Below are positions 1 through 64,000 of a stretch of 64,000 nt of DNA, piece after piece. Origin of the DNA: an uncultured delta proteobacterium (GTDB lineage: Bacteria > Desulfobacterota > Desulfomonilia > UBA1062). The notes beneath the pieces were generated by a model. It was not told the origin of the DNA and ran no database searches. It saw only the letters and a list, made by a program, of their open reading frames with translations. Made by a program: the position numbers and the translations under genes. Every line of letters begins with the position of its first letter. Within the stretch, counting starts at the first letter, position 1. The stretch spans positions 1 to 64,000 of the forward strand of contig CAWAUM010000001.1 in NCBI GenBank assembly GCA_963785235.1. Reading direction: 5' to 3'.

Positions 1-2
1 GT

Positions 3-1038
3 CTCAAGAACGTCATCTTCCACAAGGATCTGGGTACCTCCTATGAAAAGGTGGAGCGGTTCAGCGAGGTAGCAATGGCCCTGGCCGAGACGCTGGCGCC
101 GGATAAAAAGGCGCAGGTGAAAGAGGCAGCCTCGCTGTGCAAGGGCGACCTCAACAGCCTTATGGTATGCGAGCTGCCCGAACTCCAGGGGATCATGGGC
201 AGGGAATACGCCCTGCGCCAGGGTATTGATCCTGAAGTGGCCGTGGCCATCCGTGAACACTATCTGCCGGCATCCGCCGAGGATATGCTCCCCTCGGGTG
301 TGGTGGGAGACCTCATCGGCATGGCCGACAGGATCGACACCATCTGCGGCTGCTTCGGCATCGGCATGGTGCCTTCCGGTACCTCCGACCCATATGCATT
401 ACGCAGGCAGACTATAGCCATTGAGAACATCCTGCTGGGCAAGGGGTACCATATCTCAATATCGTGGCTTGTGGACGAGGCTCTCAAACAACTTACTGCC
501 AAGCTGAAAAGGCCGGCAGAAGAGACGAAGAAGGATACAAGTAGTCTTCTTTGCAAACCGTTTTGCCGCCATCCTCCAGGGCAGGGGAATTCCCGGTGAT
601 GTGATAGAATCCGTTATCGGTACCTTTGACGACCCCGTAGACACCTTTCAGCGGGCTCAGGCCCTTTCCACCATGCGCAGAGAGCCCTGGTTCGAATCCA
701 TCTGCGCGGCAAGCAAGCGGGTGGAGAATATTCTCAAAAAGACAGCCCCGACCTCCAACGTGAATCCGGCCCTGTTCGCCCAGGACGAGGAAAAGGCTTT
801 GCACAAGGCCTTCCAGGCCATGGAGGGTGCATTTGTCGCCCATACCGAAAAGGGAGAGTACATTGATGCACTCAAGCTGCTTGCAGGTCTCAAGGATCCC
901 ATAGACAGCTTCTTCGAGAAGGTTCTGGTCATGAGCGAGGATATTAAGGTCCGCGAGAACCGGATCGCATTGCTTAAAGGCCTGGTTGTGCTGTTCGACA
1001 AGGTGGCCAAGTTTTCAAAGATATCTACTCAGCAGTAA
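3..1038 (+). CDS. glyS: Glycyl-tRNA synthetase beta subunit, C-terminal part (gene starts before the window; frameshift near 540-560)
   Basis: LKNVIFHKDLGT, ELPELQGIMGREYA, EHYLP, PSGTSDPYALRRQ and a DALR-type C-terminus (FFEKVLVM...RENRIALL), split over ORFs 51-599 and 601-1038. Confidence 0.93.
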
Positions 1039-1040
1039 TC

Positions 1041-2120
1041 ATGAAGAAGTCCCATCCCGCCGAGGGTATCAGGAGGCGGCCTGAGGCAGCAAGCAAGGCC
1101 GACATGAGGGATGCCTTCTCTATCGATGTGGACCGTATTCTCCACTCACAGGCCTACACCTCCTATATCGACAAGACGCAGGTGTTCTACCTTGTGGGCC
1201 ACCAGGGCATATCCCACCGGGTGATCCATGTACAGCTCCTCTCCCGCATCGCCAGGACCATCGGCAGGAAGCTTGGACTCAATGATGACCTCATCGAGGC
1301 CATTGCCATCGGCCACGACATCGGGCACCCGCCGTATGGACACGACGGGGAACGCTACCTAGATGAGCTCTGCACAGGCGCCGGTATCGATCCTTTCCGG
1401 CATAACCTCCAGGCCATTCAGGCACTTGAACGCATCGAGAAAACAGGCCATGGTCTCAACCTCACCCTGCAGGTCCTGGACGGAATCCTTTGCCATAATG
1501 GTGAGATGAACGAACAATCCGTATCTCCGGAAAAGGGTGTGTCCTTTGAGGATCTCGATTTGAAATTGGAAGCCGCACTTAGAGGGGAAAGTCCTTTGCC
1601 CATGACAATGGAGGGCTGCCTTGTGCGGGTTGCGGACACGGTGAGTTACATTGGAAGGGATATCGAGGACGCTATTTCGCTCGGCATCATATCAAGGGAT
1701 GATCTCCCGAATGCAGTGGTACGCGTGCTCGGGGACTCCAATGGCAAGATCGTCTATGCCCTGGTGGAGGACCTCGCCCGCCATTCTTCCGGTAATGCAA
1801 TTGTTTATACACCCCGGATATTCAAGGCACTGACGGCCTTGAAAGAGTTCAATTACGAGAAGATCTACACCAACCCTTTAGTAAAGGCAGAGTCCAGCAA
1901 GATCAGGACAATGTATTCGCTGGTGTTCGCCCGCCTCGTGGAAGATGTAGCGGAGAGGGATCGGTCCTCGCTGGTCTTTACGAACTTCCTGGACAGGCTT
2001 GGAGAACGTTATATAAACTCCCACAATCCCTTTGAGATGGTCCGTGACTTCATTGCGGGGCTGACCGATTCAGGCTTCCTGAGGCTCTTTACCGAGATGT
2101 TCGTGCCGAGTGTAGTATAA
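1041..2120 (+). CDS. dGTP triphosphohydrolase-like HD-domain protein
   Basis: DVDRILHS, KTQV, GHDIGHPPYGHDGE, ILCH, VADTVSY, VRDFIAGLTD motifs. Confidence 0.88.
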   Translation: MKKSHPAEGIRRRPEAASKADMRDAFSIDVDRILHSQAYTSYIDKTQVFYLVGHQGISHRVIHVQLLSRIARTIGRKLGLNDDLIEAIAIGHDIGHPPYGHDGERYLDELCTGAGIDPFRHNLQAIQALERIEKTGHGLNLTLQVLDGILCHNGEMNEQSVSPEKGVSFEDLDLKLEAALRGESPLPMTMEGCLVRVADTVSYIGRDIEDAISLGIISRDDLPNAVVRVLGDSNGKIVYALVEDLARHSSGNAIVYTPRIFKALTALKEFNYEKIYTNPLVKAESSKIRTMYSLVFARLVEDVAERDRSSLVFTNFLDRLGERYINSHNPFEMVRDFIAGLTDSGFLRLFTEMFVPSVV

Positions 2121-2205
2121 TAGATTTCAGAAGGCTTGATAAAAGAATATAGAAGATTATTATTATTCTCAGTCCTTGATAAAAAGAAAAGATCTAGAAT
2201 ATAAA

Positions 2206-2220
2206 CGGCACGCCAATAGC
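2206..2220 (+). promoter_or_regulatory. Possible sigma54 -24/-12 promoter of the RHH gene
   Basis: CGGCACG-CCAA-TAGC gives GG-N10-GC about 30 nt upstream of ATG 2250, with SD GAGAGG in between. Confidence 0.35.
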
Positions 2221-2249
2221 GGTAATATAAAATTAGAGAGAGGTATATT

Positions 2250-2489
2250 ATGGGTGTAAGAGGAAGGAAGCCCCTGGCACTGAGAAGTGGTGACAACAAG
2301 GCGGTATTAATCAAAAGAAACTATTACATTGAGGAGCGATATACAAAGGCACTTACCGTGCTTTCTGCTTTAACGGGTAAAGAGCTTTCACTGCTGGTAA
2401 ATGAGGCTATCGGTGATCTGATTAATAAATACCAGCCCAAGACAGATATCGACCTTCTCCGATTGAAAGTGATCAAAAAAGAAGATTAA
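2250..2489 (+). CDS. Small ribbon-helix-helix-type DNA-binding protein
   Basis: 79 aa with SD; strand-like KRNYYI followed by two helices (TKALTVLSALTGKELSLLVNEAIGDLINKY). Confidence 0.6.
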   Translation: MGVRGRKPLALRSGDNKAVLIKRNYYIEERYTKALTVLSALTGKELSLLVNEAIGDLINKYQPKTDIDLLRLKVIKKED

Positions 2490-2769
2490 AGCATAATTTT
2501 TAATACAGATATTCATTATGTAGCAGGTTAACGTGTTGTATGAACTCGAGTAAAGAGTTCATTCATAAAGTTACTTTCAGTGCAGAAAGCGATTTTTTCA
2601 CCTGCATGGTGGGGGGGGTTATGTCTTAATGGATGCAAAAGGGGTTTATAATCCTGTTTCCTAATATAATCCTGAACAAGTTCAGCTGTTTTCATGAGTG
2701 AACAAAATGGACTGCTTCCAATACTAATCGTTACGGCCGTAGGATCATGATTCTCAAGAGGGTTGTAAA

Positions 2770-5700
2770 ATGACAGAGGTGGAGAAGACGAGAGATCAGC
2801 TTATAAAACAGCTGGATGACTTACGAGAAAGGGTCGCTGAGTTGGAAAGTGCATCTTCCGAGCTCAATTGGGCCAAAGATAATATCAATGCCCAAAAAGT
2901 TATTGACACACCCGATTTAGAATCAAAAGAAAGGAATTTTCAGGCAAGTGAATTATGCAGAGAAAGCGAAGAGAAGTTTGCCAAGGTCTTTTTGCAAAAC
3001 TCAGTCCCCATGGCCATCAGCACTATTAAGGAAGGAAGCTAGTTGATGTGAGCGATGCTTTCCTAGATCTCATGGGTCTTTCGCGTGAGGAGATAATCGG
3101 AAATACCTCAACAGGGGATAGGTTTAATTACCCCTGAGCAGAGATCGGTTGTATTAAGCGAATTCATCAAGAATGGCCGGGTGGTGAACCTCGAGTTGCA
3201 GGTATGCACAAAGGGGGGAGAGTTCAGATATGGGCTTTTCAACTCAACAAAGATACAGATAGGGCAGGATGAGTATTTACTTACAGTGGTAACGGATATC
3301 ACACAGCAAAAGCAGGCTGAAGAATCACTTCGGATGAGTGAGGATCGCTTCAGGCGCATGACGAACAATCTCCCTGGGGCGGTGTATCAATTCTATGCCC
3401 GGCCTAATGGTGAAATGGGGCTTTACTTTTTGAGCGAACGAGCTTTCGAGCTATTGGGTTTAGAAAACGAACTGCAGAATTTCTTTCCGCTTGTTACCTC
3501 CTGTATTGTCCCGGAAGACAGAGAGGCGTTTCTGGAATCGATCCAGCAAGCTGTCCGCACACTCAGCAGATGGGATCATGAGGTACGGTACATCAGCCCC
3601 GGGGGAAAAGAGATGTATATCAGGGGCCTTTCTCAACCCAGGCAGCAAAAGGATGAAATCGTTTTTGACGGGGTGTTGCTGGATGTCACTGATCAAAGAC
3701 ATACTGACCTGGCATTAAGTGAATCAGAAACCAAGTATCGTATACTACATGATACAATGAGAGATGCCTACGTAAGTGTCGACATGGATGGCCATATCAT
3801 AGAATGCAATGAAGTCTATCTGAAAATGCTTGGATATGATTGGGAAGAGATTAAAAAACTGACTTATTTAGATCTAACCCCCGAAAAATGGCATGCCTAT
3901 GAGGCTGCCATTATCCAGAATCATATACTACCCATGGGGTATTCTGACATCTACGAAAAAGAATACCGAAGGAAGGACGGTACAATTTTCCCCATCGAGT
4001 TAAGGACAATCCTTATCAGGGATGATGAGGGAAAACCAACAAGCATGTGGGCAATAGTGCGTGAAATCACTGGGCGCAAGAAGGTTGAAGAGACCCTGAA
4101 ACAAGCGATGGCTTACAACCGCAGTCTCATTGAAGCAAGCCTGGACCCGCTTGTGACCATTGGTCGGGACGGCAGGATCACCGATGTGAACATGGCCACG
4201 GAACAAGTAATAGGCTATGCAAGGGATGAGCTCATCGGAAGGGATTTTTCGGACTACTTCACCGAGCCCCAGAAGGCTAGAACCATTTATCAGCAGGTGT
4301 TCCGGGAAGGGCTGGCACGTGATTACGAGCTCGATCTTCGACATCGAGATGGGCATATCACCGAGGTGTTATATAATGCCTCAGTCTACAGGGATTCCTC
4401 CGGGCAGGTAGCCGGTGTATTTGCTGCTGCGCGGGACATATCTGAGCGCAAGACGGCCGAAAAGAGACTCCGTTCCTCTGAGAAGAAATTCTCAACAGCC
4501 TTTCATGATAATCCCGCCCCCATGGTGATAACAGATCCCGCAGACGGAAGAATAGTAGATTTCAACAGTGCGTGCGAGGCCTGGTCAGGGTACACCCGTG
4601 ATGAGGGTATTGGGCAAACCACCATTGGCCTTGGTATTTTATCTGCTGAACAAAGGGATAATCTAAATGAGGCAATTACCCGTCAAGGTAAAGCCGATTT
4701 TATAAGCATGGATTATAAGGTCAAGGACGGGGTGGTCCGTAAGATTCTCCACTCAGCAAGGTTTATAAACATTGATAATAAAACACATCTCCTTTCCCAT
4801 ATCCTTGACATTACCGAGCAAAGTAAGGCGGAGAAGGCGCTTATAGACCGACAGGCGAGGTTAAACAGTATTTTTCGTGCAGCGCCCACAGGGATCGGTG
4901 TGGCTGTCAACCGAATTCTCACCGAGGTCAATGACCGTATCTGTGAGATGACGGGATATACCCGGGAAGAGCTTCTCGGGAAATCAGTCAGCATGTTTTA
5001 TACCACCAAGGAGGAATTCGACCAGGTAGGCTTGAAGAAAAATAGACAGATGGAACAACTCGGTATGGGATCTGTGGAGACGCGCTGGAGGAGGAAAGAT
5101 GGTCAAATCATAGACATCCTTCTTACCTCAGCTGCCATTGTGTCTGGAGATCTTACCTCCGGGGTGACCTTCACTGCCCTTGACATTACCCGGAGGAAGA
5201 GGGCCGAAGATGCCCTGAGGGAGAGTGAATCCAGGTACCGCTTCCTGACAGAGAGGATAAACGACATCGTCTGGGTTGCGGATATGGATTTCAACCTTAC
5301 CTACATGAGCCCTTCTGTTGAAAGAATCATGGGGTATACGCCGCAGGAGCGCCTGGGAAAGAAGGCCTCGTCAACGATGACCCCCGAATCCGCCGCAAAA
5401 TCCTTTGATATGTTCGTCGCTGAGATCCAGAGGGTGCAGAAAAAAGGCAGTGAAACTACAAAACCCATTCTGATGGAACTTGAGTATTGTCACAAGAACG
5501 GATCAACCGTGTGGATGGAAGTGAATGCGAGCCTTTTGCTCGATGCTGACGGGCAGATTCTCGGGGCCCATGGGGTGTCGCGAGACATCAATATGCGCAA
5601 GCGGGCAGAGAACGCCCTGCGTGAAAGTGAAGCCAAGTACCGGTTTCTGACAGAGAAGATGTACGACATTATCTGGACTGCCGGCTTGGATTTCCAGCTC

Positions 5701-6594
5701 ACATACGACAGCCCTTCTGTTGAAAGGGTCTTGGGGTATACGCCACAGGAGCGTATGAGGCAAAAGGCCAGCGAAATGTTGACCCCGGAATCTTATGCTT
5801 ACGCCCTTGAGGTCCTGAGCGCAGAACTCATGCACGACCAGGAAGAGGGAGTTGATCCGGATAGAACTATCAAACTGGAACTGGAATATTATCACAAAAA
5901 CGGTTCCACGGTATGGATGGAGTGTATTGTTAGCGCTATCCGTGATCATGACGGTGAAATCAGTGGGATTCATGGTGTGTCGCGCGATATCACTCTTCGA
6001 AAACAAGTCGAGGAAGAGCTGAAGAAACACCGTTATCAGCTTGAAGAGCTCGTAAATGAACGCACAGCTGAACTCACAAAGGCATATGAATATCTGAAAC
6101 AGGAGAACGAGGCAAGGAAAGCGGGTGAATCGGCTTTAAGGGCCAGGGAAATGGAACTGGAAAAGGGCCGCCGAGAGCTTGTAGAGATGAATTCCGCACT
6201 GAAGGTTCTGCTCAAACAGAGGGAAGAGGACAAGGTAAACATGGAGATGAATATCATCTCGAATATCAAGACGTCTGTCCTGCCCTACATTGAGAAACTG
6301 GAATCATCCGGCCTTGCAGAGGGCCAGATGAGGATCAGTTCCATGATAAAATCCCTTTTGGGAGAGATCACTTCACCCTTCATCAAGAAAGTCTCCTCGG
6401 AATTCCTTGGCTTCACGCCAAACGAGATACAGGTCGCATCACTGGTCAAAGAAGGGAAGAGCTCGAAAGAAATCGCAGAGATATTAAATATTTCTCTCAA
6501 TACGGTCCATACCTACAGGTATAAGATCCGCATAAAGACTGGGCTGAAAAACAACAAGGTGAACCTGAGGTCTTACCTGCAGACCTTGGGATAG
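2770..6594 (+). CDS. Multi-PAS (about 8 PAS/PAC) one-component regulator with C-terminal LuxR/GerE HTH (two compensating indels near 3037 and 3115)
   Basis: Repeated PAS/PAC units ending in DIT/DIS-xRK-xAE; coiled coil; FTPNEIQVASLVKEGKSSKEIAEILNISLNTVHTYRYKIRIK; no H-box or HATPase. Confidence 0.88.
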
Positions 6595-6715
6595 AATGGC
6601 ACGTTCTTCTATTAGTGATATAGAGCCACTAATTTATAACCTTTCTTTCATTATAGACAGGCCTAGCCTGAGCTCGTTATAGTAACATTTATTTTTTCAA
6701 GATCAAGGATGCATC

Positions 6716-6950
6716 ATGAAAGATAAGAAATTTTGGAAGAACTTATGTGTTTACCAGGAAATCGTCAATCCTTGAGATGATGGAATTAATTGATGATTTC
6801 CGGGAAGAGGCGAGACAGGCAAAGAAAGAGATGACTGTCCTGATCATGGATGAACTGTATAACAAATGTAATCTGATCCTCCTGCAGAATAGCGTCCTTC
6901 ATCACTACACGACATCAAAGGAGTTTCATCTTACCAGCCCACAACCATAG
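6716..6950 (+). CDS. Small hypothetical protein (start uncertain, possible indel)
   Basis: ORF 6747-6950; upstream ATG at about 6716 is in another frame; no motif recognised. Confidence 0.3.
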
Positions 6951-6983
6951 AAATAAACGCACAGAATGAACAGTAGAGGGTTC

Positions 6984-8210
6984 CTATTTCCACGTTCGTT
7001 CGTCAACCAACAGCTTTGTGTCAGTTGAAAGGCTGCCTGGGTTAAGGATCTCCACGCTATCCAGTTTGACGGTACAGATCTCCTGAAAGATTTTTTCGAA
7101 TCGCGCCTGGAATTCATTTCCCAATAAGCCGGCAGCCTGGGCATCGAGCTTGGCGGTCAGGTTGTCCCGATGGCCCGAGCGGCTTATTACAAGCTGAACA
7201 ACAAGTCCGGGGAAGGTTTCACAGACCCTCTTTACCTGGCTTGGGGCAATGAACATACCGCGGACCTTCACTGCGTCGCCCACCCTTCCGGCAATGCCTG
7301 AGAGCCTTAAGCCTGTCCTGCCGCATGGGCATGGCTCCTCGATGATGCTTGAGAGGTCGCCCGTTCCGAAGCGCAGCAGGAAGAAGATGTGGTTCAATCT
7401 TGTCACAACTACCTCTCCCAGCTCTCCGGGGTTGACGGGTTCTCCCGTTGCCGGGTCCACTATCTCAACGATCACCTCCTCGCAGAGGTGCCAGCCTTTC
7501 TTGCCGGAGCACTCATAGGCCACATCCCCCACCTCTGTTGCGCCGTACATCTGAAAGGTATCGATGCCGTAGTCGGTCTCGAAGAGCTGTCTCAGAGAGG
7601 GTTGCAGGGGCTCGGCAGCGAAGCTCGCACGCTTCACCTTGAAATCTCTTGCAAAGTCATAGCCCATCTCCGAGGCCTTGGTGATGATTGCCATGAGGAA
7701 GCTCGGGGTCCCGGTGTAGCCCGTTATGTTCAGGTCCTTTATGAGCTGGACCTGCTGCTGGGTGGCAGAAGATCCCGAGGGAACTACGGTTGCCCCAACC
7801 TTGTTAAGCCCTCCATGGAAGGTGAGGCCTGCCGCTACCATGTGGTAGGAAAAGGCATTGAGCACGATGTCTCCATGTGCGAAGCCTGCTGCCTTGTAGG
7901 CCCTGGCCCAAAGCGGGTCATGGGAACCCAGGTGAGGTTCATAAACCGGCCCCGGAGAGGTGAAGATACGCTCGATAACAGCATTCGGATCAGCCAGCCC
8001 TCCATAGGGAGGCTCCTTTGCCTCCATGTCCACAAGCTGCTCCCGTGAAATTATAGGGAGCTTCACAAGGTCATGGACGGTCTGAATATCGGTCGGCTTC
8101 AAAGAGCGATCCTGGAGGACCGATCTGAGCTTTGGTGAACGCTCAAAGCCCAGCCGGACCATCTCGGAGAGCCTCTTGTTCTGGTATGTCTCCCGCTCAT
8201 GGCGGGTCAT
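6984..8210 (-). CDS. Phenylacetate-CoA ligase (PaaK)-family adenylate-forming enzyme
   Basis: NAFSYH, YTGTPSF, FAAEPL, QMYGATEVG, EEVIVEIVDP, LRFGTGDLS, CPCGRT, GRVGDAVKVRGMFI. Confidence 0.85.
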   Translation of the reverse strand: MTRHERETYQNKRLSEMVRLGFERSPKLRSVLQDRSLKPTDIQTVHDLVKLPIISREQLVDMEAKEPPYGGLADPNAVIERIFTSPGPVYEPHLGSHDPLWARAYKAAGFAHGDIVLNAFSYHMVAAGLTFHGGLNKVGATVVPSGSSATQQQVQLIKDLNITGYTGTPSFLMAIITKASEMGYDFARDFKVKRASFAAEPLQPSLRQLFETDYGIDTFQMYGATEVGDVAYECSGKKGWHLCEEVIVEIVDPATGEPVNPGELGEVVVTRLNHIFFLLRFGTGDLSSIIEEPCPCGRTGLRLSGIAGRVGDAVKVRGMFIAPSQVKRVCETFPGLVVQLVISRSGHRDNLTAKLDAQAAGLLGNEFQARFEKIFQEICTVKLDSVEILNPGSLSTDTKLLVDERTWK

Positions 8211-8288
8211 GGTTTCAAGATCGTCTAGATAATGTGTTCACATCAAACCCCCTCTCACCCTACGATTCATTCATCACTAATCATTCAC

Positions 8289-9101
8289 CTACAGCCACCG
8301 CTTTCTGCGCTTATATGACTTCACGTCCCGGTATGACCTGGCTGTGCCGCCTGCGCTTACCCCGAGGTAGAACTCCTTCACGTCGGGATTCTCCTTCAGG
8401 TTGTCCGCCTCTCCCTCCATCACGACACGGCCATTCTCCATGACATAGCCATAGTGGGCGATCTGCAGTGCCATATTGGCGTTCTGCTCTACCAGGACGA
8501 TGGTGGTCCCCTGTTCTTCGTTGATCCGACGGATGATCCGGAAGATCTCTTTCACAACGAGCGGCGCAAGTCCAAGCGATGGCTCATCTAAAAGGAGCAG
8601 TTTGGGGTGGGCCATGAGTGCCCTGCCCATAACCACCATCTGGAGTTCGCCCCCGCTGCAGTAACCGGCCAGTGCCTTTCTGCGTTTCATCAGGGCAGGG
8701 AAGTAGCCATATACAAGATCCAGGTCCTTCTTGTAGGGCTTGGTCCAGCGTGTTGCCGTCCCGACCTTCAGATTCTCTTCAATGGTGAGGTACTTGAAGG
8801 GCTGCCTTCCCTCCAGGACCTGGATGATGCCCAGGCGGGTAAGCTCCTCGGGAGACAGGTTCTGTACGAGCTCGCCGGCGTATATGATATTGCCGTCCGT
8901 CACCTTGCCGTTTTCCGGCTTGAGCAGGCCGGATATGGCCTTGAGCGTGGTGGTCTTGCCCGCCCCGTTGCTCCCGAGCAACGATACGATGCGGCCCCTT
9001 TGTACATTGAGCGACACCCCCTTGAGCACCTGGATGACATCCGAATAGACAACGCTGATGTTGTTGAGCTGGAGCAGGGTATCGGTAGTAGAGTCTTCCA
9101 T
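8289..9101 (-). CDS. Liv-type ABC transporter ATP-binding subunit (LivF-like)
   Basis: GSNGAGKTT, CSGGELQM, LLLLDEPSLGLAP, VEQNA. Confidence 0.92.
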   Translation of the reverse strand: MEDSTTDTLLQLNNISVVYSDVIQVLKGVSLNVQRGRIVSLLGSNGAGKTTTLKAISGLLKPENGKVTDGNIIYAGELVQNLSPEELTRLGIIQVLEGRQPFKYLTIEENLKVGTATRWTKPYKKDLDLVYGYFPALMKRRKALAGYCSGGELQMVVMGRALMAHPKLLLLDEPSLGLAPLVVKEIFRIIRRINEEQGTTIVLVEQNANMALQIAHYGYVMENGRVVMEGEADNLKENPDVKEFYLGVSAGGTARSYRDVKSYKRRKRWL

Positions 9102-9111
9102 CACATGAACC

Positions 9112-10183
9112 TCAGTAGGAGAACGGCCATAGCCGGAAGGTGGACCGTACGATGCGCCACAGTTCTGCGAGCCCCTTTGGCTCGAACAGGATAAACAGGA
9201 CAATAGCCAGACCAAAGGCAAACTCGCGCAGTGATGCCATGTTGAGCCCGAACCCGCTCAGTGCGGAGATGTTCATCATGGCATCCGTTGCAAAGCGCAA
9301 AACCTCGTTGAGGCCCGTGATGAAGATTGCCCCGAAGATGGAGCCCGGGATGCTGCCGAGGCCCCCGATAATGACCATGGCGATATATTCCACAGAGAGC
9401 CCCAGGGTAAAGGGCTCGGTGGATATGCTCTTCATGTAGTATGCCCACAAAGCGCCTGCAAAGCCTGCATAGAAGGAGCTGATGGCAAAGGCGAGCAGCT
9501 TGTAGAAAAAGATGGGTATACCCATGCCCTCAGCTGCCCGGTCATTGTCGCGGATGGCAATAAAGGCCCTGCCATAGCGTGTTCTCATGAGGTTGGATGC
9601 AACAAAGGTGAGGCCTACCAGACATATGAAGATCAGGTAGAAGAATCGCGTATCCGAGTTGATGGCAAGGCCGAACAGGTTTGCCTCAGGCAGCATGATG
9701 CCCATTGTGCCCTTGGTGAGGCTGTCCCAGTGCACAAGGATGTATTCGATGATAAACTGGCCTGCCAGCGTTGCGATGGTGAGGTAGAGCCCTTTGAGCC
9801 TGCCCGAGGGGATGCCGAAGATCATGCCCACAATAGCGGTGATGAGCCCGGACGCAGGAATCGAGATCCACAAGGGAAGGCCAACCGTAGTGGCCAGGAT
9901 GGCCCCGGCATATGCCCCTACGCCGAAGAAGGCCCCGTGGCCCAGCGAGATCTGGCCTGTGAACCCGATGAGGATATTCAGGCCCAAGGCGGCAATGGCC
10001 GCGATCCCCGTCATGTTGATGACATAGAGCAGATAGGGGGAGCTGATGAAGTGGCACTACCCCGAAGAGGAAGGCGAGCCCGATGAAGGCCCACATGCGG
10101 CCGAAATCCGTCTCGAAGATGGTGAGTTCCTGGCCGTAGTGTTCCTTGTAGTTCCCGCACGGGTGGAATTGAAGCCGCTTCAT
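9112..10183 (-). CDS. Liv-type ABC transporter permease (LivM-like; frameshift near 10050)
   Basis: GFTGQISLGHGAFFGVGAY, RLKGLYLTIATLA, GRAFIAIRDND, IIGGLGSIPG. Confidence 0.9.
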
Positions 10184-10184
10184 T

Positions 10185-11063
10185 CTACACCCTCTCGATC
10201 TCAACCAGGCCGAAGAGGCCATAGGGCTTGATGAGCAGGATGACGACCAGGACGATATACGGGATCACATCGCGCAGTGACGGAGAGATGTATCCGCTCG
10301 TGAAGGTCTCCAGCAGCCCGATGATGATCCCGCCGATAATGGCCCCGCCGATGCTGTCCAGTCCGCCCAGTATGACCACCGGAAAGACCTTGAGCCCGAG
10401 CGAACTGATCTCGTGCACATTGATGCCGTTGATGGTCCCGAGCATAATGCCGCTCATGCCTGCGACCATGGCCGCTATGGCCCAGGACAGGGCAAAGACC
10501 TTCTTCACGTGGACGCCTAAGGACATGGCGGCAGTCTGGTTGTCGGCCACGCTCCGCATATATATGCCCTGGGGCGAGTACTTGAAGAAGAGCCCGAAGA
10601 GCACCAGAAAGATCACTCCCAGCAGCGAGGAGGCCACATATACCGGAGGGATGTAGATAGTGCCCATTTGGATGGCAAGGGCGCCTGGCAGGAAATCGGG
10701 GTAGGTCTGGAGGTTGCCCCCGAAGAAGAACAGGAGCAGTCCCTTGAACATGGAAGCCAGACCTACGGTGAGCATGATGACAAAGATGAGCGACTCGCCG
10801 ATCAAGGGCCGCAGGAAGAGGCGCTCCACAACGAATCCGAGAACGAAGCTTCCGGAAAGGGTGATGAGGAAGGCGAGGATCACCGGGACCTTGATCCACG
10901 ATACCAGCACGAGGAAGAAATATGCGCCCATGGCCATGAGCTGGCCGTGGGCGAAGTTCAGCACGGACGACGACTTGAAGATCATGACAAAGCCCAGGGC
11001 CGACAGGCCGTAGAGAAGTCCGACGCTCAGGCCGTTTATGAGGAGCTGTAAGAAGAATTCCAT
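10185..11063 (-). CDS. Liv-type ABC transporter permease (LivH-like)
   Basis: ALGFVMIFKSSSVLNFAHG, VVILGGLDSIGGA, KPYGLFG. Confidence 0.92.
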   Translation of the reverse strand: MEFFLQLLINGLSVGLLYGLSALGFVMIFKSSSVLNFAHGQLMAMGAYFFLVLVSWIKVPVILAFLITLSGSFVLGFVVERLFLRPLIGESLIFVIMLTVGLASMFKGLLLFFFGGNLQTYPDFLPGALAIQMGTIYIPPVYVASSLLGVIFLVLFGLFFKYSPQGIYMRSVADNQTAAMSLGVHVKKVFALSWAIAAMVAGMSGIMLGTINGINVHEISSLGLKVFPVVILGGLDSIGGAIIGGIIIGLLETFTSGYISPSLRDVIPYIVLVVILLIKPYGLFGLVEIERV

Positions 11064-11089
11064 GTATTCTCTCCTGGTTCGTGCATTTC

Positions 11090-13042
11090 CTAAAACACAG
11101 TTATTACGCGGGCTATTGTCTCGACCATGCCCACCTGTCCATCGCGGTAGCGGACCTTGCCCTTGACAGGCAGTTCCGTCAGTCCTGTGTACATGGCCTC
11201 GATCATGGGCAGGTAGAGGCCGTAGACAAAGCGCCTCCTTACCTTGCCGGTGCGGGTGAGTTCCTCGTCATCGGCATCGAGGAGCTTGTAGAGCAGAATG
11301 AACCGTTTTATCTTCATGGGCCCTGGCAACTGGTCATTGACTGTTTTCACCTCTTCAAGGATGAGTTGCTCGACCTCGGGCCGCCCTGACAGGTCCGTAT
11401 AGGTGGTGTACGGGATCATACGGTCCTCGGCCCAGTTGCCCACATTGCCAAGATCGATGTTGATGAGCGCCGTGATGAATGGCCGGCCCTCACCGAAGAT
11501 GATGGTTTCTTTAATATATAAGGAAAATTTAAGTCTGGTCTCGATGAAGTCAGGGGAGAAGGCATTGCCTTCCTTATCCCTTATGATATCCTGCTTCCGT
11601 CCGATTATCACCAGGTGGCCGTCGTCGTCGAGGTAACCGGCATCCCCTGTCAGGAACCATCCGTTCTCAAATGCCTTTTCCGTTGATTCATAATCATTGT
11701 AGTAGCCTGCGAAGACCGAGTCGGAAAGCAGCATGACCTCCTGGTCTTTGGATATCTTCACCTCGGTGCCGGGCAGGGCCTTGCCCACGGTCTCGGGTTT
11801 CACCTCGTCATCGGGCTGGGCCTGGAAGATGCCGCAGGTCTCTGTGAGGCCGTAACACTGCTTCAGGTTCAATCCGCAGGCCCTGAAAAAGCGGATCACG
11901 TCAGGGCTGATTGGGTGGCCGCCGGTGTAGGCGCTGATGAACCCCGAGCAGCCTACTCGGTCGAGGAGGGGATTGAACACGAGCGCCTTAGCCATACCAT
12001 TGAGGAAACGCAGGCCAAGAGGTAGGGGCTTCCCGGCTGATTTCAGGTCCACACATGCCGTGCCGATCCGTTCGGCATAAGTGAACATGGCGCGGTTGAT
12101 GGGACCGGCATCGTCGATCTTCACCCTGACCTTTGAAGCCAGGTCCTCCCAGAAGCGAGAAGAGGAGATGAGGAGGCCCGGCCCGATATCCCGGAAGTCG
12201 GCCGTCACGGTCTCGGGCGTCTCGGGGAAGTTCATGGTCATCCCGCCGAGCAAGGCCACTCCGAATCCCCACATCTGGTCCACGATCCAGGCGGGTGGGG
12301 TCATGGAGAGCCAGTTGGACCCGATACCCACCGGATTGGATTCGATCCACTTCCTGCCCATTGCCGCATAGTTCCGGTGGGAGAGCATGGCCAGTTTTGA
12401 GATGCCCGTGGTGCCCGATGTCAGGATCATATGGCACACATCGTCCGGCTTTCCCTTGGCAATCTCTTCGGCGAAAAGACCCGGGTGCCTGGTCTCGTGC
12501 CTTTTCCCGAGGTCAAGCAGGTCTTTATAGCTCATGAGGAGCTTGTTATCTCTATACCCCCTCATGCCAGTGGGGTCCACATAGATGATCACCTGGACGT
12601 GCGGGAGTTTGCCCTGCTGCTCCAACAGCTTGTCTACCTGCTCCTGGTCCTGGACCAGGATGAAGCGTGCCTGGATGCGGTTCAGTGCCGATGTGAGCTC
12701 GCTCGCTACGGCAGAGGTGAAGAGGTTCAGGCTGACCGCGCCGAAGGCCTGAGAGCCGAGCTGGCTGAACAGCCACTCCGGGTGGTTGTTCATGATCATG
12801 CCCACATGGTCGTGACGATTGAGTCCTAAGGCCTTGAGCCCAAGCCCGGTGTACTTCACATAAGATAGGTAATCTACCCAGGTGAAGGCCTGCCAGACAC
12901 CATAGGTCTTTTCCCGGATGGCGATGTGTGTGTTGCCGAGTAGCAAGGCCTGATGATCAAGGGCCTGGGGAAGGGTGCAGCTGGAAATCTTGTCCAGGTG
13001 AGCCTGGCTGACCTTGGTTATAGTCTTTCCGTTGTGGCCCAT
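11090..13042 (-). CDS. Long-chain acyl-CoA synthetase-like AMP-binding enzyme
   Basis: LTSGTTGISK, QCYGLTE, GWFLTGDAG, ELTRTGKVRR. Confidence 0.88.
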   Translation of the reverse strand: MGHNGKTITKVSQAHLDKISSCTLPQALDHQALLLGNTHIAIREKTYGVWQAFTWVDYLSYVKYTGLGLKALGLNRHDHVGMIMNNHPEWLFSQLGSQAFGAVSLNLFTSAVASELTSALNRIQARFILVQDQEQVDKLLEQQGKLPHVQVIIYVDPTGMRGYRDNKLLMSYKDLLDLGKRHETRHPGLFAEEIAKGKPDDVCHMILTSGTTGISKLAMLSHRNYAAMGRKWIESNPVGIGSNWLSMTPPAWIVDQMWGFGVALLGGMTMNFPETPETVTADFRDIGPGLLISSSRFWEDLASKVRVKIDDAGPINRAMFTYAERIGTACVDLKSAGKPLPLGLRFLNGMAKALVFNPLLDRVGCSGFISAYTGGHPISPDVIRFFRACGLNLKQCYGLTETCGIFQAQPDDEVKPETVGKALPGTEVKISKDQEVMLLSDSVFAGYYNDYESTEKAFENGWFLTGDAGYLDDDGHLVIIGRKQDIIRDKEGNAFSPDFIETRLKFSLYIKETIIFGEGRPFITALINIDLGNVGNWAEDRMIPYTTYTDLSGRPEVEQLILEEVKTVNDQLPGPMKIKRFILLYKLLDADDEELTRTGKVRRRFVYGLYLPMIEAMYTGLTELPVKGKVRYRDGQVGMVETIARVITVF

Positions 13043-13051
13043 GATAAGCCC

Positions 13052-13858
13052 CTATGCCCCTTCCTGAGTTTCCAGGCCCAGGTCCGTGGTGTCCCCGAGA
13101 TAGGCCCTGATGACATCGGGGTGGTCCTGGATCTCTTCCGGCTTTCCCTCGGCGAGTTTTTCACCGAAGTTGAGCACAATGACACGCTCGGAGATGCTCA
13201 TGACAATGGACATGTCATGCTCCACCAGGATCATGGTCTGGCCCCACCCGTCGTGCAGCTCTAAAAGGAAGCGAACCATATCCTCCTTTTCTTCCAGGGT
13301 CATGCCTGCAAAAGGCTCGTCCAGAACCAGCAGTCTGGGTTCCGAGGCCAAGGCCCTGCCAAGTTCCACACGCTTGCGCAGGCCATAGGGCAGAGAGCCA
13401 ACAAGCTCCTTGCGGATGGACTGCATTTCAAGAAAGTCGATGATCTCTTCCAATATCTCGTGATGTCTGATCTCTTCTGTTTTGACTGAAGGGGAATACA
13501 GGCACGCCAGGGCGAAGTTGTATGATGATCTGGTATGGCGGGCCAGCAGCATGTTCTGGAGAACGGTCATACCCGGGAAGAGCTCGATGTTCTGAAAGGT
13601 CCTTCCGATACCCAGCGAGGTGAGTTTGTGGGTGTGCATATGTACAATGCTCTGGCCGTTAAAGATAATATCGCCGCTTGTCGCCTTATAAAATCCCGTG
13701 ATGCAGTTCAGCAGGCTTGTCTTGCCCGCGCCGTTGGGCCCTATGATTGCCACGAGTTCGCCGGTATGGACCGACAGGTCCACATTCTTGACCGCCTGGA
13801 TGCCGCCGAAGGCGAGAGACAGGCTTTTGACCTCAAGCTCAGCCTGCCTCATCGCCAT
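13052..13858 (-). CDS. Liv-type ABC transporter ATP-binding subunit (LivG-like)
   Basis: GPNGAGKTS, RTFQN, LPYG, LDEPFAG, VEHDM, VIRAYLG. Confidence 0.92.
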   Translation of the reverse strand: MAMRQAELEVKSLSLAFGGIQAVKNVDLSVHTGELVAIIGPNGAGKTSLLNCITGFYKATSGDIIFNGQSIVHMHTHKLTSLGIGRTFQNIELFPGMTVLQNMLLARHTRSSYNFALACLYSPSVKTEEIRHHEILEEIIDFLEMQSIRKELVGSLPYGLRKRVELGRALASEPRLLVLDEPFAGMTLEEKEDMVRFLLELHDGWGQTMILVEHDMSIVMSISERVIVLNFGEKLAEGKPEEIQDHPDVIRAYLGDTTDLGLETQEGA

Positions 13859-13916
13859 CTTGTCGGCGGAGAATATTCGTGGATGCCCTCGAAATGCCCT
13901 CACAAAGAATCCTTTG

Positions 13917-15125
13917 CTACTTCAGTATCTTGATCTTGTCCTTGCCCGGGGTGAAGAAGTTGGTCAGGGGTGTAAAGGTCTCGTTCTCATGGATCTGGAC
14001 TATCCTGCCCTTGAAGGAAGCGCCATGGTCGTCCTTGGTGTAAGTAATATTTGGCACTAATCCTCCGAAGTCCTCATTGTTAAAGGTTTCCATGGCTTTG
14101 TTGATGTTCTCTGGTGTGATTTTTCCGAACTTTTCCTGTGCCCTTATGAATGCCCTCTCCATGATCATGCCCACGACTACGCCCTCCCAGTAGGCGGTGT
14201 CAAAGGAGTCGACGGTCTTGTAGCGCTTCCAGAGTTCTTCCATGATCTTCATGCCAGGGGCTTTGTCCGTGGGCAGGCCGCCGCAGAACTGCATCTTCAC
14301 GCGATCTTTTATAAGTCCTTTACCATTCTTGAAGAAGTCGGGGTCCGTGGATGTCCAGGTGCCTATGAAGATGGGGTTGTAGCCGATGCGGTCCGCGCTC
14401 TTGAGGGTGCTGATGATGGCTGCTGGCAGCATCTGCATGAATACATACTGGGCGCCCTTCTGCTTGAGCCGTAAGAGTTCGGTGGTCAGGTCTACGGTCT
14501 GGGGCGGGAATTCCTCAATTGAAACAAGATCGATGTTTTTTGTCTTGGCGTATTCCTTGCTCGGCTCGTGGATGGAGCGGCCGTAGGGGTTGTTGTAGGT
14601 CAGCAGGCCGATCTTCGGTGCGCCGGGGTCCTTATGGACGGCAGCGATGTACTCCATGACCGCCTGACAGTCGAGCTTGTAGTTGCCGAAAGGCAGGTAC
14701 ATGTAGTCAACCGGCGGCTGCAGAAGCTCCCAGGCCGTGGAGTAGTTGATGGCCGGGATCTTGAACTGCTGCAGCAGAGGTTTTGCCTGCATGCCTTCTG
14801 CCGCCCCCCAGGTGGCTATCATATCCACCTTGTCCTGCATGGCGAATTTCCTCACCGCAGCCACGGCCTCGGATGCCTTATATGCAGTATCCACGGTAAT
14901 CATCTGGATCTTGTTGCCTTTGACGCCGCCCTTGACCTCATTGACGTACTTAAAGTAATCCTGCTGTCCCTTGGCATGGTACTGGCCCCAGGTGGATGCC
15001 GGGCCGGTGAGGTTGATGGCAGCGCCCACCTTGATATCCTTGGCATGCGCGATTGGCGCAGTAATGCAGCAGACTGCAAGCAACAACCCCCCCATAATCA
15101 ATGCTGAACTTACTCTCCCCTTCAT
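13917..15125 (-). CDS. Liv-family (PBP type 1) ABC substrate-binding protein
   Basis: Signal peptide ending AHA; IKVGAAINLTGPAS, NEVKGGVKG, DTAY, YNNPYGR; SD GGAGG before ATG 15125. Confidence 0.88.
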   Translation of the reverse strand: MKGRVSSALIMGGLLLAVCCITAPIAHAKDIKVGAAINLTGPASTWGQYHAKGQQDYFKYVNEVKGGVKGNKIQMITVDTAYKASEAVAAVRKFAMQDKVDMIATWGAAEGMQAKPLLQQFKIPAINYSTAWELLQPPVDYMYLPFGNYKLDCQAVMEYIAAVHKDPGAPKIGLLTYNNPYGRSIHEPSKEYAKTKNIDLVSIEEFPPQTVDLTTELLRLKQKGAQYVFMQMLPAAIISTLKSADRIGYNPIFIGTWTSTDPDFFKNGKGLIKDRVKMQFCGGLPTDKAPGMKIMEELWKRYKTVDSFDTAYWEGVVVGMIMERAFIRAQEKFGKITPENINKAMETFNNEDFGGLVPNITYTKDDHGASFKGRIVQIHENETFTPLTNFFTPGKDKIKILK

Positions 15126-15189
15126 AACACTACCTCCCTTACAGTTTTTTCTGTCCATCACACCTGTGATGGGGTACCGCTTCATGAAC

Positions 15190-15237
15190 AAAAAAAAGCC
15201 GCAGGTAGACAAGTACGGTCTACCTACGGCTTTTTTT
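15190..15237 (-). terminator. Intrinsic terminator (attenuator) in the 5' leader of the ABC operon
   Basis: GCCGTAGGTAGAC-cgtactt-GTCTACCTGCGGC (13 bp, one G-U) followed by T8, about 65 nt upstream of the first ATG. Confidence 0.9.
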
Positions 15238-15271
15238 GACTAGATCTAAAAAAGCTTAAACGCAGGCAGAC
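15218..15271 (-). promoter_or_regulatory. Antiterminator hairpin overlapping the terminator 5' arm
   Basis: GTCTGCCTGCG (15271-15261) pairs with CGTAGGTAGAC (15228-15218); the inner GCTTTTTT/AAAAAAGC helix extends it. Confidence 0.8.
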
Positions 15272-15325
15272 CTAATCAAAAAAGAAAAACCCGAAAGAAT
15301 TATTTGTCAAAATTCTCGTTGCCAT
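15272..15325 (-). CDS. Phe-rich leader peptide MATRILTNNSFGFFFFD
   Basis: ATG GCA ACG AGA ATT TTG ACA AAT AAT TCT TTC GGG TTT TTC TTT TTT GAT TAG; 5 Phe in the last 7 codons; the stop abuts the antiterminator arm. Confidence 0.8.
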   Translation of the reverse strand: MATRILTNNSFGFFFFD

Positions 15326-15334
15326 AGACTAGGG

Positions 15335-15363
15335 CCTTTAAAGAAAACTCCCTAAGAAGTCAA
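15335..15363 (-). promoter_or_regulatory. Candidate sigma70 promoter of the leader
   Basis: TTGACT-N17-TAAAGG; the -10 element is imperfect. Confidence 0.45.
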
Positions 15364-15420
15364 GGGAAAACTGGCAAGAGGTGTAAACTGACGATGCGAT
15401 ATGGTTAGGGTTTTAGCTGA

Positions 15421-15468
15421 CCCGAACAATTCAGTGAGTTTCCGAAGAAACTCACTGAATTGTTCGGG
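15421..15468. repeat. Perfect 22-bp inverted repeat with 4-nt loop
   Basis: CCCGAACAATTCAGTGAGTTTC-cgaa-GAAACTCACTGAATTGTTCGGG. Confidence 0.9.
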
Positions 15469-15497
15469 CTAAGAAAAGATTTCTATCAAAAATCCTC

Positions 15498-16391
15498 TCA
15501 TATCACCGATGGTATCGACCGGTAGTGTTCCTGGCGCTGCTTTTCCGGTAAGGCGAGAAAGGTGTTGATGAGGCGCAGCATCTCTTCCCTGTTTTCATCG
15601 AGCCTGCCGAAGACCTGGATATAGTTGTTTGAATGATCGCAGGCGAGGACTGCAGGCGTTGGATCCAGGGCGGCAATTAGGTCTCTGAGTTCCATAACCG
15701 TGCCTTCAGCGGTCTGTTCAATGAACTCGCCGGCATGTATTTTTTCCATGAGTTTCGACATGGGGTGGATCCACAACCGCCGCACCCGGATAAAGTGGGG
15801 CTTTACCTCATTGATTACACAGGCCGAGCCTTTAACGTGATCTTCCCACAGTGCCTGTCCGCCCAGCCCAAGAAGGAAGTAGAAAGACAACTCCATGCCC
15901 GAGGTCATGGCCTTTTCCCCGGCATCGATGAGCTGTTTCTGGGTGGTACCCTTCTTGTGCAGCGAAAGCACCGCATCCGAACCGCTCTCCATCCCCACAT
16001 GGACCCGGTCTAGGCCCGCATCATGGATGGCAAGGAGCTCCGCTTGCGTCTTCTTGGCCAGGCTTGATGCCCTGGCATAAGCCGTAACCCGATTCACGAA
16101 AGGGAACTTCGCCCTGAGGTGTTTCAGGACTTCTACGAGAAAGTCCGTGGGCAGATGGAGCGGGTTTGCATCGCCTAAAAATGCGGTCTTGAAGATGTCT
16201 CCGTACATTTCATGCAGGGCGTCGATGTCTTTGATCACCTCGCCCACGGTACGCTCGGAGTAGGGGGTATCGAAATAATCGTAAATACCGCAGAACAGGC
16301 ACCGGTTCCAGTTGCAACCGCGTACGGTCCTGATGAGAAGGCTCCTGGCCTCGCTGGGCGGTCTGATCACGAGATGTTCGGGGACATGCAT
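15498..16391 (-). CDS. Radical SAM protein (RPPSE-type, function unknown)
   Basis: IRPPSEARSLL, CNWNRCLFC (CX3CX2C), FLGDAN, HVGMESGSD, DHSNN. Confidence 0.88.
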   Translation of the reverse strand: MHVPEHLVIRPPSEARSLLIRTVRGCNWNRCLFCGIYDYFDTPYSERTVGEVIKDIDALHEMYGDIFKTAFLGDANPLHLPTDFLVEVLKHLRAKFPFVNRVTAYARASSLAKKTQAELLAIHDAGLDRVHVGMESGSDAVLSLHKKGTTQKQLIDAGEKAMTSGMELSFYFLLGLGGQALWEDHVKGSACVINEVKPHFIRVRRLWIHPMSKLMEKIHAGEFIEQTAEGTVMELRDLIAALDPTPAVLACDHSNNYIQVFGRLDENREEMLRLINTFLALPEKQRQEHYRSIPSVI

Positions 16392-16453
16392 GTTGCTGTT
16401 ATAGGGCGAGGAAGTCCCGGGGTCAAGGAGTTGAGAGTTCTAGGCTATAAATC

Positions 16454-16879
16454 CTAAGCGGAATCATCACCTGTGGTGAAACTACTGGTGTAATCCGAAC
16501 TGAGGGACCTGCCATGAGTGTCTTTCAGCTGGGTTTTTATTGTCACGGTATACGTTGTGAGCTTGTCCAGCTTAGCCGTTGGTGTAAATGATACGGCTAT
16601 ACCATACGAGGAAACCGTTCCAGCAACAGATTTTCCTTTGTCATCCGTCAAAAGGATTGTTGCGTTAGTTGCAGTCGTTTTATCAATGTCATTTGAGAAC
16701 GTAATTGATATTGTAACGCTTTGTGAAGTAGCCGTTGCTCCGTTGGCCGGTATGATATCGTACACCTTGAAAGCATTGCTGTTTTTGTCATCGAACACAT
16801 CACACGATAAGAGGAATACGGAACACAGCACGGTTACCATAAGAAGGACGATCAGGTTTTTGATAAGTTCATTTTTCAT
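16454..16879 (-). CDS. Lipoprotein with bacterial Ig-like (Big_5-type) domain
   Basis: Lipobox LLSC; PANGAT...ISITFSNDID...FTPTAKL...TTYTVTI...SFTTG. Confidence 0.8.
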   Translation of the reverse strand: MKNELIKNLIVLLMVTVLCSVFLLSCDVFDDKNSNAFKVYDIIPANGATATSQSVTISITFSNDIDKTTATNATILLTDDKGKSVAGTVSSYGIAVSFTPTAKLDKLTTYTVTIKTQLKDTHGRSLSSDYTSSFTTGDDSA

Positions 16880-16995
16880 TGTCTGCTCTCCTCCATTATA
16901 AAATAAAAAAAATGTTTTAGGGCCTGATAAGTATAAATTAAATTTTTAAAAATTGCATGATGAATTTCTCTATGAATATGAGTTACAAGATACCC

Positions 16996-17409
16996 ATGGA
17001 AATCTTATACACCCCAATCGGCATCATGCACTGTGAGCTCTTTGACCCGGACACAGCGCCCAAGTTTTATACCGAATCCTCCATCAAAGGGACTATCGAG
17101 ATCTTTGAGGCGTATGAGGAAGGACTTGCCGGGCTCAATGAATACGACCATATCATGGTCTTCTTCCACTTCCACCGCTCTGCGGGTTATAATCTCATGC
17201 AGAAGAGACGTGGCGTGGGTCAGTTGCGCGGTGTGTTCAGCCTTTGCTCGCCAAACAGGCCCAATGGCATCGGTATGTCGATCCTTAAGCTTATTAAAAT
17301 AGAGGGTAACATGCTTTATGTGGAAAACGTCGACCTGCTTGACGGCACGCCCATCCTCGACATAAAGCCTTACAAACCGCAGGATTACCCGTGCAGGACA
17401 AAGGACTGA
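16996..17409 (+). CDS. tsaA: TrmO/TsaA-family tRNA t6A37 N6-methyltransferase-like protein
   Basis: TPIGIMH, FHFH, GVFSLCSPNRPNGIG, VDLLDGTPILDIKPY. Confidence 0.85.
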   Translation: MEILYTPIGIMHCELFDPDTAPKFYTESSIKGTIEIFEAYEEGLAGLNEYDHIMVFFHFHRSAGYNLMQKRRGVGQLRGVFSLCSPNRPNGIGMSILKLIKIEGNMLYVENVDLLDGTPILDIKPYKPQDYPCRTKD

Positions 17410-17621
17410 AGCCCTGAGCCGCCCGAATATGGATTGAATTTTTTCCCCTGATGTGGTTGTGTAATACACTTAGAGATGGAAACAAGGCTAGAGGTGTGCT
17501 CATGAAAGGCACCTATCAAGGATCATTATAGGACAGACATCCGCCAAGATAAGGCCTAAAGAACCATCTTACAAACAATGGAAGTACCTGCATCATGATA
17601 AGGATCGCAAGGAGATAATCA

Positions 17622-18499
17622 ATGGAATACGATATGCCGCTCTACAGGCCGCCTTCAGAGGCTCGCTCTCTTATCTTCCAGGTTACGTTAGGCTGTTCGT
17701 GGAACAAATGTATGTTCTGTGCCATGTACAAGACCAAGGATTTCCTGGTGAGGCCTTTCGATGAGATCGAGAAGGAAGTCATTGAGATGGCGAGGCATTA
17801 CCCCCAGACGCGCAAGATCTTCCTGGCTGACGGCGATCCTCTGGCTGCACCAACGGATTTCCTTATCAGGGTGCTCGACCTCATGAACCAGCGGTTCCCC
17901 AACCTGGAGCGCATCAGCACCTATGCTGGCCCCACCAACCTTAAGGACAAGACAATTGAAGAACTAAAGGAGTTCAAGGCACGCAAGCTCGATGTCCTCT
18001 ACCTCGGCATCGAGACCGGTCATGATCCCCTCCTGAAAAGGATCAAGAAGGGGGCAAAGGCCTCTTTGATCATAGAAGTCTGCAGGAAGGCAAAAGATGC
18101 CGGCCTGCGCATGTCCACCTTCATCATCCTTGGCCTGGGTGGAGTAGGGGGCAGTTATGACCATGCCAAGGATTCTGCCCGGGTGGCAAATGCCATCGAC
18201 CCGAACTTTCTGGCAACGCTCACCCTTATGCTCGGACCCTACGAGAAGATCTACGAGCAGGAGATGATGGGTGACGGCTTCAAGCTCATTGACAAGAAGC
18301 AGTCCCTGCAGGAGCTCAGGTGGTTCGTGGAGGACCTTACCTCACCGACTGCAAGTTCGGCTCCGAGCACGCATCCAACTATTTGCCCATCAGCGGGACC
18401 CTGCCCCGGGACAAAGAGGAGATCCTCAGGCTCATCGACAAGGCGCTTGACGACACCTCCTCGAAGATGATCAGGCCCGAATGGGCCCGGGGGCTGTGA
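17622..18499 (+). CDS. Radical SAM protein (RPPSE-type paralog; frameshift near 18340)
   Basis: LYRPPSEARSLI, CSWNKCMFC, FLADGD, YLGIETG; the C-terminus resumes as SEHASNYL...EWARGL and stops at 18499. Confidence 0.88.
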
Positions 18500-18502
18500 A
18501 AA

Positions 18503-19771
18503 GTGATCAATGCAATACGCGGCATGAATGATATCCTTCCTGAAGAGGCGGCCAAGTGGCGCCTTGTTGAGGAAGCTACACGAACTATCTTTTCACTCTA
18601 CGGCTTTTCCGAGCTGAGGCCGCCCGTGATGGAAAGGACAGAACTCTTTCTTCGCGGCATTGGCGATGACACCGATGTAGTGGAAAAGCAGATGTACACC
18701 TTTATTGATAAATCCGGCGACTCGGTGACGCTTCGGCCCGAGGCAACTGCATGTGTGCTCCGGGCGGTCATTGAGCACGGCCTGTTGAACAAAGACCCAA
18801 TCGTCAAGCTTTACAGCCTCGGGCCCATGTTCCGCTATGAGCGACCCCAGAAGGGCAGATACCGCCAGTTTCACCAGATCAACGCCGAGCGTCTGGGCGA
18901 GGACGGCCCTCTGGCAGATGCCGAGACGCTGGCCATGGCCTATAACCTGGCGAGCTCCATCCTGGGCAGCGATGTGCTGCTCATGGAGGTGAACTCACTG
19001 GGTTGCAAGCAATGCAGGCCAATGTTCCAGGGGGCGTTGCAGCAGTTCCTCGCCTCCAGACAGGACAACCTTTGCGGCGATTGTAAAAGACGGATGAATA
19101 CAAACCCGCTGCGGGTATTGGACTGCAAGGTGCCTACATGCAAGGAGGCGGTGCAGGGCGCACCTTTCATCGAAGAACACCTCTGCGAAGACTGCCGGAC
19201 CCATTATGCAACAGTCCTGACAGGACTGGCCGCCTTTGGCGTGCGCTATGAGAAGAACCCCAGGCTGGTCAGAGGCCTTGATTATTACACCAGGACCACC
19301 TTTGAGATAACGGCCACGGGTCTCGGGTCTCAGAACGCCATCGCGGGCGGCGGCAGATATGACGATCTCTTGAGCACATTGGGAGGTCCGGCTGTTGGCG
19401 GTATCGGCTTCGCATTCGGTATGGAGCGCATGATCATGCTCATGGGTGAGCGTAACGAGCACATCAAGGGGTGTTTTGTAGTAACCCAGGCTGAACCCCG
19501 GGTGGAGCAGGAGGCCTTAGGCCTCATGGCTGAACTCAGGGCTGCAGGTATCCGGGTTGAGGCGGCCTTCGGCAAGAGCTTCAAGGCCCAGATGCGCCGC
19601 GCAGACAGAGCAGGGTACCCTGTCTGTATCATCATTGGGGGGACCGAGGTGGATTCGTCCACCCTTACTCTCAAGGATATGATCAATGATGTGCCCCAGC
19701 GAACGGTTAAGAGAAAAGATGCCCTTGAAGAGATTAAACCCATGCTTGTGAATAAAGGAGATAACACGTGA
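18503..19771 (+). CDS. hisS: Histidyl-tRNA synthetase
   Basis: [42 protein letters not shown]. Confidence 0.97.
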
Positions 19772-21557
19772 CGAGCGGGATGAAAGGATTGAAACGGACA
19801 CATTACTGCGGCGAGATCAACCACGTTTCAGAAGGTACATCCGTGACACTGTTCGGATGGGTCCAGCGCAGGAGGGACTTAGGCGGGCTCATATTCCTCG
19901 ACATACGCGACCGCACCGGTATTGCCCAGGTGGTCTGCAATCCGGAAGACCAGCCCAAGGCCCACGCCGTAGCCCACACCCTAAGGCCCGAATACTGCAT
20001 CGCCATTACAGGGAGAGCTGCTCCGGCGGCCTGAAGAGATGCGGAATCCTGCCATGTCCACAGGAGATGTGGAGATAACGGCCCATGAGGTGGTGGTGTT
20101 CAACGAGGCCCTGACCCCGCCCTTTATCCTTGAAGACGGGGCCGAGGTCAACGATACCTTGAGACTCAAACATCGCTACCTTGACCTGCGCAGGGCCACC
20201 CTGCAGCAGAATATGCTCCTGAGGCACAAGGCCACATCTGCGGTCAGGCGGTATATGGACCAGCACGGCTTTATCGACGTGGAAACCCCTGTGCTGACCA
20301 AGAGCACACCCGAGGGTGCGCGAGACTACCTCGTTCCCAGCAGGATCTTCCCGGGCAGGTGCTATGCCCTGCCCCAATCGCCCCAGCTCTTCAAGCAGCT
20401 CCTCATGGTTTCGGGCTTTGACCGCTATTACCAGATTGTCAAATGTTTCCGCGATGAGGACCTGCGCGCTGACCGGCAGCCGGAATTCACCCAGATCGAT
20501 ATCGAGATGTCCTTTGTGGGCATGGATGACGTCCTCGACATAACCGAGGGCATGATAGCCGAGCTTTTCAAAGAGACCAAAGGACTCGAACTGAAGCGGC
20601 CCTTTCCAAGGCTCACCTATAGCCAGGCCATGGACGAGTACGGCAATGACAGGCCCGACACACGCTTCGGCATGAAGCTCGTCGATGTCTCGGATATTGC
20701 AGCCACAACCGATTTCCGCGTTTTCACCGACACGGTTGCGCTCGGTGGGGCGGTCAAGGCCATCGCGGTCAAGGGCCCGCATAATCTCAGCAGAAAGGAC
20801 CTGGACTCATTGCTAGCCCGCCATTTCGGATTATGGCGCCAAGGGGGTGCTCTGGGCCCGCCTGGATGCGGATGGATGGAAGTCCACCCTGACGAAATTC
20901 TTCAAGGAAGGCCAGTTGGCCGGCATAGCACAGAGGCTCGATATGGCTCCCGGTGATGTGGCGTTGTTCATTGCAGACAAGAAGAATGTGGTAAATGCAA
21001 GCTTGTCTGCCCTGAGGCTGCATATGGCCGAACGCCTGAAGCTCATAGAGCCTGATACCTATAGTGCCCTGTGGGTTACGGACTTCCCGTTGTTCGAATG
21101 GAACGAGGAGCAGGGCAGGCTGCTGTCGGTCCATCACCCCTTCACCTCGCCGGCCTTGGAAGACATCCCCCTGATGGATACCGACCCTGCCAAGGTCAAG
21201 GCCTTGGCTTACGACATGGTCATCAACGGCAGCGAGGTGGGCGGAGGCAGCATCAGAATCCATTCCCGGGATCTCCAGCAAAAGATCTTCAAGGCCATCG
21301 GGATGAGTGATGAAGAGGCCAGGATAAAGTTCGGGTTCCTGCTGGAGGCACTCCAGTACGGCGCACCGCCCCACGGAGGGCTCGCCTTCGGGCTCGACAG
21401 GCTCATCATGCTGCTTGCCGGCACAACGAGCATCCGCGATGTCATTGCCTTCCCCAAGACACAAAAGGCCTTCTGCACCATGACAGAGGCCCCTTCGGAC
21501 GTCGATCCCAAGCAGCTCTTTGAGCTCGGCCTGAAGATAATAGAGGGAAAAAAATGA
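19768..21557 (+). CDS. aspS: Aspartyl-tRNA synthetase (frameshifts near 20020 and 20820)
   Basis: [54 protein letters not shown]. Confidence 0.96.
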
Positions 21558-22355
21558 GGAGATACTGCAGCGTGTGTTTCCTGGTGCTGTTTCTCTTCGG
21601 TTGTGCCACGACCAAGACCGCACAGGAAGGATCAGAGCCCAACCCTAAACAGGAAGCCATGAAGTTGCTGGCCAACGACCTGAGGCAGGGCCTTGAGGCG
21701 CTGGACCACAAAGATGACGTAAAGGCCTCAGAGGCGTTCATCAAGGCATTCAGGGCGCTTTCGAGCCTTTGATGATGAAGGAAAGGCCGTTGTTGAGGCT
21801 GCATCTGAAAATCTCAAGAAGGTCGTAGATATCTCGGGGTTCGAGTATGCAAAAAAGGAATCATTCTCTCTGCTGCTCCTTTACCAGGATATGCTCAAGG
21901 CTTACATGGATAACGATGCGAAAACCCTGCATTCGCTTGCACTGAGCTTCAACGCCGCCTATCAGGACGTTCAGAGCAAGACGGCCGAAGAAAAGCAGAA
22001 ACGTATCGTTGAGCTCGACACCGAGATAACCCAGAAACGCGATGAGATCCAGAAGAGCTCAGAACCTGCATTGCCGGACACCTACCCGACCATCTACGTG
22101 GTGAAAAAAGGTGATACCCTGCCGAGCATTGCCTCCAAGTATGAGATCTACAACGATTCTTACATGTGGCCGCTCATATACAAGGCGAATCGCGACCAGA
22201 TCAAGGACCCCAAGGTGCTCTATGCAGGCCAGGACCTGAAGATCCCCAGGGAGATGGCCACCGAAGAGATCATTGAGGCCCGCAGGGAGGCAGGCGCACC
22301 GGAGCCGGAGAAGATACCCAAAGACGCATACACTCCCAAAGGGAAGAAGAAATAA
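21554..22355 (+). CDS. LysM-domain lipoprotein (frameshift near 21770)
   Basis: Lipobox LFGC; [13 protein letters not shown]...[27 protein letters not shown]. Confidence 0.85.
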
Positions 22356-22356
22356 T

Positions 22357-24271
22357 ATGGCCAGATGGGACCCGGAAAAGAGGGTTTTTTACTACACCCC
22401 TGGGAAGAACTTTGAATCAGGCATCCAGGAGATCGAGCGCGGCAACTACTACCGCTCCATCTTCAACTATGACGAAATTCCGAAAATAGACTTTGATATG
22501 CGGCTGATTCCCATCCAGCCCGCAGAAGACATCTTCATCACCGACACCACCTTCAGGGACGGACAGCAATCCATGCCGCCTTTTTCCGTGGAGCAGATCG
22601 AGCGCATCTTTGATTTCCTGCACCGCATCGGCGGGGATTCCGGACTCATCAGGGGCAGCGAGTTCTTCCTCTACTCCAAAAAAGGACAAGGCCGCCGCAG
22701 AGGCCTGCCTTGCCAAGGGGTATAATTTTCCAAAGGTGACCTCATGGATCCGCGCCCACAAAGACGACCTGAAGCTCGTGCGCGAATTCGGTTTGGATGA
22801 AACCGGCATCCTCACCTCGGTTTCCGATTACCACATCTATCTCAAGCTCGGGTGGTCGCGCCGCAAGGCACTGAATGACTACCTCGCCATCGTCAAGGAG
22901 GCATTGAGCCAGGGCATCATTCCCAGGTGCCATTTTGAAGATGTGACCAGGGCCGATATATACGGATTCTGCATCCCCTTTGCCCGGGAGCTCATGAAGC
23001 TCAGGGAAGAATCAGGTATCGACGTGAAAATAAGGCTCTGTGACACCATGGGTTATGGTGTTTCCTTTCCCGGGGCCGCGCTACCCAGGGCTGTGGACAA
23101 ACTGGTCCGCGCCTTCATCGACGATGCCGGGGTGCCGGGGCACCTGCTGGAGTGGCACGGTCATAATGACTTTCATAAGGTGGTGGCAAACGCCACCACG
23201 GCCTGGCTCTATGGGTGCGGTTCGGTCAACTGCGCCATCTTGGGGTTCGGCGAGCGAACGGGCAACACCCCCATGGAGGCCATGGTCTTTGAGTACCTTT
23301 CATTGCGGGGTAACGACGAGAGCATTGACACCAGGGCAATCACCGAACTCGCCGAGTATGTGAACACGGAGATCAATTACCATATCCCGGGCAACTACCC
23401 CTTTGTGGGCAAGAACTTCAACGTGACCAGGGCGGGCATCCATGCGGACGGCCTGGTGAAGAACGAGGAGATCTACAACATCTTCAACACGGACAAATTC
23501 CTGAACCGGCCCATCGAGATCGCCATCACCGACAAGTCCGGCAAGGCGGGCATCGCACACTGGGTGAATTCCAATTTCAAGCTTGAGGATTCCAATAGGA
23601 TCGACAAGCGCCATCCCGGCATCAACCGGATGTACCAGCAGATCGTCAGGGATTTCGAGGACGGACGCAACACCTCCATGACGGACGAGGAGCTGGAGAA
23701 ACTCGCCATGCGCTTCATCCCCCACCTCTTCCTGTCGGGCTTCGACCTCATCAAGTATGAGGCCCAGGAGTATGCCAGCCAGCTCATGGAGAAGCTCCTG
23801 GAAAACGAAGATATGAAGAGCATGAAGCCCAAGAAGCAGGAGCCGGTCATCACCGAATTCATCAAGGAATATCCCTTTGTGCAGTTTGCCTATGTCACGG
23901 ATATGCTCGGGATCAAGATAACCAAGAATATCACCCAGCCCGAGTATCGCGGCCAGTTCATGCACAAGATGAAGGAAAATGAAGACTGCTCGGATCGGGA
24001 GTGGTTCATCAGGACCGTGGAGACGGGCAGGCTCCAGGTGAGCTCTGTCACCACGTCGCGCATCACCGGGGCGCTCATCATCACGGTCTCAGCCCCTGTT
24101 TTGAATGACAAGGAAGACATGGTGGGGGTACTGGGTCTGGACATCAGGTTCGAGGACATGGTCAAGGCCATCCAGAGCATGTACGAGGCCAGGGGCACGA
24201 GCATGAGCCCCAAAGACCTTCAGCACTACCAGCGGCTGCTCTGGGAGGAGCTGCACAGAAATTCGTTCTAA
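22357..24271 (+). CDS. DRE-TIM (LeuA/HMGL-like) enzyme, probable Re-citrate synthase, with C-terminal Cache/PDC-like domain (frameshift near 22680)
   Basis: [56 protein letters not shown]; C-terminal SDREWF...[15 protein letters not shown]...VGVLGLDI; directly upstream of icd. Confidence 0.78.
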
Positions 24272-24285
24272 GAGAAAGGACTGCA

Positions 24286-25501
24286 ATGGAAGGAACCAGG
24301 ATAACGTATCAGAAAGGAAAGCTTAACGTCCCTCATGACCCTATCATCCCCTTCATCGAAGGTGATGGCGTTGGGCCTGACATCTGGGCTGCTTCGCAGA
24401 TGGTCTTTGATGCAGCGATAAAAAAGGCCTACCACGGCAAACGAAGAATAATCTGGAAAGAGATCTATGCAGGCGAAAAGGCCAATGCCAAGTTCGGCAC
24501 CTACCTGCCGGATGAGACCATAGCGGCATTTAAAGAGTACCTCGTGGGCATCAAGGGCCCCCTGACCACGCCCGTGGGCGGCGGCATCCGCAGCCTGAAC
24601 GTGGCGCTTCGCCAGATACTCGACCTCTTTGCCTGCATACGCCCGGTGAAATACTACGCGGGCACCCCGGCCCCGGTGAAACGGCCCGAGCTTGTGGACA
24701 TCGTTGTGTTCCGTGAGAACACCGAAGACCTCTATGCAGGCATCGAGTGGTCAAAGGGCAGCGCCGAGGTGTTGAAGGTCATCTCCTTCCTGAACGATCA
24801 GATGGGCACTCACATATCCGACGACTCGGGCATCGGCATCAAGCCCATATCCGTGCACGGCACCAAGCGGCTGGTGCGCATGGCCATCGAGTATGCCATC
24901 AGTCATGGCAAGAAGACCGTGACGCTCGTGCACAAGGGCAACATCATGAAGTTCACCGAAGGCGCATTCCGGGACTGGGGCTATGAGCTGGCCAAAGAGG
25001 AGTTCGGAGATGTGACGGTGAGCGAGGCCGACCTCAACAAGAAATATGAGGGCAAGCTGCCCGAGGGAAAGATCCTCATCAACGACCGCATCGCGGATTC
25101 CATGTTCCAGCAGGTGCTCCTGAGGCCTGGGGAGTACGAGGTGCTCGCCGTACCCAACCTCATCGGCGACTTCATCTCGGATGCCCTGGCCGCCCAGGTG
25201 GGCGGGCTCGGCATGGCGCCGGGTGCGAACATCGGCATCCCCTTTGCGGTTTTCGAGGCCACCCACGGCACGGCGCCCAAGTACGCAGGCCAGGACAAGA
25301 TCAACCCCGGCTCGCTCATATTATCGGGCGCCATGATGCTCGAACACCTCGGCTGGACCGAGGCTGCCGAGCTCATCCGCAAGGGCATTGCCAAGGCCAT
25401 CTCGGATAAGCAGGTCACCTACGACCTGGAGCGGCAGATGGAAGGGGCGACACTGCTTGAAGTGCTCGGAGTTCGGCAAGGCCATCATCGAGAGGATGTA
25501 A
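24286..25501 (+). CDS. icd: Isocitrate dehydrogenase (NADP) (frameshift near 25458; true stop about 25501)
   Basis: [50 protein letters not shown]. Confidence 0.95.
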
Positions 25502-25510
25502 CGGTAATAA

Positions 25511-25540
25511 TGGGCGGTGGACATGCCCGCCCAGGCTTTC
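25511..25540 (+). terminator. Possible terminator hairpin after icd
   Basis: TGGGCGG...CCGCCCA followed by a weak U-tract. Confidence 0.45.
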
Positions 25541-25554
25541 AATATATACTCGTC

Positions 25555-25582
25555 GTCATTCCTGCGAAGGCTTCGAATCCAG
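25555..25582. repeat. Degenerate GTCATTCCCGCGAAGGCGGGAATCCAG-type intergenic palindromic repeat
   Basis: GTCATTCCTGCGAAGGCTTCGAATCCAG. Confidence 0.5.
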
Positions 25583-25793
25583 TTATTCATCTATGGTTCA
25601 CATAGATTTCAGAGGAGGCTGTCGAAAAATTCCAGTAAGCTCTAAAACTATCAAATTCGGACCATCAAAACACGAGCCCGCTCTCTTTAATATTAGATTG
25701 CAGATTTCAGTGTCGGCTTGACTTATCATGACCTGACAGTTAAATCATAAGAATCCTTTTAAGAGTTATATCTCCCCATGAAGGAGTCAGATT

Positions 25794-26384
25794 ATGCGTC
25801 ATCCTGTATACGTACAACCTATGATCATTTTCATGTGCCTTTTCCTGGTTCTTGGGTGCTCGAAGAAAGAAGAACCCATCCAGACTCCGGTGCCAGCACC
25901 AGTACAAAAGGCTGTTCCTGCGCCCATGGATACTGCCCAAGAATCCCAACTCGGCAAGGCCATGGCAATCCATAAGGATTTTGTTAAGGCCTTTTCCGAA
26001 ACACTGGGCAAAGAAGACACGGCGGATATACTCCGATCCAGGATAGACCTGGTGGACAAGACCCGCATTTCCTGCATGATGCTCAGGCCGGACATACATG
26101 ATCCAGTAGCGGCGGACTTTCTCATCAGATTCTCAGATGACCTTCAGAAATATCTGGATCTCGCGAATAAGCACCTTGCCACCTTTGAAGAGGCAGCAAG
26201 ACAATATGCTTCCGGCAAGGAATTCGAAGCAAACCTGCCCAGGGTACCCGAGAAAGAGAAGGGACAGGCCACAGAGAAGCTCAATTCTCTCATAGCGAAA
26301 CATAACGAACTCGTGCAGGGCCCTTTGAAGAAGGAACGGGACGAGCTCAACAGGCTGGGAGATGAGCTGTTGAGATTCAAATAG
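25794..26384 (+). CDS. Hypothetical helical lipoprotein
   Basis: SD AAGGAG; lipobox VLGC; Pro-rich linker. Confidence 0.7.
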   Translation: MRHPVYVQPMIIFMCLFLVLGCSKKEEPIQTPVPAPVQKAVPAPMDTAQESQLGKAMAIHKDFVKAFSETLGKEDTADILRSRIDLVDKTRISCMMLRPDIHDPVAADFLIRFSDDLQKYLDLANKHLATFEEAARQYASGKEFEANLPRVPEKEKGQATEKLNSLIAKHNELVQGPLKKERDELNRLGDELLRFK

Positions 26385-26461
26385 CCAACTCGCTTCGAGC
26401 AAGACAAAACCCCGAAAATTTGACCAGGGGCCTCACTGTGCTCGCTCCCAGCAGAAAAGCT

Positions 26462-26677
26462 TTATACGCTTTTCTTCTTGCCCAGCAAAAACCCGAAGGC
26501 CAGCCCGAGGAGAAAAGTACCTGACACAACGATCCACTTGGGTGCGGTGAAGAGCGTCCAGATGAGGAACTGGAAGGAGGTCTGCTCAAAGTTCTGGAGG
26601 ATGAAGATGAAGCCGAATACTACAGCTACGGCGATGCCGATAAGCTTGGAATTGTCTCCCAGGGCCTTCAGTCCCAT
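26462..26677 (-). CDS. LapA/DUF1049-family small membrane protein
   Basis: FIFILQN...FQFLIW...P...LLGLAFGFLL. Confidence 0.75.
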   Translation of the reverse strand: MGLKALGDNSKLIGIAVAVVFGFIFILQNFEQTSFQFLIWTLFTAPKWIVVSGTFLLGLAFGFLLGKKKSV

Positions 26678-26805
26678 CCTTCTCTCTCCATATTATTTCT
26701 CCGCAGATAATTGCATGTACTGGGCTTTTGTGTCAACAGCCATGTGGGTCATGAGAAAGAGGCGCTCAATTGCCACACCCATAACGCATGTGGTAGGATG
26801 AGGCC

Positions 26806-28563
26806 ATGCAGCATGAACTCATCATAACAAAAAAAGATCTGAGTATTGTGGATGCAACCCCGGGGTGCCGAGTTTTCATGCAAGAGGGTGCCCTGAAGAA
26901 GAACCGGAATCTCTTTGAGCATGTCCCTGTCCTTCAAACCATCCTCAGCCCGGAAGCCCTTAAGGAAGGAGGGGTGTTTGAGGGTATTACACTCGGTACC
27001 GGGAACTATGCTGTCCAGATCATTCCCACAGGGAAGCACATTACCTTCCTGTTTCGGCTTGACCACGGCTCTTCGTCCAATCCTTCCGCCTTGAGCGAAA
27101 TTTCTGAGCTCAGGGAGCGTACCGTGCTTCTGGAGACCATCATCGAGGAGGCGCCAATCGGTTTGATCCTCTGTAATGAGGATGGAAACATCTTATATAT
27201 GAACAAGAAACAGGAGGAGAATTCCCGCAAGAAGCGCTGGCAGCTCATCGACCACGATATCAGGGATATCTACCGGAAGACTTTCGAGTATCCCCAGATA
27301 ACTGAATTCTTTGACAGGGTCATGAACAGCACAGCCCCCTATAAGGCGCTGATTCTCGATCATTACTATCCGCAGTTCTACAAGCGGGATATTGTCATCA
27401 AGTTCTTGGCAAGCAGGCTCAAGGTTCATAAAAAGATCGCCATTTTTGTTGAGATCGAAGACGAGCTCTACCGCGAGAAACGTAAATCCGAAAAGGCCGG
27501 GGAAGAGCTGAGGATGTCCCAGAGCTATATGGCCCAGCTGCTCGATTCGTCGCCCAACATGGTCATATCCGTGGACGAAAAGCGCAGGGTCGTCAGCTTT
27601 AACAAGACCGCCGAACGCCTGTTGGGTTTCAAGGCGGGCGAGGTCTATAATTCCCCGGTGGACAGATTCTTCCCCAAGGAAGAGCTCCCCAAGCTCGATC
27701 TGGCCGTCTCCTCCCAGGTTCTCTGGTACGGTACAATCCACATATACCGCTCGGACAAGTCCAGCTTCCCCATCGAGCTCTACAGCACCAAGGTAAAAGA
27801 CGAAAGGACCGGTAAAGATATTGCAACCCTGCTCCTTGCCGTGGACATCGAGGAGAGGAACAATTTGAGGAAAAACCTTATCCAGTCTCAGAAGATGAAC
27901 TTCATCGGAGAGCTCGTAAGCGGCCTTGCCCACCAGATCAACAACCCGTTGGTGGGGGTGATCAACATTGCGGACGTGCTGCTGCAGAAGATCGACGTTG
28001 ATGATGAGAAATATTCCTACGTCAGGATGATAAGGGAGGCGGGAGAAAGCTGCAAGGATGTGATCTCCCGGTTACTCAGGTTTTCCAGGAGGCAAGAGGG
28101 CATCCCGCAGGCAGACATGGACATCAGGAACGTACTTGATGCAGGTATAGAAATGCTTATGAAGCACCCCAAGCTCAAAGGGGTGAAGGTGGAACGGAGC
28201 TACCACGACGTCCCTGTCATCCGCGGCGACCCGGTGCTTCTCCAGCAGGCCTTCATGAACATGCTCATCAACAGCGGCCAGGCCCTTTCCGGCAGCGGCG
28301 TCATCAGGGTCAGGTGCGGGCCCGACCACACGCGGGGCAGCCAGATCGTGGTGGCCATCGCCGATACGGGGTGCGGGATCCCGGAGGAGGACATCCCCAG
28401 GGTGTTCGAGCCCTTTTTCAGCACCAAGGATGCTGACGACGGAACGGGTATCGGTCTGAGTCTTGCCTACTGGATCATCCAGGACCATGGCGGAAGGATC
28501 AGCGTAGAAAGCGCCCTCGGCAAGGGCTCTACTTTTACCACCTACCTTCCGGTTACAAGCTGA
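26806..28563 (+). CDS. Cytoplasmic PAS-PAS sensor histidine kinase
   Basis: Two PAS domains; GLAHQINNPL; LQQAFMNMLINS; DTGCGI; FEPFFSTK; GTGIGL. Confidence 0.93.
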   Translation: MQHELIITKKDLSIVDATPGCRVFMQEGALKKNRNLFEHVPVLQTILSPEALKEGGVFEGITLGTGNYAVQIIPTGKHITFLFRLDHGSSSNPSALSEISELRERTVLLETIIEEAPIGLILCNEDGNILYMNKKQEENSRKKRWQLIDHDIRDIYRKTFEYPQITEFFDRVMNSTAPYKALILDHYYPQFYKRDIVIKFLASRLKVHKKIAIFVEIEDELYREKRKSEKAGEELRMSQSYMAQLLDSSPNMVISVDEKRRVVSFNKTAERLLGFKAGEVYNSPVDRFFPKEELPKLDLAVSSQVLWYGTIHIYRSDKSSFPIELYSTKVKDERTGKDIATLLLAVDIEERNNLRKNLIQSQKMNFIGELVSGLAHQINNPLVGVINIADVLLQKIDVDDEKYSYVRMIREAGESCKDVISRLLRFSRRQEGIPQADMDIRNVLDAGIEMLMKHPKLKGVKVERSYHDVPVIRGDPVLLQQAFMNMLINSGQALSGSGVIRVRCGPDHTRGSQIVVAIADTGCGIPEEDIPRVFEPFFSTKDADDGTGIGLSLAYWIIQDHGGRISVESALGKGSTFTTYLPVTS

Positions 28564-28570
28564 GGACGAT

Positions 28571-29938
28571 ATGGAACAAGAGCTGCCCAAGATACTCGTG
28601 GTGGACGACGAAGAGTACACACGGGTTTACTTCAAGGGGATCCTCTCACAGGAAGACTACCAAGTGAGCTTTGCCAGGGACGGCAGTGAGGCCCTTCAGA
28701 GATGGTCCAGCGAGGCCTTCGACCTCATCATCATGGATATCCGCATGCCCGGCATCGACGGTATGGAGGCCTTAAAACGCATCAGGGTCATGGACATGGA
28801 CACCATGATCATCATGATCTCCGCCTATGGCGACATGGACTCGGTCATTGATGCCATGAGACTGGGCGCCAACGATTTTTTTGCCAAACCCTTCAGCAGC
28901 ATCGACAAGATCAAGCTGGATATCAAAAACTGCCTTGAGCGGCGAAGGCTCCTGCGCGAGAACGAGAGACTCAAAGAACAGATCGGCTCAGGCCTTGGCA
29001 AGCACACCATGGTTTATGCCTGCAAGGCAATGGAGACCGTGATCGAACAGGCAACGCGCGTCGCACGCCTGGAACTCCCGGTGCTTATCCTGGGTGAGAG
29101 CGGGACGGGCAAGGAGGTGATCGCCCGGTATATCCATGCCCAGAGTGCCCGAGCAGAGGCACCGTTCTTCGCGGTCAACTGCGGGGCCTTGAGCGAAACC
29201 CTTTTAGAGCCCACCCTGTTCGGTCATGAGAAGGGGGCGTTCACCGGAGCGAATGCAACGACCCGCGGATACTTCGAGGCGGCAAGAGGGGGGGTCATCT
29301 TTCTGGATGAAATCGGTGAGACCTCGCCATCTTTCCAGGTAAAGCTGCTCCGCGTGCTCCAGGAATGCGAGATCATGCGGGTCGGCGGGACAAAACCCAT
29401 CAAGGTGGACTTCAGACTTATCTCCGCCACGAATACGGATATTTCAAGCCTGGTCAAGAGCGGTGTCTTCAGGAAAGACCTCCTGTACCGCATCAATGTC
29501 ATCAAGATAGAGGTCCCGCCTTTGCGTGACAGGACCGAAGACATCCCGCTGCTGCTGGATCACTTCATGCACCAGGTCTGTGAGCACAATGAAATCAAGA
29601 AAAGGCGGTTTTCACCCGAAGTACTCGGCTGCCTCATGCAACACCCCTGGGAAGGTAATGTAAGAGAATTGCGTAATCTTGTGGAGAGGATGGCCGTCTT
29701 CTCCAAGAGGCAGGTGATCACCTTTGAAGACCTCCCGCTGGAATACCGGTGCATAGGTACGGGCCCGCAGATGGCAGAGGCGCTCCCACTCAACTACGAA
29801 CAGGCAAAGGCCCGATTCGAGTCGAGTTACCTCAAAGGACTGCTCGCCACGGCAGGGGATGATCTCAAGCAGGCATCATCGATGTCCGGTCTCGACCTGT
29901 CCACGCTCTACCGGAAGAAAAACAAGCTTACCACCTAG
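28571..29938 (+). CDS. NtrC-family sigma54-dependent response regulator
   Basis: REC (VVDDE, DIRMPG, KPF), GESGTGKE, GAFTGA, FLDEIGE, WEGNVRELRN, Fis HTH. Confidence 0.95.
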   Translation: MEQELPKILVVDDEEYTRVYFKGILSQEDYQVSFARDGSEALQRWSSEAFDLIIMDIRMPGIDGMEALKRIRVMDMDTMIIMISAYGDMDSVIDAMRLGANDFFAKPFSSIDKIKLDIKNCLERRRLLRENERLKEQIGSGLGKHTMVYACKAMETVIEQATRVARLELPVLILGESGTGKEVIARYIHAQSARAEAPFFAVNCGALSETLLEPTLFGHEKGAFTGANATTRGYFEAARGGVIFLDEIGETSPSFQVKLLRVLQECEIMRVGGTKPIKVDFRLISATNTDISSLVKSGVFRKDLLYRINVIKIEVPPLRDRTEDIPLLLDHFMHQVCEHNEIKKRRFSPEVLGCLMQHPWEGNVRELRNLVERMAVFSKRQVITFEDLPLEYRCIGTGPQMAEALPLNYEQAKARFESSYLKGLLATAGDDLKQASSMSGLDLSTLYRKKNKLTT

Positions 29939-29942
29939 GTCT

Positions 29943-30047
29943 TTTGCACAGGCGCGAAACGTTGGCCGGATCGCGAACCATCCCACTAGACTGATATCAA
30001 TAGAGAAAGCTCTTTTTACAGACAATGTCCTTTGCAAAGATGCGAAT
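29943..30047. promoter_or_regulatory. Two candidate enhancer (UAS) sites
   Basis: TTTGCA-cagg-CGCGAAA (29943) and TTTGCA-aaga-TGCGAAT (30031). Confidence 0.5.
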
Positions 30048-30145
30048 ATTTTCTTCCGGCTAGGTCCCATCATGGCATATGCCCCGGATAGGTGAATCCT
30101 CTCCTCAAGCCGCTATCGGCGAATAATCGTAGCAGGAGCCGGATC

Positions 30146-30161
30146 TGGCACGCCAGTTGCT
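30146..30161 (+). promoter_or_regulatory. Sigma54 promoter
   Basis: TGGCACG-CCAG-TTGCT, a consensus -24/-12 match. Confidence 0.88.
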
Positions 30162-30250
30162 TTGTAGCTGACTGTAATACAATATGCTGACATGTTTTTG
30201 TTGTCGTTCAACATGATGCCGGCACGAATACTCTTAAAGGGGAGGTTACT

Positions 30251-30634
30251 ATGGCGGTTTTCAAGAATACGGAATATCTCTATGAAGTCCTCGGCGGTTT
30301 CTGGAAGGCACTCTCTGAAAGGGACGATTTCAGCCATGCCTTGAAAGAGGCCAATGTCCAGATCAAATACGAGATCACGGACCCCAGCGCCATCATCTGG
30401 GTAGGCCCGGACGGGGTGGAATTCGGAGAGCAGAATCTCAAGGCCGATGTCACCATGCAGCTCGCTGGCGATGTCTGTCACGCCTTCTGGAAGAAGGACC
30501 TGAGCCTGCCGGTGGCGCTTGCCATGCGCAAGATCAAGTCAAAGGGCAACATCGCCAAGGTGATGAAGCTCCTGCCCGTTTTGAAGCCGGCCTATGAGAT
30601 GTACCCGGAGTACATGAAAAAGCACGGTCTCTAG
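30251..30634 (+). CDS. SCP2 (sterol carrier protein 2) domain protein
   Basis: YEITDPSA...ADVTMQLAGDVCHAFW...ALAMRKIKSKGNIAKVMKL. Confidence 0.8.
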   Translation: MAVFKNTEYLYEVLGGFWKALSERDDFSHALKEANVQIKYEITDPSAIIWVGPDGVEFGEQNLKADVTMQLAGDVCHAFWKKDLSLPVALAMRKIKSKGNIAKVMKLLPVLKPAYEMYPEYMKKHGL

Positions 30635-30693
30635 CAGTTCACGATTAACATGCAACCTTAGATTTTCATAACAACAGGAAGTGAGGAGGAGCT

Positions 30694-32294
30694 ATGTCGG
30701 GAGAGTATGTAGCCGGACTGTTTTCGGATGAAGTGGCCCTGAAGTGCGAGAAGATGCCCGATTTCCCTGTGATCACCTTTGAGAACGGGGAGAATCTGGC
30801 AGATGAGATCGTCACCTATAAAGACCTTTTCATAAACGGATGCAAGGTGGCCAAGGCCCTCCAACGCGCCGGCATCGGCAAGGGTGACCGCTTCAGCCTG
30901 GTCATGCGCAACCACCCGGAATTTCTCTACACCCTGCTCGCGGCATCCATCATAGGAGCAGTGGTGGTGCCCATCGACCCGCGTTCCAAGGGGAGCAAGC
31001 TGAGCTATCAGATAAAGGACTCCAACTCCAAGGGCATTATCTTCACCAATGAATTCACCCCTGATGTGGAGAAATCTCTCGCTGAGCTCAAGGATGTCAA
31101 GGTGGTCGGGGTGGTGTACAAGGATGGGTTCGATAAGAAGGTCCTAAGCCAGTACCCCTCGTTGAACGAGATCCTGAACGGCCCTGAGGCAGGCCTGCCA
31201 GCCAATATGAACAGGGAGCTGAACACCCCCTTCGAGGTCATCTACACCTCGGGAACCACGGGCGACCCCAAGGGCGTGGTCATCAAGGCGAGCCGGATGC
31301 CCCAGTTCACCATGCTCGCCCAGTTCATCTGGCAGTACACCGCAGACGACAAGCTCTACACCGGGCTGTCACTCACCCACGGCAATGCCCAGTCCGTGAC
31401 CCTCGTGCCCTCGCTCATGCTGAACATCCCTTCGGTCATCAGCCGCAAGTTCACCAAGAGCAGGCTCTGGGACATCTGCAGGAAGCACGGATGCACTACG
31501 TTCTCGCTCCTGGGCGGCATGATGATGGGCCTCTACAGCGAGCCGAGGAAGCCAGACGACGCCGACAACCCGGTGCGCAAGGTGCTCGAGCGCAGGCACG
31601 CCGCGGAGCATCTGGGAGGATTTCGAGAAGAGCTTCAACGTGAAGATCCACGAGTGGTACGCCGCGGTGGAGGGCGGGTTCGCCCATAATCCCCCGGGCG
31701 AGGGCCCCATCGGATCATTCGGCAAGCCCATCGAAGGGCTCATGGAGACGAAGATCGTACGGGACGACGAGACCGAGTGCGCCCCCGGAGAGGTCGGCGA
31801 GCTTGTGGTGGCCCAGAAGCAGGGCAAGGTGGAGGTGGAGTACCTGGGCAAGAAGGAGGCATCCGAGGAAAAGACCCGGGGCGGGGTGCTGCGCACCGGC
31901 GACATGTGCCACAAGGATGAGAACGGCTGGCTGTTCTTCGATTTCCGCAAGGGCGGGGGATTGAGGCGCCAGGGAGACTTCATCCTGCCCGAGTACGTGG
32001 AGAAGGCCACTGGCCGATCTGGCCGATGTGAGCGATGTCTGCGTGTACGGTATCCCTGCGGAATCCGGGTCGCCCGGCGAGAGCGACATCGTGGCCGCCA
32101 TCGTCCTGGCCCCGGGAGCGAAGCTCGATGTGAAAAAGATCTACAAGGAGCTGGAGAAGACCCTGGAGAAGGGATACATCCCGCAGTTCCTCCAGGTGGT
32201 GAGCGATATTCCCAAGACCGCTTCCGAGAAGAACCTCGATCGCGTGCTGCGTGATGAGTTCAGCAAGGATGCGGCGAATGTGCATAGATTTTAG
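30694..32294 (+). CDS. CaiC-like acyl-CoA ligase (frameshifts near 31590 and 32010)
   Basis: YTSGTTGDPKG, LTHGNA, RKFTKSRLW, WYAAVEGG, RTGD, IPKTASEK. Confidence 0.88.
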
Positions 32295-32329
32295 GCATGA
32301 GCCTAATTTAAAAATAAGGAGCAAACACC

Positions 32330-33601
32330 ATGGCATATGATTTTCTCGATCTGCAGGTAGCAGACCCGATTGCAATGTCCGATGACCACGAGGCGCTGAA
32401 GAAGGCTGTCAGGAAGTTCGCCACCGAGGTGGTCAGGCCCGCTTCCATCGAGCTTGACAAGATGAGCGCGGAGGACATGGCCAAAAAGGGCTCCCCTTAC
32501 TGGACCTGTATGCAGAAGGCCCACGAACTCGGTTACCATACCATCTTCATCCCCGAGGAGTACGGCGGCATCGGGCTCGATCCGCTGGGGCTCCACATAT
32601 TCTTCGAGGAGATGGCCGCGGCGAGCATCGGGATTGCGGTTTCCTGCGGCGTGGATGTCTTTCCCACCTTCTTCGCCAACATGATCCTGGCGGAATATCC
32701 GCAGCTCGAGGACATTCTCCTCAAGCCATACGTTGCGGACAAGGACTGTTCCATGCTGGGGTGCTGGGCCATCACCGAGCCTGAACACGGCTCCGACATC
32801 CTCACGCCCTACCAGCCCCACTTCCATGACCCGAAAATCAGCCACCAGCTCGTGGGCAAGAAAGACGGCGACGACTGGATATTGAACGGCCAGAAGGCGG
32901 CCTGGGTCTCCAACGGAACCGTGGCATCCATGGCGTTGCTCTTCTTCGGCACCGACCCATCCATGGGGCTTGCCGGAGGCGGCATCGCCATAGCAGACCT
33001 CACGGGCCCAGGGGTCACCCGGGGTAAAACCCTGGAGAAGATCGGCCAGCGGGACCTCCCCCAGGGCGAGATCTACTTCGACGATGTGAGGGTGCCCAAG
33101 GAGCGCATCTTCTGCGTGTCCGACTCCTATGAGCAGATGACCGACCTCGTGCTCGGTGCGGCGAACGCCCATATGGCGATCATGTGCGTCGGCGGCGCCA
33201 GGGCGGCATTCGAAGAGACCCTTTCCTACACCAAGGAGAGGGTCCAGGGCGGCAAGCTGTTGTGCGAGCACCAGGACGTCCAGAGGAGGCTCGCCGAGAT
33301 GTTCATCAATATCGAGGCGGCCAGGCAGCTCTCCCGGAACGTAATGACCTATAACCTCTGGAGCTTCCCGCCCAACACCACCTACTCCATGGCCTCCAAG
33401 GTGTACTGCTCAAGGGTCGCCTTTGACGTAGCCCAGAACGCGGTGCAGATCTTCGGCGGGAACGGCCTCACCAAGGAGTATGTCATCGAGAAGCTCTTCA
33501 GGGACATCACCTCCACCAGGATCGAGGACGGCTCCAACGAAACACTGACACTGGCCGTCGGCCGCGAGATCCTCCACGGGGAAATCCCCTACGGGAGCTG
33601 A
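32330..33601 (+). CDS. Acyl-CoA dehydrogenase
   Basis: IPEEYGG, WAITEPEHGSD, LNGQKAWVSNG, RVQGG, AVQIFGGNG, IEDGSNE. Confidence 0.93.
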   Translation: MAYDFLDLQVADPIAMSDDHEALKKAVRKFATEVVRPASIELDKMSAEDMAKKGSPYWTCMQKAHELGYHTIFIPEEYGGIGLDPLGLHIFFEEMAAASIGIAVSCGVDVFPTFFANMILAEYPQLEDILLKPYVADKDCSMLGCWAITEPEHGSDILTPYQPHFHDPKISHQLVGKKDGDDWILNGQKAAWVSNGTVASMALLFFGTDPSMGLAGGGIAIADLTGPGVTRGKTLEKIGQRDLPQGEIYFDDVRVPKERIFCVSDSYEQMTDLVLGAANAHMAIMCVGGARAAFEETLSYTKERVQGGKLLCEHQDVQRRLAEMFINIEAARQLSRNVMTYNLWSFPPNTTYSMASKVYCSRVAFDVAQNAVQIFGGNGLTKEYVIEKLFRDITSTRIEDGSNETLTLAVGREILHGEIPYGS

Positions 33602-33673
33602 CACAGGTACAGGGTTTTTACTACGTCACATGAGAAGAAAAGGATCACACCCATCAATGAAAAGGAGATACAA

Positions 33674-34917
33674 ATGGACAGCGTGTATGTGATCGGCGTC
33701 GGCATGATACGTTTTGGCAAGTACCTCGACGGCTCGGTCCGTGTCATGGCAAAGGCAGGCCCTGGACCTGGTCCTAGCCGATGCCGGGCTCGACCAAAGC
33801 CGATATCCAGTCGGCATATATATCCAACACCTTCTGGGGCATGTTCGCAAACCAGCATTCCATCAGGGGCGAGGTCATGCTCTGGGATGCCGGGCTCCGG
33901 GGCATCCCCATCGTGAACTGTGAAAATGCGTGCGCCGGCGCATCAACGGCGGTGCACCTGGGCTATACCGCCATAAGGGCAGGGATGTACGACGTGGTCC
34001 TGGCACTGGGTTCGGAGAAGATCACGAACGCCAACAAGGCGCTCTCGCTCAGCGCATACGCCACCTGCATGGACGTGGAGAACTTCGAGTAGCACATCAA
34101 CATGTTCATGGAGCTCAACAAGAAGCTCGATTTCAAGCTCCCCGACGGCGAGACGCCCCCGGGCGAAGGCAGGAGCATCTTCATGGATGCCTATGCCATG
34201 GGCGCCAGGTGGCACATGAAGAAATACGGCTCCACCAAGAAGCAGCTCTCGGTGATCTGCTCCAAGAACCACTACCACGGTTCGCTCAACCCGAACGCCC
34301 AGTTCCAGGAAGCCATGACCGTGGACGAGGTCATGAATGCCAGGCCCGTTACCTACCCGCTCACCGTGCCCATGTGCGCGCCTGTGGGAGACGGTGCGGC
34401 TGCGGCCATCCTGTGCTCCGAAAGATATCTGAAGAAACTGAAAAATGCGCGCCCGGTGAGGATACTCGCTTCCATTCTCGGCTCGGGCACCGATCGGGAC
34501 ATCGACGGGGTCGATATCGGGGAGAGGCTCTCGAAGAAGGCCTATGAGTATGCAGGGCTCGGGCCAAAGGATATCGACCTTGCAGAACTCCACGATGCCA
34601 CGGCCTACGGCGAGCTGCACCAGTACGAGGCCATGGGCTTCTGTGCGCCCGGGGAAGGTGGGATCCTTGCGGAATCCGGGGCCACAACGCTGGGCGGGAA
34701 ACTGCCGGTGAACACGAGCGGCGGGCTCGAATGCCGAGGGCACCCCATCGGGGCGTCAGGGCTCGCCCAGATCCATGAGGTAACCGAGCAGCTCCGGGGC
34801 GAGGCAGGCAAGCGCCAGGTGGAAGGCGCCCGCATCGGCCTGACGGAAAACGGCGGCGGAAACCTGGGTGTCGAAGAGGCATCCATGACCATCCATATAT
34901 TCGAGAAGGTCTCATAA
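33674..34917 (+). CDS. SCP2/SCPx-type thiolase (frameshift near 33760; in-frame TAG at 34090-34092)
   Basis: VIGVGMIRFG, NCENACAGAS, GDGAAA, ELHDA, NTSGG, GHPIGASG, ENGGG. Confidence 0.88.
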
Positions 34918-34986
34918 GAGTGAATACACAGTGATGCCTGTTTTACATCGGGCAGGATGTGTTCATGAAAAGAGGGGGTAGAGCGT

Positions 34987-37441
34987 ATGTCGGAATCCTT
35001 TGAATCGAGCAGGTTTACATATCTGAACGACCCGCCGGTTGTGTCCAGGCCGTTCAGCATCACAGGTGGATCAAGACAAGTGCATCGGCTGCGGCGTCTG
35101 CATCAAGCAGTGCCCGTGTCAGACCCTGGAGATGGTCCCGAGGAAAGAGGCCTCTGCGCTTCAGCAGCCTTCCTGCCAGTACCACTGCCCGGCAGGGACG
35201 GACATCCGTGGCTATCTCCAGATCCTGTCCAAAGGGGGATCTCTTGAAGATGCCTGGACGCATCATCACCGAAACCAACCCCATGCCCGCCATCACGGGC
35301 AGGGTCTGCCCGCATCCCTGCGAAAGCTCCTGCAACCGCTCGGGTGTGGACAGTTCACTCAACATCAACGGCTCTGGAGCGCGCCGTGGGCGACTACGGG
35401 ATCGAAAAGGGGCTCGCCTTCGAGAAACCCGCAAAGTCACTCAAGGAAAAGGTGGCAGTAATCGGCTCCGGACCCTCAGGCATGTCATGCGCCTATCAGC
35501 TTGCGCGCCTCGGCTACCAGGTAACGGTCTATGAGGCGAACAAGAAGCCGGGCGGCATGCTCACCTATGCGATCCCCCGCTACCGGCTGCCCGAGGCGGT
35601 GGTGGACAGTGAGCTGCAGAAGATCATCGACCTGGGCATCACCATGAAGCTCGGCACTACCGTGGGCAGGGACGTATTGCTCGATGACCTGAAGAAAGAG
35701 TTCAAGGCAATCTATGTGGCCGTGGGCGCCCAGGCCGGTACAGAACTCGGGGTCAAGGGCGAGGACGCAAAGGATGTTTATTCCGGCCTTGCCTTCCTGA
35801 AATCCATCAAGGAGAGCAAGCCGCTCAAACTCGGGAAAAAGGTAGTCGTCATCGGCGGCGGCAACACTGCCATTGATTCGGCCCGTGCAGCCCGCAGGAT
35901 GGGTTCGGACGTGACCATCCTCTACCGGAGAACAGCCTCCGAGATGCCTGCGTATGCAGCAGAGGTGGCGGCGGCGCAGGCCGAGGGTGTGAAGATCGAG
36001 TTCCTGTGCGCCCCTGTGCGCGTGTCCGCGAACGGTAAAGGGAGCGTTTCCTGCGTAAGGATGGAGCTCGGAGCGCCTGATGAGTCGGGCAGGCCAAGGC
36101 CCGTGCCCATCAAGGGGAGCGATTTCGAAGTGGCCTTTGACACGCTGATAGCGGCCGTAGGCCAGGCCCTGCTGCCCGAAGGGTTCGAAGGACTCTTGGG
36201 CTCTTCCTGGATCGGTGCCGATGAACTGGGTCAGACTTCCCAGAAAGGGATCTTTGCAGGCGGCGATGCGGCGAGCGGCCCGGGACTGGTTGCCGGAGGC
36301 CATAGGCGCGGGCTCAAAGGCGGCCCTTGCCATCGATGCCTTTATCAATGGCAGGAAGGCGGGTCTGCCGGAAAAGAAAGAGATATCGTACAAGGATGTC
36401 CCGTTGAATGAATGGCCGAAGATGGCTCGGAGCGTTGCCAAAGAGCTCACCGTGGAGCAGAGACTCGCCCATGCCGATGCCGAGGTGAACCTGCCCTTGA
36501 GCCTGGAACAGGTGCAGAGCGAGGGCAAGCGCTGCCTTGGCTGCGGCATGAAGGAGCCGAAGTTCACCGGCATGCCCTATTTCGGGAAGATCTGCATCGC
36601 GTGCCACAACTGCGAGGCCATCTGTCCCCAGGGAGCGCTGTCCTTCCCGTATTACTATCAGATCGACAAGGGCAGGTGGGCATACGATTTCGACTATGCC
36701 GAGCGCGGAGCGGGAATACCGAACCCGCTCATGCTGGACAAACCGCTCGATCTCAGTGAGATAGAATCAAATCTCACCGGGGCAGAGAAGGTGATCTACA
36801 ACCGCAGATCCACCCGGATCTACAAGCCCGATGCGGTGCCGAAAGAGCTCATCCACCGGGTGCTGGAGGCGGGCAGGTTTGCGCCGTCGGCCGGGAACTG
36901 CCAGGGATGGAAGTTTGTGGTGCTCACGGATAAGGCACTCATGAATGATATGAGTGTGACCGTGCTCAAGTTCCTGAACATGTTCACCAAACTCTACCAG
37001 GGCAAGGACCCCTTGAGGACGGCGTTGAAGAAGACCCTGGCATTCGCGAAACCCTCCGGGAGCGACCAGCGTCCCATGGTGGCCATGCAGGCCCTGCTCA
37101 CGCCCAAATTCGGAGATAAACCGTTGAGTGTATTCTTCGATGCCCCCTGTGCCATTATCCTGCTCGCGCACCATATGCACATCTCCGATGCATCTCTGGG
37201 CATCGGTATCTGCGCCCAGAACATGGTGATGGCCGCCCACTCGCTCGGGCTCGGCACGTGCTACGTGGGATTTGTGTCAACAGCCTTGAAGATGGACCCC
37301 GGCACCAAGAAATACTGGCCCAAGCTCGGCATCTCCTGGCCCTATGATATCCCCTGTACGGTACTGACGCTGGGATATCCGGCCGTACAGACGGACAAGC
37401 CGGTGGAGCGTGAGTTCCCCAAGGTGGTCTGGGTGGAATAA
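34987..37441 (+). CDS. Fusion of ferredoxin, GltD/NfnB-like FAD/NAD(P) oxidoreductase and nitroreductase domains (several indels)
   Basis: CIGCGVCIKQCP; CQYHCP...GRVCPHPCESSCNR; GSGPSG; GGGNTAID; YRRT; AGGD; RCLGCG; CIACHNCEAICP; RRSTR; APSAGNCQGW; LGLGTCYVG. Confidence 0.8.
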
Positions 37442-37448
37442 AGACAGT

Positions 37449-37486
37449 CCCCCCGAGGGGAAGTCCCTTCGGGGGGATAATTTTTT
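37449..37486 (+). terminator. Intrinsic terminator
   Basis: TCCCCCCGAGGGGA/TCCCTTCGGGGGGA stem followed by TAATTTTTT. Confidence 0.7.
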
Positions 37487-37514
37487 GATTTATTGTAATG
37501 GAAGGGATGTCTCC

Positions 37515-38471
37515 ATGAAACATATCCTTATCACCGGGGTATCAGGGTATTTCGGGCAGAAGCTTGTAGAGCTCTTTGAAGGCAAATCCGAGGTGGAGCG
37601 CATTACGGGGATCGATATCAGGCTCCCTGCGTATTCCTCAAAGAAGCTCGAGTTCATCAGGTGTGATGTTCGGGACAATCTGGAAAAGGTCTTCTCCGGC
37701 AGGGCTATCGACTGCGTCATCCATACTGCCTATATCCTCCCTCCCATTCACGACACGGCCCTCATGGAGGACATCAACGTCAACGGCACGATCAACGTCC
37801 TTACCGCTTCCGCTGCCCACAAGGCCGCCCAGATCATCGACTGCTCGTCGAGCACGGCATACGGGTTCCATCCCGACAACCCGCGGGTATTAACCGAGGA
37901 GAGCCCGCTTCGGGGAAACGATGACTTCATCTACGCGAAGAATAAGAAGGAGCTGGAGAAATGGACCCAGGGCTTCGAGAAGGCCCATCCCCACATCCTT
38001 CTCACCGTGATCAGGCCGTGTTTTGTCGTGGGTCCCGGGTTCACCAACCCCTTAGCCCGGCAACTGTGCAAGAAGATCTGCATCCTTCCGTCTGAAACCG
38101 CACCGTTCCAGTTTATCCACGAGGACGACCTTGTGGAGATCATGTATCTCCTGCTGAAGAATGAAAAGACCGGGGTCTACAACCTGGCGGCCGACGGCAC
38201 CATGACCTTTGACGAGATGCTCAGCATCCTGGGCGGGTGGCCATTGAAGATACCGATATGGCTCCTGTGGCCAATGAACAGCCTTATGTGGCACCTGCGG
38301 GCCAAGTTCATCACCGAGTCTCCGAGCCCCTGCCTCAACCTCATCCGCTATCCCTGGATCGCGAGCAACGACAAGGTCAAGAGAGAGCTCGGGTATGAAT
38401 TCAGGTATACGACCAGGGAGGCCTTCGACGATTTCGCCCGGCATGTGAAGGAAACAGGGGGCATCCGGTAG
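37515..38471 (+). CDS. NAD-dependent epimerase/dehydratase (extended SDR)
   Basis: ITGVSGYFG, INVNGT, SSSTAYG, YAKNK. Confidence 0.88.
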   Translation: MKHILITGVSGYFGQKLVELFEGKSEVERITGIDIRLPAYSSKKLEFIRCDVRDNLEKVFSGRAIDCVIHTAYILPPIHDTALMEDINVNGTINVLTASAAHKAAQIIDCSSSTAYGFHPDNPRVLTEESPLRGNDDFIYAKNKKELEKWTQGFEKAHPHILLTVIRPCFVVGPGFTNPLARQLCKKICILPSETAPFQFIHEDDLVEIMYLLLKNEKTGVYNLAADGTMTFDEMLSILGGWPLKIPIWLLWPMNSLMWHLRAKFITESPSPCLNLIRYPWIASNDKVKRELGYEFRYTTREAFDDFARHVKETGGIR

Positions 38472-38508
38472 AGGACTGCACTGAAGTTGCAATAGGAGGG
38501 AAGCAGCA

Positions 38509-39369
38509 ATGAGGGTGCAAGTCAAAGGCAGGAATGTTCTCGTAACCGGGTCTTCCATGGGGATCGGCAAGGGACTGTCCGAGTGTTTTGCCGCCGAGGG
38601 TGCAAATCTTGTCCTGGCTGATCACCCGGCCCAGCATGAGCGCCTGGAGGAATGGGCGGCTGAACTGGGGCGCACGTATGGGATCAGGACATGGACCTGT
38701 TATGCCGATCTCTCGGAATCCGATGGCCCTGAGCAGCTCTATGATCAGGTCCTCCGGTCAGTGCCCGAGGTCCATGTGCTGGTGAACAATGCAGGCATTT
38801 GTTGGTTCGGCAGATTCTATGAAATGCCAATGGAGAAGCTGAATACCATGATCATGCTCAACTGCGTGGCCTATGCCAAAATGAGCCGCCTCTTCCTGCC
38901 CGCCATGATTGAGCGATCAGAGGGAGGAATCCTGAACATCTCGTCGGTTTCAGCATTTCAGCCCGTGCCGACGCTGGGACTCTATGCCTCCACCAAGGCC
39001 TTGACCCAGAGCCTCACCGAGGCAATCAGGGCTGAGCTGCCCGCAGGGAGCAGGGTTGTCGTCTCAACGCTCAACCCGCCGTTTACCAGGACGCACCTCA
39101 TCGAGGATGCTGGTGTCCCTTCGGATTACATACCCATGATGATGTCCTTCATGGGTGTGGAGGAGGTCACCTCTGAAGGTGTGAAGGCGTTCATGCAGGG
39201 CAAGGAGCGGTATGTGCCCGGCCTCCACAACCGGATCTTCTACCTGGGATTCTCCAAGTTCATGCCCCACAGCATCTTGAACTGGTTCTCCCGGCTGCTT
39301 ACCCGCAGGCTTTCCGATTTCATCCCTGTGCAGGTCATGGCGCTTTTCAAAGGCTTGAAAGCGAAATAG
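38509..39369 (+). CDS. Short-chain dehydrogenase/reductase
   Basis: TGSSMGIG, NNAG, NISS, YASTK. Confidence 0.92.
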   Translation: MRVQVKGRNVLVTGSSMGIGKGLSECFAAEGANLVLADHPAQHERLEEWAAELGRTYGIRTWTCYADLSESDGPEQLYDQVLRSVPEVHVLVNNAGICWFGRFYEMPMEKLNTMIMLNCVAYAKMSRLFLPAMIERSEGGILNISSVSAFQPVPTLGLYASTKALTQSLTEAIRAELPAGSRVVVSTLNPPFTRTHLIEDAGVPSDYIPMMMSFMGVEEVTSEGVKAFMQGKERYVPGLHNRIFYLGFSKFMPHSILNWFSRLLTRRLSDFIPVQVMALFKGLKAK

Positions 39370-39655
39370 CGCCAATCCTTACAAAGGCTTTTCAGGTATC
39401 GTTTCCCTTTTTGTCTTGCCCCAGGGAGGACCTGGGTGCACAGAAATAAACATAAGAAGACCCTATATACTAAATTTGTACAGGACATGATCGGACGCTG
39501 ATTGCGGACATTGGCCCCGGGCTGGGGAAAACACCATTTTATCCTTTCATTTTCCGCAGGATTTGGGTAAATAGCTGCTTTCTTATGATAGCCGCGTTTC
39601 GTCCGGGGCGCTGGCTTAAGCTCGGGCAGGTAGGCCCGTGAAGGGGATAACGCTG

Positions 39656-40540
39656 ATGGAACAGGCCATTGTGAGGGCAAAGGTCCTGGTGGAGGCCCTG
39701 CCCTACATCAGGGATTTCAGGGGTAAACGGATCGTGGTCAAGTACGGCGGCCATGCCATGGTGGACCCTGAGCTGAAGAAGCTCTTTGCCCAGCAGATCA
39801 TCCTGTTCCAGTACATCGGTATCCAGGTGGTGGTGGTCCACGGCGGAGGTCCCCAGATCAGCTCGGTCCTTGCGCAGATGGGCATCAAATCCACCTTTAT
39901 CGAGGGAAAACGCGTGACCGATGCCAAGACCATGGATGTGGTGGAGATGGTCCTGGCAGGCGGCATCAATAAAGAGATCGTGCACCTCATCAACTCGCAA
40001 GGCGGCAAGTCGGTGGGCCTTTCCGGCAAGGACGGCAGCCTGATCAAGGCGAAAAAACTCTACTCGCCGCGCAAGAAGCCCGACGGTACCGTGGTAAACG
40101 ATCTGGACATGGGACATGTTGGTGAGGTGGAAGAGATCAACACCGAGATCATCGATGCCGTGGAAAAGGCCGGGTTCGTGGCGGTCATCGCCCCTTCAGG
40201 AGTGGGCGACGACGGGCTCACCTACAACATCAACGCCGACACTGTGGCCGCAGGCATTGCAAGCCAGCTGGGCGTGGAAAAACTTATCATCTTAACCGAT
40301 GAACAGGGCGTGCTGGACAAGAAGGGAAAGCTCATCTCCAGCCTTAAATATGCACAGATCCCCGGCCTCATGAAAAAGGGCGTGGTCACGGGCGGCATGA
40401 TCCCCAAGCTGGAGTGCTGCATGAAGGCCCTGGATGGCGGGGTTATGAAGGCCCACATCGTGGATGGCCGTGTCCCCTATTCAATCCTGCTGGAGCTCTT
40501 TACCGACTCCGGCATAGGCACCCAGATCGTTAAGGAGTGA
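39656..40540 (+). CDS. argB: Acetylglutamate kinase
   Basis: EALPYI, VVKYGG, VHGGGP, YNINAD, GGMIPK. Confidence 0.96.
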   Translation: MEQAIVRAKVLVEALPYIRDFRGKRIVVKYGGHAMVDPELKKLFAQQIILFQYIGIQVVVVHGGGPQISSVLAQMGIKSTFIEGKRVTDAKTMDVVEMVLAGGINKEIVHLINSQGGKSVGLSGKDGSLIKAKKLYSPRKKPDGTVVNDLDMGHVGEVEEINTEIIDAVEKAGFVAVIAPSGVGDDGLTYNINADTVAAGIASQLGVEKLIILTDEQGVLDKKGKLISSLKYAQIPGLMKKGVVTGGMIPKLECCMKALDGGVMKAHIVDGRVPYSILLELFTDSGIGTQIVKE

Positions 40541-40547
40541 CATAATA

Positions 40548-41711
40548 GTGAACCATGTAATGAAAACCTATGCAAGGCAGCCCGTGAAGATCGTCAAGGG
40601 CAAGGGTTGCCTGCTCTTTGACGATGCAGGCAAGGAGTACCTGGACATGGTTGCCGGCATTGCCGTGTGCAACCTGGGCCATGCGAACCCCGAGGTAGCT
40701 GCTGCGCTGAAGGAACAGGCGGACAGGCTCTTCCACTGCTCCAATCTCTATGAGATCCCCCAGCAGGAGCTTGTGGCAACCATGCTTTCCGAACATTCGT
40801 TTCCTGCAGAGGTCTTCTTCTGCAACTCAGGGGCTGAGGCCAACGAGGGGGCCATCAAGCTCGTACGGAGATATTGCAACACAAAGACCAAGAGGGGGTC
40901 GCGCATCATTACCGCCCAGGAATCCTTTCACGGAAGGACCTTGGCGACCCTGGCCGCTACCGGCCAGACCAAATACCGTGCCGGGTTCGATCCCATACCC
41001 GAGGGCTTTCTCGCCGTACCTTTCGGGGACTTTGATGCCCTCGAGGCAGCCATTACCCCTGAGGTGGGAGGCATCATGCTGGAGCCCATCCAGGGCGAGG
41101 GCGGGGTCAATATCCCTGAGCCGGGATATTTTGCAAAGGTAAGGGAGCTCTGCGACCAGGAAGGCATCCTGCTGGTGCTGGACGAGGTGCAGACCGGCAT
41201 GGCCAGGACCGGCAGGCTTTTTGCCCATGAGCACGAATGCATCACGCCGGACATCATGACCCTGGCCAAGGCCCTGGGCAACGGTTTCCCTGTGGGCGCC
41301 GTGATAGCAAGGCCCGATATCGCCCAGGTGCTCGTCCCCGGCACCCATGCATCCACCTTTGGCGGCAACCCCCTGGCCATGGCAGCCTCTCTGTCCACGC
41401 TCTCAATCATGCTCAGGGACAATATTGCGACGCAGGCCCTTGAGAAGGGCACATACCTGATGGAAAAACTTCAGGGGCTCAAGAAGGACCATCCGGCACT
41501 CAGGACCGTTCGCGGCAGGGGCCTTATGGTGGGTGCCGAGTTCGATGCCGACATTTCCTTCATGCCCGCCGAAGGGCTCAAGCACGGCATCATGCTGAAC
41601 GTCATCCAGGGCCGCATCTTGAGGCTTGTGCCGCCGCTTGTCATCAGTGTGGCTGAAATCGACCAGGCCCTTGAGATCATCGAGGGCATCCTGAAGGAGA
41701 AAGGACTATAA
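40548..41711 (+). CDS. argD: Acetylornithine aminotransferase
   Basis: FCNSGAEANE, FHGRT, EPIQGEGG, DEVQTG, TLAK, STFGGNP. Confidence 0.93.
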   Translation: MNHVMKTYARQPVKIVKGKGCLLFDDAGKEYLDMVAGIAVCNLGHANPEVAAALKEQADRLFHCSNLYEIPQQELVATMLSEHSFPAEVFFCNSGAEANEGAIKLVRRYCNTKTKRGSRIITAQESFHGRTLATLAATGQTKYRAGFDPIPEGFLAVPFGDFDALEAAITPEVGGIMLEPIQGEGGVNIPEPGYFAKVRELCDQEGILLVLDEVQTGMARTGRLFAHEHECITPDIMTLAKALGNGFPVGAVIARPDIAQVLVPGTHASTFGGNPLAMAASLSTLSIMLRDNIATQALEKGTYLMEKLQGLKKDHPALRTVRGRGLMVGAEFDADISFMPAEGLKHGIMLNVIQGRILRLVPPLVISVAEIDQALEIIEGILKEKGL

Positions 41712-42613
41712 TGGAGCACAGGAATTTCTTATCCATCCGCGACCTCACGGCTGACGAGATCGGTGATGTCTTTGAGAATGCAGCCCGGTTCAAGCAGGCA
41801 AGCCCTTCAAGATCACTTGAGGGTAAATCGGTGGTGCTGCTCTTCGAGAAGGCATCAACGAGGACCAGGGTGTCGTTTGAAGTGGGCATTGCCCGGTTGG
41901 GCGCCCACCCGGTAGTGCTCAGTGTGGAAGGCTCCCAGATAGCCCGCGGTGAGCCTTTGAAGGATACGGCCCGGATCCTGGCCGGATACTGTGACGCCAT
42001 TGTCATGAGGACCTTCGGCCATGACCGCATCGAGGAGATGGCTTCCTATGCAGAAGTGCCTGTGATAAACGCGCTCACCGACCTGCTGCATCCCTGCCAG
42101 GTGCTTGCCGACTGCTTCACCCTGACCCAGAGGTTCGGGGATCTGTCAGGTAAAAAGGTCGCCTGGATCGGCGACGGTAACAACATGGCCAACTCCTGGA
42201 TCAATGCCTCTGCTGCGCTGGGGTTTGAACTGACCCTTGCCTGCCCCGAGGGCTTCGATCCTGACAAAAATATCATGGATGCCGCACTGGCCGATGGCGC
42301 CAAGGTACTGGTGGTGCGTGATTTGAAAGAGGCGGTCAAAGGGGCCATTGCCGTGAATACGGATGTATGGGCCAGCATGGGCCAGGAGGGCGAGGCCGAG
42401 CGGCGCAAAAGGGCCTTCGAGGCGTATATGGTGGATGAGGCCCTCATGGACACAGCCGGTCCTGATGCGGTATTCATGCACTGTCTCCCCGCCCACAGGG
42501 GCGAGGAGGTTGCCGAAGAGGTCCTGGAGGGGTGGCGCTCCATCGTATGGGAGCAGGCCCAGAACAGACAATACATCCAGGAGGCCATCCTGGAGTTTCT
42601 ACTACGAGCGTAA
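41711..42613 (+). CDS. argF: Ornithine carbamoyltransferase
   Basis: STRTR, HPCQ, GDGNN, SMG, HCLP. Confidence 0.96.
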
Positions 42614-42624
42614 AAGGAGTCGTC

Positions 42625-43828
42625 ATGGGAGCACAGAAGGTAGTACTGGCATATTCAGGCGGTCTTGACACATCGGTTATCCTCAAGTGGCTCATTGACG
42701 AGTTCGGCTATGAGGTGATCTGTTTTGCTGCAGACGTGGGACAGGCCGAAGAACTTGACGGTCTGGAAGAAAAGGCCATGAAGACCGGCGCCAAAAAGAT
42801 CTATATCGAGGACCTCAGAGAGGAGTTCGTGAGGGACTACGTGTTTCCCGCCTACAGGGCCGATGTGGCCTATGAGGGGCTCTACCTCCTGGGCACCTCG
42901 CTTGCCAGGCCGCTCATTGCCAAACGCATGGTGGAGATTGCCAGGAAGGAGAAGGCCCATGCAGTGGCCCATGGCGCCACGGGCAAGGGAAACGACCAGG
43001 TCCGTTTTGAGCTGGGGGCCTGGGCGCTCTACCCGGGCATCAAGATAATCGCACCCTGGAAGATGGACGAGTGGAAGCTGACGTCCAGGGAGAAGATGAT
43101 CGACTATGCCAAGAAACACGGCATCCCTGTCCCGGTGACCAAGAAAAAACCCTACAGTATGGACCGGAACCTGCTGCACATCAGCTTCGAGGGCGGGATA
43201 CTGGAAGACCTCTGGAACGCGCCGGACGAGGATATGTTCGTGCTCTCCTGCTCCCCGGAAAAGGCACCGAACAAACCAACGGAAATCGTTGATGTCCTTT
43301 ATGAACGGCGACCCGGTCGCCATCGACGGCAAGAAGATGAGCCCTGCCAAACTGCTCGCCAGGCTCAATGAATTAGGCGGCGCCAACGGCATCGGCCGCG
43401 TTGATATCGTGGAGAACCGCTATGTGGGCATGAAGTCCCGCGGCGTGTACGAGACGCCGGGCGGCACCATCTTGAAGGCCGCGCACCGCGGCATGGAGCA
43501 GATCACCATGGACCGGGAAGTCATGCACCTGCGCGATGAGCTCATGCCACGATATGCCGCGCTCATCTATAACGGGTACTGGTTCTCTCCCGAGCGCGAG
43601 GTGCTCCAGACGCTTATCGACGAGACACAGAAGGGGGTCACCGGGGACGTGAGGCTCAAGCTCTATAAGGGCAACTGCACCGTCACGGGCAGGAGGTCGA
43701 AGAACTCTCTGTACAACCCCGAGATAGCGACCTTTGGTGAAGACGAAGTATACGACCAGAAGGATGCCGCGGGCTTCATCAAGCTCAATGCCCTGCGGCT
43801 CAAGGTGAGGGCTCAGGTTAAAAAATGA
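42625..43828 (+). CDS. argG: Argininosuccinate synthase (frameshift near 43295)
   Basis: [39 protein letters not shown]. Confidence 0.96.
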
Positions 43829-45220
43829 CTGACAAACCATGGTCCGGAAGGTTTCTGCAAGGCACCAACAAGCAGGTTGAGGAATTCACCGCCTCTGTAG
43901 ATGTCGACAGCAGGCTGTACGGGCAGGACATCGACGGCAGCATCGCCCATGCGCGTATGCTTCAATCATGCACCCTGATCACCGCTGTAGAGGCCGGGGC
44001 TATTATCGAGGGGCTTGAAGCCATCAGGGCGGATATCGAAAATGGGACCTTCCGAGTTCAGCCAGGCGCTGGAAGATGTCCACATGAACATCGAGACCGA
44101 GCTTACCAGAAGGATCGGGGAGGCGGGCAAGAAGCTCCATACTGCGCGCAGCAGGAACGACCAGGTGGCCACGGACTTCCGGCTGTATGTCCGTAAGGCG
44201 CTCTCCGACATGGCACAGGAACTCAAGGGTTTCATGGAGGCGCTGCTTAGAAAGGCCGAGGCGCATGTGGACACCATTATCCCGGGCATGACGCATCTTC
44301 AGCACGCCCAGCCGGTATCCCTTGCACATCATCTGCTCGCCTATTTCGAGATGGCCAGAAGGGATCATGAGCGCATTGCCCAGGCAATGAAGCGGGTCAA
44401 TGTCTCTCCTCTGGGCAGCGCTGCCCTGGCAGGCACACCGCACCCCATCGACCGGGAGCAGACAGCGAAAGATCTCGGATTTTCAGGTCCGTCCAGGAAT
44501 TCCATCGATGCCGTGAGCGACCGTGATTTTGCCATAGAGGCGGCCTTTGTCTGCAGTGTTATCATGATGCACCTGAGCAGGCTTGCTGAGGAGATCATCA
44601 TCTGGAACTCGCAGCCCTTTTCCTTTATTGAACTGAGCGATGCCTATTGCACGGGCAGCTCCATCATGCCCCAGAAGAAGAACCCGGATGTGGCGGAGCT
44701 GGTCAGGGGCAAGACGGGTGGTGTCTATGGGAACCTGATGTCACTGCTCATTATGATGAAAGGGCTGCCTCTGGCCTATAACCGGGATATGCAGGAAGAC
44801 AAGAAGCCACTGTTCGAGGCTCTCGATACGGCCGGCACGTCACTGCGGCTCATGGCAGGCCTTGTGGGCGGCATGAGCCCCAGGGCCGAATCCTTGAACA
44901 GTTCATTGCAGGATGGGTTCATCACTGCAACGGACATGGCCGACTATCTGGCAGCAAAGGGCTTGCCGTTCAGGGAGGCACACCGAATCACGGGCGAGAT
45001 CGTATCCATGCTTATAAGCACGCACAGGAGGTTCTCCGACCTTGAAATATCTGAGCTCAAGGCCTTCTGTGACCTGTTCGAAGCCGATGTGTTCGTAGTG
45101 CTTGACCCGGCATCCTCAATGGACAGGAGGACGAGCTATGGAGGCACGGCAAGGGATAATGTGCGCAAGGCCCTGAGGGAAGCCCGCCAGGCCCTGGAGT
45201 CACTGGCTCATGAGGATTAG
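43825..45220 (+). CDS. argH: Argininosuccinate lyase (frameshift near 44050)
   Basis: [40 protein letters not shown]. Confidence 0.96.
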
Positions 45221-45635
45221 GTCGCTCTTCATTACGGTCACTATCCTTATTGTCTTTTTGGGCTGCGGCAGGAAGATGCCGCCTTTGCCGCCCACGCTCC
45301 CTGACCCAGTGGAGATGGGCTCCATCGCCTTTGTCGGCCAGGAGGTTATTGCAAAGGCACAGTGCAATATGCAAGATGCCACGGTGCTGCTGCTGGGCAA
45401 ACCCAAGGGATTATGCCCCAACTGCACGGATGACCTTGTGGTAAAGCACAAGATCACACTTGAGAAGCCCGGTGAGGTCGTCCTGAAAGACCCTTCACCC
45501 GAATCCGACTATATGGTCTACCGTATCGCTGTCAGAACATGGTGCCACGAAATGGACCACGCCGGCGAGGATAGTGGTGAAAAAACAGTAACAGGAATCC
45601 AATTATCAAAGGAAGGGACAGCTAACTATGCATGA
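45210..45635 (+). CDS. Lipoprotein (CGxKxPP N-terminus, CPNC motif; possible late frameshift)
   Basis: Lipobox FLGC-GRKMPPLPP; lies between argH and lysA. Confidence 0.65.
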   Translation: MRIRSLFITVTILIVFLGCGRKMPPLPPTLPDPVEMGSIAFVGQEVIAKAQCNMQDATVLLLGKPKGLCPNCTDDLVVKHKITLEKPGEVVLKDPSPESDYMVYRIAVRTWCHEMDHAGEDSGEKTVTGIQLSKEGTANYA

Positions 45636-46936
45636 TTTTGACTATGACAAGGCAGGGCAATTGTGCTGCGCTGAAGTGCCCCTTGAAAAGATCGCCCGCG
45701 AGATCGGCACACCGTACTACTGCTACAGCCTTCCCACCCTCAGGCGACATATCCAGGCCTTTGAGGAGCCGCTAGAAGGTATCGACCACCAGACATGCTT
45801 TGCCATGAAGGCAAATTCCAATCTGGCCATACTCACCCTCATGGCAAATCACGGCCTTGGTGCCGATGTAGTCTCGGGTGGCGAGCTCTTCCGGGCGCTC
45901 AAGGCAGGAATCCCTGCATCCAAGGTCGTCTACTCCGGGGTGGGTAAAACTACCGTTGAGATCGACATGGCCATCCAGGCCGGCATCATGATGTTCAATA
46001 TCGAGAGCGAGCAGGAACTGGAGGTCATCAATGAACGCGCCGGGGTCCTTGCACAAGAAGGCACCCATATCCATCAGGGTCAATCCGGATGTGGACCCCC
46101 AGACCCACCCCTATATCTCAACGGGCATGAAGCAGAACAAGTTCGGCATCGATATCGAGGGAACCCTTAAGCAGTACCTCAGGGCAAAAGATATGGAACA
46201 CCTTGAGATCGTGGGCATTGCCTGCCACATCGGCAGCCAGCTTACCGACATCAGCCCGTTCATCGATGCCATAGAAAGGCTCAAGGTTCTCATGGCGAAC
46301 ATCAAGGACCTTGGCATCGAGTTCAAATACCTCGACCTGGGAGGAGGCCTGGGCATCACCTATTCATCCGAGCATCCGCCTCACCCCAAGGAATACGGCG
46401 CTGCCATCATCGATGCGGTCAGGGGTCTGAACATCAAGCTGATCTTCGAGCCGGGCCGGGTAATCGTGGGGAATGCGGGTGTTATGGTGACCCGGGTGCT
46501 TTACCGCAAGGAGGCGGACAAGAAGACATTCATCATCGTGGATGCGGGCATGAATGATCTTATCCGCCCGGCGCTGTACGGCGCTTACCACGATATAAAG
46601 CCCCTTGTGGCAGGAAACGGCCCGACCGAGAAGGCCGACGTGGTGGGGCCCATCTGCGAGTCAAGCGATTTTCTGGCAAAAGACCGGGATCTGCCGCATC
46701 TATCAAGGGGCGACCTCATCGCGGTGATGAGCGCCGGGGCCTATGGTTTTACCATGGCCTCCAATTACAACTCCCGTCCCAAACCGCCGGAGGTTTTGGT
46801 AGATGGTCAAAACTATTCTGTGGTAATACACAGGCAGTCTTATGAAGATCTCATCGCGGGGGAGTCCGTCCCCGACGGTCTGGTCTACGCAAAGGGAGGA
46901 GAACGATGTTTTCAGGTGCGATCGTCGCCATTGTAA
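45628..46936 (+). CDS. lysA: Diaminopimelate decarboxylase (frameshift near 46050)
   Basis: FAMKANSN, DVVSGGE, CHIGSQ, EPGR, GPICES, MASNYN. Confidence 0.95.
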
Positions 46937-47786
46937 CACCCTTTAAGGACGGCATGGTTGACGAGAAGGCGTATAGAGAGCTGATCAATTTCGTCATTGA
47001 CAGGCGGGGTATCGGGCATCGTGCCCTGTGGCACCACCGGGAGAGTCAGCCACCTTGTCCCATAAAGAGCACAAGCAGGTTATCGACATCACGGTGGATG
47101 AAGTGGGCAAACGGGTCCCGGTCATTGCCGGGCACCGGCTCCAACTCGACGACTGAGGCCATCCGCCTCACCAAGCATGCCAAGGAAGCCGGGGCCGATG
47201 CGGCGCTGCTCATCACCCCCTATTACAACAAGCCCACCCAGAGGGGGCTTGTTGAACACTACAAGGCGGTTGCCTCCGCATGTGACATCCCGCAGCATCC
47301 TCTACAACGTTCCGGGAAGGACCGGGGTGAACATGAGCAGCTGAAACCGTTGTGGAATTATCCAAGATAGACAACATCGTCGGCATCAAGGAGGCGAGCG
47401 GAGACCTGGTGAAGTGCTCCCAGATCGTTCGTGACACTGCGGATGATTTCTGCGTGCTCTCGGGTGAAGATGCCCTGAATTACCCCATTTTGTGCTGCGG
47501 CGGGGTCGGCGCCATATCCGTTACGGCAAACGTTTTGCCGGACAGGGTCTCGGCCCTGTGTGCGGCATGGGATTCCCTTGATATACCAACGGCTTTGAAG
47601 ATCCACCTGGAGCTTCTGGAAATCAACCAGGCCCTGTTTATGGAAACCAACCCCATCCCGGTAAAGACCGCACTGGCCATGATGGGAATGATGCACGAGG
47701 AATTCAAACTGCCCCTGTGCCCCATGGGTGGCGCCAATAAGAAGATGCTTGCCTCGGTGCTCAAGCGCTACGGATGCATCAGTTAA
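46906..47786 (+). CDS. dapA: 4-hydroxy-tetrahydrodipicolinate synthase (several indels)
   Basis: AIVTPF, CGTTGE (shifted frame), [37 protein letters not shown]. Confidence 0.93.
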
Positions 47787-47802
47787 CCCCTGGAGGTTTC
47801 CC

Positions 47803-48619
47803 ATGATCAAGACCGGCGTTGTGGGGTTTGGCGGGAGGATGGGTACGCTCATTGCGCGGACAATCCTGGATAATCCTGACTTTGCCCTGGAAGGAGCACT
47901 GGAAGACAAGGCCCACCCGGTTATCGGCAAAGATGCGGGTGAAGTGCTTGGATATCCAAAGGCCGGAATACAAGCGACTTCCGTGATAGCAGATGCCTTT
48001 GCCGCCTGTGACTGCATTATCGATTTCACCTTCCCCGAGGTCACGCTTAAGGTTTGTTCGTATGCGGCCGGGAACAACAAGGCCATGGTGATCGGGTCCA
48101 CAGGGTTTACTGGTGAACAGAAAGAGAAGATCGCACTTGTTTGCATCAAAGATACCCATTGTGCTTTCACCGAACATGAGCATCGGGGTCAATATGCTTC
48201 TCAAGATCGTGAGCATGGTGGCCGGTCTTCTGGATGAAAGCTATGACGCGGAGATTGTGGAGGCGCACCACAGGCTCAAAAAGGATGCGCCATCAGGCAC
48301 TGCACTGGCGCTGGCTCAGGCCGTGGCCAGGGGAAGGGGCATCGAACTGGACAGCCATGCCCGGTATGAACGCCACGGCATAATCGGGGTCAGGCCCACA
48401 GGCGAGATCGGCATCCAGACCGTCCGCGCAGGAGACATCGTGGGAGAGCACATGGTCATGTTTGCAGGCCCTGGCGAGCGCATCGAGATCACCCACAAGG
48501 CCCAGAGCCGCGAAAACTTTGCCCGTGGGGCCATAAAGGCCGCGGCGTGGGTTATGGGCAAACAGCCGGGCCTTTACTCCATGATGGATGTCCTGGGTAT
48601 CAGCTATGAAGATCGGTAG
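47803..48619 (+). CDS. dapB: 4-hydroxy-tetrahydrodipicolinate reductase (frameshift near 48140)
   Basis: GFGGRMG, IDFT, GSTG, SPNMSIG, EAHHRLKKDAPSGTA. Confidence 0.95.
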
Positions 48620-49351
48620 AGGAGTAGCATCATCCGGGGCGCACCACCTGGTATTGCACGGATGACGGACGTGACATTCAGCCAGTGGAATCCGGACACC
48701 TCGGAAAAGGGCCGCGCGATCACGATCACCAAGCTCCTGGCACCGGCATTGCCGGGCAAGATCATTGCCGTGGGGCTGAACTACCGGGACCATGCCCTGG
48801 AGATGGGGCTTGTATTGCCGGCTGAACCCATTGTCTTCATGAAGCCCTCAACATCCGTCATAGGCCCCGGTGATGAGATCATCTACCCTGACCAGTCCAG
48901 CCGAGTTGATTATGAGGCGGAACTGGCCGTGGTCATCTCCAAGAAATGCAGGAATGTTCGAGTTCATGAGGCCGGCGATGTCATCCTTGGGTATACGTGC
49001 TTGAACGATGTCACAGCCAGGGACCTGCAGGTAAAGGATGGCCAGTGGACACGCGCCAAATCCTTTGACACCTTTGCCCCCCTTGGTCCGTGGATTGTTA
49101 CGGATATTGCAGACCCGAATAACCTTGCCATAACATCGCGCCTGAACGGTGAGATCAAACAGTCATCAAACACGAATAACCTCATCTTCAATGTATTCGA
49201 ACTCATCGAATTTATCTCATCGGTCATGACCCTGGAAAAATGGGACATCATTGCCACGGGAACGCCCGCCGGAATCGGCCCCATGGTCAGGGGGGACGAG
49301 ATCGAGATAGCCATCGAGGGTATCGGGGCCTTGACAAACCGCGTTGCATGA
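48606..49351 (+). CDS. Fumarylacetoacetate hydrolase family protein (N-terminal indel)
   Basis: [35 protein letters not shown]. Confidence 0.9.
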
Positions 49352-49833
49352 TGCGAGGATTTCTTTCTCTCGGGTCAAACCTCGGTGACAGGGAGGCTTA
49401 TCTTAAAGAGGCGTTATCACACCTTGCAACGTGCGGTGCCCAGATCATAAAGGCCTCACGCATCTATGAGACAGTCCCGGTGGAGGTGGCATCAGGGCAG
49501 GGCAACTATCTCAACATGGTTGTAGAGGTTGCCTTTGAGGGGGAACCCATGGAGCTGCTGGATCTTTGTCAAAGGGTGGAAGATACTCTGGGAAGGGTAA
49601 GGCCATACACAAATGCCCCCAGGACTATTGACATAGACATCCTCCTCATCCATGATATGATCCTTGATCAGGGACGCCTTATCTTGCCGCATCCGAGGAT
49701 GGAAAACAGGGCATTTGTGATCTTCCCCCTTGCAGAAATCGCCCCTGACCTTATTCTTCCATCCGGGAGGACAGTTGCGCAGGTCAAGAAAAACTCTAAA
49801 AATGACGAGATAATCAGGATTCGGGATTTGTAA
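49348..49833 (+). CDS. folK: 6-hydroxymethyl-7,8-dihydropterin pyrophosphokinase
   Basis: [26 protein letters not shown]. Confidence 0.94.
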
Positions 49834-49834
49834 G

Positions 49835-51334
49835 ATGGATGAGACCACACCTCATAAGCTGAAGATCATGATTGCCGACGATAACCGTGACCTCAACGAG
49901 GCCATGCGGGAGATGTTCATTGAGCACGGCTTTGACGTTGTGCAGGCATACGACGGCGAGGAGGCCTTTGATCTCTATTCCCAGGAGAAGCCCGATCTTA
50001 CGTTCCTTGACTACCTCATGCCCAAGATGGACGGGGTCGATGTCCTTGAAGAGGTCATGACCATAGATCCTGATGCCCTGGTGGTGTTTATCACCGGCGA
50101 GGGGTCCGAGGACACGGCGGTCCAGGCCATGAAGGCCGGGGCAAAGGACTACGTCACCAAGCCCTTTTCCATGCAGTACCTTGTGCATATCGCAAAAAAG
50201 CTCATCAACGAGCATGCGCTGCAGCTTGATAACATCCGCCTGCGGGCCAGGGGTGATGCCTATAAGGATTATATGGTCACCATTACCGAGACCATGGGTG
50301 AGGCGGTTATCACTATCGATGCCAAAGGGACTGTTCAGTTCATGAATCACATGGCCCACAAGCTCTGGGGATCGCTTGAAGATATGAAAAACAAGCCCGT
50401 GGATGTGCTCATTCCGGACCCGAGCGTAGATGTCTTTGCGGATATCAGACAGGCATCCCTACAAGGGGATGAATGCTTCCAGAGTGAGTATACCTTCCGC
50501 AAGGCCGATGGCGGGATTTTTTCAGGGCTGCTGAGCGCTTCAACCCTGAAGAGCGAGCAGTATGCGAACAACATAGTGCTGGTTATACGGGATCTCACCG
50601 ACATCGAGATGATGCGCAGGCAGGTCATCAACGCCGAAAAGCTGGCTTCATTGGGCAAGGTGGTCGAGGGTGTCGCACATGAAATAAGGAATTCGCTGAC
50701 ATCGCTGGGGGGGTTCTCCAGACGCCTGAGCAAGTCGGTTGACCAGAACTGTGCCGAAAAGGTGTACGTGGACTACATCATCGAGGACGTCAAGAGACTG
50801 GAGGCCATGATCCTGGATATCGAAGAATATGTGAATTACACCAAGATCCACAGGCCTAACTTCTCCATGACCCATATAGAAGACATTATCAATGATGCCC
50901 TTATCAAGAGCTTCGGGCCAGGGAAATTCAGCGGCGTGGCATATGAGGTGAATGTACCCCAGGGCCTTGAAGAGATCTATGCGGACCACGATTTTCTGGT
51001 TGAGGCCTTCTGGCACCTTTTTGTGAACGCATGCGAATCCATGGAAGGGAAGGGCTCGCTGGTAGTAAGTATAAGCCTTCACCCCCATTATTTAATCGTA
51101 GATGTAATTGATTCGGGTAAGGGTATTCCCAGCGACGAGATCAAGGATATCTTCAATCCTTTTTATACCAGTAAGTCCCGCGGTGCGGGCCTTGGCCTTT
51201 CAAAGGTGTACATGATTATCGAGGAGCATGGGGGCTTCATCACCGTGAACAGCTCGGTGAACCAGGGGACAAGGATGAGGGTCTTCCTCTCCCGGAGACG
51301 AGGGATAAAGCCTCTTGCACCACAAGACACTTGA
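49835..51334 (+). CDS. Hybrid REC-PAS-histidine kinase
   Basis: N-terminal REC (ADDN, DYLMP, KPF), PAS, AHEIRNSL, DSGKG, GAGLGL. Confidence 0.92.
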   Translation: MDETTPHKLKIMIADDNRDLNEAMREMFIEHGFDVVQAYDGEEAFDLYSQEKPDLTFLDYLMPKMDGVDVLEEVMTIDPDALVVFITGEGSEDTAVQAMKAGAKDYVTKPFSMQYLVHIAKKLINEHALQLDNIRLRARGDAYKDYMVTITETMGEAVITIDAKGTVQFMNHMAHKLWGSLEDMKNKPVDVLIPDPSVDVFADIRQASLQGDECFQSEYTFRKADGGIFSGLLSASTLKSEQYANNIVLVIRDLTDIEMMRRQVINAEKLASLGKVVEGVAHEIRNSLTSLGGFSRRLSKSVDQNCAEKVYVDYIIEDVKRLEAMILDIEEYVNYTKIHRPNFSMTHIEDIINDALIKSFGPGKFSGVAYEVNVPQGLEEIYADHDFLVEAFWHLFVNACESMEGKGSLVVSISLHPHYLIVDVIDSGKGIPSDEIKDIFNPFYTSKSRGAGLGLSKVYMIIEEHGGFITVNSSVNQGTRMRVFLSRRRGIKPLAPQDT

Positions 51335-51360
51335 AATGAAGTTCATGTGTCGGGTATAGT
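51331..51360 (+). promoter_or_regulatory. Candidate sigma70 promoter
   Basis: TTGAAA-N18-TATAGT upstream of the slt-pgsA pair. Confidence 0.4.
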
Positions 51361-51402
51361 AATTCAAGTACAATAATGAAATATTTGAATAAATTATTCT
51401 AA

Positions 51403-52047
51403 ATGACGATAAAGACAATTATGAATACCAGGACATTAGTTTTACTTTGCGCTGTTGCGAGCATTTTTATGTGGGCGATCCCAGGCCACGCCGATATCTT
51501 CATGAGGCGCGGGCCTGACGGCACGATGCATTTCAGCAATTGCCCCATGGGGGCCGATTGGAAGCTCTATGCCAAGGAGAAGGCGAGAAAGAATCAATAT
51601 CCCCAATATCCACAGTATGCGCAATCGCACTATGCCGCTAAGAAATACTCCAAGACACAGTATGACAGTATCATTGGCGCTATTGCCAGAGGGCAGGGTG
51701 TGAGCCCTACACTCATCAAGAGTGTCATCGAGGTGGAGTCGGGCTACGACCACATGGCCAGATCCTCCAAGGGAGCTATGGGCCTTATGCAGCTCATGCC
51801 CGGAACAGCCCAGGACCTTGGTGTTTCAGACCCGTGGAACCCCACGGAGAACATCACAGCGGGAACGAAGTATCTTTCCTGGTTGATCAGAAAATACGAT
51901 GGAAATCTCATGAAGGCACTGGCCGCCTACAACGCCGGACCGAATGCGGTGGACACCTATGGTGGAATTCCACCCTACCAAGAGACAACCAATTATGTTA
52001 GAAGTGTCCTTGCAAGATTAAATGGGGGAGGCTATGCTGGGGAATGA
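51403..52047 (+). CDS. SLT-domain lytic transglycosylase
   Basis: [27 protein letters not shown]. Confidence 0.92.
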
Positions 52048-52577
52048 ATATATCAAATGCACTGACCGTCTCGCGGATCTTCATGGTCCCGGTCATTGCG
52101 TTGCTGCTCATCCATGACAGCCTTATAAAATCCCTCATTGCCGCAAGTATCTTCGTGGTGGCCGTGATCACCGATTATCTCGACGGGTATTTTGCCAGAA
52201 AATACCATCAGGAATCAGACTTAGGCAAGCTGCTGGACCCTTTAGCGGACAAATTCCTCATGGGCACCATCTTGATCATGCTCATTCCATTGCAGAGGAT
52301 TCCGGCCTGGATAGTAGCCCTCATCATAGCCCGCGAGCTTGCTGTGACAGGGTTGCGCAGTATTGCTGCGGAGAAGAGAATTATCATTGCAGCGGATTGG
52401 CTGGGTAAATACAAGACTGCATTCCAGTGCACCGCGCTTATTCCCCTGATTGTACATTATCCGATCCTTGGATTGCAGTTTCAACTTGCAGGTGATTTTT
52501 TTGTGTGGATAGCGCTGTACTTTACCCTCTGGTCGGGTGTGGAGTACTTCATCAATTATTACAAGGCAACCGCCTGA
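52044..52577 (+). CDS. pgsA: CDP-diacylglycerol--glycerol-3-phosphate 3-phosphatidyltransferase
   Basis: [41 protein letters not shown]. Confidence 0.94.
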
Positions 52578-52629
52578 GCTCAGACCTCACGCGTCCCCCT
52601 TGCGTGAAGGCTAACCTGCCGATTTTTTC

Positions 52630-52842
52630 TTAGCTGTTTTTTGTTGTGAAAAAACCGAGCTGTGTATAGAGCGGACACACCCCTGAAGTTGCACTTGAAA
52701 GCAGCATACCTCCGGCAATTAATGCAATGGCTGAGATGAACGACACCTTGCCTCTCATGAGGAGGAATATAAGGATAATGACCGCAATGCCTACACGCAC
52801 GAATCTGTCGATGGTCCCGACATTCTGCTCAAAGGATTCCAT
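52630..52842 (-). CDS. DUF2892/YgaP-family membrane protein
   Basis: NVGTIDRFVR...GVCPLY..LG. Confidence 0.85.
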   Translation of the reverse strand: MESFEQNVGTIDRFVRVGIAVIILIFLLMRGKVSFISAIALIAGGMLLSSATSGVCPLYTQLGFFTTKNS

Positions 52843-52962
52843 GAAGTACCTCCGCGTTGATCTTAAGGCCATATTCTCTCTTGAAAACATGATTCTGTCA
52901 ACATGCCGGTATTGAATCTGCTAGATAAAACCATTATGATATTAAGAAGAGGAGATAAGACC

Positions 52963-53217
52963 ATGACGAGTAAAGCAATAAAGATCTATACATTAAGCAC
53001 CTGTAGCCATTGCAAGGCCGCAAAAAAGTTCCTGAGTGATCTGAGGGTGCAGTATGACTGCATCGATGTGGATCTGCTCGATGCCGAAGACAAGGCCACA
53101 GCTCTTGACGAAGTGAGAAAGTACAACCCGAAATTGACATTCCCAACAATCCTGTGCGGAGACAAGGTCATCATCGGTTTCCAGGACCGTGAGATCAAGG
53201 AGGCTCTGGGTCTATGA
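52963..53217 (+). CDS. NrdH-like glutaredoxin
   Basis: IYTLSTCSHC, TFPT, IIGF. Confidence 0.88.
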   Translation: MTSKAIKIYTLSTCSHCKAAKKFLSDLRVQYDCIDVDLLDAEDKATALDEVRKYNPKLTFPTILCGDKVIIGFQDREIKEALGL

Positions 53218-53546
53218 ACGAAGCGGAAAAGCTCTATGAAATGCTGAAAAAGGTCCAGGAGCCGAAGGGATACTTTTTCAACAAAGATAAAGAGAGGGTA
53301 TTTGACCTGATCGATGCGCTGCTTATCAACAAGAACCGCTATGGCTATATGTGCTGCCCGTGCAGGCTTGCTTCAGGTGATAAGGAAAAAGACCGCGACA
53401 TTATCTGCCCGTGCGTATACCGGGTGGCGGATGTTGAGGAATTCGGCAGCTGTTACTGCAATCTCTATGTCTCTTCCGATTGGAATGAGGGGAAGATCAC
53501 TGAAAGCTACATCCCTGAACGCAGATCGGCTGATAAGTATTTGTAG
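53214..53546 (+). CDS. Ferredoxin:thioredoxin reductase catalytic-subunit-like protein
   Basis: YGYMCCPCR, ICPC, GSCYCNLY. Confidence 0.9.
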   Translation: MNEAEKLYEMLKKVQEPKGYFFNKDKERVFDLIDALLINKNRYGYMCCPCRLASGDKEKDRDIICPCVYRVADVEEFGSCYCNLYVSSDWNEGKITESYIPERRSADKYL

Positions 53547-53608
53547 GATAGCACTGTTTCTCTCATATATCAGGGGGAATCCGCAGAAAACAAGGACCAT
53601 GATCAGTG

Positions 53609-54616
53609 CTAGTTTCTCCCGTATATGTGCGGCCTCTTGAACCGGTAGAAATCATCCTTTTCCTCGAGTTCGATGGTCTTTGCCTCATCATCGAAGTACT
53701 GCTCCCTGAGCGCCTTGAGTTTCTCTTCTTGTTCCTGACCAGTGTACTGCTGAACAACAGCCTCGCGCTCCTTCATATACTGCAGGCCGGATTCCCAGCG
53801 CTGTTCATTATCTGCATCACGTTTTGCCATCGACTCAAGTTGCTTCTCCGTGAGCCCCATTTTCTTGCGGATTCTGTTTATCTCCTGCTGGCGTTGATCA
53901 GGGCTCATCTGTTTCAGTTCATTCTGTACAGAGTCAATGCTGAAAAATACCTTTGTCAGGAGATGATCCTGATCCAGGATAAATTTTTCCGGGGTACCCT
54001 CATACGCCTCACGGAGTGTGCCCTGGTACACTTCGACCTTCTCATCCATGGTCGTATCGTCGGAATGATTCAGGTAGGCTAACGTATCCTGTACCTTTGC
54101 CTTTCTTGCTTCTGTTGCCAGTTGCTCGCCTGTCCAGATTTTCTGAGCATCCTCGCCGAAGAGTTCTCTCCTCTTTTTTTCTAAGGCGGCAAGCCTCTCA
54201 GTGGCAGTCATTTGAGAAAGCATGGTTTTATTTTCCTGAAGCCAGAGGTCATACTGGTCCAGTTTGTCCAACGTGTTCATGATTGCATCGGCTTGATCAG
54301 GAAATGCCCGCTTAAGCAAAGCATAAAACAGGGCCTTCCCCTTGTCCGGTTTGGACCGCATGATGGAGTTTCTTATATCGAGAAGGCCTGCCTGGGTGCT
54401 TTTATCCGAGATCGTTTTTCCATAGTACTTCTTGAGTTCATTGACGAACTGGTTACTTAAAGGATCCTGTGCACCAAGAGGTGTTTCCCCGATCTCTTTG
54501 GGGAATTGATTATGATCAGGCCTGGGATCTGAATCATGTATGAGAAAGAAAACGATCACCGAGACGATGGCGGCTGTGCCGAGCACTATGCCAGATATTT
54601 TCAATTTTCTATTCAT
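53609..54616 (-). CDS. Lipase chaperone (Lif/foldase)-like membrane-anchored helical protein
   Basis: N-terminal TM; RRELFGEDAQKIW; RDADNEQRW...YMKERE...LKALREQYF. Confidence 0.6.
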   Translation of the reverse strand: MNRKLKISGIVLGTAAIVSVIVFFLIHDSDPRPDHNQFPKEIGETPLGAQDPLSNQFVNELKKYYGKTISDKSTQAGLLDIRNSIMRSKPDKGKALFYALLKRAFPDQADAIMNTLDKLDQYDLWLQENKTMLSQMTATERLAALEKKRRELFGEDAQKIWTGEQLATEARKAKVQDTLAYLNHSDDTTMDEKVEVYQGTLREAYEGTPEKFILDQDHLLTKVFFSIDSVQNELKQMSPDQRQQEINRIRKKMGLTEKQLESMAKRDADNEQRWESGLQYMKEREAVVQQYTGQEQEEKLKALREQYFDDEAKTIELEEKDDFYRFKRPHIYGRN

Positions 54617-54796
54617 GTTTACGGGTATCTCCGACACTTTGTTATATATCAACCCAGGCTTGTATCAAAGTGAAAGTTCATGAACTCTATGCTGGAATGA
54701 GCAGGGAACGTAAACCATTGTTTGCATCCAGGCAGATGAATGCAATATGGGAGCGGCCACGGAGGCTTTTCAAAGGCCACCGTGACCGCTGGTTCT

Positions 54797-55522
54797 TTAA
54801 AGAAGAGGCTGGAGTATGGCCCAGATCCTGGTGGCAAGTTTCTGCGAACCCGAATCATTGGGGTGGACACCGTCTATGACGATGTCGGAATTGACGATGA
54901 ACGGCCGCGGGTCGATGAATACGCGGTAATTCGGTGCAGCAGTTGCGTTCTGGACTGCCAGGGCAAGCTTTCCATCCCCGTAAGCTACTGCCTGATTTAA
55001 TTTCGTGCTTCCGATGAGGCCATTCTTCACGTTGTAATACCCCTGGAAAATGATATTGTCCACGCCGTCTCTGCCCATCTGATTCAGGAGATTCACCACG
55101 TCTACGTACACATCATTGATGTAGTTCTTACATGTTGATGAAAGCCCTGATTCCCACCAGTCAACCTTGCAGTTGTAGGGATCAAAAAGGGTTGCAGGGA
55201 TCAGGATGTCATTGCCGGCTGCGTCCATGAAGATGGTCTGGATATTTGAATTATCAGCCTTTGCGTCGTCATACTGGTCGGCTATATGACTTACCATGGA
55301 GCCCGACAGGGCATACCGGCGGAAGGTCTGTCCGGACCAGCTGTGAAGATTATCCTGAATCTTGCCGGACAGGGCGAATATGGAATCCCCCAGATTCACG
55401 ACATCGTTGCGTGTGGCATTCCTTATCACTGGAACGCTGATAAGACTACACCCGGTCACCACTACAAATAATACGAAAATGGCACTACCACGAGTAAACA
55501 TCCCTGATTTAAAACACTTCAT
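54797..55522 (-). CDS. SGNH/GDSL hydrolase lipoprotein
   Basis: Lipobox VTGC; LGDS; ALSGS; AAGND; DGVHP. Confidence 0.85.
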   Translation of the reverse strand: MKCFKSGMFTRGSAIFVLFVVVTGCSLISVPVIRNATRNDVVNLGDSIFALSGKIQDNLHSWSGQTFRRYALSGSMVSHIADQYDDAKADNSNIQTIFMDAAGNDILIPATLFDPYNCKVDWWESGLSSTCKNYINDVYVDVVNLLNQMGRDGVDNIIFQGYYNVKNGLIGSTKLNQAVAYGDGKLALAVQNATAAPNYRVFIDPRPFIVNSDIVIDGVHPNDSGSQKLATRIWAILQPLL

Positions 55523-55805
55523 GCATTTCCTCCCTGTTTAGTCAATTTATTGTTGAAAAAAATCAATTCCGCTCTTGGGGCAAAGTGCCACATACGTTAA
55601 TTTTCTGACCTTGAATGAAAAGAAATACCATAACAAATAGGTATAAATCTGGATATATTTACTTTAAGCTAACATAAACATAGCAAATAGCCTATTGTCA
55701 ATGGTTTTGCTCAAAACTGACTTACATTGTTAGTTTTAACGTACAACATTCATCAATATTCCGTACGATTCAATCAAAAAGGAGCTTAATCTCAATGTGT
55801 ACAGA

Positions 55806-56114
55806 TTAATAGCTCAAAAGTGTGGTGATATCGTCATCGTTGGCATGGGTAAACCTGATGGCCATTCCGCGGTCATCGGTGCGTACAACGAGCCCTTGTA
55901 TATAGACTGACTTTCCAATATAGTTTTCACTGTTAAGGCGCATGGTTACATAGGCATCCTTGTCAAGGACCGATTCTGTCAACATGAACATGCCGTTCGT
56001 ACTTATGTCTCCGATGAGGCCACCTGCTACCTTCTTCAATGCATCGCTGTAGGTTATGGTTGCATCTATTTTGGATGGGAAATGTACACGCCTGTCATTT
56101 CTGCGGTTTTTCAT
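55806..56114 (-). CDS. Stand-alone PilZ domain protein
   Basis: RRNDRR (RxxxR), DISTNG (DxSxxG), GLVVR, MAIRF. Confidence 0.85.
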   Translation of the reverse strand: MKNRRNDRRVHFPSKIDATITYSDALKKVAGGLIGDISTNGMFMLTESVLDKDAYVTMRLNSENYIGKSVYIQGLVVRTDDRGMAIRFTHANDDDITTLLSY

Positions 56115-56306
56115 CGTCTGTCCTCCCTCTTATGTGGTGTCCTCATAGAAACCATGGGATGGAGGTGAGCCTCTCATGGTTAACCTTCGAATACATGATA
56201 ATGCACAATTCAGGTAAAGAATCACGACAGAGAGAAACGCAAAAGTAATGCAATAGATAATGATAGTCCGTATTGAAGGAATGTCAATATGTAATAGAAG
56301 TTGATG

Positions 56307-58310
56307 TTACCCGGTTTGGTTTTTTTGGGCAGGATCGATCTTCGGACCATGCATAACCCTCCACCATGCAATTCCATGGAGTGAATCATGGAGCCTTTTC
56401 AGTTGTGTGATATCTATTTGCGTGACCGGGGGAATAGTGCCTGGAACTAAATGAATTCGAGGGTTTGCATTGATATCGAGGAAGAAGGATGATCCTATTA
56501 CAAGGCCTTTGCCGACACCGACTGGGCAGGAACGCGGTTCCAGCAGATCCTTACCGAGGGTATGATAGGTAAACCCCACAGGGGCAGCGAGTTCAACGAG
56601 GGTTGGGGTGAGATCAAGGTGACTGCCCACCATCTTTGATGGAGGATGAATGCCTTTAAGGACATCAGGACCGTAGAAGACGCACGGTATGGAAGTTTTC
56701 TCAAAGATATCCGGTTTCTTGCTTATTGTTCTCCTTGCTTCATGATCTGCAGTGATCACAACCAAGGCATCCGGAAGCCTTGCAGTGATCTGCCGGGCGA
56801 AGTCGGCAATACACTTGTCTGCGTACCAGAGGTGACCCCATATGGCGAAGTCGATATCATCAAGGCAAAACTCCCTGAGCTCGGGAGGGATCGCATTCAG
56901 GGTGAACCCCTTGGCCCTTACACCAACCGTAAACGGGGGGTGAAAGCTCGTGGTAAGGATGAGATTGAAGCTGGGCTGGTCATCATTGATGGTTTTTTTG
57001 ACGAAATCGAAGAGGTGCTCATCGTCAACACCCCATTCATTCGATGATGCCCAGTCCCCCATATGACCACCGCCATAGATTTCTTGGAAACCCTGGTCTT
57101 TACAGAAGTCACCCACCCGCTGCCAACTTAAAAATCCGCCATAGAAGAACCTGGTGCGGTAGTCCATGTCTTTAAATATCCGGGCGATGCTTGTGGGATA
57201 GGGAGATCGCGCAGTGGGCCGGTAGTTTGTAGTGATGCCGGCATCAGGGAGGTTTGTGACAATGGTGTTCAAGGTGCCCATGGTTCCCTGAGAACCCGAG
57301 ATGAAGGGGTCTATCATGAAGCCTTCTCGGGCAAGCCCTTTCAATCCATCCGTCAAATGGAGCGATGAATACTTATCCCACAGAGGCCATGCGCTGTAAC
57401 TTTCCGCCACGATGTAAAAGATGTGGCGGGGCGGTGTGCCCTTTGGTCCTTTGGCCTGCGTGCGCATGTACCTGTCGAGGTCGTCATGGAGCTCTTTATT
57501 TGAGAATACAAACTGTGCAGCCCTTGCTATCCCCTTGTCAGGCAGAAATATTTTGATGCCGTCTGTGCCGGAAAGCTTTAATTGATGGGCGATGGCATAG
57601 GCCAGGGCCTTATACGGATTCATTGCGGTCTTATTCAGAAACTTGTCTTTTGTGATGGCTGCGTGCCTCTCGCGCAAGGGCGGGCCGAGGCCCAGTGTAC
57701 CTCGGGCGCCAATGATGAGCAAGTAGATGATTACAAAAGTTGCACCAATTTGTGAAGGCAGGGAAGAGAATAACTGTTCTGTTAGAGCCTGCGAGAGTAT
57801 AGGGCTGCTGATAAACACCTTTGTCAGGTACCAGCCGAGGATCGCAATTACTGTTATGCCTATGGCATGCTCTATGACATGGTATGCCTTGATGATGGTA
57901 AGGATTGAGGCCTTGAGATCGTCATAGATGAGATTAAAGATGAAGTGATTGAACTGATCATCAAATTCCCTGAAATATGAGATGGTAATGACACAGATAA
58001 TAGAGGAGATGACCATGAACACAATGCCCGTAATCATCCTCGCCTCTGTTGCCCAGGCAGCACTGTTGATAAAGCCGCTTAATATGCTGAAGCCAAAAGG
58101 GATCAGTATCCACAAGGTAGCGACTACGCCGTCATAACGTGCGCCATTAACCAGGGTTGCCAGCAGGGTGGAAACGGAGCTCGTTTTTTCCATATGGCTT
58201 CTGAATGTCAGGATAAACGCAATCCGAAAGACAAGGAAGAACGCCATGAAGCAGAGCCACAGCTTGAAATCCAGCTGAAACTGCATGAAAAACTGGTGCC
58301 AGTTTTTCAT
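56307..58310 (-). CDS. LTA synthase-family (membrane sulfatase-like) protein
   Basis: About 5 TM helices; YIVAES; GT nucleophile region; WGVDD; TTSFHPPF; TADH; SHLDLTPT. Confidence 0.85.
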   Translation of the reverse strand: MKNWHQFFMQFQLDFKLWLCFMAFFLVFRIAFILTFRSHMEKTSSVSTLLATLVNGARYDGVVATLWILIPFGFSILSGFINSAAWATEARMITGIVFMVISSIICVITISYFREFDDQFNHFIFNLIYDDLKASILTIIKAYHVIEHAIGITVIAILGWYLTKVFISSPILSQALTEQLFSSLPSQIGATFVIIYLLIIGARGTLGLGPPLRERHAAITKDKFLNKTAMNPYKALAYAIAHQLKLSGTDGIKIFLPDKGIARAAQFVFSNKELHDDLDRYMRTQAKGPKGTPPRHIFYIVAESYSAWPLWDKYSSLHLTDGLKGLAREGFMIDPFISGSQGTMGTLNTIVTNLPDAGITTNYRPTARSPYPTSIARIFKDMDYRTRFFYGGFLSWQRVGDFCKDQGFQEIYGGGHMGDWASSNEWGVDDEHLFDFVKKTINDDQPSFNLILTTSFHPPFTVGVRAKGFTLNAIPPELREFCLDDIDFAIWGHLWYADKCIADFARQITARLPDALVVITADHEARRTISKKPDIFEKTSIPCVFYGPDVLKGIHPPSKMVGSHLDLTPTLVELAAPVGFTYHTLGKDLLEPRSCPVGVGKGLVIGSSFFLDINANPRIHLVPGTIPPVTQIDITQLKRLHDSLHGIAWWRVMHGPKIDPAQKNQTG

Positions 58311-58312
58311 GC
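58283..58312. repeat. Perfect 14-bp inverted repeat covering the start codon of the LTA synthase-family gene
   Basis: GCATGAAAAACTGG-tg-CCAGTTTTTCATGC. Confidence 0.85.
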
Positions 58313-58313
58313 C

Positions 58314-58631
58314 CTATTTACATATGGGTTGTGATCCGGCTTTCAGGCCTGCGAGAAAGTCGACGACCTGGGGGATGCTGTCCTTTTCGAGCGCCGCACC
58401 CTTTCCCGCCATCCTGTTCACGGTCTGGGTCCAGGCATCCTTGTCCTTTTTGCCCAGGGCATCGCATATCTTCTGTGAGCCATGGCAGGCAGTGCAAGCC
58501 GTCATGACCATACTACCGGGCTCGCCTTTTGGTTGTGACGAAGCGTTTGTGCATGAGGAAAATCCACACAGTGAAATATAAATAAAGAACACAAACACCG
58601 CTACAAAGGCCACTCCAAGTCCTTTTTTCAT
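58314..58631 (-). CDS. Small monoheme cytochrome c (exported, possibly a lipoprotein)
   Basis: Signal sequence; CTACH; WTQTVNRM distal Met. Confidence 0.8.
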   Translation of the reverse strand: MKKGLGVAFVAVFVFFIYISLCGFSSCTNASSQPKGEPGSMVMTACTACHGSQKICDALGKKDKDAWTQTVNRMAGKGAALEKDSIPQVVDFLAGLKAGSQPICK

Positions 58632-58743
58632 AAGAAGCTCCTCCCAATCTGCAGATAATTATTTTAATGTGTCCGATATTCGAAATGTAATCCCTTCAAA
58701 AGTATTTACTAACATCGTGCCTGTAGATGTCAATGCTTTGGGG

Positions 58744-60376
58744 CTAAGGCTTAAGCTTTACGGTAAAGCAGGTGATAAACCGCGGATCGAGCTGGTCTAA
58801 ATCTTTCAGGCCGCCGATCTCCTCTTCCAGCCTTATGGCAAGTGAGGATGCAAGATCTGCAACAACAGCCTGATCCAAGGTGTCCATTGAGGCCCAGGAG
58901 GTATGTCTCCATGTCTTTGGTGAAGGATGGCACCAGGGTATGGATGGAGCCCTTGTGACGGGTCGTAAGGGTGAGGAAGCTCAGAAGCTCTGAAATGATC
59001 AGAGGGCGGAATCGGGGGTGCTTCGTGGTGGCATTGACTGCCAGAGAGGTAAGGATGATGGTTTCCATGTCGAGGTTTGCCCCGGTATTGGTCCCGGCCA
59101 GGTTCGGGATCTGGTCTTCCCATTCCAAGGCAGGCATGATACGGGCCATGGTTTCGATCTTATCAACGAAGCGTGTTATCTCTTCCAGGTCCTCCATGCA
59201 AGAATACTCCTTGTTCTTAAACAGAGGTCTTTTTTTCAGGAGTCCTTCGGCATATTCCCTGAGCCTTTCCGGGATCATGGACACTTCGATATCATTGAGG
59301 AGGAGCCTGAGCCTGTGCTGTTGCTCATAGATCATGTTATACCCGAGTGAGAACAGGGTCTCGGCATTGATATCACGTAAGACGTTCTCCGCACTGACGC
59401 CTTTTTCTTTCATGGCAATGCTTAACCCTAAAGAGGCAAGAGAACTTGCCTTCTCCATGCTGTGCTTGATCTCTTCACTGCTATTGAGCGGCCTGAAATC
59501 AGCCATAATGATCTTATTGGCCAGATAGATCATCTCATAGAGAAACCGCTGCCTTGTCTCGGAAGAGGTCTTTTCAAGTTCTGTTACGAGCAGGCCCCTT
59601 TCCCGGGAGAACTGTTCCAGGTATACAGTGGGGAGCATGTTCAGATTCTTGTTAATAATCGGAGTCTTTTCCTTTATGATGCCTTGGTTAAGGAGCCTTT
59701 GCGGCCTTATGCGCTGATAAATACTGATGGCCTCGTCCGGCTGGGGGAAGCCCATCTCCATAAGGCGCAAAGACCTGCGCTCAAAGGTAGTCTCTTCCAT
59801 CCCTGTCTTCAGTTCGTTCATGACGCCTTCAAGGATTATGTAATAGAGCTCCCGGTAACTGGTAAAGAGGATGCTCAGCATTTCCTTGATGAAGTGGGTG
59901 TGGTCATCATCCAAGATGATACGGTAATAGTACATATTATCGATGCTCTCGAAGCCTTCATCGATAAGATCAGGGATCTGTTCGTCAGCAGGCCTTACGT
60001 GCACCACCTCGATATACGTCTGAAACAGGAGCACAAGTATCTCCAGGTCCATGGTTTCCAGCGCCTGCATAAAAGACTCGAAAGAGGCATTATGGATCTC
60101 AACAAGCCATTCCATGCCTGCTTCCACGGAGAAATTCTCCCCATCCCAACAGTCAAGGTCTATGAAGTGGCACACCGCCTCGGGAGGCACATACTGGAGC
60201 AGGATCTGGCTATCCGAGCCCCAGGCTTCCTTGATGATGAGATAGGTCTCCTGAGGAGGCAGTTGTTCGAGGATCTCTTTGGTATACGGCGAGTCTATTA
60301 TTCCCCGGCCGCGCTCCGAAGGCGGGCATGCAAGCACCTTTGATATCTCGGCTGTCAGGGAGAGCTGTTTTGTCAT
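58744..60376 (-). CDS. DUF6178-like conserved protein (C-terminal frameshift)
   Basis: LPPQETYL, FIDLDCW, EETTFERRSLRLMEMGFP, LANKIIMAD, TLFSLGY. Confidence 0.65.
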
Positions 60377-60431
60377 GGGGGAGTGGTTAGCACACTTGAA
60401 TGATCACTATCAAGGCCGGGCTCTGTATAGC

Positions 60432-60468
60432 AAAGAAAAAGAAAACCCCCGGCATATCCCGGGGGTTT
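60432..60468 (-). terminator. Intrinsic terminator after the TolC-family gene
   Basis: AAACCCCCGG/CCGGGGGTTT stem followed by a U-rich tail on the minus strand. Confidence 0.8.
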
Positions 60469-60497
60469 ATGAGCATAGTATTTGGAGGAGAATTTGC

Positions 60498-61799
60498 CTA
60501 CAAGGTGCCCATGGATGCCTTTAATGCTGCTATGGCCCGTGCATGATCGGCTCGGGCAGTCAGATAGGTGTTCTTCGCCTGCACGAGCATGGTCTGGGCG
60601 TCCAGCACGTCGGTGGTGGTCGCTACCTGGAGGTTGTACCGGTCTTTCTGTATCCTGGCTAATTCTTCAGCCTGGGCTATGGCCTTCTCCGCCACCTGCA
60701 AGCGGGCCGCTGCCTCCTGGATATTGAGGTATGAATTCTTTACCTCCAAGGTTACCAGGTTTTTCTGGCTTTCCAGCAGATACCCTGCCTTGGAGTTCAT
60801 GTATTGTGCCTTGTTGTAGTTCCAGTAGCTTGCACCCCCTGAAAAGAGATTCCAGGTAAGGCCTATGCCTGCCCTCCATGAGTTATAATCGTCTGTATCC
60901 GGATTCTCGCCGGTCCTTTCGTAGCCATAGGTGGCGGCCACACTCGGCATGAAGGCTGACCTTGCCAGGTTTATCCCTTTGGAGGAATTTTCCACCTGGA
61001 GCTTTGCAGTCTTGATTTCCTGCCTGTCTTCCATGGCAGAGGCAAGGGATTGGTCAAAGGTCAGGTCAATGGTTGTGATGGGTATTTCAGAGTCAATGTT
61101 TACCTCCTCCATAAGGTCTCTCTGTAAGAGGATGTTCAGGTTTGCCTCGGCAATCTTGACCGCATTCTCAGTGGTAATAAGAAGCTCCTCGCTTCGTGCA
61201 AATGTCACCTGGGCTTCCAGCAGATCGTTTTTCGGGATCATTCCCTGATTGAAAAAGGCATTGGCCACATCAAGGTGGCTCTTGACAGAAACCAAGTTGC
61301 TCTTGGCCAACTCCCGTTGCTGCCTGGCCTTGATCACGCCGTAGTAGGTATCAATGACCGTGAGCTTGAGGTTGCGGATGAATTTCTGCCTGTCCTGCTC
61401 GGATGCAAGGTAATCGTTCTTGGCGATGAGGTAGTTGTTGTAAAGGGCCCCGCCGGCAAAGAGGACCTGTTTCGCTTCAATGTCGAATTTATAGTTATCT
61501 TTATTACTTAAGGGAACGGTTATGGGCTGCATGGGCAGTGGCAACGGCAAGGTCATGGACTGAGCCTTGTCTATCCGCTGGTACCCATATGACATGTCAG
61601 CCGTAGGGAGCATCTGGGCAAACTGGGACCTCTTGTCCATATCCTTCCCGAGTACGTCCTGATCCTGGGCCTTAACGCCGGGGTTACGCTCGATGGCCAT
61701 GTTGATTGAGTTTTCGAGCGTCATGTAATCGGATGCATGTGCGCTGAATACCCCCAAGAAGAAAAAGCCGATCATGATTATAAAAATAATTTTCCTCAC
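60498..61799 (-). CDS. TolC-family outer membrane efflux protein
   Basis: Signal peptide; AIERNP; two OEP repeats (QVLFAGG, WNLFSGG); DVLDAQ. Confidence 0.9.
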   Translation of the reverse strand: MRKIIFIIMIGFFFLGVFSAHASDYMTLENSINMAIERNPGVKAQDQDVLGKDMDKRSQFAQMLPTADMSYGYQRIDKAQSMTLPLPLPMQPITVPLSNKDNYKFDIEAKQVLFAGGALYNNYLIAKNDYLASEQDRQKFIRNLKLTVIDTYYGVIKARQQRELAKSNLVSVKSHLDVANAFFNQGMIPKNDLLEAQVTFARSEELLITTENAVKIAEANLNILLQRDLMEEVNIDSEIPITTIDLTFDQSLASAMEDRQEIKTAKLQVENSSKGINLARSAFMPSVAATYGYERTGENPDTDDYNSWRAGIGLTWNLFSGGASYWNYNKAQYMNSKAGYLLESQKNLVTLEVKNSYLNIQEAAARLQVAEKAIAQAEELARIQKDRYNLQVATTTDVLDAQTMLVQAKNTYLTARADHARAIAALKASMGTL

Positions 61800-62392
61800 T
61801 GTGGTAACCTCCGTAGGAATTCCTCCATAATTCCGGCCGTGAACTCTGCCGGTGCCTTTTCCAGAATACCAAGAAAATAGGTTTGAGCAATGGTGTGGAT
61901 GATGCCGAGGAGCATGATGGATTTCAGCTCCGGGTCACAACGTTCACCCTCGCTGTTTGCCTCCATGAAGATCTCTCGGGTAAGGCGAACGTTTTCCTTG
62001 TGTACATCCCTGATGTGCTCGAAGATATGCGGTGTGATCTCAGGGATGGGCGTAAAGTATATCTCATAGATCAGTCGGTGGAAGCCGGGATTATTCTCGA
62101 TCCAGCCGATGTTGAAGTCGACATAGATCCGAAGCTTCTCCTGCCACGACGTTTTCTTTGCCAGGAGATTCTTGAGCGAGCTCATGACGTCATCCAGGCC
62201 CTGCCTGATCACCTCGGCAAAGAGGAGCTGTTTGCTGGGGAAGAACTGGTAGAGTGTCCCGACTCCGAATTCGGCCTTTGCAGCAATCTGGGCCATGGTA
62301 GTATTGAAGAAGCCTTCCTTTTCAAAGACCTCGCGTGCTGAATCGAGGATGGCGTCTTTTCTTAATGCCATCTCCCGTTCTTTTCTTGTCAT
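61796..62392 (-). CDS. TetR/AcrR-family regulator
   Basis: ILDSAREVFEKEGFFNTTMAQIAAKAEFGVGTLYQFFPSK. Confidence 0.93.
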   Translation of the reverse strand: MTRKEREMALRKDAILDSAREVFEKEGFFNTTMAQIAAKAEFGVGTLYQFFPSKQLLFAEVIRQGLDDVMSSLKNLLAKKTSWQEKLRIYVDFNIGWIENNPGFHRLIYEIYFTPIPEITPHIFEHIRDVHKENVRLTREIFMEANSEGERCDPELKSIMLLGIIHTIAQTYFLGILEKAPAEFTAGIMEEFLRRLPQ

Positions 62393-62408
62393 GGACCGGG
62401 AATCGCCG

Positions 62409-62460
62409 TTCAGATTCTGAATCACTATTCGAAAATAGAAGAATCATTGAATCTAGTCAA
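62409..62460 (-). promoter_or_regulatory. Sigma70 promoter and candidate TetR operator
   Basis: TTGACT-N17-TATTTT; downstream palindromes GATTC-A-GAATC and TTCAGA-A-TCTGAA. Confidence 0.55.
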
Positions 62461-62476
62461 GCTTCTTTCTTTTATT

Positions 62477-63761
62477 CTATTCCAGGGAATGGAAGACCAG
62501 TCCTGCCGGGGCCTTGGGATAAAAATAGGTTGAATTGTGCGGCATCCTCAGGCCTGCCTCTGCGACCTCCAAAACATCTTCCATGGTGGGTGGGTTGAGG
62601 AGAAAGGCAATATCGGCCTATTCCTTGGTCACCATGTCAATAGCCTCATCGGCCTTGTTCGTGAACATGATGCGCTTGTTCTCCAGGTTTGTGCCGATGC
62701 CTAAAATGGGGTCGATTATGCACTCATGGAGGATGGTCACATCATGATTCTTCAGAAGCGGATGGGTGCCTGCCGGCAGATATTTTTCCAACTCGGTATC
62801 ACGGGCAAGCTGCAGAAGGTAAAATCTGGGTATGCCTTTTACATACAGGCCGATGCTCCCTTTTCCGCTCTTATTCAAGGCCGTGATAAACGCCTTGCGG
62901 TTGTCAAAGGGCACCATGTTGAAGATATCCTTGATCCGGTATTCCAGGTCCACGAGACCGACACCCATACTGTCCATGATGATGCGGTGAACAGGCAGTA
63001 TCCTGATGCCGTCATCCATATTGGTGAGATACATCTGGATATAGTCGTAATTTTGATTTCCGTCATGCTTGCCGGATGCAGCCCTCATACGGTCGCGATA
63101 GATCTTGGCGGTCTCGTAGCGGTGCTGGCCGTCTGCGATAAGGACCTTTTTGCTCTGCATCATTTTTACGATTTTCTCTATTAGTGCTGCATCATCAACA
63201 ATCCAGAGCCTGTTGGTCTCTTCTTTGGTGGAGAAATCGATGTCAGGAGATCCGAGTTTGGCCTTGATCTGAGTTTCAACGGTCTTCTTGGAGTCGGAAT
63301 AGACGCCGAGGATTGAACTGAAATTCGTTCTCACCTCACTCATCAGGCGAAGCCGGTCGAGCTTGGGGCTTTTTATGGTATGCTCGTGAGGCCGGATATT
63401 CTTCTTGTCGTCATCGTCAAGGCGTACCGATGCAATAAAGCCCTTTCTCGTAGAGGTCTTGTCCCCGATAGGTGTAGGTCTGCTCGTGGTAGTACAGTGC
63501 AGGTTTGCTATCCTGGATGAGGACACCGCCCTTTAGCCACTGCTTGAACAAATCCCGTGCCCTGGTATAGCGGTTGTTGTCCTTGTTGTCCTTGGGGAAC
63601 TGCTTGCCGAGTACGAGCCTTATGGCGTTATAAGGGCTCTTGTTATAAAGATCATCTACTTGCGGGGGCGCTATGATGTCATAGGGGGGGCATACCGCAC
63701 TTGCCAGATCAACCTGATCAGCGTTGTATCTGATTCCCCGAAAGGAACGTATCTTTGGCAT
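62477..63761 (-). CDS. DUF1015 family protein (frameshifts near 63450 and 62620)
   Basis: CPPYDII, PHEHT, IADGQHRYETA, LPVHR, STYFYPK..GLVF. Confidence 0.88.
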
Positions 63762-64000
63762 TCACGGCTCCTCTATTGTCCTGGAAGTGAATAAGAGACA
63801 CAAACAGGGGTATATATATGGGGCCGGTAAAAATATCAATACCCTTTTCATTAAACCCGGAGTTTGCATTGAATGTGCCCGTTAATACTCTATGCGCTTC
63901 AGGATAGCCGTAAGTATGAACTCATAAGGACCATGCTGTTGCTTTTAAAATAGGTCTGTTAAAAACTTAATCTCGCAGCCATAGGTCCGAGATAATCAGC

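Follow-up and report, generated by a model that had tools for sequence, protein, structure and literature searches.

A conserved phenylalanine-codon leader before a Liv-type importer and CoA-ligase operon suggests phenylalanine salvage from scavenged acids in uncultured anaerobes

Introduction

Why should the genes of a Liv-type importer and two CoA ligases stand behind a short reading frame rich in phenylalanine (Phe) codons? This question is raised by a locus of an uncultured delta proteobacterium (contig CAWAUM010000001.1), lying in a window of 64,000 nucleotides, the whole stretch of DNA that was analyzed. A preliminary description of the window proposed that the operon imports and activates phenylacetate or a related compound for Phe synthesis. 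The explanation favored here, with moderate confidence, is that the operon is induced by Phe shortage and serves the uptake and CoA activation of an acid, with a phenyl acid being converted to Phe. The locus suggests an uncultured anaerobe that rebuilds Phe from scavenged acids, such as phenylacetate.

Organization of the operon

Seven genes occupy the minus strand from 15125 to 6984, in the order given by the preliminary description:

13917..15125, minus strand: periplasmic solute-binding protein (SBP), 402 aa, with a signal peptide (Pfam Peripla_BP_6, E 2.4e-49)
13052..13903, minus strand: LivG-type ATPase (ABC_tran and BCA_ABC_TP_C)
11090..13042, minus strand: FadD/ACSL-like acyl-CoA synthetase, 650 aa, between livG and livH (AMP-binding, E 1.2e-54)
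10185..11063, minus strand: LivH-type permease (BPD_transp_2)
9112..10183, minus strand: LivM-type permease, which the assembly splits into two frames (extra base at ~10052)
8289..9101, minus strand: LivF-type ATPase
6984..8210, minus strand: divergent PaaK-family adenylate-forming ligase, 408 aa (TIGR02155, 196.7 bits, below the cut-off of 646.3)

Intergenic gaps across the run measure 9-78 nt, and terminator-like sites within it occur at chance level (7 seen, 7.9 expected). The gene order is conserved in 16 of 20 fetched loci from relatives, the other four being either cut by contig ends (two) or devoid of the PaaK-like gene (two), and it is likewise conserved in 80 public loci. With a Peripla_BP_6 SBP, the BPD_transp_2 permeases LivH and LivM and the ABC ATPases LivG and LivF, the run has the composition of a Liv-type (HAAT) ABC importer. 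Its ABC architecture and Pfam families are those of the LivJ/LivK-LivHMGF system of Escherichia coli. However, the binding proteins are only 17-22% identical, the operon carries additional ligase genes, and none of its proteins reaches the NCBIfam equivalog cut-offs for LivF, LivG, LivH or LivM.

A Phe-codon leader with switchable hairpins

The Phe attenuator claimed upstream of the run is present, with its leader frame at 15325..15272 and a terminator ending in U8. The following elements precede the SBP gene:

15335..15363, minus strand: candidate promoter, with TTGACT (15363..15358), a 17-nt spacer and TAAAGG (15340..15335)
15272..15325, minus strand: leader frame MATRILTNNSFGFFFFD, 18 codons (17 residues and a stop), with five Phe codons among the last seven sense codons
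15261..15272, minus strand: antiterminator strand GGUCUGCCUGCG, whose first nucleotide is the last of the leader stop codon and which can base-pair with the terminator's 5' arm
15231..15247, minus strand: strand AGAUCUAGUCAAAAAAA, which pairs with the leader end and, in the absence of a ribosome, would sequester the antiterminator strand
15190..15230, minus strand: intrinsic terminator with a 13-bp stem, a 7-nt loop and U8 (stem-loop 15230..15198)

A TTGAC box recurs at the position of the putative promoter in related loci; the promoter scan did not list the site because its second hexamer is poor. Among 28 loci from relatives, 23 have a Phe-rich leader frame 5' of the SBP gene; strict criteria find one in 76 of 80 public loci that are related. 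These frames take two forms, ...FGFFFFD-stop and ...FFSFFSFFGEVCLL.S-stop, which have little in common besides their Phe codons and the strands that pair. The combination of a Phe-run leader and a terminator is unique to this site in the 3.9-Mb genome, and a genome-wide scan returned only two credible leader-plus-terminator sites, that of the Phe operon and one upstream of iorA. None of the ten other Phe-run frames or biased short frames before terminators that were inspected resembled a leader, and several lay within or antisense to coding sequence. Orthologues in a sister family, whose SBPs are 57-61% identical, lack the leader.

The region can adopt three mutually exclusive folds: the terminator (-25.6 kcal/mol, z -7.4), the antiterminator (-28.9 kcal/mol) and the pairing of AGAUCUAGUCAAAAAAA with the leader end (-20.0 kcal/mol, z -4.2). 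The terminator is 97.3% paired across the alignment, 5 of its 11 pairs show compensatory changes, and its covariation score was reached by none of 500 shuffles. For the nine antiterminator pairs, 97.9% of cells are paired among 48 sequences, a share that falls to 22-49% if the partner is slid along; two pairs have changed on both sides, and again no shuffle of 500 reached the score. The core of the third fold (GGUC:GAYC) is 87.9% paired, with no covariation support in the alignment.

Leader-peptide attenuators are marked by a short frame in which codons for a single amino acid cluster, by an intrinsic terminator and by an alternative pairing that a ribosome would govern, and the sequence contains all three. 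When charged tRNA-Phe is ample, the ribosome would reach the leader stop codon and cover the strand GGUCUGCC; in the proposed switch, the terminator therefore forms and transcription halts. A ribosome stalled at the Phe codons would instead leave GGUCUGCC free to pair with the terminator's 5' arm, allowing RNA polymerase to enter the operon. On this sequence evidence the leader is real, the premise of Phe control in the preliminary description is strongly supported, and the operon is very likely switched on when Phe is short.

The Rfam family Phe_leader, which represents the enterobacterial pheL-pheA and pheM-pheST leader-peptide attenuators, gave no match at E <= 1 in positions 6000-17500, where the only Rfam matches were chance, microRNA-like ones on a palindrome at 15413-15477. 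The enterobacterial attenuators share with the present leader a short Phe-run frame, exclusive terminator and antiterminator hairpins, and the use of ribosome position to set read-through. In contrast, the leader described here falls outside that Rfam family and occurs in Desulfomonilia- and Syntrophales-like MAGs, its antiterminator strand lies against the leader stop codon or overlaps it, and it controls the genes of an importer and CoA ligases rather than pheA or pheST. Literature searches for Phe-leader control of such an operon returned nothing relevant. In public sequencing data, no single run contained as many as half of the words sampled; one RNA library yields contigs at 90-95% likeness over 28 of 30 bins, but these contigs belong to relatives and are not proof of transcription.

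Ligand of the binding protein

Among solved structures, the valine-bound 3lkb is nearest to the SBP (25% identity), and the second-best structural match is the fatty-acid binding protein 4n03. Top Foldseek matches of its AlphaFold model (pLDDT 81.8) are a mixture of valine, fatty acid, pyroglutamate, leucine, phenylpyruvate and hydroxybenzoate binders, which is not discriminating. By alignment, the pocket positions are W46, W106, W132, Y181 and W257, and a pocket lined in this way with Trp and Tyr would therefore suit any phenyl ligand, Phe included. In LivJ, Tyr202 and Glu226 are the positions that hold the amino-acid backbone. Their aligned equivalents in the SBP family of the operon are Leu and Trp, a difference that cannot separate an amino acid from an acid because valine-bound 3lkb also lacks Tyr202 and Glu226. 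Consequently, phenylacetate, other phenyl acids and Phe itself are not told apart by these SBP comparisons.

The two CoA ligases

Of the two ligases, it is not the PaaK-like one but the FadD-like synthetase that is conserved, every complete related locus having it between livG and livH. Its AMP-binding domain (PF00501) and C-terminal PF23562 give it the FadD/ACSL architecture. The best NCBIfam match is FadD11 (252 bits vs a cut-off of 950), it resembles long-chain fatty-acid ligases, and no solved structure matches it at E <= 1e-20. The PaaK-like ligase has PaaK 2y4o as its best solved relative (E 1.7e-46) and is the most divergent of the four PaaK-family genes in the genome. Its gene is present in 47 related loci, absent with ample room in 13 and undecidable in 20, and is thus missing from 13 of 60 decidable loci. 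A second cluster of Liv and acyl-CoA synthetase genes lies on contig 10 (~97-105.6 kb), where no leader was seen.

Aromatic leaders before ior genes

The search proposed for iorAB, the genes of indolepyruvate:ferredoxin oxidoreductase (IOR), found both iorA and iorB in this genome, iorA being in two frames. They belong to an iorAB-paaK-ACT-Liv operon with its own Tyr/Phe leader, MFEKTATRAYYYGFYFRKGVCP, before iorA; leaders rich in aromatic codons precede iorA in 26 of 30 loci from relatives. In a close relative (G002), the operon comprises iorA, iorB, paaK, an ACT protein gene, SBP, LivHMGF and a split paaK, with scores of 738 bits for iorA (cut-off 651), 223 for iorB (237) and 639 for paaK (646); a near-canonical paaK adjoins iorAB. 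In two Syntrophales genomes that have the Phe operon, an ior paralogue stands behind a WWWW leader, and in the annotated one of the two a TRAP importer follows iorA and iorB. The Trp-run leader is present in 8 of 10 loci of the paralogue. By sequence, leaders of both kinds, Tyr/Phe before iorA and Trp before the paralogue, place aromatic amino-acid control on ior genes. Co-occurrence of the SBP with iorA was set aside as evidence: iorA is found in 25 of 27 SBP-positive genomes, but it is uninformative because iorA is equally common without the SBP (32 of 34 SBP-negative genomes).

The role of bacterial IOR and arylacetate-CoA ligases is disputed between breakdown and synthesis. Aromatic shortage would switch on both the IOR and the acid-uptake genes, and the starvation-type leaders therefore point to synthesis in these lineages.

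Proposed route and related systems

In the proposed route, the Liv-type importer would take up a phenyl-substituted carboxylic acid, with phenylacetate the likeliest and omega-phenylalkanoates possible. The embedded FadD-like synthetase, together with the PaaK-like ligase where present, would make the CoA thioester. IOR would reductively carboxylate phenylacetyl-CoA to phenylpyruvate, which a transaminase would convert to Phe. From this setting we infer the ligand of the SBP, the substrates of the ligases and the direction of the IOR reaction. A HisC-type transaminase gene adjoins pheA, which encodes chorismate mutase-prephenate dehydratase. The proposed look-up of pheA and aro genes also recovered chorismate synthase; a de novo Phe route is present, and salvage is therefore optional and not required. 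The anabolic interpretation of the preliminary description accordingly holds in part: conserved Phe control, iorAB, a near-canonical paaK and a transaminase were found, whereas phenylacetate is one of several candidate substrates, the conserved ligase is not PaaK-like and salvage is dispensable.

Similar chemistry is known from other organisms. Methanococcus maripaludis has a second pathway to aromatic amino acids that is fed by aryl acids (Porat et al., cited in PMC4162585). The chemistry proposed here is that of the archaeal route, from acid to CoA thioester, IOR carboxylation and transamination, and IOR genes are present; the hosts, however, are bacterial, the pathway is derived from regulation only, and the route gains a dedicated ABC importer that has a FadD-like synthetase embedded in it. 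In Bacteroides, according to PMC13285125, IOR adjoins an AMP-forming arylacetate-CoA ligase and the authors propose an anabolic role. The same pairing of iorAB with a PaaK-type ligase occurs here, with the difference that the direction is backed by starvation-type leaders on ior and on a separate uptake operon. The ligands of COG0683 binding proteins in Rhodopseudomonas palustris are mostly aromatic or fatty acids, and these proteins adjoin matching CoA ligases, for example CouP with p-coumarate-CoA ligase and RPA3723-3725 beside pimA (PMC3223731). Like the operon proposed here, these units combine an SBP and a CoA ligase for acid uptake and activation and are misannotated as branched-chain transport. 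In contrast, the R. palustris units are catabolic and substrate-induced, whereas the present operon is controlled by amino-acid shortage and holds its ligase within the transporter operon.

A wider scheme is conceivable and is put forward tentatively. Syntrophic anaerobes of the Desulfobacterota type may run a three-branch salvage regulon (Phe, Tyr/Phe and Trp attenuators) of importers, CoA ligases and IOR paralogues that turns aryl acids from neighboring fermenters into aromatic amino acids; in its Phe branch, the transporter-coupled FadD-like synthetase would trap phenylacetate or omega-phenylalkanoates as CoA thioesters on entry. Such cross-feeding suggests that energy-poor syntrophs of sediments, peat and digesters may cut biosynthetic cost. 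Three leader families, Phe, Tyr/Phe and Trp, are added by this work; the Rfam search covered the Phe leader.

Alternative explanations

Several observations count against salvage and leave room for other readings. The ior operon has its own importer and two paaK genes, the PaaK-like gene of the Phe operon scores far below its cut-off, the synthetase looks like a fatty-acid ligase, the nearest SBP structure holds valine, and sister-family orthologues are leaderless. The importer might instead carry L-phenylalanine itself, like the LivK-type system of E. coli, with the two ligases serving another purpose. LivJ, LivK and LivHMGF of E. coli are annotated as a 'branched chain amino acid/phenylalanine ABC transporter', and Phe import would therefore fit the same shortage control equally well; the valine-bound 3lkb and the Trp/Tyr-lined pocket agree with it. 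This reading is nonetheless unlikely, as it gives no role to the acyl-CoA synthetase that is present in every complete locus examined, and the aromatic leaders of the ior operons indicate an acid route. The Leu/Trp replacements at the LivJ backbone positions also speak against it, though weakly, given 3lkb.

General uptake and activation of fatty acids or branched-chain acids, with the Phe leader serving an indirect purpose, is improbable. The FadD11-like synthetase, the SBP match to 4n03, the leaderless orthologues and the leaderless paralogous cluster on contig 10 would all suit it, but a leader of Phe codons only, conserved across two divergent lineage groups, argues for a Phe-related product, and a PaaK-family ligase is usually in the operon (47 of 60 decidable loci). 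We know of no link that would make fatty-acid import useful under Phe shortage. Still less probable, and indeed barely credible, is a role in catabolism, with phenylacetate or other aromatic acids broken down as an energy source. In R. palustris, Liv-type importers that adjoin CoA ligases do have catabolic roles (PMC3223731), but a catabolic operon should not be induced by a shortage of Phe, and the ior operons likewise stand behind starvation-type leaders. Nor does the genome, which is 93% complete, contain a BamA-type ring-cleavage hydrolase above the cut-off (best 93 bits vs 464).

A last question is whether the operon, including the salvage function favored here, is alive in this strain. 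The livM gene of the preliminary description is present but not intact, being split into two frames by one extra base at ~10052, and not all Liv subunit genes are therefore intact in this assembly. The base is missing from four relatives and from related contigs of three DNA runs (X1, X2, X4), and livM is intact in relatives. A dead operon is doubtful all the same. The runs without the base come from relatives and not from this strain. In addition, a different contig carries iorA and paaK, which are likewise in two frames here yet intact in relatives, a pattern that suggests assembly indel errors. The remaining genes of the operon are all intact.

Architecture of the Phe operon

Seven closely spaced genes, separated by gaps of 9-78 nt, form a single minus-strand run from 15125 to 6984 in the window, as the preliminary description had read them. 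Terminator-like sites within this run occur at chance level (seven against 7.9 expected).

Features of the Phe leader and operon (window coordinates, minus strand)
15325..15272, minus: Phe leader frame of 17 codons, MATRILTNNSFGFFFFD, 5' of the solute-binding protein (SBP) gene
after the leader frame: sequestering hairpin, which ties up the leader end
from the last base of the leader stop codon: antiterminator strand, GGUCUGCCUGCG
between leader and SBP gene: terminator, 13-bp stem and eight U
15125 to 6984, minus: Phe operon, seven genes in the following order
first gene: SBP, a Peripla_BP_6 solute-binding protein
second gene: LivG
third gene, between LivG and LivH: AMP-binding acyl-CoA synthetase, 650 aa
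fourth gene: LivH
fifth gene: LivM, in two frames in this assembly
sixth gene: LivF
seventh and last gene: PaaK-family ligase, 408 aa

All seven proteins fall short of NCBIfam equivalog cut-offs: the PaaK-like one reaches 197 bits with TIGR02155 (cut-off 646), and the best match of the 650-aa synthetase is FadD11, at 252 bits against a cut-off of 950. The two frames of livM result from a single extra base at about 10052 (window, minus strand), which is absent from four relatives and from contigs of three DNA runs holding related strains. An assembly error is as likely as a real lesion, because relatives lack the base and because two genes of another contig, iorA and a paaK, are similarly split in this genome and whole in relatives.

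The complete gene order is kept in 16 of 20 fetched loci. Across 80 public loci, the PaaK-like gene lies 3' of livF in 47, is missing from 13 in which the contig continues past livF, and is undecidable in 20; in the 13 loci without it, the first long frame seen past livF is on the opposite strand. Therefore, the constant unit comprises the leader, SBP, LivG, synthetase, LivH, LivM, and LivF, and excludes the PaaK-like ligase.

The leader as a probable Phe-responsive switch

Judged from its sequence, the predicted switch belongs among the classical leader-peptide attenuators; its family is absent from Rfam, a search of which returned no match to the Phe leader. Folded alone, the terminator, antiterminator, and sequestering hairpin have energies of -25.6, -28.9, and -20.0 kcal/mol, respectively, each far below shuffled controls. 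The Phe attenuator proposed earlier is supported, as leader, terminator, and antiterminator are all present and kept across related loci, and the operon is very likely under Phe control.

A Phe-run leader was found in 23 of 28 loci from 61 searched genomes (the 3.9-Mb genome of the window included). Two of the other five loci are ended by contig edges, and three come from a sister family with different upstream genes and no leader. The 80 public loci, whose SBPs are 66-93% identical, belong to uncultured MAGs labelled Desulfomonilia, Syntrophales, or Smithellaceae. Strict criteria (8-45 codons beginning with a start codon, a minimum of four Phe in nine codons, and a stop adjacent to the conserved strand) recovered a Phe-rich leader in 76 of them. 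The four failing loci all carry weaker Phe-rich frames at the same spot: L129 and L130 fall narrowly under the Phe-density cut, L082 has fewer Phe codons, and L078 has a variant strand motif. Leaders take two forms, ending in FGFFFFD-stop or in FFSFFSFFGEVCLL.S-stop, which have little in common except Phe codons and the pairing strands.

Base pairing was assessed in 48 sequences, comprising the window and 47 of the 80 public loci; the other 33 were near-duplicates or had terminators missed by the automatic cut-out. In this alignment, the terminator is 97.3% paired, and 5 of its 11 pairs show compensatory changes. The antiterminator is 97.9% paired, compared with 22-49% for slid partners, and both sides have changed in two pairs. 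The sequestering helix is conserved without covariation. In many Syntrophales loci (L074, L076, L086, L097, and others), a second terminator-like hairpin lies directly 3' of the first, before the SBP start.

Aromatic leaders in front of ior genes

When the entire 3.9-Mb genome was scanned for short frames of biased composition ahead of strong terminators, 31 matches were obtained, only two of which are credible leaders: that of the Phe operon and one 5' of iorA, a gene for indolepyruvate:ferredoxin oxidoreductase (IOR). The iorA leader precedes an iorAB-paaK-ACT-Liv operon.

Leaders and split gene of the ior loci
L001, about 2995-3150 (genome of the window, contig 10, upstream of iorA): Tyr/Phe-rich leader MFEKTATRAYYYGFYFRKGVCP, then a terminator
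L175, 9010-10291, and contig 10 of the genome of the window, about 150896-152117: split second paaK
L188, about 250-393; L184; L190-L198 (Syntrophales genomes): Trp-run leader and terminator 5' of an ior paralogue

In 26 of 30 loci of relatives, iorA is preceded by a leader enriched in aromatic codons, chiefly those for Tyr and Phe; the remainder are three loci without a leader and one truncated locus. In the close relative G002, the operon consists of iorA (738 bits, above the cut-off) and iorB, a paaK close to canonical (639 against a cut-off of 646), genes for an ACT protein and another Liv-type importer, and a second paaK that is split. This last gene consists of two overlapping frames that divide near profile position 243 in G002 and in the genome of the window; since the split is common to both, it may be a real feature rather than an assembly error.

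In five Syntrophales-type genomes carrying the Phe operon, the main iorA is leaderless, and in two of the five an ior paralogue is preceded by a frame containing four Trp codons and by a terminator. This paralogue occurs in 9 of 51 sampled Syntrophales genomes, and 8 of the 10 loci inspected have a run of three to five Trp codons 5' of it. In G061, the one carrier annotated, a TRAP carboxylate importer is encoded downstream of the paralogous iorA and iorB. On one contig in each of three Syntrophales genomes, about 25 kb separates the main iorA from the Phe operon (loci L178, L181, and L182 versus L098, L121, and L128).

Proposed direction of the pathway and candidate substrate

The leaders before the Phe operon, iorA, and the ior paralogue carry Phe, Tyr/Phe, and Trp codons, respectively; thus, shortage of these amino acids appears to switch on IOR genes together with acid importers. 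The preliminary description had proposed that the operon imports and activates phenylacetate or a related compound for Phe synthesis, and had marked the genome for a search for iorAB and pheA/aro genes. Phe control and the IOR context favor the anabolic part of this proposal. Phenylacetate itself is a candidate substrate. iorA is present, in split frames here, with paaK in the ior operon. The genome also encodes chorismate synthase and a chorismate mutase-prephenate dehydratase, beside which lies the gene for a HisC-type transaminase. No BamA-type ring-cleavage hydrolase scored above the cut-off in this genome.

Rumen bacteria reportedly make Phe from phenylacetate. Aryl-acid/IOR chemistry matching the proposed route has been described in M. 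maripaludis (PMC4162585) and suggested for Bacteroides (PMC13285125). Pairing of Liv-type binding proteins with CoA ligases, as in the Phe operon, is reported for R. palustris, where it serves catabolism (PMC3223731). In our literature search, no paper connected leader peptides or T-boxes with ior, with paaK, or with the Phe operon. The evidence best supports a role of the operon in supplying Phe via an aryl-acid/IOR route, which we consider somewhat more likely than not.

The closest solved structure to the SBP is a valine-bound protein (25% identity), and other near matches bind fatty acid, leucine, phenylpyruvate, or hydroxybenzoate. When aligned with LivJ and LivK of E. coli, the SBP has Trp and Tyr at the pocket positions, and the residues that hold the amino-acid backbone in LivJ, Tyr202 and Glu226, are replaced. 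Because the valine binder also lacks both residues, no conclusion is drawn from the pocket.

Neighboring and paralogous loci

A long, near-perfect palindrome (window 15413-15477) separates the Phe leader from a radical-SAM gene (297 aa, window 15498-16391). Rfam gave only chance microRNA-like matches to the palindrome, which may belong to a family of palindromic repeats seen elsewhere in the genome. The radical-SAM gene is upstream of the Phe operon in most family-level relatives and not in Syntrophales loci; a paralogue with 35% identity is encoded close by on the opposite strand (window 17622-18470). A second Liv-type cluster, at about 97095-105582 on contig 10, has no leader frame and includes a 609-aa synthetase (37% identical). 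Contig 1 carries, at about 130531-134115, a third PaaK-family gene (464 bits) and, after it, a 585-aa frame resembling aldehyde:ferredoxin oxidoreductase (N-terminus judged by eye); genes for a 2-oxoacid oxidoreductase and for an ACT protein are a few kb away.

Follow-up and report, generated by a model that had tools for sequence, protein, structure and literature searches.

A predicted phenylalanine-codon attenuator upstream of an ABC transporter/CoA-ligase operon in uncultured Desulfobacterota

Introduction

The trp attenuator of E. coli (trpL) is described by a four-segment model, and for phenylalanine Rfam holds the Phe_leader family (RF01859). Leader-peptide attenuators precede pheA and pheST in E. 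coli (pheL-pheA and pheM-pheST; PMC3082878) and, in the part of this source consulted, pheL-like genes outside the gamma class are mentioned only for Bacteroides and Desulfobacterium autotrophicum, where they are located before pheA. In mycobacteria, leaderless polycysteine short ORFs are reported to act as Cys-responsive attenuators (bioRxiv 10.1101/834739).

Here, we describe an element on the minus strand of a 64-kb window (the whole stretch of DNA analysed, 64,000 nucleotides) that is highly likely to be a transcription attenuator of the trp/phe/his type, in which a translating ribosome senses charged tRNA-Phe. It resembles pheL-pheA and pheM-pheST in having a short ORF with a Phe run, alternative hairpins and, as predicted, read-through when Phe-tRNA-starved ribosomes stall. 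It differs from them in that its target genes encode a Liv-type ABC transporter and two CoA ligases instead of being pheA or pheST, the Phe run is at the extreme C-terminus with its last two codons pairing with the A-tract of the terminator, the leader lacks a Shine-Dalgarno sequence and has its ATG 9 nt past a -10-like box, and the host belongs to an uncultured Desulfobacterota lineage. Like trpL, it has a predicted 1:2 helix (here of 17 bp), a 2/3 antiterminator and a 3:4 terminator, with the regulatory codons in segment 1 and with an antiterminator 5' arm that a ribosome at the stop codon would cover. In trpL this arm is segment 2 itself, whereas here it is located between the first two segments and overlaps segment 1 by 5 nt; moreover, the regulatory codons specify Phe. 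As reported for the mycobacterial system, a short ORF rich in one amino acid at the 5' end of a leaderless transcript would control the operon behind it; the phylum and the amino acid are different, and the leaderless start is here deduced from promoter spacing alone.

Results

The preliminary description of this DNA had listed a TTGACT-N17-TAAAGG motif, a leader ORF, an arm starting after its TAG and a terminator with T8, all of which are present base for base on the minus strand (Table 1). As for the proposed promoter, both hexamers exist, are separated by 17 nt and lie in conserved DNA: CTTGAC and the TTTCTTTAAA block are each kept in 33/33 aligned sequences of relatives, and TA is invariant as the first two positions of the -10-like hexamer. 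However, TAAAGG is a weak -10 element that matches the sigma-70 consensus TATAAT at 3/6 positions and lacks the T at position 6, and a sigma-70 consensus scan reported no promoter under its strict rule.

Table 1. Positions of the leader elements and downstream genes, and related leaders of the same genome
Feature	Position	Strand	Remarks
-35-like hexamer TTGACT	15358..15363	-	T-rich stretch just 5'; exact match to the preliminary description
-10-like hexamer TAAAGG	15335..15340	-	within conserved block TTTCTTTAAAGG; putative function
Leader ORF MATRILTNNSFGFFFFD + TAG	15272..15325	-	17 codons; ATG at 15325, TAG at 15274-15272
Segment 1, UUUUUUGAUUAGGUCUG	15267..15283	-	last two Phe codons, Asp, stop and 5 nt beyond; 5' arm of anti-antiterminator helix
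Antiterminator outer 5' arm, GTCTGCCTGCG (GUCUGCCUGCG)	15261..15271	-	begins at the base right after TAG
Inner antiterminator helix, GCTTTTTT (GCUUUUUU) with AAAAAAGC, and loop	15229..15255	-	15255-15248 with 15236-15229
Segment 2, UAGAUCUAGUCAAAAAA	15232..15248	-	3' arm of 17-bp helix with segment 1
Intrinsic terminator	15190..15231	-	stem 15231-15218 with 15210-15197, 7-nt loop, T8 15197-15190
Small hairpin CCATCAC-AGGT-GTGATGG	15155..15172	-	between terminator and ribosome-binding site
Shine-Dalgarno sequence AAGGGAGG of binding-protein gene	15140-15133	-	
Periplasmic binding protein, Liv/HAAT type (Peripla_BP_6)	13917..15125	-	Pfam E = 2.4e-49; first structural gene
LivG-like ATPase	13052-13903	-	
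AMP-binding acyl-CoA ligase	11090-13042	-	650 aa
Two permeases	10185-11063, 9112-10014	-	
LivF-like ATPase	8289-9221	-	
PaaK-family CoA ligase	6984-8210	-	408 aa
Convergent gene	starts 3181	+	
YYYGFYF leader (Tyr/Phe)			before IorA/IorB/PaaK genes (iorAB-paaK)
FYGYYFWF..W leader (Phe/Tyr/Trp)			before DAHP synthase
WWW leader (Trp)			before trpE
LLLL leader (Leu)			before leuA-like gene

In the leader ORF, Phe accounts for 5 of the last 7 sense codons, i.e. codon 11 (15295-15293) and codons 13-16 (15289-15278). Upstream of its ATG, a Shine-Dalgarno sequence is absent and the ATG is only 9 nt 3' of TAAAGG; the mRNA that serves for translation of the leader is therefore probably leaderless or almost so. 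Runs of the type (TTY)4 occur twice in the window versus 0.15 expected; the second one, at 60432-60443, was rejected as a leader and is the T-rich terminator tail after the gene at 60498-61799.

The terminator arms GCCGTAGGTAGAC (15230-15218) and GTCTACCTGCGGC (15210-15198) form 13 bp including one G-U, or 14 bp when A15231-U15197 is included, and the T8 ends 65 nt before the ATG of the binding-protein gene. The terminator 5' arm is common to the antiterminator and the terminator. Because it is symmetric, with an A-run before and a T-run after, the terminator could also stop transcription on the opposite strand, and a consensus terminator scan reported only a partial plus-strand reading of it. 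Segments 1 and 2 form 17 contiguous bp that are part of the minimum-free-energy (MFE) fold of this copy, and the A-tract of segment 2 is also part of the inner antiterminator helix. This 17-bp helix was not listed in the preliminary description; adding this predicted 1:2 anti-antiterminator helix to the model given there would complete the four segments of a trp-type attenuator. Folding of 15185-15330 gave z = -6.5, and 0/200 shuffles were equally stable.

When 185,579 species genomes were scanned for the pattern, 33 loci emerged, all from records titled as uncultured Desulfobacterota, and the entire arrangement is repeated in 33 distinct relatives; codon and helix statistics refer to 32 distinct sequences, frame and mask-folding counts to 33 sequences. 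When the first long ORF after each leader was taken, 26/33 loci gave a match to the binding protein and 6 gave another frame; L047 has no downstream DNA. L028, L027, L040, L049 and L052 were judged by this first-ORF test alone; L027 is identical to L015 and L028 to L012, and both L015 and L012 matched the binding protein. In family f1, the leader is upstream of the orthologous binding-protein gene in 18/18 loci that include upstream DNA, and a covariance model found one full-length copy (E <= 2.3e-11) in 35/52 genomes, G000 counted.

The leader ORF itself is conserved as a reading frame. An in-frame ATG is present in 33/33 sequences, and the distance from ATG to TAG is 48, 51, 54 or 60 nt in 7, 17, 8 and 1 sequences, respectively, always a multiple of 3; accordingly, indels in the leader come only in multiples of three. 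Each of the 33 leaders has 4-6 Phe codons, and the N-terminal residues diverge freely among relatives. The last four Phe positions are occupied by TTT 21/TTC 11, TTC 32, TTT 29/TTC 3 and TTT 31/TTC 1 in the 32 distinct sequences and by no other codon, the last two being additionally constrained by pairing with the A-tract. This assembly has frameshifts elsewhere, which split iorA, iorB, paaK and a gene for a binding protein, so the homopolymer lengths in this copy are not fully reliable; the leader frame is the same in 32 other assemblies.

Among the stems, the terminator is 96.9% paired and has 4 pairs changed on both sides (24 cells), which 0/500 shuffles reach. Thus, the search for conserved Phe codons and covarying stems that the preliminary description had suggested yielded Phe encoded only by TTT/TTC and a terminator with 4 compensatory pairs. 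It had also proposed that the arm after the TAG nearly copies the terminator 3' arm and competes for the 5' arm. This complementarity is kept: the antiterminator outer arm is 95.5% paired with 15228-15218 versus 26-48% when slid, changes preserve wobble pairing, and in the alignment an A in column 84 always coincides with a U in column 147 (AU 5, GC 13, GU 14; A-C none). The 1:2 helix is paired in 93.1% of cells in the 32 distinct sequences versus 44-63% with the partner slid, and its shuffle control was not exceeded (186/500). Both this helix and the antiterminator have one-sided changes only, since their 5' arms hardly vary.

To represent the ribosome, its footprint was masked in transcripts ending before the terminator 3' arm, and the antiterminator was called at >= 7 pairs. 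With the A-site at Phe 1-3 of the run, the antiterminator formed in 33/33 sequences; with the A-site at Phe 4, it formed in 25/33; and with the A-site at the last sense codon or the stop, in 0/33, the outcome that the preliminary description had anticipated for folding with and without the footprint. The terminator is present in the full-length MFE fold of 33/33 sequences. In ribosome-free transcripts ending before the terminator 3' arm, the MFE fold has the 1:2 helix in 16/33 and the antiterminator in 17/33. Because the 1:2 helix wins in only 16/33, default termination would depend on the order of folding rather than on equilibrium.

Contigs from RNA libraries (4 runs, small shares) over 14000-15500 are pieces of the binding-protein gene, from 14002 to 15047. 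None covers 15071-15500, and since transcript starts and ends are unreadable from contigs, they have no bearing on expression of the leader.

The same genome has four further leaders with the same scaffold logic and with a codon content that fits the downstream gene (Table 1). These predicted sister leaders are independent support for the attenuator reading. The leader before iorA is kept, with varying Tyr/Phe mixes, in 15/20 other family-f1 iorA loci read. The ATGs of sister leaders are 6 nt past TATATA or TATAGA, a spacing that fits leaderless mRNAs as predicted for the Phe leader. Their C-termini read ..GVCP, ..PPVG and ..RGGLS, with the aromatic codons 6-13 codons before the stop, and no Rfam family matched the sister loci at gathering score. 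A genome-wide leader scan requiring perfect stems excludes even the present target; a relaxed scan gave 51 candidates, and of the 7 inspected only the leuA-like candidate resembles an attenuator. No Phe leader was seen before pheA (chorismate mutase/prephenate dehydratase; G000 C3, ~17.7 kb).

Beyond the binding-protein gene, the operon spans 6984..13903. The closest solved chain to the binding protein is 3lkb_A (E = 5.4e-34), named an amino-acid binding protein; 4evs and 4f06, presumably aromatic-acid binders, match at only ~1e-6, and the names in the match list are generic. Against NF041878, the PaaK-family protein reaches 227.9 bits, far under the 700-bit cut-off. An ORF at 9686-10222 on the minus strand was considered as the split N-terminus of the second permease and has no Pfam match. 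Because the codon content of the sister leaders fits their pathway genes, the operon probably supplies Phe, either by importing Phe or by importing and CoA-activating a Phe precursor such as phenylacetate.

Discussion

Based on the frame, the Phe codons, the stems, the mask folds and the sister leaders, which all agree with the attenuator proposed in the preliminary description, we suggest the following model. Transcription would start at the leader ATG or a few bases before it, and a ribosome would translate the 17-codon leader. When Phe-tRNA is scarce, the ribosome would stall at codon 11 or codons 13-16 and cover segment 1, leaving GUCUGCCUGCG free. Aided by the inner GCUUUUUU/AAAAAAGC helix, GUCUGCCUGCG would then pair with the newly transcribed CGUAGGUAGAC; with the terminator 5' arm occupied in this way, RNA polymerase would read through into the seven-gene binding-protein/ABC/CoA-ligase operon. 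When Phe-tRNA is plentiful, the ribosome would reach the UAG; because its footprint there covers GUCUGCCUGCG, the terminator would form and transcription would stop at T8. If the leader is untranslated, the Phe codons and the stop would pair with the A-tract segment over 17 bp, leaving the terminator free. The transcription start, translation of a leader that lacks a Shine-Dalgarno sequence, and a response to Phe are all predictions from the sequence.

Could the element instead be a ligand- or protein-binding switch, such as a riboswitch, a T-box-like element or protein-mediated antitermination, with the short ORF being incidental? The higher conservation of the post-stop region and the two arms compared to the N-terminal codons points in this direction, as do the missing Shine-Dalgarno sequence and a U-run in the last Phe codons that is partly explained by A-tract pairing. 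We nevertheless regard such a switch as very unlikely. The element matches no Rfam family: at E up to 10, 14700-15900 gave no leader family, T-box or riboswitch, the best cis-regulatory match was the trpB motif (22.8 bits versus a gathering score of 59), and there were otherwise only microRNA-type matches to the long hairpin at 15405-15486 and noise below threshold. Moreover, insertions and deletions between the start codon and the run of Phe codons are always multiples of 3, and the Phe codons not involved in the helix, namely the first of the run of four and the TTC further 5', remain Phe through TTT/TTC changes. Nor would such a switch account for sister scaffolds in which Tyr, Trp or Leu codons take the place of Phe according to the pathway downstream.

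A reading that keeps the peptide as the sensor is a TnaC-like nascent arrest peptide, FFFF(D/G/E/V)-stop, that responds to free Phe or to the state of the ribosome at the stop and not to codon starvation. It would fit a Phe run that is directly C-terminal in 33/33 leaders and a residue before the stop that is restricted to D (21), G (7), E (2) and V (2) in the 32 distinct sequences. However, a ribosome arrested at the stop would cover the antiterminator arm, with the same 'off' outcome as normal termination, so that no extra sensing is needed; the position of the Phe run is explained by the A-tract pairing, and the sister leaders, with other C-termini and more distant aromatic codons, depart from the arrest motif. 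We consider this reading extremely improbable. The same applies to the idea of a constitutive promoter with a leaky terminator, or of an insulator after the upstream radical-SAM gene, in either case lacking amino-acid sensing: the symmetric A-run and T-run would suit a plain terminator, but such a terminator needs no in-frame ATG, Phe run and post-stop copy of its own 3' arm, all conserved in 33/33 sequences, and the upstream gene comes with a separate long hairpin at 15413-15477.

The predicted attenuation mechanism is classical, and we found no description of this type of target operon. The preliminary description knew of no Phe attenuator for such a transport/ligase operon; our literature search, with most subscription journals outside its reach, likewise found none and no paper tying leader-peptide attenuation to IOR, aryl acids or such an operon. 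The attenuator reading would mark a very common, unannotated operon of anaerobes, encoding an ABC importer and two acyl-CoA ligases, as 'expressed when Phe-tRNA is short'. Combined with the Tyr/Phe leader of iorAB-paaK, it is an argument for indolepyruvate:ferredoxin oxidoreductase running biosynthetically here; this would be aryl-acid salvage, which is known from rumen bacteria and methanogens. Auxotrophy does not force salvage, since the genome encodes the de novo pathway (prephenate dehydratase, chorismate synthase and prephenate dehydrogenase). If the reading is correct, leader codons could help to predict which substrates the downstream genes handle. Also, because the ATG is 6-9 nt past the -10 box in four leaders of this genome, the data suggest attenuation driven by leaderless translation outside Actinobacteria.

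Taking these elements jointly, we tentatively speculate, as a possibility that we hold to be less likely than not, that the operon of Liv-type ABC transporter, FadD-like ligase and PaaK-like ligase serves anabolic aryl-acid salvage: upon Phe starvation, phenylacetate or a close analogue would be imported and made into a CoA thioester, and the separately attenuated IorAB/PaaK operon would carboxylate it reductively to phenylpyruvate, giving Phe. With the leaders before the DAHP synthase, trpE and leuA-like genes, this would constitute a codon-coded regulon on one RNA scaffold, with leaders read from leaderless mRNAs in this lineage and with attenuation replacing the repressor proteins of aromatic amino-acid metabolism of model bacteria across much of Desulfobacterota.

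The RNA family is absent from Rfam 15 and extends across several families of Desulfobacterota, the scaffold GGTCTGCC...GGCAGACC being common to several families in a phylum-wide search. In the alignment, other genera have different hairpins at the position of the small CCATCAC-AGGT-GTGATGG hairpin.

Architecture of the Phe leader element

The element upstream of the ABC transporter/CoA-ligase operon is very probably a real, conserved and classical Phe-sensing leader-peptide attenuator. The promoter-like hexamers, ORF, antiterminator and terminator arms and T8 run listed in the preliminary description are each present when the minus strand is read over positions 14900-15700 (see table). Folding of the 146-nt stretch yields -49.5 kcal/mol, a stability that 0 of 200 shuffles attain (z = -6.5). 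This fold also contains 17 contiguous base pairs, absent from the earlier list, between UUUUUUGAUUAGGUCUG (the last two Phe codons, the Asp codon, the stop codon and five further bases) and UAGAUCUAGUCAAAAAA. With this helix between segments 1 and 2 (1:2 helix), in which the last Phe codons and the stop codon pair with an A-tract, the element as modelled is a full four-segment attenuator.

Features of the Phe leader locus and of candidate sister attenuators in the source genome
Feature	Location	Strand	Evidence or remark
-35-like TTGACT	15363-15358	-	sequence; 17 nt to next hexamer
-10-like TAAAGG	15340-15335	-	sequence; 9 nt before leader ATG
Leader ORF MATRILTNNSFGFFFFD	ATG 15325, TAG 15274-15272	-	sequence
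Antiterminator outer 5' arm GTCTGCCTGCG	15271-15261	-	sequence
Inner antiterminator helix GCTTTTTT / AAAAAAGC	15255-15248 / 15236-15229	-	sequence
Terminator arms GCCGTAGGTAGAC / GTCTACCTGCGGC	15230-15218 / 15210-15198	-	sequence
T8 run	15197-15190	-	sequence
Binding-protein gene ATG	15125	-	strong AAGGGAGG ahead of ATG
Tyr/Phe leader MFEKTATRAYYYGFYFRKGVCP-stop	contig C10, ATG 160779 (locus L056 ~6152-6289)	-	antiterminator and terminator present
Phe/Tyr/Trp leader MITVSAHSFYGYYFWFRKWPPVG-stop	contig C5, locus L150 516-587	+	before DAHP synthase
Trp leader MKKKIHLMKANRWWWRAMNKVMRGGLS-stop	contig C12, ~248150	-	terminator present; before trpE
Leu leader MKLFKNTYQPLLLLCLKTINRRPSFLGCP-stop	contig C3, 411198	-	same GGCCATGGGC-type terminator

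Downstream on the minus strand are genes for a Peripla_BP_6 binding protein, a LivG-like ATPase, a 650-aa AMP-binding ligase (best match FadD11, sub-threshold), two Liv-type permeases, a LivF-like ATPase and a 408-aa PaaK-family ligase (227.9 bits vs a 700-bit cut-off), and a convergent sensor-kinase gene follows the last of these. The space that separates the terminator from the ribosome-binding site holds a small hairpin (15155-15172, minus strand), which may be a stabiliser or processing site; relatives in other genera have different hairpins at the equivalent place (ATGCAC...GTGCAT, CCATGG...CCATGG). Upstream of the leader is a radical-SAM gene with its own 22-bp perfect hairpin just 3' of the gene (15413-15477, both strands, arms CCCGAACAATTCAGTGAGTTTC / GAAACTCACTGAATTGTTCGGG). 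This hairpin draws spurious microRNA matches in Rfam, and relatives have hairpins of equal length and quite different sequence at this place.

Conservation of the leader and of its pairings

Among 41 related genomes searched with the binding protein, 21 have an orthologue. The Phe leader is present upstream of it in all 18 loci with upstream DNA from family f1, to which the source genome belongs, and absent at both loci from the neighbouring family f2 (binding protein 58-61% identity); two loci that end before the upstream DNA are outside this count. An exact-pattern scan of a collection of species-representative genomes gave 33 loci, all in metagenome-assembled genomes whose titles name Desulfomonilia, Deltaproteobacteria, Syntrophaceae or Thermodesulfobacteriota. 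By scripted ORF choice, the first long downstream ORF matches the binding protein in 26 of the 33; at six loci another frame was chosen and one (L047) ends too early. Two of the six (L027 and L028) are identical in sequence to L015 and L012, where the downstream gene does match the binding protein, and the downstream-gene count leaves out the other four and L047.

In the alignment of leader relatives (33 distinct sequences, duplicates removed), the leader ATG never changes. TAG follows it at a distance of 48, 51, 54 or 60 nt (7, 17, 8 and 1 sequences) and, therefore, all indels are whole codons. The N-terminal residues are free to diverge, and every leader keeps four to six Phe. The last four Phe codons vary by TTT/TTC swaps only (21/11, 0/32, 29/3 and 31/1 in 32 distinct sequences), and the last two are almost always UUU, as would be expected if pairing with the A-tract were also required.

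In the terminator, 96.9% of cells are paired (29-44% with the partner slid), and four pairs have changed on both sides (24 cells), which 0 of 500 shuffles reach. The alignment of upstream regions proposed in the preliminary description bears out both conserved Phe codons and two-sided changes in the terminator. The outer antiterminator helix is paired in 95.5% of cells vs 26-48% with the partner slid; its changes are one-sided and wobble-preserving, e.g. columns 84/147 have 13 G-C, 14 G-U, 5 A-U and no A-C. For the 1:2 helix the values are 93.1% vs 44-63%, and the shuffle control is not beaten because the 5' arm is fixed by coding.

Predicted switching by the leader ribosome

For masked folding, transcripts ended just short of the terminator 3' arm, and all bases were masked as far as 13 nt beyond the first nucleotide of the codon in the A-site. 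When this codon is codon 11 or either of the first two in the Phe run, the window copy forms the full antiterminator (-28.9 kcal/mol); at the third and fourth codons of the run it forms a smaller one (-22.1 and -16.8 kcal/mol); with the ribosome at the stop codon, the antiterminator is gone. Across the alignment, at least seven antiterminator pairs form at Phe codons 1-4 in 33, 33, 33 and 25 of 33 sequences, and in 0 of 33 with the A-site at the last sense codon or the stop codon. The terminator is contained in the full-length minimum-energy fold of all 33. The folds thus agree with the switch originally predicted, i.e. stalling at Phe favouring the antiterminator and a ribosome at the stop codon the terminator. 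As ribosome-free cut transcripts, 16 sequences favour the 1:2 helix and 17 the antiterminator; given this near-even split, termination without leader translation would depend on the order of folding.

The leader ATG lacks an upstream Shine-Dalgarno sequence, in contrast to the binding-protein gene with its AAGGGAGG. The TA-rich -10-like hexamer closes the conserved block, and a consensus promoter scan rejected it as a promoter. Promoters are clearer at two sister leaders of the source genome (TTGCCC-N17-TATATA-N6-ATG for DAHP synthase and TTGACA-N17-TATAGA-N6-ATG for trp). From this spacing, we infer that the mRNAs of the Phe leader and its sisters begin at the leader ATG or very close to it. 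Attenuation by leaderless short ORFs has a precedent in mycobacteria (bioRxiv 10.1101/834739).

Related candidate attenuators in the same genome and in Desulfobacterota

The whole source genome was scanned for terminators preceded by a short ORF rich in one residue; together with follow-up searches, this identified four further candidate attenuators (see table). The Tyr/Phe leader (ior leader) precedes genes for IorA (642 bits) and IorB, the subunits of indolepyruvate:ferredoxin oxidoreductase (IOR), PaaK (579 bits), an ACT-like protein and another Liv-type binding protein; the Leu leader precedes what is presumably a 2-isopropylmalate synthase gene, judged by its N-terminus. In masked folding, the ior and DAHP-synthase leaders have the same on/off logic as the Phe leader. 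The ior leader is upstream of iorA in 15 of 20 other family-f1 loci read, with a genus-dependent Tyr/Phe mix (YYYGFYF, YYFFIYF, FYFFIF, FTFFLSFF and others); it was not seen at L072, L076 and L077, and the iorA loci L061, L062 and L065, viewed without translation of the sequence, look similar. None of nine f2 loci has it. At the ior locus (L056, C10:154500-161500), four genes read as frameshifted: the C-terminal ferredoxin part of iorA is in another frame, iorB and the binding-protein gene are each two ORFs, and the paaK N-terminus is split off. Probably, the assembly contains homopolymer errors, which makes the lengths of the T-run and A-run in the window less certain. On the strand opposite to the DAHP-synthase leader lies a cobalamin riboswitch (87.3 bits, L150 259-423).

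A covariance model built from the alignment matches one full-length copy (E <= 2.3e-11) in 35 of 52 family-f1 genomes, including the source genome; no match of this strength was found in 70 f2 genomes. Weaker matches, once fetched, are mostly DAHP-synthase leaders (M..RYYG(F/Y)YFWF..PPVG-stop), and the f2 genus g16 has a longer Tyr/Phe/Trp leader before this gene. In an even sample of the phylum, 16 of 151 genomes have matches at E <= 0.001. Among ten of these loci read, three combine a Phe-rich leader with a downstream gene for a Liv-type binding protein, of which that at L141 has an N-terminus closely similar to the window's; two have Tyr/Phe/Trp leaders before DAHP synthase; and two from other families (L143 and L149) have aromatic-rich leaders, e.g. 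MPRKEVFDQTAKGYYYYYYFWGGGLPIG-stop, before what we take to be shikimate kinase. No leader was seen in the remaining three. The arms GGTCTGCC...GGCAGACC common to the phylum loci suggest that the element belongs to a scaffold family spread through Desulfobacterota.

Novelty and possible function of the operon

This kind of attenuator is known, and the target operon is unusual for it. No Rfam 15 family matches the Phe leader locus or the sister loci. Full-text literature, with most subscription journals outside its scope, gave no paper that describes IOR, aryl-acid salvage or this operon type as controlled by a leader peptide, in line with the preliminary description, which names no described Phe attenuator on such an operon. 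For Bacteroides and Desulfobacterium autotrophicum, possible pheL genes ahead of pheA have been noted (PMC3082878). The present analysis adds the leader of iorAB-paaK in the source genome, the 1:2 helix of 17 bp and a promoter spacing of the leaderless type. The main earlier claim, a Phe-sensing attenuator upstream of this operon, agrees with the anatomy, the conservation in relatives and the masked folds, with Phe sensing itself predicted from sequence.

A role of the operon in Phe supply is argued most strongly by the way in which leader codons track the downstream pathway: all three aromatics before the common first enzyme, Trp before trpE, Tyr and Phe before the aryl-pyruvate oxidoreductase, and Phe alone before the window operon. 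Two readings of such a role remain. The transporter may import Phe, with the ligases having another role. Alternatively, the operon may encode phenylacetate uptake and CoA activation, feeding IOR-dependent reductive carboxylation to phenylpyruvate, a route that operates in rumen bacteria and Methanococcus maripaludis. The source genome also encodes the de novo Phe route, and no Phe leader was seen before its pheA; salvage would, therefore, be an economy rather than a necessity.
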